From: Phoronis australis
Taxonomy: Eukaryota; Animalia; Phoronida
DNA length: 48,736 bases
NCBI GenBank assembly: GCA_002633005.1
Contig: NMRA01001052.1
Coordinates: 1 to 48,736 of the forward strand
Reading direction: 5' to 3'
Part shown: one piece after another, positions 1 through 48,736 of the stretch
How the letters are laid out: the number at the start of each line of letters is the position of its first letter
Numbering within the stretch: position 1 is the stretch's first letter
Program-made: the position numbers and the translations under genes
The notes under the pieces: model-generated
Databases searched by the model: none
Told to the model about the DNA's origin: nothing
The model's input: only the letters and a program-made list of their open reading frames with translations

Positions 1-1131
1 CTCCAGGACCAAAAATAAATATCTCAAAACCAGACATTTTACTTAAGCAGGAATTAAAACAATCCAATACATTGAGAATGTTTTCACACAGAAAACCAAA
101 GAGCAAATAAAGACCAAATTCACCACGTCAAGACTAAACATTTATCACATCAGCACCTATAATTTATCCAGTGAGGACCAAAAACTCTTCACTTCAGGAT
201 CAAAATAAAATACGACCGAACTGAAAATTTAATAAGTCAGGTTCAAAAACTTACCATGTCAGTAACTTTCACGCCAGAACACCACGTCACCATCCCCAAG
301 CATTGGTCTTTCAAAGTGATACTGTCCGCACTATACTAAACAAGTCAATGTGTTCAACCTCTCGCCGACAACAGACATATTATCTTCGAAATGGGGTTGA
401 ATTTCTTTCGTCTAATCCACGTTTTACAATAGATGCCAATGTATAGGTACACACTGGATTCTCATCATTGCATAATGGGTGATCACGTAGTCTCCGGGCA
501 TGAAAAGAATTCTCTCCGGGCGTGATAAGTTTTCTAACGCAATAAATCCTGGTTGCCAATTGTTTTTGATTCTACAGAGATTTCAATTCCTGAATAGAAA
601 GTGTGTGTTCTGGATTTTTCCACTTCAGCTTTCCATTCAGGTAACTAGTGCACAGCACAGTGTTTTTGCTATCCCGTGCGGCTCCACTGCAACAAATCAC
701 TTCTGGTACAATCTTTCGTAAACGACGTTCGTATTTTGCACATTTCTTCGGGGTAACAGTTTTCCAAGAGCTATATATTCATTGGACAAGTTTCTGTTTG
801 GTAATCGGTTTTATTTTCTGTCTCAGGTAGTCCTTGAGCTCATGCTCTGAATGTTTTGAAAACGCAACTCTTTATTTACGCAGATACGTTTTCCTGCCCG
901 TGGGCACCGACTCGCTGAATTCACCAACCAAACATTTATTTTTGAAAATGCACTCAAAAGTGTAGTTAAAACACCGTGTTGATCATAGTCGTCAGTGCAG
1001 AAAAGCGAAATGAACAAATTTGTACACACTGCTCAAAGCACTTTTGTGGACATACGGAAACGCCAACGTCTCTGTCTTACAACTCTGCGTGTGCTTGGCA
1101 TTTCTGATCAAAGCGCTCTCATGCTGGAAAC

Positions 1132-1132
1132 N
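1132..1132. other. Single N, probably a collapsed assembly gap
   Basis: The N sits exactly where copy B has an extra 866 bp (4162..5027) between ...atgctggaaac and gc(t/c)gcgtttacaaaatgact. Confidence 0.75.
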
Positions 1133-1469
1133 GCTGCGTTTACAAAATGACTACAGCGTTGTATTGACCGGGAAGCAACCGATCTAATACATCTTGTTAA
1201 CGTCACGAGACAAATTAAAGATCGAATGTAAAGAAAACTTTCACGTTTTTCATCCAAAACTTGTTGCATTGTCCATAATCCAATGTTTACTATTACCGCT
1301 TGCCTTCAACCTTCGAATTAGTTGTATTACACAACCGACGTGAACTCATGTAACCGAGACAGTAAAACTAGGTTAATTTATTTGACCCTGTGCTGAGACG
1401 AATATGCATCTACACGCAAAGTGGTATCAGCCTGACAACCTATTACGCAACTGCTACTCTAGCCTAAAA

Positions 1470-1677
1470 ATAGCAGCCGACCAGCTGGTCGGCTGATGGC
1501 CGGTCGGCTGAAGGGTCGGCTGAAGGGTCGGCTGTGGAGTCGCCTTATGAGTCGGCACTGCGGGCGGCTGCCGGTCGGCTAATTTTTAGACGACCGGTCG
1601 GCAAATTAGCCGACCGGTCGACGGCTAGTCGTCGACCAATTTCCGACCGGGCGGCCATAAATTCGTGATGTATGCTG
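1470..1677. mobile_element. DNA-transposon terminus with GCCGAC/GTCGGC subterminal repeats (superfamily uncertain, CACTA/EnSpm-like architecture)
   Basis: Dense short GCCGAC/GTCGGC repeats in both orientations end in ...aattcgtgatgtatgctg|TA. The same terminus recurs at 5574 and, inverted, at 48480. Confidence 0.65.
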
Positions 1678-3019
1678 TAGGAATGCTCTAGCTTCGAAAG
1701 TTTTTTTTCCTGCGAAAGTGTCAACAATTTCAGAATGATGATGGATGATGGATGACACTATAAACCGATCACAGTCTTCCGTTTTCATGCGCCCGTGATT
1801 TAATATCGGCACTATGTTCAAGCCATTGTTCATGTTGTTCCTAAAATAAACTTGAGTTCTATTGCTGAAGCAACATATTAAGAAATTATACAGAAATAAA
1901 CAATAATTATCTGTGGTAAAGCGCAATATACAGCGTGATGAAGTGATGATCAAGAGCAATAACGGATGAGCGCAAATGCATGCTGCTTGTTGTATAATCC
2001 GCGGAAAGAAAACATTTGAGGTAGTAAAATATCCAGTGTTGTATTCTTACTTTTATGCAATTTTGCTGTAAATTTCGTGCTTGTTTTTATGCATAATGTA
2101 CTGTATAAAAAGTATCTCATCTTCGCACCAAGGCTAGAGCCTTGGCGTTTCGCATATACTCCAGGGGGTAAAACTTTAAAAATAATATTTTCGGGGTAAC
2201 CTGTTACAGGTAATCCTACAAAAATTGTCTGTGTTTTCATGTAGAGCGTAAAAATATTAACCCAGTGATTCAAAAAGAACACTCTCGCAAACGAAAACGC
2301 ACAGAATTTTCAGCTCTATTAACCTGGTTAAAAAACAACTTCTATAAGTTTATTGCATCGGATTCTAGTGATCACCAGGGCAAGTCAAAACTCTTAAGGG
2401 GGCTCAATTTCAAACCTTTGGCATGAATCAGTGACATAAAAATGGAATTAGACCGACTTTAATTCATCAGCAAGGTAGACACAACAGTTACAGATACTGA
2501 CTGCGTTTGTTAAAGTCTTGAGGCAATGATAAAAATAAATGTTTCTACTATGATTGATAAAAAGTTTTATACTGATGAGGTATGATGCAATATGCATGTC
2601 TAATATGCAGATCGGCAGTTGCAAAAATATTTACTGGATTTAATGAATCCGTTTGATATAAACCACTGCAAAAGTATAATTACTAATTGTACATTCGAAG
2701 CACGCCTCATTAGAATAAAAACATACACATGCTTGATGATCCTGGGAGTACCTCTTTACAGGCATGAATGAAGATATATAGTTGTTAAGCCATAGAGGAT
2801 AATAAGGCTTACATAATATCATACTGAGCCATCTACACCAGGCATATACAAAGGATACAGTATACACCTAGATTTATATATGAAGTTACACAGAACGCTG
2901 CTACACAACTTGCTCTCCCACATTCAATGTGGAAATAAATTTTATGGGAGGCCTAATTTGCAACATTTAACAACATATATTTTCTATACAAGTTTAAAAC
3001 CAAGCAAAACATGTTAACT

Positions 3020-5574
3020 CTCAAGGACCAAACATAAGTATCTCAAAACCAGAAATTTTACTTAAGCAGGAATTAAAACAATCCAATACATTGAGATTGT
3101 TTTCACACAGAAGACCAAAAAAAAAAACAAATAAAGACTAAAATTCACCACGTCAAGACTGAAATTTATCACACCAGCACCTATAATTTATCAAGTGAGG
3201 ACCAAAAATTCTTCACTTCAGGATCAAAATAAAATACGACCGAACTGAAAATTTAATAAGCCACGTTCAAAAACTTACCACGTCAGTAACTTTACCCGCC
3301 AGGACACCCCGTCACCATCCCCAAGCATTGATCCTTCAAAGTGATAATGTTCGTACTATATGTATAAACAAGGGCTAAATGTTCAACCTCTTGCCGACAA
3401 GACATATTATCTTGGAAATGCGGTTGAATTTCTTTCGTATAATCCACGTTTTACAATAGATGCCAACGTATAGGTACACACTGGATTGCCATCATTGCAT
3501 AATGGGTGACCACGTTGTTTCCGGGCATGAAAAGAATTCTCTCCTGGCGTGATAAGTTTTCTGACGCAATAAATCCTGGTTGTCAATTGTTTTTAATTCT
3601 ACAGAGATTTCAATTCCTGAATAGAAAATGTGCGTTCTGAATTTTTCCGCTTCAGCTTTCCATTCAGCTAACTATTGCACATCACATTGTTTTTATTATC
3701 CCGTGGCGGCTCCACTGCAACGAATCACTTCTGGTACAACCTTCTGTAAATGACGTTCGTATTTTGCACATTTCTTCGGGGTAACAGTTTTCCAAGAGCT
3801 ATATGATCAACGGACACGTTTCTGTTTGGTATTCGGTTTTATTTTCTTTTTCAGGTAGTCCTTGAGCTCATGCTCTGAAAGTTTTGAAAACGCAACTCTT
3901 TCTTTACGCAGATACGTTTTCTGCCCGTGGGCACCGACTCGGTGAATTCATCAACCAAACATTTATTTTTGAAAATGCCCTCAAATTTGTACTTTTTTAA
4001 AACACCGTGTTGACCATAGTCGTCAGTGTAGAAAAGCGAAATGATCAAATTTGTAAACACTGCTCAAAGCACTTTTGTGGACATACGGAAACGCCAACGT
4101 CTCTGTCTTACAACGCTGCTTGTGCTTGGCATTTCTGATAAAGTGTTCTCATGCTGGAAACTTTTTAAGACTGAGCACCATTTCAAAAATTGTAGTTTTT
4201 CTTACAGCTGAGCACAGAAAAATTATTTTGTGATTTTAGGACTGAAACGGAACTAAATCTCGAGTGGTGACTGATTAAAATTGGCAACACTCGGGGAGGG
4301 TGGCGTTACAAGCCAAACATGTAGTTGCCACTTCTCATTCAACGTCACCTACTACCTGAGGTGGCCAGATCATACGCTATGAATATCACCAGCCGCTTTG
4401 CTTCTCAAAAGTGCACCTTGATGTATTTTCTATCGTTTTTTGCCATCGCAATCGCTTTACCAAAGATTCACGCACATATGCCGCGTAGAGACAAATACCT
4501 CTTCACCACGTAATCACATCTTGCCGTTCACAATTGTTTTATTTTGCATAATTTGTCAATATGTTGTTGACATAAAATATTTATTTTTGGAACAACGTGA
4601 ACGACCAACTGATAGGGGCCTACGTGTATATGTAACTAGCCCAGATTTTAACGTCACCGATACATGAAAACAGAATGCGCAAAGCTACAATTAATTGGCT
4701 GTAGCCCCAACAGTGGTCATTCCGTGTTTGATGTCACCGTCTCAGTTCGTGGAAATAGTTACCATAGTATGATTTCGAAGTTACAGCCGTCGAATTCCAT
4801 GGGTTCAGGGCATACTGGACCGTGAATTTCGCGTCTGTACTGCAAGGGTCAATACTATGAAAATAAAATCCACGGAGTGAGAGCTCTTCGCGGTGTAACA
4901 ACTCACTCACTAATCCATCATCAATGGCGCTTCATAGGAGACCAGCGAATTACTTAAAACACGTAAAAATGATTCAGTTTTGCGTTACACAAACAAAATC
5001 AATTGTGGGCGAAGACTGCGAAAAACAGCCGCGTTTACAAAATGACTATACAGCGTTGTATTGACCGGGAAGCAACCGATCTAATACAATTTGTTAACGT
5101 CACGAGTCAAATTAAAGATCAAATGTAAAGAAAACTTTCACGTTTTTCATCCAAAATTTGTTGAATCGTCCATAATCCAAAGTTTACTAATGCCGCTTGC
5201 CTTCAACCTTCGAAGTAGTGGTGTTACACAACCGACGTGAACTCATGTAACCGAGACAGCAAAACTAGGTTAATTTATTTGACCCTGTGCTAAGACGAAT
5301 ATGCATCGACACGCAAAGTGGTATGAGCCTGACAACCTATTACGCAACTGCTACTCTAGCCTAAAAATAGCAGCCGACCTGCTGGTCGGCTGATGGCCGG
5401 TCGGCTAAAGGGTCGGCTGAAGGGTCGGCTGTGGGGTCGCCTTATGAGTCGGCACTGCGGGCGGCTGTCGGTCGGCTAATTTTTAGCCGACCGGACGGCA
5501 AATTTGCCTACCGGTCGACGGCTAGTCGTCGACCAATTTCCGACCGGGCGGACAAAATTTCGTTATTTGTGCTG
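3020..5574. repeat. Copy B of the duplicated segment, ending in the same transposon terminus (about 5370..5574)
   Basis: Direct alignment to 1..1677. Ends ...aatttcgttatttgtgctg|TA. Confidence 0.9.
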
Positions 5575-7565
5575 TATAACGATTTAGGAGCTAAACTTAA
5601 ACTCCACGGACAAAAAATACTGAAATCTTTGTTTATGATTGCGTGAGTTCTTTGTGTAACCCCTTTCGACAAGTACAGTACACGGTCATGACACACAGTT
5701 TCTTCAGTTAGACAGCAGTGTTTTCCACATGTGGGAATTCCTTACAAAAACCAACTCATAGCAACCATCTTCAAAAGAGATACTATTCTTGTGATAGTAC
5801 GGAGACAGTAACATCACTTCATGTCTAACCATCGTGAGTAGTCCTTTCGTGTAATTCACAAATAGTGGTCTTCACTATCTTTAAAATTCCACCCTTTCGT
5901 TGGCGACAATCCTACTGTATTTTTTCACATTTTGGTTGTTTGTGTCGAGTGGCTGTGCTGTGTCCGAATGTTTTGTTTTTTTCGAAGAGTTTGCAATCTC
6001 AACTTTCATTTTTGAATACTTGGTAGTATCGGAGTTACATGTACAGTGGGACAAAGGGATATTTCACCCAAACAGCTCCACCGAGAGAGGTTTATCGTCT
6101 GAAATGGGACACATTAAGATGAAAGGCTAAACATCATTAAGCTTAGAATAAAGAGTGACAGTGCCTTCCACCGCCGTGTACTGGTCCCAAAACGATATAG
6201 GGAGTGACTTCCTTCATCATGAAAGACGGTTGCAAGAGGCCACAAAAAACAGGAAAATAGGGGTAATCGATTCCAACATTGAGCCCTCTCTCCTTGAGCG
6301 ACTCCTTAAGTATTTGTCAATAAAAACATAAAGAGGGTTGCCACTTGAGTGTCACCAGTGGCCAAGGGCGGGGAACCTAAATATGAAAATGTCAAATATC
6401 AGGGGAATGCGTTGCAAATTTAGTGATCTGTCTGGTCATCATTTTTTTCTCAAGTGATATACAGTGTACAGTTTCGAGAAAAAAATAAAGTGAAGCGAAA
6501 GTTTTGTATTCGCAAAATTGGCTCGTTGAATTAAAAAATCCAATAAATTCGTACGTTCCGCAAAAGCTTCGCTTTCCAAATTTTCTCGATTTTTCGAAAT
6601 ATATGCATGTTTGATTTCGTGCACGTTTACAAGTGCGTTTAGAAGACCTGTGCCGCGAAAGCGGAAACCTTAACCACAATATCCTGGCCAGGGTCTTCAA
6701 AAAGTAGACCATGCACTGATACAGGGATATTAAATGTTCTCATGACTTTCCCTCTTATTTGTATTTCTTAATGTTTCATTACTCGACTGCCAGCGTCCCT
6801 ACGCCTACGTCGGTTGCCACGGTTTAACCCTGACGTCTGGAATTTTTTGGGAGGCCGTGTCCCCCCAGCTTCCTACGGCCCTGAAGTATCTCACTGACAC
6901 CCATCGCAGATCATCACATATGTTGCATGTTTTCTTGGCTCATATCCTCCCACTCCTGATTGAACACGTCATTTGTTAGAGCGAGTTCTGAACACACTTC
7001 TGCCATCCGGTTTATGTATGTCAGCTAGACACAAAAAATCATCTATGAACATTCCAGCCACATACTGGGTACTTCAGCTTGAGCTTTAGCCCTAATTACC
7101 GATTCCTCAGGGACTTAATCTACTGGTTCTTGGTCATTCACTTGCTTTGTTGAGAACTTTTCTAAGTTTGTGCAAAACCAAATGGTTAAGGGAGTTTTCC
7201 ATTTTTACTTTCAATCCCTTATTTTGAATGCCTCCGCATTGCACACCCTCTAAACAGCTGGGCCTCACCTGAATCATGATTAGTATACAACGACTTTAAG
7301 AAGACACTTATTTATATTTTATTATACTTATTTTCCTATTTACAAACAAATGGTCATACTCAATGTTCAACATAAATTTTCAATCAAGAATATTAAAAAT
7401 TTGCTTTTTAAAATGTTCACTTTGTTGCATATTGATTGGCTTCCATTGTATTGGCATGCAATTGATTTGATATCAGGTGTACTACCGGTAGTTCTGACTA
7501 TACCCCCAGACCTATATCATTTGATGGATAAAATGGGAGTTGTGAAATGAATATTGGTTATGGTT

Positions 7566-7596
<31 letters not shown>

Positions 7597-7604
7597 ACGA
7601 CTTC

Positions 7605-7638
<34 letters not shown>
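7566..7638. repeat. Interrupted (CA)n(TA)n microsatellite
   Basis: Visible dinucleotide runs separated by acgacttctac. Confidence 0.95.
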
Positions 7639-7640
<2 letters not shown>

Positions 7641-10600
7641 TTATTACATGGCGAAGTCGTTATCCCCCTTTATCTAGAGCCCAGATGGCTTCTGGAGAAT
7701 TATCGCAATGAGCTAAACAGGAAGAAACTGCACCTTACAAGAAAATAGCTAACTAAAGTGCGATTTGCATATCAATAAGGTAAATAAAAGGACCTTGGCA
7801 ATCGGCTGAAAACGACATGCTTTGGTATGGGAGAACAACAAAAGTAATGATTTGCCTCGCTCAATATTGCTAAAACCGACTGGAAATTTTACTCCATTGC
7901 ACCGCCATGAGGACGATTACTCAATGTGCAATAAGGGATTTTTAGCATGATGTCAAGTTGTAGGAACATATATATAGGATGATAATGTCAGAAAATGTAT
8001 CCTTGACACCCGAGGGGTCGTACATTCAGTATCACCTAGTCAAAGTTTCGAACCCAGTACCTCCTGCTTCGCTATGCAAACCATGCAAACCTAACCATTT
8101 TCATTTGTGGTCAATCTGCATTGAATGCAGTACCGTAATATGTAGAACTCTCTTAACCATTCCGGTACGGTTAATTGATCTTTTGTGGACTGAACAGGAC
8201 ACATGGCCTTGGAACAAAAGGAGAAGTGTTACCGGGATCGAAACTTGGACTAAGTGTTCACTACACAGTGCTCACATGTCTAACAGAAAAGAAATTCACA
8301 CAGTCGTAAACATTGAAAGTTTGTAAAGAGTCAGAAGCCACATGAATCCGAAGATGTACTGAAACCGTGAAAATATCTCGATGATTTTTGCAGAAATTTT
8401 GTCTCGTCGTTGTGATATTTGGATCAAGCAAGACAAAAGTAAAAATCGAAAAAGACAGACGAAACAAAGTTGATTTGGAATATATAGAAAATGTGTTACT
8501 TGTACTAGAAACTTCACGGAGGCCATTTGGGTATGCTAAGTTTTCAATATCAACAGAAATTAAAGTATGTAAGCGAAAATTTTAGCAAGGAGAATATGAA
8601 CATCGTGGGCGGCAAGTTACAAGTAGGACTCGTTGAAAATTGTTACGGCGTATAATGTAATATAGTAATATATTACACTGAGTTGCTAGCATGTAACGGC
8701 TTGCATTTAATGAGCTATTGAATAGAGTTACATTAACGGTGTGGGGAACAGGGTGGTTGATCTATCTCAAGTCTGGCATCAGCAACGTCTCACATTGATT
8801 TTTTTGATATAAGCAAAACAGGGTACATAGTCGGTGGGCAAGATCTCATAGCGTTCATCCTTGTGAGTATTTTGGGGGAAACCTAGTTTTTTCTACGTGG
8901 CTAGATAATATACCTATGAATCAAATTCCAAAAAGCTCCCGCGTCTACACTTGCACATTTTTAACAAAAAATGTGTTTTTGTTGCACGAAATATTATGAA
9001 CATTCCTGCCACTTGGTGGCGCTTTCCTATTGAATTGACCAATCAGAGAGCCAGATTGTATTGTTGTGCTTAGTTATTTCAATATGGCTGCTCCCATGGA
9101 GTGTGATGCCCGTATAATTCAAGGTTTATCAAACAGCACAAAATTGTGGTGCCAGAACCTGAAGAAGTTTAGAGAAGCATCCAGACGAAAGCTGATGGAC
9201 TGTGGAACTCTGTATATATGTAGATCAAAAAGAAGAAGAGGTGTCACAAGCGTTTGTGCAGAAAACAGCTGCATGTCCTGGTATAGCTTATACACAGTAT
9301 ACTGCTGTAGAAGTGTCAGACCAAAATTGAAAGGACATGGAAAGGCATAGCAACGTTTCAAGACAGCAGCAGTAGTACTAAAGCTGAAGCTCCTGAAAGT
9401 GATACAGATGTTACCCAAAATTTCCTAAGAAAGTCAGTTGGACTTCCAAAATCTGAAACACCCAATTAACCTGAACAACATAGGAACATTCTGAAACACG
9501 AGTGCATTATTTGTTAGCAGGAAAAGTATATTATGGACCACATTTCAAGAAAGAGAAAAAAGTAACAACATTATAGCTTTGAAAAACAGGTACGTATTTT
9601 TGAAAGGTACAACTTCGTGTTTTCCAAGTTTGTTTCAATGTTATCACCAGTTGTTTTTATCTTGTTCAGCCCCTTGGCTGCCTAGGCCTTACACAATACC
9701 GCTGACCCAGTAGAGACGGTGATCATGCCATAGGTACTCCATATGCCGGATGCTTTTCGGCAAATTATGCATCACACCGGTTAAACCATAAATCATGTTC
9801 ATATAAGTCTAGAAGTACCGCGTAGAAAGATGCCTCTGAGGAGGCCGTTAATGTATTCAGTTGTCCTCTCAGTATAAACAAATACTCATGCAATCCTGTT
9901 TTTCGAACTCATTTGTTCAGTTGCCATATCGACACGGCTTGCGCCAAAGGATAATCGTATGGCGTTATGCTGTTGGTGTGATTTTAAGCACTTTGAGTAA
10001 AAAATTTTTGAGAAGGTTAAATGGATAATATGGTTGCAACCAACATGCCCAAGTGGCCTTCATCCCCTGCCGTAATCCTGGGATAGGGGGAACCTCTTCT
10101 CAATTTTTCTTAACATTAATTACTTAGGTAGCTTCAATGGTAATTAAATTATAATGTTTAAGTGACCATTGTTCCCGTTGTAAATTGAGGACCATTGAAG
10201 CCTCTGTCCATTTCATCAAACATTAATTACCTTAATTGTAAAGCGATTGACTATGGTATGAGCATCTGATTTAAAAAAATAAATTTCAATCACTGCACTG
10301 GTATATCAGCTGATTTACCTTCAGTTGCATCAACTAATCTAATTATTAGATGATCAACACTTTTAGGCGACTGATATGACGGCATGTAGCTTTTTTAGGC
10401 TGGTGGTGCATCAGTTCCTGATAAGTCCGTCTGAAAAATTTGCATGCCAACTCACTAATTGTTAAATGTTAAATTAGTCTTAACTGTTCGTTTTTTTCAG
10501 TTGGAGTTGTATCGCAAGCAACAGCTCAGTCCAGGGCTCTGAATATGAAAATGAAATTCAAAGATAAAGATCTTGTTTCTTAGAAGCCAAGTAACGCAGA

Positions 10601-10945
10601 TCTTCATGCTAGGAAAATAGAAAGACAAAGATTGTGAATAGTGACAAATCGACAGTGTGTTTCTACGGTTTTGTTTGGAGTTCATTGAATCAAAGCTTCT
10701 AACACATGGGTATGTCATTTGCCTTTTTCAAAACTAAAGCAAGACTTTGAAGCTGTTCTTCAAAAAGCTGGTGTGCATATGAAGTTATTCTGACAGGCAG
10801 TCTTAAGAAACGACTGTTGAAGCTACTCACTGTTCTAGTTCGTGCCCGACTAAGAGATACGAAATTGAATTGAGGCTAGTGTACAATAATTTACTTGCTG
10901 ACTCTAATCAACTCAGCCCATTATAGCATATTTTGAATCAAACCT

Positions 10946-11281
10946 TTGCCCAAATCATACCCACCTCCAAACAAGGATTTAGTGTTTGACCCTTCATTGC
11001 ATGTGGGCCAATCGGGAGTGTGCAGTGCTGTACCCTCTCTAATCGACCATAGTTGGCTCTTTGGCGGTGGAGCTTTACAGTTAAAATGTATGGCAATGCC
11101 CGCAGCTCCATTGACAGTACTAAACAATGAATGCTGCAAGTGCAAAGAGAACTTGTGTGCTGGGAAACTGAGTTTGTGCTGCAATTCTGGGTCAAAATGT
11201 ACAGAAATATGCAGCTGTGAAAACTGTAGTAACATCAGCAACACTGACTGCATAACATTGGATAATTATTTGACAAGTTAA
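10946..11281 (+). pseudogene. C-terminal remnant of Academ transposase-associated protein with Cys8/CXC zinc finger
   Basis: PPP..D...PS..DHSW.....LQLKCMAMPAAP..VL...CCKCKENLC....LCC.SG.KCTEICSCENCSN matches the LPPT...GW...WM..P.AP...CxCK..C....CxC......CT..CxC..CxN tail of this family. The upstream sequence is stop-ridden. Confidence 0.75.
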
Positions 11282-11774
11282 CCCTAAGTAGACTTCCAAC
11301 CCCTTTATTTCGTTTTTTGTATTAAAAAGTGAATTTTATTTGTTGATTAAGTCATAGAAAGTACATACTTTGGTCATCGTCATGTATTTGTCTCATACTG
11401 CTTGATAAACGCTGTCAGAATAATCTATTTTTTATAGTCTGTGTGCACATTCACAGAGATCATTTAACTATACTGTTTTTTGTACTGTAACGTATTTCTG
11501 GTGTATTATGCGAACAAGTTATATTTTACACCATTAATCAATGATTCAGTCCATGAGGCACAAATTTTGCTCACTCTCAAATGTTTTGTTAATTTGGTTG
11601 CCAGACAATGCCAGAATAACCACCTAGTAACATTCAGAGTTGGTTTGCATTTCTGCAGGCGGTCTGATACACGTTGTATCAGAACGTGCGCAGGCCTCGC
11701 ATGTGGGCCCATTGCACTGATCACCTGGAAATATTTTTTTGCTTTATTGATATATGGTTAAAACCGAGATGAGG

Positions 11775-11880
11775 AGCTAGAAACCTGGCTCAAGGGTTTA
11801 GCAGTGTGACATGGCGGGACTTGAACCTACAACCTCGAGTAAAGAAAGCGGGCACTTATCAACCAGGCCACACCGCCTCC
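11775..11880 (-). mobile_element. tRNA-derived SINE head nested in the Academ element
   Basis: Minus strand ggaggcggtgTGGCCTGGTTGataagtg...GGTTCAAGTCCcgccatgtcac gives Pol III box A and box B, followed by a cccttgagccagg motif typical of SINE bodies. No intact cloverleaf. Confidence 0.7.
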
Positions 11881-12549
11881 TCTTAGTAAATGAATTAAAA
11901 AAACACCAAAATAAAATTGCCCCCCAAAAGTACTCACAAACACCATTTTCTAGAAGCCCTACAAATTCTGGCCCACCGCCTAATACATTGTAGTATCTCT
12001 ACGAACGTTTACTAAGAGTTGTCGTTGCATGGATGACAACTCTGGGTAAAACGACAGCTCCGTTTTGCTACTAATATTCGTCGAAAAACGCAAATGTTGT
12101 CTTAAATGTCTTTACTGTTTATGCTTGTTAGATGTTGAAAACAGAGAAACGAGCCAAGTTTTTCTATGCACTTGAGCCCTTCAATACAGATACGTTAAAA
12201 ACCCGGCTAACAAAATATGTTGCAAAGGGGAAACGAATGGTTTTTAATCAACGACTGGTACAAATGATCGGGGTTCTGGGCAGTTGGGATACGCTGTTCT
12301 GCTATTTGTTTTAAACTATCTAACGGCATTCGAAACTAGCCTTTCCGCTATGTGCTGCACCTCGGCTGTAGAATAACACATTCACCAAGACGTATTGCTT
12401 GCCGACCCTGCCCCCCCCCCTCCAAATTAGAGCTTGCGGCAATTATTTTCCGGTTCCCTATTCGGATTCTGCCACTTGTGACAAATCGAAAAAAGCGTAA
12501 AATCTCCTTCGTATCGACATACACTGTAGTCTCCACACCATACCTCATA

Positions 12550-14060
12550 AAAGAGGATCTATGTCAATGCAGTAAATTATGGATTTATCTTATATAGTTA
12601 GAGGTGATCCAAGAGCATGTTCAGTTGATATATCTTAATCTCAAGAACCCGAGCGTCAATCGTATCATTCACCAAATGGGTGAAAGTAAGACACGTAAAT
12701 TACGTGAGTAAATAAATTCGTATTTGAGGTGTAAAGTAATTATGTGCGGTTTACGATGCACTCATTGTCGGCGGACCACCGATCGTTAACGTCATCAATA
12801 TTTTTGCAGTTCCATCATAGACAAATGGATATGGGTATTGCCGGTGCGCAACAATAGATGGCGGTTGCAACACTATGACAGCAAACTCGGGGTTAGCTCT
12901 CTAGCTTTACTAAAGAGGGTAGTAAATGTAGGAAATTAAACATTTCCCTTTAGCGTAGTTAGAGGTGCTCCTAGAGTGTATTGGGTTGGTAGATGTTTAT
13001 CTTGAAAGGTCAAGCGTCACGCGAGGTCAGCAGACTACAGGTCACCAGGGGTATCAATATGCTTGCTGTTTCCTCGCCAGACAGATATCTCTACTGTCGT
13101 TGGCAATAATAGATGGCGGTAGTGGCAGTATGCCAGACTGTTAGAGTTACATGTAGATATATGCCGAGGCCGACTACATGTAACTATCCTGCATCGCTTA
13201 GTGGCTCCACCACATGGTTGGTATGTACAACGATGATGCATTAAGGGTTCACAGATTATATGTCAACAAAAAACATCAAATAGATCGGTCAGACAGGGAA
13301 CCGTTCCAAGGTATATTGTTTACTTAAGTCTAGGATTTGTCTCAACTTCCGAACTTTCTTAAAAGACGTAAGTTTGTTAAACTAAAAGCAACACACACTT
13401 AAGTCAAACACTTCGGTCAAACTTATTAAGATCGTTTTTATTTCTTAAAATTGGGAGAAATTTAAGTTTTGTCTTAGTTAACTAAGCGGAACAGAGTCCA
13501 GAGCTAGGGGCACCAACAACTGGAAAGCAAACCCGAAATTAATATGAGAACATTTTTCGTTTCACGAAATAAGAGATATTGTCGATTATTCAGTGGTCGA
13601 ATACATCACGAGTTGCTGACGTATCAGGCACGTAGGAAGCGATGGAATAGTGGGCAGGGGTGAAATCGTGACAGCTGGCACTTGATAGTCGTGAAACACG
13701 CAAAAGATAGACACTTTGAAATTGCATAACTTAAGTCTGACCGCTGATCGAAGTTCGATTCTTGTTTTTTATTACATCGGGTTTAATATTTAGAGGGCAG
13801 AGTCCTTGAAATTGGCAGTATATACATTAATGAACACACTTTTCGATGTTTTACTGTAACTATATCCTGCCAATCAATGTTGTTCTCGGAGGGTCGCACG
13901 ATGATGGGAATAGTTATAACTTAGTACAATGGGCACAAATACACAGTCTTTCATATTAGGGACCTCCTTTCAGACAGAGTCGGAAATTGCCTCTTTGCGC
14001 CCACCCATTCCCTACAAGGGGCCACTGTCAACATCTGAAGAAGGGGAGCAAAAACACTGC
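12550..14060. repeat. Old dispersed repeat; diverged inverted partner at about 46400..47330
   Basis: Blocks 12550-12650, 13105-13220 and 13935-14060 match the reverse complement of about 46840-46940, 46640-46750 and 46400-46525, in colinear inverted order. Confidence 0.7.
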
Positions 14061-17000
14061 CAATTGGTCAAAAACATGTCATAATCACAGTGATTAGCAA
14101 CTCAGAATCCAGTCGTGGGCCCTAACAATCGAAATGTAAGATTGAACAGCAAGGTATACGCTCAAATGAAGAGGACTCAATCGAGAGGACGAAAATTTCA
14201 GTATTAGCCAAAATAAAATTTTCTAGAAGTTTTTTCAAAAAGAGATACCCAATTAATCTTTCCCAAACTGGTCTTCATTAAAGGGAACTTTGACCTTAGG
14301 AAATAAATTCACTCTCCGAAATAAATAAAACTATAACCAAATTTTCTGGAACGACATTCTGTTTACAAGTTAATTCTGAAGTGTTTTTCAATTAGCAATT
14401 TGGGTTTTGTCACTATGGAGCATGTCAAACATTCCACTGGAAACATGGTACTAATTATGTGAATTCAATTATTAATGTTAATTTAAAGCGCGCAATGGCC
14501 ACAATGTAGACAGTCCAATACATTAGCTTGAAGAGTTGTTCTGATTCATAGACGATTTGTTAAAATTGCTTGTGCAAGACAAATGGCAATGTATCTGATC
14601 AATAACAAAGCTCTTTTTAGATGCTGTTAAATCTCGCTTTTTTTCGGGAGGGGTCACTTTTGGATAGGGTTTTATTCTTGAAATCTTGGTTGCGTGATCC
14701 CATGAGGGATAATAGGACGAAAAACCGAAAAATTGTAGTAGTAATCCCACTAGAATAAGCACTTGAGATGGGAATACAATGTACAATCGCCGTGAAAATT
14801 GGGTTGAGCATTTCCAAAGCTATCGAGTTTCTTCGGAGAGACAACACGGTGGGTTAGAGTACCTTTGTCGTATTTTAAAATATATTTTTTTGTTTCAGTT
14901 CAAGAGTAACTATCAATCTTACTACGTACATGTACATAATGAAGATGAAATAAATTAACCAAGGCATTGTGGAATTTACTAGACATTACTCTTGTCCAGT
15001 AAAGAGATGTTATCGACTACTATTATATTTTCAAGGATGACCTGAAAATTGAGTTCCACATGAAAGGACCCAAAAAGTATTCGTTTTCAAAGGTTTTCTA
15101 TCAAAAATCACATCTGCATAGTAGTACCTATACACACAACCTTTCGGTAGAAGTCAACTAGTGTATCGTACTCTTCCCAACGGGATAATTTACAGACATC
15201 TTGATACAATAAAAATGCAAACATAAAATATTACCATCTACTACAGCCACTGTTTTAGAACTATAGATGTCATTGAAACTTTTTGCCTCTTTTACTTCTG
15301 AAGATGCATAGAGAAAGTCTTTTGTAAATATTGGACTCTCAAAAATGAACCTATCTGTATTTGAATTGAGTATGAAAAGGCATCCTTTACCGAATACTCA
15401 ATTCCCAATATAGGCGGTAGAGAAGGGATCGCCCAACTAAATAACACGTCCCGTATACATGATTTTGTCCGGGTCTAACTATGTTTGATACATAATAAAA
15501 CTGCAATAAATCTACTTCCATCACGAAAACTTTTCAACTCTTTATCCCAATCACTTACTATTATATATTGGCATTAATTTGAAATCAACAAGTTATCTTG
15601 TCACTACGTGTCGTTTGCTAAACTGAGTTCACGAATAACGTAAAAAAACATCATCTGCAAGATATTCGTCAATTTTGAAATCATGCAGGATACGTAAGGT
15701 ACAGATTGGAACTAATTTAGTAGCAGTAAGTTACCTAAATCTTAAGTTCGCTTTGTGAACCCAACATGGGTGAGTTTCACTTTTAAAATGCATTAAAACA
15801 AGTGATTTTTGAAGCATGTAATCAATGCACTTCACGAGGAATGAGCATATTGCGTCAATTGATTTCTGAATGTCAACTTTGTGGAAAGCGTCAACAATAT
15901 GGCTTAAAACAGGTCAATACATTATCATGAAGAGGGAACTCTTTCTAGATCGTTCAACTTCAGTTGCTTTTGTGGGATACTTACCGGTGTAACAAGTAAA
16001 TATGAAAGCTTTTTAGATGCTGCTAAAGCGCACAATACAAAGCCATTTAATTTGACACCAGCACGAACACGTGTCATTTTTGTGAGTCTGACAAAAGAAT
16101 ATCAGACGATCGAAAAAAACCGTGTTTGTTTTTTTTTGCAAGATTGTGTTCATAAAGGTAAGTGGTTCAATTCAAACTTAGCATAATCCTAGTGAAATTG
16201 AGATGGCAACCTCTCCGTGATCAGCAGTTCCGTTGCTAGGCGCCGTGAATATGTGCAAATGCGATCAAAGTGTAGTCAAGAACAAAGATAGGCTGAAAAA
16301 GCTAAAAGACGTTCTATGTGCATGTTGATAATAGGCCCTAAGCGTAAACCATATTTTGTTATATTTGCTTATCCTTCTCTAAATAACAGATTGAATACCT
16401 TGCTGAGTCTCATGCCTTTGGACTGGTTTCCGCTGACACCTTAAACATACTGTTCCGTCTGTACTAGCCAGGTTAGAACACAAGATGAGGTTCACCAATC
16501 CAAAGACGCATGTCATTAAAATATAAATACACCTGGAGTTCGAAACCATCAGGTCTGTTTGTTTGCCTTATCTTACCTTTAAGAAACAATCATATGGCCA
16601 GGATTTCAGCAATAACTTCATCACACATGGTGGCAGGTGAGTGCGTACTATACAACTACCACTGCGAACATTACAAATGGCGATGTTCCACCTTGATTAA
16701 ATGTTGAGCTAAAAATCCGTATTGTGAATGAACATATTTTGTGTTTGTGTTGAATGGGAATGATTTGGGCTTAAAAACGACCAGAAAAGTACATAATCCG
16801 CGTTCTGTACGAGGAGCAAAGATATAACTTAGACCATTTGACGCTAGGAAATTGATCTCAACTTGCTCTTTGAGTTCCACATATGAGCTCCTCAGCATAT
16901 GAGATAAGTGGGAATGGGGAGTTAATACCCTGTATGTAACATGGTGTTGCTTTAGTTGACTGCTTATTTCACGAGCATTTGTTGTAAACCATTTTGCATA

Positions 17001-18943
17001 ACCTGAGTCCAGATTCCCTTTCAACCTGTTGTTTCTTTTATATAATTTAAGTAGATCAATTTGAAATTAGTTGTCATTTTCTTGTTTTGTGATTGGTATA
17101 ACTTGGCCCTACGTGGAGTAGAGACATTGCTATTTCTAGCTTCGGATGTTTGAACGAAGGACGGAATATTGAATAACACTGATCTGAGAAAATCCATCAA
17201 CTCAGTTACTTCAATTGCCGTGTGCTTTGTACATCTATACTCGATGCCGTTTAGTCTTCATACGTGTATTTGTGTTAAATCACAGTCTCATTGCTCATGT
17301 TGTTCTGATTCTGTAGTGCAAATCAAGCACAGTTGATGATGTCTAGCGTTTTTGACGGGACACTTTGTCTGATAAAGTAAGGTCTAAATCATCGTGAACT
17401 CCGTTTTAAAGCAGTTACCAATTGCACTTACGCCTTACGTCATAAACTGTGTAAATTCTATATATTTAACTAAAAAATATAAATTGCACTAATTTACCGA
17501 AGCTTCATTTTTAGAACCGTGTACTTACATCACTTCATGAAATGTGTAAACTATCTCTATTGAATTACGAATGTCGATTAAGAAAGTACAAATATCAGTG
17601 TGCTCGAAAGCATCAACTTGAACATCTTAAACAATTCATAACAATGGTCGTTCACGATTATTGCCGTTTTCACAAGCACACCAACCGCACGCTTTAGTGA
17701 GGGGCTTCTTTTTAGCGTTATTTTGATGTTAAAAATACAATGTCAAAGAACCAAAATTAACGTAAAATAATAAATTTTCATCTCGCAAGAACATGAAAAA
17801 CTTACGGTAAATTAACTCTTACCAGGTCCAACCTGGACGACAGGAAGTACAACGTATCACAGAATTTTAAAGAGTTGTTGAAATGTCTGTGGCTGGGGTC
17901 TTGGTTGTTTACAGAATCGGAACCAGTTGGTGAAAATCTGTCCAATAACTATTAACATTTTGTCAACACATATTGTTATGTCCTTGCCGGCAGTTACACC
18001 CGCTCGGAATAGATCAATAAGGCACAGAGTGATTTGCCGGAGAATAGACGTCGCACCCCAATCAAGAACACCGGCTCAATTTCATTACTTGTAGATTCGC
18101 AGGAGCAATTGACATAAACGAAAAATTCATCAGAATTGAAAATAACGGGAATTTACAGAAAACAAACTAAGGTGTGATCGCCAGTCACGTTTGTCAAAAT
18201 ACTGCAGTTTCGATGTACTTGCATATGGAACGCCAATCTGTTATTTTGACAACGGCAGCAAAACACCGTTTCATTCAAGTTCAAAGGAGTAGATTATATG
18301 AAACATTATTGGCGCGCGACAGCAAGACATTCATATGAACGAGTGCAGTTCTTATTTCTGAAATTAATCCAAAATTCACCCATTTCAGCAACACATCCCC
18401 TATTCTGCAAAGTTCACCACCTTAGGGATCCTAGTTAGTGTGTAGACACAATAGCTGTGTTGCAAGAAAAAGGTTTGTGATCCGGGGCACACGTCGTTTT
18501 ATATTTGAACGGCTACAACGCAATAACCAAGTCTTCTTGCCTCAGTAAAAATGCATGTTAACGCCGACATTTAGAATCGTGGAACTGGTCCCAAGCTGCT
18601 TATTATCTAATTCGAGATAATTTCAGTGATTGGTTATTGATGAAGATCAAGTTCTTCGAGTTCACTTGTAACTGTGTATCACTCTAAGCCCTGAGCAATT
18701 CACCATATAATGATATTAAAAGTTTGTCGGACATTTGGAAACATTCTACAATGGATTATAAAAATCGAAACATTAACTCAACAACTGTCCAGCGGTATGT
18801 GGTTTTAGCTTCGATGATTTTTTTTTCTAGGTGTATATTTATATCATAGCTTCTGGAATGGAATGAATATTTCCAAGTGCTGATTACAGAACTGGAAAAT
18901 AATGGTTGAAACTGCTAGTTCGCAGAAATGTAGGACAGGAATG

Positions 18944-19165
18944 AGTAGTATAGTGAGTTGCTTTATTGGCACGTTGATGAGGCGTCTATGCCAAAAGTCA
19001 TCAATCCAAAATGAAAGGTCAAAAGTCACGTGTGATGAATGCAATCGGAAGGTACATCATCCGCCTACCTGAGGGAAGTGTCGAAGACGTCACACCTCAA
19101 TATACAATAGGCGTAATTAGACCAGTTATAAAGGCATTAGGCGTTAGGAAACTTATTAACTAAAG
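18944..19165 (+). repeat. Polinton left TIR
   Basis: The first 86 nt align ungapped to the reverse complement of the right end with about 20 mismatches (about 77% identity, hand count). Similarity continues to ...aaaggcattaggcgttaggaa. Confidence 0.88.
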
Positions 19166-19171
19166 ACCCTT

Positions 19172-19390
19172 ACCGTGTCCGTTACTTTTATAATTCAAAA
19201 TTTGTTTTCTAAAAACAAAGAGATGCCTCCATTAGTCTAAACGCACACTACCTTGTGTTGTTTTAAATCGTCCGCAATAAAACACAAATTGTGAATCTGT
19301 ATAAGAAGATGTATCAAGGGACTACCAGTCTTGTCCAGGAAGCGTTTGCCGATGCTAACAATGAACCTTTCGGCTACCTTTTCGTGGTTC
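19172..19390 (+). pseudogene. C-terminal fragment of Polinton A32-like packaging ATPase
   Basis: Translates as TVSVTFIIQNLFSKNKEM/(frameshift)SISLNAHYLVLF*IVRNKTQIVNLYKKMYQGTTSLVQEAFADANNEPFGYLFV, matching the Polinton ATPase consensus QNLF...RTISLNAHY.VLFKNPRD..Q...L..QMYP......EAF.DAT..PYGYL.VD. Confidence 0.88.
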
Positions 19391-19416
19391 GGGCTACCGG
19401 TGTGCCCTCAAGTGGA

Positions 19417-19940
19417 AAGTTTATTTATTTTGCGTTTACCTCTCTATCTTTAAAAATCCTAAATAGATTTTCATGAAATTTGACAGTTAGGCATCTATTT
19501 TGGAGATGCCTGTATCCTCTTGTTTTCGAGTGGATTCAATATATGTTGAGCCTCTTAGTTGTCATTTTTAATGTTTTCGAGTCTGTTTATAGTGTTTGCT
19601 CTTCTATCAACCGAACTAATCTAAGGATGACTTTAAAAGTTGCCATATATGTTTTTACTGTGAAGGAAGCGGCTGACGGTTATTTTTGAACTACTTTAGT
19701 TTATTTTTTGTGCTTACCTCTCTATATTTAAAGATCTTCAGCAGATTTTCATAAAATGTGGCAATTAGGCATATTCGAGAGATATCTCTACCCTCCTGTT
19801 TCCGGGTGGATTCAATGTAATTTGAGCCTCTTAGTGGTCATTTTACCGGTTTTTGACATTCGCCCTTCTGTCAACCGAACCGCTCTAAGGACGAGTAAAA
19901 AGTTGGCAATTGTGTTCCTAGTATGAAGACGGCAGTTTTC
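19417..19940. repeat. Two diverged tandem units (about 280 and 240 bp), probably part of a non-autonomous element inserted into the Polinton (about 19395..20310)
   Basis: ttacctctctat...gattttcat(g/a)aaat...gtggattcaat...gagcctcttagt...tcaaccgaac...ctaagga occurs at about 19417-19680 and 19699-19940. ATPase homology stops abruptly just before. Confidence 0.7.
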
Positions 19941-20466
19941 GTGCTCATAGCTCCGTATCCAAAGCCCCTTTATTAAATTTAACAAGAATAATTATATGAA
20001 CTGCAGGATCTTTGTTAAATTTAGCAAGTGTTTAAGTTGGCAACAGAAGACGACAACTTTCATACGGATCCGACGTTCTCTGTGCCCCAAGTGTCAATTT
20101 CATTTTTTCCGTTTCGCTCTGTTTCTCTGAAGTTCTTTGACCGATTTTTATGAAATTTGGTAAATAGCTTTCCATTAAAGCACTAATGTTGTTTTGCCGT
20201 TTTTGAATGTAATTGACATATTTTGCGCCATTCAGTGGCCATTTTTGGATACAAAAAACACTCCTGGAACATAACATAATGCCCAGTTTAACTTATGGTA
20301 TTAGGCTAAAAAGAGTACAAAGTTAATTTGAAATTGGAATATTTGTAGCTGACGTGTGTTAATGCTTGCTTGCAGAAAAAGGGAAATTGAACAAGAAATG
20401 GAATCCACAAATATTGCAGAAGTGTTCTTTCATTGCTGGAAAAAAGACAAATGAATAAAATGAAAA

Positions 20467-21108
20467 TTAATCTAAAGACGAATCCGAATCCGAACTCAAT
20501 AAATCAGTATGTCCTATATAGTTCTGTAAAAGATTGCCCGGTCTATCGTAATCACCATTAATGAGACCGTTGTAAATATCGTCCGCGATCGTTACTTGTT
20601 CATAAAAATAAGACGCCTGAAACACAAAACGACAGGCTACATTATTGTCACATTGCTGTACATATTGTCTGACGTGTCTCCATAGCCTTCTGGGCATAAC
20701 GTTGTCCTGTGTGAATTTGAAGAGGTGTCTGCAAGTCATATTAAGGAGATGGATCGCCAACCGACTCATTTGTGAGTCGGTCACATGTTTATACATGATG
20801 GCAATTGCCTCTGGAGATTCTCTTTGTTCCTCTTCTATTGCTGCAATCACTTTTGTCGTGTCCTCTTCTATTGCCAAAAAGAAGAAGGCGTCCAACTCAT
20901 GGCGGTTACAATAAGTTTCGCACACTTGGATGTACGTTTTAAGCATTATATACAATTTTGAGGAAAGGTTCTTTCTTTCATATCGCTCTAATTGAAGCAA
21001 TAACCGGCGTACTCTATTTCTACATTTTTCTTCAGCAACGTCGCTGATTCTATCATTTTTACCATCCTGTTGTCGGTTGAATAGCAAGTGAATCATGTTG
21101 CGAGCCAT
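20467..21108 (-). CDS. Polinton cargo orphan protein, 213 aa, predicted helical with an internal two-fold repeat and acidic Ser-rich tail
   Basis: ATG-initiated 642-bp open frame with protein-like composition in stop-rich surroundings. Upstream there is a polypyrimidine/AG acceptor (21183-21182) and two CCAAT boxes (about 21236-21240 and 21270-21274). No recognisable family. Confidence 0.65.
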   Translation of the reverse strand: MARNMIHLLFNRQQDGKNDRISDVAEEKCRNRVRRLLLQLERYERKNLSSKLYIMLKTYIQVCETYCNRHELDAFFFLAIEEDTTKVIAAIEEEQRESPEAIAIMYKHVTDSQMSRLAIHLLNMTCRHLFKFTQDNVMPRRLWRHVRQYVQQCDNNVACRFVFQASYFYEQVTIADDIYNGLINGDYDRPGNLLQNYIGHTDLLSSDSDSSLD

Positions 21109-21503
21109 TGTGTAAAGTCACCAACCTTGAGTCACTTCTTCTTTTCGGGTGATCTTATCCGTTTCTAGACGCTTTGATGCGCTGCAACAAAAAAACAAAA
21201 CCTTTAAGTATACGAACAAAAAACGGTCTCAACTGATTGGTACAACGCCATTGCAAATACAAGCATGGGATTGGTCAGTGTTTAGGTATTACGAAACAAT
21301 ACGGAATTAGACCGATAACGCAAACGAAAGCCAAGAACTCTTTTGAACGGAAGAGACCCAGCAGATGACATAGAGGGAGGCGGTAACATAGCACGACCAC
21401 AGTTAATGGAACTGCTAAGAGATATTAAAATTAAATATCCGATTAAGGTTGTACTGATCTGAGCACGGATTCTGTTAACACTGTTCTAGACGTGATTATC
21501 GTG

Positions 21504-22310
21504 TTATAAATAAAGTGATGAACTCTTTTTCATTGTTTTCTTACCCATATCACTTATCCATTCTTTAACAAACTGTGCTATTGTGTGCTGCCGTTGCAAG
21601 CTTTCAGCCTCCCGCAGGTGCCGCCCCACCTTCTCCCTCCGTGACCAGTTCACGCGATACGTTTGACCTCTTACATACTCCCCATCCATGACCATATCCC
21701 CGCACCAGTACCAGCTACCACACGCGGGACACTCACCGTCCGTGTTGCTGAATCGGCGGAGCTCACTAATGCAGCGGGGATGAACCCATGCCCCGCAGCA
21801 GGCAATTTCCGTCTGTTGCGGTGGCGTTCCGAACACCCGGCGGGGGAGAGCTTTCGTCAAGTGCTCACCGCACGCAGCACAGGCGTGAGTATATTGGATC
21901 CCCTTTTCCACCTCCAGTAGTGATGTGAAAAAGTTTGCCACTCCGCGATGCTGACCGAGATTATACACGGTGTAAAATATTGCTGCGGGGCATTCCAATA
22001 GATCGACGAAACCCTCTATTAATTTGTCGTACGCCAGGTAAAGGCCTAGAGACAAAAGGGTCGCGTAATCCATTGTGTGGTTCGTCAGGTCATGGTGTGT
22101 GATACAGCAATCAATTCCTTTTACATAGGAGGAAAATTTAGACAAAACAAACCGGTTAATTTTTCCAATTTCGGCACCTATGATTAACGAGATAGACGGT
22201 GTGTGACCGTGGAATCTGCGCAGTCCAGCAAGGACCCCTATATTTTCGGCGTCGGTCACGGAGAAACACAGAGGGTAAACGCCATCGGGAGTCTTCAGTG
22301 TCACTTTCAT
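21504..22310 (-). CDS. Polinton cargo RING-type zinc-finger protein (putative E3 ligase), 268 aa
   Basis: 807-bp ORF containing CAAC-x21-CCGAWVHPRC-x13-CPAC (RING/RINGv-like ligand spacing). TATATAAG lies about 60 nt upstream and a ttttgattttAG acceptor 3 nt before the ATG. Confidence 0.78.
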   Translation of the reverse strand: MKVTLKTPDGVYPLCFSVTDAENIGVLAGLRRFHGHTPSISLIIGAEIGKINRFVLSKFSSYVKGIDCCITHHDLTNHTMDYATLLSLGLYLAYDKLIEGFVDLLECPAAIFYTVYNLGQHRGVANFFTSLLEVEKGIQYTHACAACGEHLTKALPRRVFGTPPQQTEIACCGAWVHPRCISELRRFSNTDGECPACGSWYWCGDMVMDGEYVRGQTYRVNWSRREKVGRHLREAESLQRQHTIAQFVKEWISDMGKKTMKKSSSLYL

Positions 22311-22862
22311 TTTCTAAAATCAAAAGATTACAGTAAAAAAAAAATTGTCTCTAGTCCCGCGGTTACTTATATATGGTCGTTATCTAAGAAAGATCGTCAT
22401 AATTAGTCTTTGTACTTGTTCTTTTTTCTATAACCCATGCAAAAAATGACGACGCCCACTCCTTTCGTTCAGCGCAGCATTTTCGTGAGACTCGCTCACC
22501 AGTTTATAAATAATTTAAACGCTATTTTTACATTTCTATTTGGTCCCATCGTGTATAAATAATACTTGACTAAATTAAAAGCTTTACTTGCCTGTTACAT
22601 GTATGTTAGTTTTTTGCAACACATCGTCCAACTCAGACTGCACTGTTTTTATCTAGACATGATACTTCAAATAGTGATACATCGTATAGGATCCCTTCGT
22701 CTACTAACAATTGGTTTATTGTAAAGACGCGTGTACTACGATCCAGGGCACCCACGTACTTTTGAAGTAATTTGACTCCACACAACGAAGACAGAAAGTT
22801 TGTTTATACGAAAAAGAAAATAAAAATATTGAGGCAATCGGAATTTTTTATTAGAAACTCAC

Positions 22863-22915
22863 CGCAGATGTAGTGTAGGTACAGAACCGTTAGACAACTT
22901 CAGAAGATGGCTGAT
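22863..22915 (-). other. Candidate 53-nt non-coding exon
   Basis: Flanked on the minus strand by gttttattttacAG and GTGAGT. It contains no ATG. An AATAAA just downstream means it could instead be a terminal exon. Confidence 0.4.
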
Positions 22916-22984
22916 CTGTAAAATAAAACAAACATATATAAAAATAATTAAATAAAAACAAAACAAAAACCAGGGTTTTGAATA

Positions 22985-23860
22985 TTCGGTATAGATAGTT
23001 GGTCCAAAGCAACGAAAGTCTGGATATCAATTGGATACCGAGTACGCAAAATGAAATTAAAAAAATATCTGCAAAGTGAAGAGTTAAGAAAATAAAAATA
23101 AAAAGCGAGTATTTAGATGACGTCGTGAATGTTTAGTATAGGCGGCTGGTCAAAATCAACGAAAGGCTGGATACGGAGTACGCGAAACGAAATTGAAAAA
23201 AAATCTTTAGAAAACGGTAATACATGACGGCGTTCTCCTGATCAGTGACTACCAGACCTAGAGAATTGTGAGCGTGCGATAATATCTAGCTCTTTTGTTA
23301 ACTGCCAAGAAGTCTTTTGTCTTGTATGACAACAGGCAGGCCAGTTATCTGCCGGGTTTAATACGAATCAGGTGTTGACACAGTCAAATCAATGGGGCGA
23401 ATTGGTACGTTCGGAAAGAATAGATTGTTGAAACTTCGGTTGCAGTTGGGCGATTTTGGCAATTCAAAACCTAAACATGATCAGCATTTGACTAGGGGAT
23501 CAGAAATGCTATTGGTTTGTGTTCAAATATGTTATAACTTCACTTCTGTTTTTAACACCAAAACCACCCAGGGTAGACACTATCTTATTGGACATTAGAG
23601 CAATTATAGAACATAACAGAGCTGACCCTCCATCCATGAATACTAGAATGAACTTAATCAGTCGTGTTGGATATTTGCTAGAGGGGTCATCTTCCCAACT
23701 TGTTGTTGGGCTATAGAATCGAACAAGTTGGCATCAACACGAAAACGCCGTAATGAACAAAGAACAGTATTCAAAAAGAGTATCCAATATTTCGTAGGCG
23801 GTCGATCAAACAACAAAAGGCTGGATACCGAGTACGCGAAACGAATTTAAAAAAAATCTC
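22985..23860. repeat. Three copies of a ~70-bp repeat (about 22985-23070, 23135-23205, 23790-23860)
   Basis: Shared core ggctggataccgagtacgcgaaacgaaatt(a/g)aaaaaaatct. Confidence 0.85.
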
Positions 23861-23926
23861 CCTAAGAGAATATTACGATAATGAAATTACGAAGAGCAGT
23901 CCTAAAGATAGAATGAAATCACTTAC

Positions 23927-24200
23927 CGAAAATATACTGGTTCTCACTTTGAAATCGTTTTCTCTCCTTGTGTAGACAGAGAATATACAGCCTATAAATC
24001 TGTACACTTGATTTTTATACGTTCGGTGACGTGATGCATATTAATGTCACAGGTCCAATCTCGCATTACCAAATATAGGGGCGTGGAATAATCAGAGAAA
24101 CGAAGTGGATAAAATGACCTAACGTAATCTGTGGGAGTGACGACGTGATGCATATTCATACAACAGGTCCAATCTCGTAATACCAAATGTAGGAGCGTGA
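23927..24200 (-). promoter_or_regulatory. Candidate Pol II promoter (TATAAAAA at about 24012-24019, duplicated ~60-bp upstream element) and first non-coding exon ending at a GTAAGT donor (23926)
   Basis: gacgtgatgcatatt...caggtCCAATctcg...taccaaat.tagg.gcgtg occurs at about 24026-24085 and 24140-24199. The minus-strand TATA is followed about 85 nt later by a consensus G|GTAAGT donor. Confidence 0.45.
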
Positions 24201-24412
24201 AGAACTCACTAGAAAGAATTTCATGTAATGTCAAATTGTTTGGAGAACTTGGAGGAATGAAATTAATGTAATGACACATTGCATTCTGTGCACTCGTCAG
24301 CTTCTTGGAACTAAAGTCGGATTTACCCGGTTACAGCTCATTGACGTAATTTGATAAAATCTAGGGGCTTTTTTGTCTAAGTCTGACTTGGTTATGCTGC
24401 TCAGAATAGCAC

Positions 24413-25149
24413 TGTTACATGATAATTTTTATCGTAATCTATTTTGCCCGGGGTACGCCACGAGCTATGTTGCAGAGTAAAACAAGAGGATTGGGAATAT
24501 TTGTCATTTATTATGACGTAATAGATAACACTAACTAAGACTCTGCAAGATGGGCATGCAGAAAACGCCCACCGGCGTGTACAATGAATATCCCTGCAAG
24601 AGGGAACAAAACAAAAGAACTGCCTGAAGGGCTTAAAGGAAAAGTACAGAACATGAACACAAAAACTGAAAAACCTGAAAAAACCTAACAGGAAGTGTAT
24701 ACGTGCAAAGAGAAAGTGGAACCGCCACCCGGGATGGGGGGTGGGGAAAAAATGAAGAGAACGAACGTAGGTCTTGTAGACGACGAGGTAGGTGGCTGAA
24801 TGAGAGACCACGTTGAACAGAACAAAGGAAATATGGGCGACCAATCAGGAGTCGCGCAGAGAAACGTATGAATACAAAGTACGCCCTAGAGGCTATAAAT
24901 AGAGATGAGTAATGCAAAATAAACCCTAAGGACTGGTCTCAAAATAAAGAGACAAGTGTCAAAATAATGACGATAAATGCATTTAATAAGTTAAAATTAA
25001 TTTATCGTAATCTATTTTGCCCGGGGTACGCCACGAGCTATGTTGCAGAGTAAAACAAGAGGATTGGGAATATTTGTCATTTATTATGACGTAATAGATA
25101 ACACTAACTAAGACTCTGCAAGATGGGCATGCAGAAAACGCCAGTGACA
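24413..25149. repeat. LTR-like unit with near-identical ~142-bp direct repeats (24428..24569 and 25001..25142)
   Basis: The two copies differ only by one G in a G-run. The unit is bounded by TGTTAC...GTGACA and encloses CCAATCA, TATAAAT and AATAAA. No TSD found. Confidence 0.6.
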
Positions 25150-26449
25150 TTTTAATTTTGAGAAATGTCGGTTGATTATATAACTTTTTTATGCGTCCAG
25201 GTAGCTGCCTATTAGAAACATCTTACCAACGGACCCGTTTCAAGCGAGCAAATTTACTTGAACACATTAAAGACATCGTGGACTCGCCTCTACTCCTCGT
25301 TCGCTCACACAAACATGTGCGGTCAGGTAACAGCGTGTTCTAATATCCTTTGTTATTAATACACGTTCAAAAATAGGTTTCTTTTCAAGTAAGTAATTGT
25401 TAGTTAGGTTCCAAATATACTTAATCGACCCACCAGACAGAAAGTGAAAATGACATAAACAAGTTGCACGTGCTCACTCAGAAGGTCTCGTGGGGCTCGA
25501 ATTGGGCAAAAAGCTCCGCCTCAGAGGGACAAAAGCCCACGAAAATGAGACAAAAATCCAATAAAGAGACGTAAATGCAGAATTCTTAGCTGTGAACGTG
25601 GTAACTTGTTTTTTAAACCCCCGATTTTTGTGAGTAAAAAGGTCCACGTCGTCACGACTTTCAGCACCCTAGATGTTAACCTGGGTTCGCACATGACTTG
25701 TGTAAACAAAAGCTATAATTAGTGTGGCACGTGTCTAGTCCGAGACAGAGTAGAATCTTTAGATAAAACTTATGTAAGAAAATTTATGTAATCAAACCCG
25801 CTAATTGATGGGACAGCTCTCAAATCCCACAGCAGTAAAGCACACAGGAAAATACGACGCGCACGCTCTGTTTGTTGAAGTTGGAATTCCACTGAGACTA
25901 CTACATCGTTTTGCTAAAACGTTTTACGTGGGGCGGACGACCGTATATCTGATTTTAGCTGTAAGGAGTACAACGACAACAAAAATGAAATCGACAAGGC
26001 GAAGAATCTCAAATTGTCAAATTATTATTATTAGTATAGTTCTTTCGGTACCTGGGATAGGTATACGCAACATATGTTGTTGAGAAATAAGAAGGTGCGA
26101 CTTTTGTTGTTGACAGATGTGATAGAACCAAGGGGATACTACAACGACGACACTTGGCTTACGTGAAATCAGGTAATATACCTTTTGTTCTTTATCAGCA
26201 ACGTAATCCCTATTTTGTTTCGGCTCTCGGTCAGTTAAACTCTGCGAGCACAACGTATTCACCGTTTTATTGTTTCGTATTAGAACATCCGGGTGGTAGA
26301 CGGTGCCACACCTAACCTTCCTGATCAGGTCACCAGGCTGTGATTTCAAATTGAACATTTTGGTTCACCGACCACCTCCAGTTGCACGCTGGACCTTGAC
26401 CTTGGATTGAGGTGCCTATCCAACGGACGCGTTTCTATGGTGACTGCCA

Positions 26450-26836
26450 TTAGTAAATAAGTTTGTCACACTTCCTAACGCCTAATGCCTTTCTAACAAG
26501 TCTAATTAACCCTATTGCGCCATGAAGCGTGACGTCGTGGGCACTTCTGTCCGGTAGGCTGATGATGTCCCTTTGGTTGCACACGTCACATGTGACCTTT
26601 GACCTTTCCCTTTTGACCTACGACCATTGACCGAGAAAACAATGATGTGCCTGTCTAACGGGTCTAATTAAACATATTACGTAATGAGGTGGGACATCAT
26701 TAACAATTCTGTCTCGTAGGCGCATGATATCCATTTCGATTGCAACGATTGTGACCTCTGACCTTTCATTTCGGATTGATGATCTTTGACCCAGGCGCCT
26801 CATAAACGTACCACGAAAATGAGTTACTATGCCACT
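26450..26836 (-). repeat. Polinton right TIR, with an internal tandem duplication
   Basis: About 26450-26615 matches the left TIR 19010-19165, and about 26650-26836 matches the left TIR 18944-19130 (reverse complement). Confidence 0.85.
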
Positions 26837-27753
26837 GGAATGCATTGCAAAAGCATAGTTTCCTTCAAAAGTGTGGGAGATTCGAGTAACGCTGAGAGCA
26901 GATGACTGCGTCAGTTCTAAGTGGAGAAAGGATGCAGGAATTCAAAAAAGCGTTTTCGGTTGGTTTGATTTGGCCTAATTTTTGGGGGGGAGTTATGCAA
27001 TGTACAAAATTTATCGAAGACTTAAAACAACTGCCTACTTACCGTTCGTCGCAGTTTTCGTCGGTAGCCATATACTAAAATTTCATAATTTTAGAGCCGC
27101 GAAACTGCTTTTTTCAGGAAAGAAGCCTGGGTTCGTTTGATTTTAGGAAGCCCAAATTCCCAATCCCAATCACATTTGTCGTCGCAAACACGAATTACTT
27201 TTCATCTGGAGGCTACAGATCATAACGGAAATAAGTCTTTTAAATTTCAAATTGTATGATGTCCTTGCATGTGTATTTTTTATATTTTTTCGGTCTTGTG
27301 TTTTATGTTTCCTTTTATTTCTCTGTTCATGTTTGAATACAATACATTCATTATTATTATTACACAAACCATGAACCATAATTTTTGTCACGGAATGGAG
27401 ATTGGTTTTATTTTTCCATAATATATGGTATCTTCAAAGGTTTATTCCTTGGTTGCATTCAAACATATATATGACATAAATTTATAGTATTATAAATTTG
27501 ACGGGGCATTTTTAAGTTGAAGCGGTAATGTAGAACAAACTTGTAAAATGGGAAACAGCCCACTGAGACCGGGATAGTTGGCGAATACGCTGTCTGCCAT
27601 GCACAGGGTTGGATCGGGCTCGTTTATCAAGGCACACCTTACATTGTTTTAACTTTATTTTGTGAGTACAGCTAAGAACTAAGTTGAACATTTCCACTCA
27701 GGAATCTGATGAACAGTGGAAATTGACTACATGTAACAATTCACAGAGTTAAT

Positions 27754-27805
27754 CACACGCACACGGACACACGCAAACACACTCGCAAGCACAAAAACAC
27801 AAGCA

Positions 27806-27838
<33 letters not shown>

Positions 27839-27880
27839 ACACCCGTACGCACTCACACACACACACACACACACGCGCAC
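27754..27880. repeat. Degenerate (CA)n microsatellite
   Basis: Visible CA runs. They explain the CVCVCV ORF 27749..28069. Confidence 0.95.
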
Positions 27881-30074
27881 AAACAAAGTGGTCCTTACAA
27901 GAACCGACGCAAAAAATAACACGAGAAGTTTTTTGTCAGTTACATAAACACATTTATTACCAGATATTCCATTGGAAATTGAAGAACAGACAGACACAAT
28001 ATATTTTTGTAAATTACTGTAACATGATTTTTCATGCTTAGAAAGTCTAAAAAGTTCAATTGTCAGCAACTCAAACTGGACTGAACGATCGTTCCCTTAG
28101 CACACGAATTCAAATGCATGGTGATGGGAAGTAGCAGCGGCTTTAGAACGAGACTGTCGTAATTTATTATATATTGTTTGCAACTGTCGGTGTAATGACT
28201 AAACTACAGAAATCCTCCGATATTAGGACACAACCACCAATTATATTGACACTGATGGAATAAAAACATTGCCTTTATCTCTGAATAAAATAAGCCGTTA
28301 TTACACAGTCATAACAGGCGGCAGATCACGCAGGTCACCATCCTTTCGCGCAGCCTAAAATATAGGCGGCTACCGAATTTTACAATATGTGGACCTTTCA
28401 TATGTGGTCTTTTGACTTGTTTTGTCGATGTTTTTGTTTCACTGAGGCGGACCTCTTTTGCCCACTGCGCCAAATGGAGGGCTCATTCGAGCCCCCGAAC
28501 ACCCCTTCATGGGTGTGACGTGATCACTTTATTAACATTTAATTTCAAATATCTCGATTATCTGATGATTCCTTCTCCAAGTACATAATTTCAATTTCTA
28601 GAATATACATAACAACACGTTTTGTTTTGTATTGTATTACAGTGATATGTTCCCGTATCTAGGTCCATGCATAATTAACATATATAGAAAGCGAAAAATA
28701 TTAGCCGAAACACATTACCAGTAAAATGTTTTCTAATTGTGGCTTTAAAAGGAACTTGTCTAGTTGTAAGCAAAACAAGCTTTGTGATTTCAAGATGTTA
28801 GCCAACCTACAAGATTAGTTTACATGAAACAACATTTACAAACAATAGTTGAGCCATTAAATTAGGTCTAAAATGAAGGCTCTTTATAATGATATAGATT
28901 ATTTTTTCTCATTTAGGCAATAATTATACAATTACTTTTGGAATTGATGCAAAATTGTTAATTTCCCAATTATTCCTTCTTGTTATTGTCATTCTAGAAA
29001 ACACACAACTTACGCTGCCCATAAAATATGTACAAGCTAGGTTCTTAAAATGACAAGTTACAATACCCATACATTAGGTACTTATCTTACCGTTAGAGTT
29101 ATACAGGACAATTTCATACGTACATGTATATAGAATATAACTCAGTAAAATTTAAATTGACTTGTTTTTAATGAAATTTAGAAAAAAGAAAGGCACCTTC
29201 CAAGAAAAAGAACATGTTCAAAATCATTACCAAAGTGTGCATGAGAAATTTGAATGTGGCCATTTTGAGACGATGCGTTCCAACATAACCTTAACGATAT
29301 ATTTTTCAGGTAATATCATAAAAACATGTTCTCATACTTCTTACAAGATACACGGTGATATACCGGGTATCAATGCATGAACTTTTTAATCTAAATAATT
29401 CACAATCAAAAAGTACTTTGAGGCACATTATGAGAGCCTTTGAGAAAAGTTTTATTGAAAACCAAATGAGCGAAAATAATATGTGAGCCTCAGAAGAAGG
29501 GGGCCTTAGAACATTATTACAGACCCAAGCCTGAAGACCACAAGGCGGGGCTTTCGCTTTGCTTTTTGTCCACGGTGAGTTGGTGTCCCTACAAGGGTCC
29601 CCGCTTTTTAGCCACTGTCAGGTGAAACCGCTATAGTAATATAGAATCCGCGTTTTTTCGTCGTGTTCTATTTTAAGCACATGAATGAGTCTTTGAAAGT
29701 AATAATCTTTAATGATGTTTCGGTAGACTTGTAGCCAACAACTGAATTTCCCGCCTTGAGCCACGTAAGACAAGGTCACGTCATAAAAATGTGAGCTGTT
29801 GTCCGCTGCCCTAATAAATAGGGTTTTAAATATCCAGCGTGTTTTCTTTCCCTTATTTTGGGCATTATCACAACTATGGATAATAAACACGCCAATTAAA
29901 AAGTTTTTGTGGTTATCGGATTGGGTCCGATGGCATCCCTTGGGCATCAATCTAACAGATGATTAATCAAAAAATGCTTTTGTTACACTTGCTAGTATGT
30001 GCCTAGTTTGAATTAAGAAAAGACCTAGAAGACACCAACAATATTATTCGCTATACTATGTAAAGTTCTTTTTC

Positions 30075-30742
30075 TAATAAATACTTGATTTACCAAATTA
30101 TTCGAGGATTCGTACCTCCATGTGAAAACGCAAAGGTTTCCAACAAAAGCCAAGTCCCCAATTACCCGCACGCAACGCGCAAATGACATTGGGTATCAAG
30201 TCACACCATGATGAAGGAGGGACTTCGACAGGAGGACAATGTGTATTTTAATTTCTTGTTTTCCTCTCTCGCAGCTTACTTTCCAAAAGGCATCAGTATC
30301 TGAAGCTGTCCCTGTGAAATTTGTTGATAATGATATTCTCAAATGTCTTCTCGATGACTGCGAGAAATTTGTCGTTATGTGGCATATCAATTAAATTTTG
30401 ATTTTCTGAACAGGTAAAAGCATACCTTTCAATAGCTTTTAAATTGTTTGCGGGAATAACTAACTATGACAGACTCAGACCATTATAAATTGGAAACATG
30501 ATATGTTTTAGTTCGTTTCCCCAAGATTGAGATGGAGTAAATTATTGAGATTGTTAAATAATACGAAGGGAACGAATTTAATGTTGTTGTAAGATAAATC
30601 TAGCACGCGCACCATGTGGTGAATGTATCGTATTACGTTTCAATGAATTTCTTGACTAGTAAGTAGTTCTCATAATTTCTAAGCCCTTGGACAATGCTAG
30701 CAAAGAGGAGTTTTCGCATGTTAGTACAAAACCTTTGCATTA
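30075..30742 (-). pseudogene. Decayed LRRNT-LRR-hinge-TM1 portion of the GRL101-like GPCR
   Basis: Minus-strand conceptual translation after the stop: *CKGFVLTC...Y*SRNSL.../VRVLDLSYNNIKFVPFVLFNNLNNLLHLNL/GNELKHI...LS*LVIPANNLKAIERYAF...DSFRY*CLL...*NTHCPPVEVPPSSWCDLIPNVI/RCVRVIGDLAFVGNLCVFTWRYESSNNLVNQVFI. Homology is lost at the start of TM2. Confidence 0.88.
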
Positions 30743-31550
30743 TCAATTTGCGGGGCACTCCATAACCAAATCGCATAACTTCTCGTCATCGCCTTTCGGG
30801 CAATCTTCCACGCCATTACAAACTTCAGTTTGGTCCAAACAGAAGAGCTCCCCTTGACACCTGAAGGCTCCAGGGCACGAGTACGTCTCACACGATTGTT
30901 CATCATATCCCCCAATGCAGTCCCAAACCCCATCGCAAACCCTGCGACGAGGTAGGCAGTAACTATGTGGACATTTAAATAAACCCGGGCACTCAAAGTC
31001 CCGACAATTCTTAAGGTGACTGGAATCCCCACAACCTATATCTGGATTGTTCCTATCATAAATGCATGCATGGTGTCGTTCAAAACAGGATGGGTGATCT
31101 TTTCGACAGCGAGATTGGTGAGCAGAAGGGCAAAATGGGGTGAAGTTGTACACTGGTTTTAGTTTAAAAGATTTGGTTTTCCCAAATACCTCTCTACGTT
31201 TGAAGTGCCTTTCAGAAAAAAATTCATCCTCCTGAAAAACACCAGTGCAATCGATTTGCAAATTCTGTCGTTTTTTTCCGGAAATACAAGTGCCGTCGAA
31301 ACATTTGAAACCACCAAACTTATTGCAGTTCTGCTTCCAATCGCAAAAGTCATTACTCTCATCTGAACTATCGGAACAATGGGCAACAAAATCGCACGTA
31401 AGTGTTTTGTCAACACATTGTCCGGACAAACATCTGAACTCGCTAGTAGAACAAGGTGGGAATAAACAGAAATCTTCGTCGCTGTTGTCCTCGCAGTCGT
31501 CTTGGAAATTGCATACTGCAGAAAGTGATATGCACCTGCCATTGCTGCAT
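30743..31550 (-). CDS. Exon 2 of GRL101-like ectodomain protein: about 6 LDL-receptor class A repeats, stop TGA at 30745..30743
   Basis: Acceptor tttgttccAG|A TGC AGC completes F-R-C-S-N-G-R-C. Repeats include CSNGRCISLSAVCNFQDDCEDNSDEDFC and the GRL101-typical CPGLFKCPHSYCLPRRRVCDGVWDCIGGYDEQSC and CPGAFRCQGELFCLDQTEVCNGVEDCPKGDDEKLC. Confidence 0.9.
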
Positions 31551-32916
31551 CTGGAACAAACGTAGTCATTTGAGGTGAGAATAAGAATAAAGAAATCTGA
31601 AATTTATCGGAAAACCTTTTTTGAATTTTCTTGTGAGCAGATATTGTAAACTTCTTGAAAAATCTGAAAATGAGTTTTCTTAAATTCTGCAGTTAATTGT
31701 GACCAGTGGACCGAAATTAGTGGGTTTCTTTGAATGATGACTACGCACATTACATTAAATCTGTATAATATTAACCACATGGTAACCTGAAGTAATGCTA
31801 ACATAGTGGTGTTTCTTAGGGTTTGTTTGTAAGCAAAATTTAAATAACAGGAAAATGTATTAAAATTTGATTCCCCTTAAACTTAAGCAAAGTATTCATA
31901 AAAAATGCTATTATATCAAAAATCCTTAAATTTAGTCACACGCTCTACTTTTCTCTTGCTGATGATACGGACTTTTAAATTTTTTCCATTTTTTAAATTT
32001 AGCTGTCATGCAATTTGTTTGCGTAAAGCGCTACCTGCTGAGAATTCGACCAGCCAATCAGAAACGCTGGTGTAAAAAAAATTAGGAGGAAAATTCAGTG
32101 CTCTATATCCCCTAGAGGGCACGCATGGAACCAATGACAGCTGGCCCATAGCCATGAGTTTGAGAGACGGCTAAGCTGACCAATCAGGGCGCAGCAATCT
32201 GGACCCACCTTCATTTTTCGCCGTCTCTAACAACACGTCGTCGGTTAAACTGATTTATTCTTGACATTTTTGCAAGGGGCGGAGCTTACAAGAGGTCAAC
32301 TGTGAGGTCAAGATGAATTCGTTTCTACAGAAACTAAACTAATTGCCAGTGGATGTTTTTAGTTTAAAACCAGATTTTAATATGCTTTGATTCCCGAAGA
32401 AGCACTTTATGTAAAATTAGCACATAACAATTTTTTGAATTTGTTGACGTGGAAGCTTTGATTGTTATTCATATGGTACGCAACGTAAATCTTTTTCAAA
32501 ATAAAGTAATGTGACTCGACATTCCTTAGTTGCCGCACGTAAAGCAAGAATATTTTGTGCGCAAGTGCATACCTACATGAAATATCATGCATTCACGAAC
32601 TACTCAAACAACCCTTACACTAAGGTAGGAAGTCCATACATTATGATTAAAGAAAATGATGTATTTTACACTTAGGGATGAATTCGTGAACTAAGGTAAT
32701 CAATTCGCTGATTGACAGTTAGCATAACACCGACATCTATGTCAAGGAGATGGCAGATGACTCGTCATTGTTATACAAAGTTTACGAGATTGTTAACGAT
32801 TCAATAAAGATCTGTATTCAATTGTCGAAAAGAAGTACTACTATTCATAGGCACCTCTTAATGGTGAACGTTATGTCGCCCATTACAATATTTACCTGTT
32901 TTTGCTTTTATCTTAC
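31551..32916 (-). other. Phase-2 GT-AG intron, 1366 bp
   Basis: Donor AG|GTAAGA at 32916 and acceptor CAG at 31551. Splicing restores an in-frame LDLa repeat (YCGRKQFRCSNGRC). Confidence 0.88.
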
Positions 32917-35900
32917 CTAAATTGTTTGCGTCCACAGTAATTGCATGAAATCTCGTCCTCACCACTTGTACAGTCGTTCACACCATTGCAGAGGCTTAAT
33001 ATGCTTACACAGGTACCGTCATTGCACTTCCATTGGGACTTTGAACATCTGGTTTCCCGCTTCTCGTCTATACTTTTTTCGCACATCACGCTTAACGGAA
33101 ATACGCTACCGAGGTTTTCAGCATTGCATTTTACTTGACGCTTTGTCCAATGTATAGGATTGTCTTCATCTGCAACAGCCTGATTCCCAACATAGTTTCC
33201 AAAAATAACTTCGCAAGTAGTTAAAGAAATGTTTCGTAACCACACAGAGCCATACTCAGGACGAAACCTCCATACAGTCATTAATGCATGTATTTGATTT
33301 CTATCCGGAGTAGCAAGTTTGCCACAACGACTACGGCATGAAGAGAATGCAGAAGTAAAATTCAAGACTTCATCAATGTTATTTTGACTTGTTATCATTC
33401 GATAACATTTTTTATTGTTGTAAGTCCAACCTGGTGAACACAATTTTGCGGTTGAAAACTGATTGAAGTCTTTAACGTGTAACCGACTCGGTTTATCGCA
33501 ATCTGGACAAGACTTTGCACTTGCTTCGCAAATCACCGTTGCATATTCTAAACTAAAACTGCAGGGGAATGAGAACCAACTGTCACCAATGAATGGACTT
33601 TGTATTACCATTACTGTGCAATTTGCTTCTAGATTTTTCGTTGGTTGCATCATTCTTTCGGATATCACCTGCAGCATGTCGTTACTGTAATTTTCATTAG
33701 AGCTCCATAAGTATGGTCTGGCAACATTTCCTGGTTTATACCATTTGGAAAATGTTACTGGGTTACCATTGTTCCATCTTCTCGTTAGCTTGTCATCTTG
33801 TACCATTCCTAAGTAGATTGCAACATAGGGGGAAACAGAATAAACCGATCTTTTCCACTTTGTTTTCAGCATTTCCATAAAAAAGTCATGTTCTTCTTGT
33901 GTCTCCAGGGATACAAGATCGCCGCCCTTTTCAATGCACTTGGATCTTGCTTCGTACCATGTTGCTGACGTCTGACTACCATTATATAGTACAGCATAAC
34001 ATTTACCATTAAAGTAATAGTCATTTTCATAGAAGCATGAGTGAGACCAGTCTTTTTCTTGAATGTTCTGTTGAATGACTTGGTAATCAATTAGCATCGG
34101 TGTGTTAATAAATGGCCGATAGCGAATGATTATTTCATCAGTAAACAATGTTTTGATAGAAAAATATTGGTCATGTACTAATTCGCAAAGGTCACTGTAT
34201 AGATCGCTGATCTTATTGCTCCATCTGCTTATGGTATTTGCGCATGAGTCCTTATATATTATTTCCAAAATCTCGAGCCCTTTCTTTACTTTATCATCGC
34301 AGAATTCGTGTACCACAAGTTCATAATAAGAGGGATTGAGCTTTTCTTTGTTACAGTTTGGATCACCATGGTCAACGTACGACAATACCCACTCAATCTG
34401 GTCAACATCACTGGGTCCTTGCAATAAGCCACATGCTGATGTTACAATGGTGTCTGAGGTGAGAACTCGGTAGGGCTGATAGATTTCACAATTGTTTACG
34501 ATATATTCAGGTAAAATGTCCAGCGTCACATCGAAATCGGAGTTTGGCCACCCACACTGAGAGAAAACTCTGATAATGGAATCCGATTTGATTGGGCCGT
34601 TCGTGTTGTATTGAAAAGGTCCGGTATATTTGCAAAATGGTTTCGAGTTTAAAATAGATATATAGTCAAGGCAGGTTTTGTTGCAAGCTTCTTTTTCCAC
34701 CCGTATGTCGTGTACCTTGATTCTGCTAACAGATATCGGGACTGTAGTACTAACAGATTCAACGTGGCGAATCTCTTGAGCAACCAAAAAATTTCTTTGT
34801 ATTGTTATGCATGATTCTTGATCAGGGTTAATCATCATTGGCGCATTTCTCATTGAGTAACCTTTACACTCAAATTCAACTATATGAGCAATAATTCTTG
34901 TCTCTTTCCTACCAGACAAAAGGGTGAAGAACCCAATTTTGAGTTGTCCAGAGGACGTAACAAAACGTGATACTATCCGATTTGAAATGCTGTGGACGGA
35001 CCGTGGATATTTACCACAAACTGGCCCCACTAAAGGTGCTGAGGTATTTTTACCATCGTACAAAAATAAACCTTGGAATGAACAGTTATCATGTTCAAAT
35101 AAGTTTATTTCTAAAAAGGTTAACTTGAGGAACCGATTTTTTCGACTTGCTCTAAATGTCCACATACACTGCCCCCTTAATGCGAAATAAGGAAATGGGC
35201 CGATTTTAAAAACAAACGGAGTCGCAGATACAATTACAGGTTTGTTTGGCGTACGTGAATATTGGGAACATACATAAGGTATGTTGCTTTGTCTGGCATA
35301 ATAAGATATTTGAACAGTTGTATTCAGGTTTAAACTAGCCCCCAAGCGCAAGCAAACTAACATATGAAAGGCAATGGACACGTGAGAGCGAATGTTTACC
35401 GATTTGTTACTGAAAGATTTGGTCGTAGTGCGCAAAAAAGGAAGTTCTAGTGGTCCTTCGTAAAACAAAAGTTCTGAATGACTGTTGCTGAAATTTAAAA
35501 TTGTAAAATTAGTATCGACGATGAAACCGTGTGGCGCCTCAAGATACCATACATAAAAATACGGTGTGATAACAGAAAAATCGGCAAATGAAAAGCTTAG
35601 ATTGCGATAAATCAGCATATTTGGTTGTCCCATTGTTTTAAGTGATAACAAGTGTTTTCCTACGCCATTCAAATACATCGAGTGCAGTATTTGCTCGTAA
35701 GAGCATTCGAATTCCCAATGAGAGCCATGCAAAACAATAGTTACAAAGAGCAGAGTTCCCTCAGAAATCACGTGCCAGGGAACTTTTCTCCCACATGTAC
35801 GTTCCACTATTTGCTTGTTTGAGTCAGCAATTTCAAAGTAATCGGATGAACAATTAGGCCCATTAGATGAAACCAAAAACCTATTAACTTGAAGTTTCAC

Positions 35901-36431
35901 TTTGTTTCCGTCGCGAGCAGTAAGCGTCCAATTGCACTTGAGCGGGTAATCGTGACTGTGGAGATCTTTCATAATCGAGAGTTTACCATGTTTGGCATCG
36001 TGGTGGCAAAGTGATACGTTTGTTGAATTTAGTTTCATAATGTCATACGAAACCAAGAACTTTGCAGACGCACGTAAATTTGGTCGACGTAGTAAAAGTT
36101 GAATATCTTGAGTTTCTTTCCAAACAGTTCCAATGTCACCGTGTGTGATATTGGAAGTCCTATTATTGTGCACCAGCTGCAGCGAACAGTTATGTATCTG
36201 CACATCAACGACAGACAGGTACATTTTGTGAAGAGCAGGTGTGTGAACTATCCACTCCAAAGTATTACTTGAAAAGTTGTCATTCTCGCTGTATCCGTAA
36301 GAAATTTCACCTTTTTTGACATTTCCATGAACGCAGAGCAAGGTAGCCATGAAGACAACACCAAGCTTCAGGCAAACACGCCCACCGAACATGTTTGTCA
36401 TGTTCAAAACACTGGCGTGTCTGACTAACAT
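32917..36431 (-). CDS. Exon 1 of GRL101-like ectodomain protein: signal peptide, CUB domains, two C-type lectin domains, first LDLa repeat
   Basis: 3.5-kb open frame. Hydrophobic N-terminus (VCLKLGVVFMATLLCVHG). CUB motifs CNWTLTA..GNKVKL.V..F.V.....C..DYFEI.D...CG and CMWTF...LKLTF..INL....C....L.LYDG......L.GPVCG. CTL motifs FNGKCY...TWYEARSKC...GGDLVSLET.EE..F and CSPGWTY...KCY. LDLa CSKSQWKCNDGTCVSILSLCNGVNDCTSGEDEISC. The start Met may be one of the next downstream ATGs. Confidence 0.92.
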
Positions 36432-39400
36432 ATCCGCGGGAGTTGTTAATATAGATTACCGTCAAAAGTCATCCATAAATTTATTACTGGAGCGAAAACG
36501 AGGCTAATCTATGGCTCTGACTAGTCATTAAAGGCGGTAACAAAGGGAGTAGAATACAACAGCAACCCCGTTTACTCTAAAGACATTACCTTTTGTCATG
36601 TTTCGACATAAAACAGAAATTAACCAAATGACTCTGTGCAAATCTCTAGGCCTACATGGAAACATAGACTGACCAGTCGAAAGAGTTGGTCTATTATATT
36701 GCAACTGTCTACTGACGATGTAGAAAGTTAAAACGATGTGTTTCATTGGATTTACATGTAAGTGTCCCGTAAAGTTTTCCGTATCTTTCTTAAGACAGAT
36801 TTATTCGTGGAGTCTGCAAATCCTTGAAATGTTGGCGTATACAGTTTCACCGAAATATTTCCTTATTTGTATGTTTCATTGCACCATCATTAATGTTGTT
36901 ATGCTGACATTTCAGCCGTAGATTTGGTTTTTAAATAGTCGCAAAAACAGCATTTTTCCGTTAATACTTTTCAGCAAATGTAATTCAATTTATCTGATGT
37001 CGTACGGGATAAATAGCCTTAAAGGCATCTAGCTATTACAAATAACTATAGGTTGTGCATTTAAAAAAATCAGCGACTTCTTTGTTCTTATTTGTTGATT
37101 TACTGGTGTTTTTATAAAGTCATCAGCTCACAACAAGATATCACAGTGCATGTGCAAATCAAGATGTTGAGCTCACACACAGCCAACACTTCACATTCAT
37201 ACCAGTGATCACTGAATGGTTATTTGAAAAAAATAATGAACCATAGGGTCAACCTGCTATTGAATATATTTTGTTCGCAATTTTTTATATGAAACTTTTT
37301 AATATAAATGTTCAGAAATTTGTTTTTTTAAGAGAAGGTAATCACCGGGTTATTTTTCCTAAACGCATCTTATGGATGTGTTATTTTGTTAAAAACTACA
37401 CACATTTAAAGACAAGATGCAATGAAGTCATTGGTACTAACTATTATATGAATAAGTTTAATGTGGAAGCAATTCAATTGAACATCAAATAACAGAGCTT
37501 GCGCACGCATATCTCCACCCGTTACTAATGAAATTAAAATTCAATTTAACCCTCATTTGTGTTTTAGCAAATAGACTATTGATTTGTATATTTACATATT
37601 TCTTTTGAAACTAAGTGGTTTTATTGTTTTTGATATTGGGGAGGTGTACAACAAAGTGATCGCTTTGTGGTGAGCAACTAAGAAATTGTTAGGTTGATTT
37701 TCTTAAGCCAAGAAGAGAACTGAATAGTGGAGAGAAACAGAACGTTGCACATCATGTTTGATATTACATCGATTTGCCCTTAGTCTCAAGAACTTAAACT
37801 ACAGTAAATAGCTAAAACATTTCCTATGCTAATCTTTACGGAAAAGATGCATTTTGATAAAATTAATGTGCGACTTTTTATCCTCGTTTAAAAGTCAGCA
37901 GCATGAGTGAACAATTTATTCTAGAACTTGTTTGTAATAACTTTGACAATGGTCATAGATTTGTTCACCAAACTGTAAGACTTTGCATGCAGTAAAAGTT
38001 TTTTTTTAGTTTCAGAACATTAATGCGTATAATCGCTATAGCCATGACACCTTAAATGATTTGATCAAATCAAAATCGTGTAGCAACCTCCTTGTGAAAT
38101 TCTTGTTACATTGTGTTCATTTAAATTATGTCGTTTTTTCTTTCCAAATAAAATTGAAGAACAATGGCTGTAAAACAGATATAATTTCCTTTGGGAGAGA
38201 ATGTAGCGAAATAAACTGGTGGGCAAATTTTTGAAAAATAAATGACTTAATTATGGTTATCCTTCAAAGAGTATTCACTAAACTGTATTTCTGTATAATT
38301 TAAGTCTATAATCTCATCTGGATTCACGCAAACGTTCATACCCAACCATGTGAAGAAGGAAATATCTTTTTTCGTTCCATTTTGAAGATTTTCCGTATTG
38401 GATTTTAAACCCAAAAAATTATGTAATTGGCCAATAAGGTCCGATGAGTTTTTATGAGAACAATAAGAACCATTTATTGAAATAACAGGGCCATCTGCGT
38501 AGTGTAGTTTTTAGTTCCTTTCCAAAACGTTGATTAATTTCGTAAAAAATCATTTTGTAGAAACAAAATTACCATAATATCCGCACACAGTAGGAAAAAG
38601 ATGTTATGAAAGCGGGTAGTCTTGACGCCAGCATCTACCTATTTGAAAGTCCTGCTGTAATACAAACAGGTGAGCACTATTGTTAAACAATCAAATCCAT
38701 TCAAGGACTGATCTCCAAAAATTAAAAAAAGTTCAGAGATTGTATAACATTTGCCACTGAACTGAATCACAGGGTTTCTGGATGTCTACCTGAATAAAAG
38801 TTTTGGAACATTTTCTTTTCAATCTCAGTTATAGGGGGTCTTTATGTTAGAAATCACAGAGCCACTAAACTTAGTACAATACTCTGAATTTAAACTAGTA
38901 GTTAGGTCGACTTTTTTCAGAAAATCATCTTTTGACGCTTATACAGATTTGAAAAAGTACTTCACTTCTGAAATGACCTTTGACTTGACAGCTGTCATTT
39001 GAGTATTAGCGTTAAAAAATTTTGTTATATTTTTGAAATTAGTGTTTCTCTATATGAGCAAAGAATTTCGATGGCTTTTCTCTATTTTCTATTCATTTTG
39101 ACGTTCTTATTAAATGACCTTTCAAAACATTTTACTACCTACCTTTACTTCTAGTCCTTGAATAGCTGATCGAAAAATTCTTCAAAAACCCGAAAATCAG
39201 TTTTTACAATTTTGAATAATTCTCTTTATTTTTCAAGAACGTTAAAGTTGTCCATTTCACTTTTTGTTTCAAAATAATATCGGTTGTGATCTAATCTTGG
39301 GAACTAATGTTTCTAAGAATACGGAATCGTCAATCAAAAACTGTAGACCACAGTTTGGTATAACATTTATTTTTTTCTTTGATGATGGCATATCGTGACC

Positions 39401-42400
39401 TTAAAAACAGAGATTCTACGAGAGAGGCCGATGCAGTGGTGGTCTGTGCTGTTGCCAGGTTCAATAGTCTGATTCTGTGAGTTAAAACATTTCCTATCAC
39501 AAAATAAATATATCAAGTCGTACATGTTGAAGGTTTATGCCACCTAAATTTTCACTAGTAGGTTTTTAGTTCGCCACTGATCAAAACGTTGTATCCGCCT
39601 TGAAGTTTTCAATTTAGCAAAAACGTAAATAATCTGAAAATATACATAAAATTGTTATGAATTATTTGCAAAATACTACGTATTAATGATTACAGGACTT
39701 ATCCTTTATTTGGCAATTACGAAGTGGAAGCATTATGACGGCCCTGACTGTATGCCTCTAACATAAAGACTATGGATTATTAGCAGGTTCATAATAAGGT
39801 AAGGTTTTAGGCAAAAGAAACAAAACAAAATCATTAATTGGCAGTTCCCTTCAATGTTTGACTGAAATTTAACTATCAATACCAAAAGAGACGTGAAAAT
39901 AGATTGCCAAAGGTACATTTTTAAGGTAGTCAGCTGTTGAAGTGCACTAGGCAAAAAAAAGATTTTCTTCTCTCATCAATGACAATGAAGAAAATGTTGT
40001 TTTTTATTCGTGATTTTGGTTTCTTCGTCAGAGTGATGTTCTGTCCTTCGACAAAGGTACTAATTATAACAACAGGCGCCTACTCCAACATACTTTCGCA
40101 ATACAAAGGTTATGTCACAAATCGAACGGATATATCTACACTGCTTGGAGTCAAACAAATACTGTAATTTTTCTCAGGTTCAGTACACTATGTGCCTAAT
40201 TCATATATTCGTTTTCTCTACTACTTAATACTCAGATAAATATGAGTTCTTTAATTTACTAATAAACAAAATTTATTTTGAAAATTGGATAATGATAAAT
40301 ATATTGCAACAGATTTATTTAAGCTGATAGAAACCCGCATTTCCTCAATAATTACATCATTTTCCAAATCAAACCTGTCAGAAAGTTTCTTTAAGCAGCC
40401 GAGTATGTGTTTTATGGTTTTGGAAGAAGTCTCGAGCTATAGCAAACTCAGTTCATTCTAATTCCAGGATTCGCCTTGAGCAAGGAATGGACCAAGACAG
40501 TAACAGGAGGCTTAACTTTAAAGCTGGTTTTAATTGAAATTAGACAAGGTTTAAAGACAATTGGAATTTCATAAAGGTTGTCTAACTTTTAAAACAGTGT
40601 GTAACTGAATGATTCTACGATGTGCATTTACGATGAGGTTTAAGAGAATGGACTATTCTCACCCAGGAAATTGTGCTTTAACGATGTTCCTGCCACGACA
40701 CATCAATACAACCGATTCCCTGGCCCGTCAACTGTGTCATTCTTGATTGGCAGAACGAAAACCGTAAACAACTGGTCAAAATTTGCAATTCATTGCACAT
40801 CCTGACGTCCTGGTTAGATCTGGCAACAATTCTTCTATTACCTGGTTTTGCATGTTGTTGTGACGTGAAGTAGTAATTATTTTGGGTGGACATTTGCTTT
40901 TTTACCTTGCAGTTTTATGGCATCAACACGTACGCCGAAAAGCAACTCCCCCCTCTAAAGCTCGCGGTATGCACGCTGGTGAAAAGGACATTTACATTGA
41001 ACTCTCGCTGGGAATTATCCTCTTCAAATTAATGTATGGCAATGTTTAAACTGTTTACATTGATGCTTTCACGCGCGATATTATTTGTGTCTTTTCAACT
41101 GACATTCAAAATTCAATAAATAAAATTTACACACTGTCTGAGGTGCGTTCATTACACATTTATCAGTTGCATTTTCACTTGAATTAATGCCATTTAAAGC
41201 TGCCAAGAACCGGCGTTCAATCCCTGAAGTGATTTTTGATTTAGACTATATTTTAACATAAAAAAATTCTGCCTGTAAATCTAAATGATATCATTGTTTT
41301 GCACCGCGGAAAGAGGGCACCATTCGCAATGATAATGTAACTTCACACTGTTTGCATAGAAGACTAATAAACCAATGACATCATGTATTTGGGTTGACAG
41401 ATTTTTAGCATATTGTCTTTCAATACTCCATTTTTTCGTTTAAACACCGCACCCTTAGTAAAGACAATAAAACCTCTACTCCACTGGACACAATTTTTGA
41501 AATTGTAAAACAAGAAAATGGAAACTATTTTTAAATTAATCTTAAATATATCGAAGCAACACGATTGTGATCTGGCAAACTGGTCTCAGCTAATACAAAA
41601 TTGTTCATAGAAAATGCTTGGTAAACTCAGAAGTCAAATAAGGAAAAAACACCGTATAACAACCCATTATCAGTGTAATTTTTATGGTCTAGAGCTTGTC
41701 TGTGACATTTGATGAACCAGTTGAGACGTATTCCTTTAGCTTCAAATGATCTTGCAATATGTCTTCTTCTTGTATAGCACGCAGATAGGATATTTCTTTC
41801 ATTTTTTTGTACTACGAACATTATAAAAGGGGAACATAAAGCAAGTTATTTTTGTCTAAGATTTAGTACAAATAATTTTCATTCCAACCCAGCTCCAAAT
41901 ATTTTCAACTTTAACTCAATGCAAAATGGATGTTAAGCCCAATATTTGATGTAAGAGTGCTCCACCACTTCGAATTTTCGCTGTGGTAATTGAAGTGCAG
42001 AAACTCTGCTGCCGCCACATGTAATGCAGTTTTAGCAGTAATCCCGACCACATTATTGTATATAAGTCAAATAAATAGTAAAATAGGCCAGAACCAAACG
42101 AAACTGACATTTAAGAAATGTTTGTATTTTAATGACGTGAATCTATCGACGGATGAAAATATAATCCTGTGTTGTAAATTTGATAATATACATGGAACAG
42201 CACTTTAAGGGTTCAAGGGGACCGTTCTATGGTATTGAGACTCAATTAGTTATTTTTGGAAGGCGGGATAGGTATGCAAAGCCGCCGGCTGTCTTTCTTA
42301 AAAAAATGACATTTCTGAAAATGTTTAATTCATCTTTGTGTAACCCGATTTAGTAGAACTTAAAACACATTAATATTTACCCTTTGCACCACTAAGTATC

Positions 42401-43852
42401 CCGTGTGAACAAATAAAATCGAACGGTCTAGGAAATTTCCCTCTTCAAATTAATTTATGGGCCTGTTTCAGCGGTTGATGTTGACGCTTTTGACAAAGCT
42501 GACATTGGTTAATTATGGCTGACATTCACAATTGAATACATGTAATTTGCTCATTCCTCGTGAAGTGCCTTGATTACATTTACACGTTTAAAAAATCCAT
42601 TGGCTTGCTTTGATGTCAATTAAAGTTGCTTTACACCGCGATACGTTTATAAAGCGAACTTTTAATTTAGACAGCCCATTGGTACCTATTTAGCTCCAAA
42701 CTTTCGTTACACAAAATGCGTGATTTCTAGATTTGCCGAGATCTGACTTATCGATGTTTATTACGTCATACTTTTACTCAATATACCGACTAACATGTAC
42801 CGAAAAAATAACTTGTGCAGAAGGATTCCAAATTAGGAAAACAAAAACTTGGCCAAGATTATTTCCGTAATTGGTGTTAATGACGTATTTTGTTTGGTAA
42901 TGGCAGGTGTATACATCGCCGGTCTAATAAACGTATAAAACGAAGTTAGAACTGGATAAATCCACATCTTGGCACATCACTATGCACCCTGCAGGGTTAC
43001 TTGCAAAATAATGGGTTTTTCCCATACATTCACACACCATTCATACACCAACGAAAATTGTTACTTCCAAAATTATATATGTTCAAGTAAATATAGATCT
43101 AAGCGTTTAAAGAGGGCTTCCCAAAAGGTGAAATTCAAGGTTTTTTTAAACTGATGATCAGCTTTCGTCTAAATTTGATATAACGATACAACAGATATTA
43201 ATAAAGAATTCGAACGTAGGCTTGCTGTGGTCTAAAGATGATTGAAATACAAAGAACTGGCATAATGTTAGTACTGGGTAAATCTCTTCAAAATTAGGTC
43301 AAAAATACGCGTTTAAAATGTTAGTCTTTACTTAATCTAGGGTTTGTTTTGTTACATTACATAACAAAGCTTGAGCAATCACAAAACAAATGATCAAAAG
43401 TTTTGACAGCATTACAGGACAAACAGTTATCATTTCTTATAATCTTCATCTTTTTCAAGAGATACATTGTTTAAACTTTTATATGCATCAAATACTTAAA
43501 ATTTTAACTGTTGGCATGGAGTACAAATCTGAAGGGCAACGCATAAATCTTTCCAAATTATTGTTCTGAATAAATTTCACTTAATCTGTGTTGTACATCA
43601 GGTTGTGAAATCGTTTTCTTTAAAAAGTTATTTTTAGCTGATTGTGTATGTCAGAATGAATATTGATTAAGTAATTAGTAAGAATAGATCCATTCTAAGT
43701 TGCCCAAAATTTGTGCATATGTACTTTTAAATCATGGGGTCAAACTTTTTAACAAGTACTTTAACGTCAAAATCTATTTTTAAATGTTGTTTACAACTTT
43801 GGGTTCTGGGGTCAAAGCACTCTAGAGATTATAGAAAATTCTGAGAACAAAC

Positions 43853-44406
43853 TGTAACAGCCGATGATATCATAGGATATGATCATGTTTTTATTAACGA
43901 ATCACTAAATGAGTAGAATATCATAAACAAGATATTCAGATGCGCCATAATAGTTGAAGCATAAAGACTTGCTACAGTGTACAGAGGAAATTGTACGACA
44001 GAGCCTTCTCGTGGAAGGTTCTAGAAAGGATCTTTGCAAGGGCAAGGGTTAACGAACAGGAAGTTATCTGAGAGCTTGCCACTTGCATCATGGGTAGTAA
44101 GATACTACCTGAAGTGTTGCGTCACCAGCAGAGACTGTGACCAGCAAGAAGAATCGCGGGTATAAGAAATTGCCTGCAAGTGTTGCATCACCAGAGACGG
44201 TGACAAGCAAGCACACTGTCGCTATGCAGTGTGTGTAGTTTGAAGATCCACCAACAGGACAGTCATCCAACAAGTGGAGAGTCCTAGCTAGGATAGCAAA
44301 TAAGACAATTGATTATTTTGGTTGATTGATTACAGTAAGCTTTAAGGAATGTGCTAGCGTAGTTACTCTTCTCTGTAGTTGATTATTTAATTAACAACAG
44401 GTTACA
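43853..44406. mobile_element. Possible solo LTR (554 bp)
   Basis: Bounded by TGTAAC...GTTACA, with an internal TATAAG and a short internal duplication (agtgttgc.tcaccag...gtgac.agcaag). No TSD, so weak. Confidence 0.3.
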
Positions 44407-46399
44407 CTTGTCTAATTAGGGATTATCATATAATCAATTAATTACTGGATTTGAGTATTCACTCTGCATCTACGCACAATCTCAAAGCATAGCTACCTTT
44501 TAAACAAGCCCAGGTCAATCGTCTGACAGTGTATTAATCTGGTTGTACTGAAAGTCGTCCATTACTCGCAAAAATGCCTTTTTCTATTTACTTCGCTTAC
44601 ATATGCACTAAGTTTGGGTATCCTAATCTTTACAAATGTTCCATTTTGCAACCACAAAATTACAAGAGCCCGTCTAAATCGCGATTGCAAAAACGCCGTC
44701 AATCGATACTTTTGTGCGCTCAAAATTTAGCGATGTCGTATTGATGTTTCGAATACAAACAGTTAATTAATATTTCGCATTAATGTTAAATCTGAGTACG
44801 TTTTGTTACGCATCTTTTGCAGCATCTAAAATAGAACTTTGTTATTTACCAGGTACACTATCAAATGTAAAACAAATGCAATTCACATGAAATTGACTAA
44901 GATAAAAACTCTTCAAGTTAATGTATGGGACTATCTACGCATTCGAGTAAGCTTATATGTTTAGAATTGATATTTAGAACAAATGGCAAGCAATTAGTGC
45001 GTGTTTTTCAATAAAAATTTTTGATGTAATTTAAAGCAAAAAAACGTGTTCCTTTAATGAAAAAGTTGCGGTTTAGGAATGATGCCCGATGCACGCCCTC
45101 TATATAACACCCGGCACTGATTGACTTGTGCCTTGCGCATTTTCACAGTTGCCGCCATAGGCCCTTATTCCACATTCCTCACTACCGCCATCCCACTAGT
45201 CGTCTTCACTTTCGGATAACCCGCCATAGGAGTGCAAACGATCCAACTAATTGTTATGAAAAAGAATATCCTTTTGAACATAACCACGTTACAGGCATCA
45301 CACGTTTAGGGTACGATTTCAATTTCAGGGGGTATTAAATATCAAGTTATAAGGTTGCCAAAAGATGTACTGACAGAGTTAATATTTGGCGTGCAAGAAC
45401 ATACCATCAAAATCTCAAGAATTGTCACGTCAGTAATGACACAGTATATGTTAGAGGGACTGTTTATCACAAAATTAGGTCATAGTTTTGTCTATTTCAA
45501 AAAGGTAAGTTCTTTCCTAAGGTAAACAATCCCTTTAATGGGGTTCCGCTTGAGGAAAGATCGCTGGGGTTTATCTTAGAAAGTAAATTTCAAAGGTGTA
45601 GTCTCAGAGCCAAGGGAACTGTGGAGCTGCATAAATGCCTTTGTTTTAAAGTCTAACTTAACGGAATTTTCTTTTTTGAGATGTATTGGACTAACCACGT
45701 CGTCCTAGCCAAGCTTTAGCAAAATAAGTATACGCAAATGAAATCACGCAAATATAGACCCGTCAAATAATGGGCAAATCTGCCCTTTCGTACCATATTG
45801 CGTCTCCACCAGATCCCAGGCAAAACAACAAAACACCGATAGCGTTTGTAAACAATAGGAGTGTGAATAGGACACCGTTGCGTGCTGGTATTATTCGCAG
45901 CTGTTTGAATTAAAAGGTTCTTAAAGCAGTGAAGTAGCCAAAAGCACGCCAATACGACTAACAGTTCGATACATTTGACAATTGATGGCACTATTAGCGT
46001 CAGATCGATGTTTTTAACACATGAAAGCTTTGACACCTGGCAACACTATGTCAAAACAAATGGCATAAGAAATGCAACCTTTAGTCATAATTCATGTAGT
46101 GAATTGGGCAGTTCTCGGAGGCATACCATTAGCTTCTTGATTGGCAACCGAACATAACGAGAAACTGTGGAAGCCTGAATGAATCGAACTTATACTTCAA
46201 AGAACAGAGGAATCATTTTTTGCGATCGTTGGCAGATATGCTTTGGGCAAGATAATCCTTTAGAGTACTGTGTAAGGCCATCAAGAATTCATCCCCCGAC
46301 ACTCCGATTGACATGAACTTATTACCTACGAAAATGCCCTCCAGTAAAAGTGCTTTCCTGATTATTGCTTTGGTGATTGTATGATGATTGAGCAATTTA

Positions 46400-47330
46400 G
46401 AAGTGTTTCTGCTTCTCTCCTTCGGCAGAAGGTGATTGTACTAGATTGTAGGGGTATGGTGGGAGAAAGAGGCAAGTTCCGACCCTGTCTGAAGGGAGAT
46501 TCCCTATATGAAGCACTGTGTAATTAGACAGTTTAATAAGCTATAACTAATCCCATCCTCTGCCGAGTCTCCGCGAACATAATAGGTTAAGAGGATGTGG
46601 TAAAAATATGGGTGTTCATTAATGTATAAATTGGCCCCTCCGAACGCGTGGCGGAGCCACACACCGATGCATCGTCATTACTTGTAATCGGATTTGGTCA
46701 ATATCTTACCTTTAAGGTGCTGGCATTCTACTGCAACCGCCATCTATTGTTACGCAAGGGCAATAGCGATATCCGTCAATTGACGATGGAAATGCAAAAA
46801 TATCGATTCTGCTGATGATATGGGAGCCGCTGCCTACGCGGGTTTTCGAGATCAAGATGTACCAACTCAACATACTCTGGGAGCATCTCTAACTGTATCA
46901 GGTAAAAATCTATAATCTGCATAATATGCAGAGATCCTCTTGAGAAAACTGATAAATGTTTCAGTACTCAGATTATGCAGCAGTACTGCTCCAATCGCCA
47001 TCTATTGTTGCGGAACGACAATATCGATAACAATCTGGGGTTGGTGGACAGGCAAATATAGCGATGCCGTTCATATTTGGTCAACCGACCATGAGTGCAT
47101 CGCAGAACTTAAGGCACGTAAATTACGTGCGTAAGTTAATTCTTATTGGAGTCATAAAGTAAGTATTCAGAGGCATAAGGCAAGTGTTTGTGGCATAAAG
47201 TAGTCATTATTTACGCCTCTTGGAAGAAGTAACTTACGCACGTAAATTAGGTGCGTGACGTTTACTTATTTGCCCAACGATGCGAGTGACTCTCTGTTTC
47301 TCGAGCTTAAGATCTACCAGACCAAGAAGA
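46400..47330. repeat. Old dispersed repeat; inverted partner of 12550..14060
   Basis: For example tgtaggggtatggtgggagaaagaggcaagttccgaccctgtctgaagggagattccctatatgaagcactgtgta versus the reverse complement of 13940-14015, plus ccgccatctattg blocks. Confidence 0.7.
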
Positions 47331-47449
47331 AGAGGGTCGTCTGTAGTCGACTGACCTTCTGAGAAACTGGAGATGTTATCAGAAGTGAAATATTCCAGCT
47401 CTGTTTTCACTATGATGTTCTTCACATTACTACTGCATTCAACAATACG

Positions 47450-48477
47450 TGATAAGGATATGTTATGGTGATGAGCTTTGCTGTGAAAAAGACGTGAAAT
47501 GGGCAAATTCCCAGTTCACATCCCTTGGAATTACCTTCTGTGTCAACTTACATGACATGATTCACTTAAACTACGATGTAAAATCAGACGAGTCTAGAAA
47601 AGGCATTGAAAATTGTTCAAAAAGAAATTAAACCACCTTTGGTAAGATAACGGTTGCCAAATCTTTCCATCACCAAAACTGATTCACCTCTTTTACACAC
47701 TCCCTCTTCCAAGTGCTACTTTATTGGACTTTAAAAAAATATTTTTAATTATATATGGAGTACCTCTTCTGATAGAATCTGTAAAAATACCATGGTACAC
47801 AAATCTGAAGATGGAGGTGGAAATATGGTCCATATTGCGTCATTTGTCAAATCTATTAATTTGACTTGGATTCGGAGATTCATAAAAGAATCTTATACCA
47901 CTACTTCTCCTTGGCCAAATATTTTAGGCTAAACTATTCCTAATATAAAAATGATTCTTTACAGTTAGGCTCGTGTTTTAGCTTGAAATAGCTAACCGTA
48001 CTAAGAATATTTTTGGAAGGGATATCATTCATATATTATACCAATTTATCAATCTGCGTTAGATAGATGACCCTTTGTACCAACGTTTGTGGTATAACCC
48101 AAAACTTGTATAGACAGCATTCCAATTTTATGTAACGAGTGGTTTCTAAAGGGTATACGATACGTTTACGATTCACTTGGCCTTGAGAAAGGATATATTT
48201 AAGATTATCACGATTCCCATTTTCCCATAAATTACTTATTTTTATGGAATTTGAAGTTTAATACTTCGTTCTTGAAGTCATCTTGGAGAAAAGAGTAATC
48301 TCCATTTTTCTCCAGAACATATGTCTCCTCGGAAAATAAATGGGCGGGGAAAATCTATCTATTATTCATTTGTGAATTGCATGTAAAACCTGTAGCGGAA
48401 TTGAGCTGAGAGAGAGAGAAATTAAACTATGCGACAATACTCAGTCTTGGAAAAAATCTTTCTGTCTATTTTCACTG
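47450..48477 (+). pseudogene. Decayed L1/Tx1-type non-LTR retrotransposon ORF2 fragment (post-RT thumb region)
   Basis: Fragments VKWANSQFTSLGITFCVN...LNY, TFGKITVAKS..PKLIHLFYTLP, FFNYIWS...DRICKNTM...SEDGGGNMVHIASFVKSINLTWIRRF and LWYNP match L1-clade ORF2 motifs. Many stops and frameshifts. Confidence 0.85.
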
Positions 48478-48479
48478 TA

Positions 48480-48736
48480 CAGCACACATCACGAATTTTT
48501 GGCCGACCGGTCGGAAATTGGTCGACGACCGGCCGTCGACCGGTCGTCTAGCCGACCAGCAGCCGACCAACAACGGTCGGCTAGGAGCCGTCTACTGAGT
48601 CGCCTCTGTGGTCGGCACTTGGGTCGGCTAAGTGGTCGCCTAGCGTAGACGACCAATTCGGATTAAGCGTGTCCTTGGTCGGCAATTACCATTTTATGAC
48701 TTAACGGGTGAACTTTGGCCAAACAAACATTTTACT
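48480..48736. mobile_element. Inverted terminus of the GCCGAC-rich DNA transposon family, inserted into the LINE fragment
   Basis: TA|cagcacacatcacgaatttttggccgaccggtcggaaattggtcgacgacc is the reverse complement of the termini at 1677 and 5574. The element runs out of the window. Confidence 0.75.

What the first reader, a model, noticed from the sequence alone, without database searches (positions are those of the whole stretch)
30075..36431. GRL101-like GPCR apparently converted to a secreted CUB-lectin-LDLa protein: intact 4.3-kb ectodomain, decayed LRR/7TM
Seen: exons 1+2 give about 1440 codons with no disablement and a canonical intron. Immediately after, the LRRNT motif reads CPAN**CKG (expected CPxxCxCxG), and about 670 bp of LRR, hinge and TM1 carry about 6 stops (counting the terminating TGA) and 3 frameshifts; TM2-7 are not found. 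Known: GRL101/LGR type C receptors have LDLa repeats, LRRs, a xxCC...CxP...SSCxDL hinge and 7TM. Inference: uniform neutral decay cannot leave 4.3 kb clean next to such a damaged 0.7 kb, so selection probably persisted on a truncated, soluble product (decoy receptor, ligand carrier or secreted pattern-recognition protein).
Basis: partly seen in the sequence, partly recalled or inferred. Interest (0 to 1): 0.85.

Follow-up and report, generated by a model that had tools for sequence, protein, structure and literature searches.

The report
Receptor duplicate turned secreted ectodomain
An invertebrate receptor gene keeps an intact, spliced and transcribed 1,440-codon outer half while its membrane and signalling half has decayed into the untranslated tail of the message, so it likely now makes a secreted binding protein, a receptor-to-decoy conversion with the fossil still attached.

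Summary
Two minus-strand exons give 1,440 open codons (signal-like N-terminus, CUB, C-type-lectin-like, LDLa) ending in TGA-TAA at the first LRR cap. The next 718 nt are a decayed LRR-hinge-TM1 with 6 stops and 3 frameshifts; TM2-7 are not found in the window. A second sample's contigs are spliced at this intron, run through the stops into a roughly 2.8-kb tail, and share the first four stops; one of three RNA runs gives low cover on the right strand. Selection on the front half: 44 of 44 family-conserved cysteines kept against 4 of 7 in the tail; haplotype pN/pS 0.33-0.44 (p 0.01-0.045); neutral simulation at the tail's age left 0 of 400 frames open. A collinear paralog, 83-90% identical, keeps frame across the first two frameshift sites. 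Best reading: a GRL101-like duplicate retained as a secreted ligand-binding or decoy protein. Protein, secretion and ligand are untested, and a deletion-fusion onto an older dead tail is not excluded. Soluble receptor paralogs are known (insect SDR); my searches listed none for GRL101.

The parts
32917..36431 (-). Coding exon 1 (1,171 codons + 2 nt): signal-like N-terminus, CUB region, unassigned middle region, lectin-like domains, first LDLa
   Evidence: X4 contigs cover 36396-32917 except a 17-nt gap, with no indels
36324..36392 (-). Predicted signal peptide (Met14 to about residue 36); the most hydrophobic 19-mer of the product (Kyte-Doolittle 1.75, residues 16-34)
   Evidence: SignalP not available, so inferred
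35733..35963 (-). CUB domain, residues about 157-233
   Evidence: Pfam CUB E 1.9e-10
34929..35177 (-). CUB domain, residues about 419-501
   Evidence: Pfam CUB, best stretch, whole-protein E 2.2e-22
33522..34013 (-). C-type lectin-like domain, residues about 807-970; has QPT but no WND motif
   Evidence: Pfam Lectin_C E 3e-8 over 822-902; motif names recalled
33072..33443 (-). Probable second, degenerate lectin-like domain, residues about 997-1120
   Evidence: weak Pfam UL45 hit E 0.018, below the curated cut-off; collinear cysteines in relatives
32943..33050 (-). LDLa repeat 1, residues 1128-1163
   Evidence: Pfam E 1.4e-7
31551..32916 (-). GT-AG intron, 1,366 nt, phase 2; holds a high-copy repeat near 32011-32084
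   Evidence: skipped in an X4 contig and 1 X7 read
30743..31550 (-). Coding part of exon 2: four canonical LDLa repeats, one degenerate repeat and a Cys-rich linker, ending CPAN-stop with the first LRR-cap cysteine left without its family partners
   Evidence: Pfam LDLa E 1.4e-24, 4 stretches
30740..30745 (-). Tandem TGA-TAA stops in the LRR N-cap motif
   Evidence: unchanged in X1, X3 and X4 contigs
30028..30745 (-). Decayed LRR, hinge, TM1 and start of TM2: 6 stops, 3 net frameshifts; now 3' untranslated sequence
27953..30742 (-). Apparent 3' UTR, about 2.8 kb: X4 contigs reach 27973 (gap 29517-29594); AATAAA at 27953-27958 is a candidate poly(A) signal; other AATAAA end at 28168, 28533, 29456
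   Evidence: the true 3' end is not shown by contigs

Best explanation
This is a GRL101-like receptor gene whose LRR and membrane half has decayed into the 3' untranslated region while its 1,440-codon front half stays open, spliced and transcribed, and it likely encodes a secreted CUB/lectin-like/LDLa protein that would act as a soluble ligand binder or decoy beside its membrane-bound relatives. Shown: the anatomy, the splice, transcription through the stops, the sharing of the first four stops by a second sample, and a collinear second copy in the genome. Inferred: after duplication a nonsense change in the LRR cap cut off the signalling half; because that stop lies in the last exon (no later junction seen) the message would escape junction-dependent nonsense-mediated decay (established knowledge, recalled); the signal peptide would send the product into the secretory route and nothing anchors it; selection has kept the front half for about 0.2 substitutions per site of tail decay. 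Least certain: the ligand. The LRRs are gone, so it would capture ligands of the LDLa (basic protein surfaces), CUB or lectin-like modules, not an insulin-like core. Within this reading I put decoy or scavenger at about 60% and an independent secreted recognition or matrix role at about 40%.
For: Open frame and canonical intron. Spliced X4 contigs from 36396 to 27973, no X4 cover in the unique intron bins; X7 reads on the strand expected for a minus-strand RNA. 44 of 44 family-conserved cysteines kept in residues 796-1440 before the stop against 4 of 7 in the tail, Fisher p 0.0017; conserved columns 29 of 31 against 31 of 48. Five LDLa repeats keep the full C-x4-D/H-C-x4-D-E pattern. Listed haplotype differences in the CDS: 10 synonymous, 12 missense, 0 nonsense; X4 CDS contigs have 0 gaps, whereas the 3 listed indels lie in the tail and UTR; pN/pS 0.33-0.44, p 0.011-0.045. 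Tail age 0.17-0.21 substitutions per site (95% range 0.06-0.46); neutral simulation leaves 0 of 400 frames open at 0.06 or more and 7 of 400 at 0.02. Second copy is 8 then 9 nt longer across the first two frameshift sites, so frame is kept there. No C-terminal hydrophobic segment. Full-length relatives with the same order of domains plus LRR-7TM exist, e.g. Macrostomum P0166.
Against: No protein-level evidence. Expression is low: X5 and X6 show essentially no exonic cover in the 18-19% of each run that was read, X7 has depth about 0-3.6 and a single junction read. X4 is labelled 'DNA?' by the tool; I read it as RNA from the skipped intron. The pN/pS test rests on 22 sites and is marginal. A proper dN/dS against the second copy could not be made; the listed tail differences to it (20 of 37 in two pieces) are 19 missense to 1 synonymous, so that copy is not shown to be an intact, conserved receptor. 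No truncated orthologue was found in other species. An unpaired C-terminal cysteine could cause ER retention. An internal stretch at 351-369 reaches Kyte-Doolittle 1.55.
Confidence: 0.68

Rival explanations
1. Deletion-fusion: unequal crossing-over between tandem copies recently joined the 5' part of a working receptor to the long-dead tail of a pseudogene. The front half looks clean because it was under selection as a full receptor until lately; the truncated product may have no function.
For: GRL101-like genes occur in tandem, rearranging clusters with haplotype-specific truncations (PMC12297450 and PMC6573481, passages). A fusion by deletion leaves no donor, so the absence of a near-identical copy does not exclude it. 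At 0.005-0.01 substitutions per site a neutral frame stays open in 158 and 60 of 400 simulations.
Against: One X1 contig runs unbroken 27890-31508 at the same depth (21) as the second copy, and no near-identical donor appears among the listed pieces (455 shorter pieces not shown), which argues against gene conversion. pN/pS among present-day haplotypes is below 1. Front half and tail are similarly distant from the same second copy (88-90% and 83-88% in aligned pieces). The first lesion falls at the LDLa/LRR boundary.
Confidence: 0.17
2. The ectodomain exons are kept because a rarer isoform splices from exon 1 or from within exon 2 to an intact LRR/7TM exon further away; the decayed tail is a dead internal duplicate and the short form is a by-product or alternative soluble isoform.
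For: Soluble isoforms by alternative splicing are known in this receptor family (Lgr4-ED, PMC4154783 abstract; RXFP1 truncate, PMC3477067 passage). RNA depth here is too low to see minor isoforms. The genome beyond the window is not held.
Against: X4 contigs pass through the stops without a joint; the only well-supported joint is the annotated intron. No LRR/7TM profile hit in 30 kb downstream. The last LDLa repeats right up to the stop are conserved, with no splice seen after them.
Confidence: 0.08
3. The product is selected but not freely soluble: it stays on the cell surface or in the secretory path, tethered through its free C-terminal cysteine or by pairing with a full-length receptor, and acts as a co-receptor or dominant-negative partner.
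For: Truncation leaves the first LRR-cap cysteine without its family partners. X4 also holds short contigs of related copies (records 23, 24 and a contig near 31523), so relatives appear to be transcribed in the same sample.
Against: No membrane or GPI-like C-terminal segment. No direct evidence of pairing; no complex prediction was run.
Confidence: 0.07

Closest known systems
GRL101-like LGRs (type C2) with lectin and CUB modules: Lineus XP_064640791 and XP_064640008, Lingula LOC106174585, Macrostomum PAA57333, amphioxus LOC144862181; Biomphalaria SudRes2 GRL101 cluster (PMC12297450, passages)
   Same: Collinear lectin-like, LDLa, LRR-cap, LRR, hinge, TM1 order; 28-34% identity over 550-730 residues; the Macrostomum protein has CUB-CTL-LDLa-LRR-7TM in full.
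   Different: Here the LRR/7TM half is disabled and TM2-7 are missing, so the product is not a GPCR. In Biomphalaria, incomplete and haplotype-truncated copies are noted but, in the passages I saw, not described as secreted proteins.
Insect decoys of the insulin receptor, SDR and DR2 (PMC7253209, abstract and passages)
   Same: A separate gene, arisen from a receptor duplicate by loss of the signalling part and kept by selection; SDR is reported there as secreted and antagonistic.
   Different: Tyrosine-kinase receptors, old and conserved across many species; here a GPCR, seen so far in one species, with the lost half still readable in the 3' UTR and no functional test.
Soluble LGR splice variants: Lgr4-ED (PMC4154783, abstract) and LGR7/RXFP1-truncate (PMC3477067, passage and reference title)
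   Same: Secreted N-terminal fragment of an LRR-containing GPCR, reported as antagonists.
   Different: Those are isoforms of a gene that still makes the full receptor; Lgr4-ED keeps the LRRs. Here the truncation is genomic and the LRRs are lost.

Membership tests
GRL101-like / type C2 LGR | Several LDLa repeats in the ectodomain | tested here: met
   5 canonical repeats plus a degenerate one
GRL101-like / type C2 LGR | Translated LRR array after the LDLa repeats | tested here: not met
   Homologous DNA present but behind TGA-TAA and disrupted
GRL101-like / type C2 LGR | Hinge with CC...C...SSC motif followed by a rhodopsin-type 7TM | tested here: not met
   Hinge and TM1 survive only as decayed DNA, 2 of 4 hinge cysteines lost; TM2-7 not found in the window
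GRL101-like / type C2 LGR | Descent from the family (collinear homology to named members) | tested here: met
   BLASTP E 3e-87 to Lineus 'GRL101-like' P0107 over 692 columns; tail hits the family profile. No tree was built.
Separately encoded soluble decoy receptor (SDR-like kind) | Own gene with receptor ectodomain, signal peptide and no anchor | tested here: met
   by hydropathy only, no SignalP or DeepTMHMM
Separately encoded soluble decoy receptor (SDR-like kind) | Expressed as a spliced transcript | tested here: met
   X4 contigs and X7 reads, low level; 2 of 3 raw RNA runs showed essentially no exonic cover
Separately encoded soluble decoy receptor (SDR-like kind) | An intact signalling paralog in the same genome | tested here: inconclusive
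   A 6,381-nt collinear contig keeps frame at two sites and runs on about 5 kb, but its full sequence could not be read
Separately encoded soluble decoy receptor (SDR-like kind) | Secreted protein that binds the receptor's ligand and dampens signalling | not testable with these tools
   needs protein work
Calcium-dependent C-type lectin | EPN/QPD plus WND sugar-binding motifs (recalled) | tested here: not met
   QPT at 929, no EPN, QPD or WND in residues 791-1440; it is a lectin-like fold by profile only
Whole-gene pseudogene | Disablements and loss of conserved residues spread along the gene | tested here: not met
   0 disablements in 4,320 nt against about 54 expected at the tail's rate; 44 of 44 cysteines kept

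The most novel reading that the evidence does not exclude
A GRL101-family GPCR was converted by one nonsense change into a new, selected, secreted 160-kDa multi-domain recognition protein, and the intronless last exon made this easy: the dead signalling half simply became 3' UTR. Expanded GRL101 clusters in invertebrates would then routinely spawn soluble partners that annotation pipelines file as pseudogenes or fragments, including in immunity-linked clusters such as snail SudRes2.
Probability: 0.3. Interest if true: 0.75.

Novelty: new variant of a known kind. Interest (0 to 1): 0.56.

Why it matters
It is a clean case of half a gene dying while the other half is kept, with an internal neutral clock (the fossil tail) next to the selected part. 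It gives a ready-made soluble reagent for finding ligands of the orphan CUB/lectin/LDLa GRL101 receptors and shows that those modules can be of value without the LRRs. It also warns that 'truncated' or 'partial' GRL101 copies in invertebrate immune and chemosensory clusters may be working secreted proteins.

Tried and rejected
No whole genome is held for this window, so paralogs could be seen only as laid contig pieces. Word-index protein searches found no close relative: 0 hits for exon 1, 3 and 2 distant hits for exon 2; this is weak evidence of absence. The AlphaFold model from a 7-sequence alignment was unusable (mean pLDDT 32), so no fold search was run and residues about 520-800 stay unassigned (no Pfam hit, no meaningful PDB hit). 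The Atlas gave only CUB, lectin and LDLa clusters at 0.75-0.90. Three look-ups of earlier findings returned nothing. Rejected: stop-codon readthrough (two tandem stops, four more stops, frameshifts, no TM2-7); misassembly (the window's only N is at 1132); the ORFs at 20467-22313 as the missing 7TM exon (no Pfam or profile hit); Macrostomum P0167 as a parallel truncation (it ends in the middle of an LDLa repeat, probably a gene-model break). Literature searches for a separately encoded soluble GRL101 ectodomain listed none by title or abstract start; the library lacks most subscription papers and I opened no supplements, where the Biomphalaria and apple-snail gene tables might list such truncated copies.
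Full report
Observation. On the minus strand an open frame runs from ATG 36431 to a splice donor at 32917. A 1,366-nt GT-AG intron (31551-32916, phase 2) joins it to a second exon, giving 1,440 codons and TGA at 30745-30743, followed by TAA. Possible starts are Met1, Met11 and Met14; the hydrophobic stretch at 16-34 favours Met11 or Met14. Pfam finds two CUB domains, one lectin-like domain and LDLa repeats; a pattern search finds five full LDLa repeats. Residues about 520-800 have no assignment.

Family. Of 22 relatives scanned, 8 carry LDLa, LRR and 7tm_1 together. Named ones are 'GRL101-like' from Lineus and amphioxus, and proteins of Lingula and Macrostomum. Macrostomum P0166 has the whole CUB-lectin-LDLa-LRR-7TM order. 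Identity to the product is 28-34% over 550-730 residues. Lectin-LDLa-LRR GRL101 receptors in tandem clusters are described in Biomphalaria (PMC12297450, passages), and GRL101 expansions in apple snails (PMC6573481, passages). The LRRs are the expected binding site for an insulin-like core and the LDLa repeats for basic surfaces (bioRxiv 2021.04.15.440029, passages; a hypothesis of that author).

The decayed tail. A profile from those 8 receptors hits the window at the LDLa repeats and at 30733-30028, and nowhere else better than E 0.22. Frameshift-aware alignment gives LRR cap, LRRs, hinge, TM1 and the start of TM2, with 6 stops and 3 frameshifts, well above shuffles. TM2-7 are not found. The counts depend somewhat on my gap and shift penalties; the first four events were the same under both settings tried, as were the next two.

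Not an assembly error, and shared. An X1 contig matches 27890-31508 with 0 differences and X3 pieces agree; these runs are one sample and may be the source, so they test assembly only. X4 is another sample. Its contig over 30312-31364 has 3 substitutions (30573, 30651, 30851) and a 7-nt insertion after 30619, none in a stop codon, so the first four stops are shared. For the two hinge stops, 3 of that contig's 4 differences are listed and none touches them.

Expression. X4 is labelled 'DNA?' as a guess, but one of its contigs skips exactly the intron, it has no cover in the unique intron bins, and its contigs tile 36396 to 27973 with gaps at 33283-33299, 29517-29594. I read it as a transcriptome. 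Of three raw RNA runs, X7 has 42 reads at 99% or more, exonic cover almost all with first mate on plus (a minus-strand RNA in usual stranded libraries), and 1 junction read; X5 and X6 show repeat-derived reads and essentially no exonic cover in the fifth of each run that was read. So the gene is transcribed at low level or in few tissues, and the decayed half lies in an apparently intronless 3' UTR of about 2.8 kb; an AATAAA sits 15 nt beyond the last X4 base.

Selection. (a) Uniform decay would put all 9 lesions in the last 718 nt with probability 2.4e-8. (b) Six stops imply about 0.17-0.21 substitutions per site in the tail (range 0.06-0.46); at 0.06 or more, 0 of 400 simulated neutral copies of the CDS stay open, and at 0.19 only 64% of cysteines survive. 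(c) Observed: 44 of 44 family-conserved cysteines before the stop, 4 of 7 in the tail. (d) 22 listed CDS differences (21 of X4's 22, plus 1 from X7): 10 synonymous, 12 missense, none nonsense; pN/pS 0.33-0.44, one-sided p 0.011-0.045 by assumed transition bias. Points (a)-(c) show that front and tail had different histories; only (d) speaks to selection today, and it is marginal.

The second copy. At 80% likeness X1, X2 and X3 hold a collinear contig (6,381 nt in X1, depth 21.8 against 21) that is 90%, 88%, 88% and 83% identical in four pieces from 31508 to 30262, with unalignable stretches between and an unalignable intron. It is 8 nt longer across the first frameshift site and 1 nt longer across the second, a net 9, so frame is kept there and the window's shifts look derived. 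With X4's 7 extra bases this implies a 1-nt deletion in both samples and a 7-nt deletion that varies between them, i.e. the tail is still decaying. I take the contig for a paralog; a deeply diverged allele is not excluded. Against a simple story, the 20 listed tail differences (of 37 in two pieces) are 19 missense to 1 synonymous, so this copy is not shown to be a conserved, intact receptor; its stop-site codons were not listed.

Mechanism. Most likely a duplicate receptor took a nonsense change in the LRR cap. With the whole LDLa-LRR-7TM block in the last exon, the stop would not trigger junction-dependent decay (recalled knowledge). The product has a signal-like N-terminus, 23 N-glycosylation sequons, 81 cysteines and no C-terminal anchor, so it would be secreted. 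Selection on it freed the tail to decay. It would bind through LDLa, CUB or lectin-like modules, as a decoy or carrier for ligands of related receptors or as a free recognition protein. It cannot act through LRRs, and its lectin-like domain lacks the usual sugar-binding motifs (motifs recalled).

Rivals. A recent deletion-fusion of a working 5' half to an old dead tail (0.17) leaves no donor and is opposed mainly by pN/pS and by the similar distance of both halves from the second copy. A rare splice to a distant intact exon (0.08) is not seen. A tethered or dominant-negative role (0.07) is untested.

Comparison and verdict. By descent it is a GRL101-like gene; the product fails the family's LRR and 7TM tests and is not a GPCR. 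It works, by inference, like insect SDR (PMC7253209, abstract and passages) or the soluble splice forms Lgr4-ED and RXFP1-truncate (PMC4154783 abstract; PMC3477067 passage), but is a genomic truncation with the lost half still attached. PMC6267866 and PMC2246102 (passages) added nothing on soluble forms. Searches listed no report of a separately encoded soluble GRL101 ectodomain. New variant of a known kind; real, well supported at DNA and RNA level, untested at protein level. Interest 0.56.

Noticed in passing
window 21504-22313 and 20467-21117 (minus): Two adjacent intronless ORFs (269 and 216 aa) with no Pfam hit. The first has a C-terminal RING-like Cys/His pattern; its best Atlas hit (0.92, 148 shared features, a lead only) is a zf-RING cluster, next hits BTB clusters. 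Possibly a mobile-element or viral-derived gene pair.
   Followed up: partly
window 1-1680, 3020-5580 and 48478-48650: A tandem duplicate at 92-95% identity with about 3.0-3.9 kb spacing, carrying 12-nt repeat arrays, with an inverted related copy at the far end of the window; looks like transposon ends.
   Followed up: no
window 30369-30543, 31053-31203, 31484-31564: Run X4 holds short contigs of further related copies (19 differences in about 175 nt; 11 in about 150 nt), so other family members seem to be transcribed in the same sample.
   Followed up: no
window 31118-31325: A 206-nt stretch of exon 2 (degenerate LDLa and linker) is under 80% identical to the second copy yet has the same length: a fast-evolving but in-frame segment.
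   Followed up: no
window 29580-29950: Repeat-like sequence (extra diverged contigs, raised depth) begins shortly after the TM1/TM2 remnant ends; it may mark the insertion or deletion that removed TM2-7.
   Followed up: no
protein P0056 (amphioxus): A GRL101-like protein of 2,234 aa with CUB, LDLa, SRCR, lectin, LRR, 7TM and a C-terminal protein-kinase-like hit (E 3.3e-10).
   Followed up: no
window 24428-24569 and 25001-25142: A perfect 142-nt direct repeat 573 nt apart.
   Followed up: no
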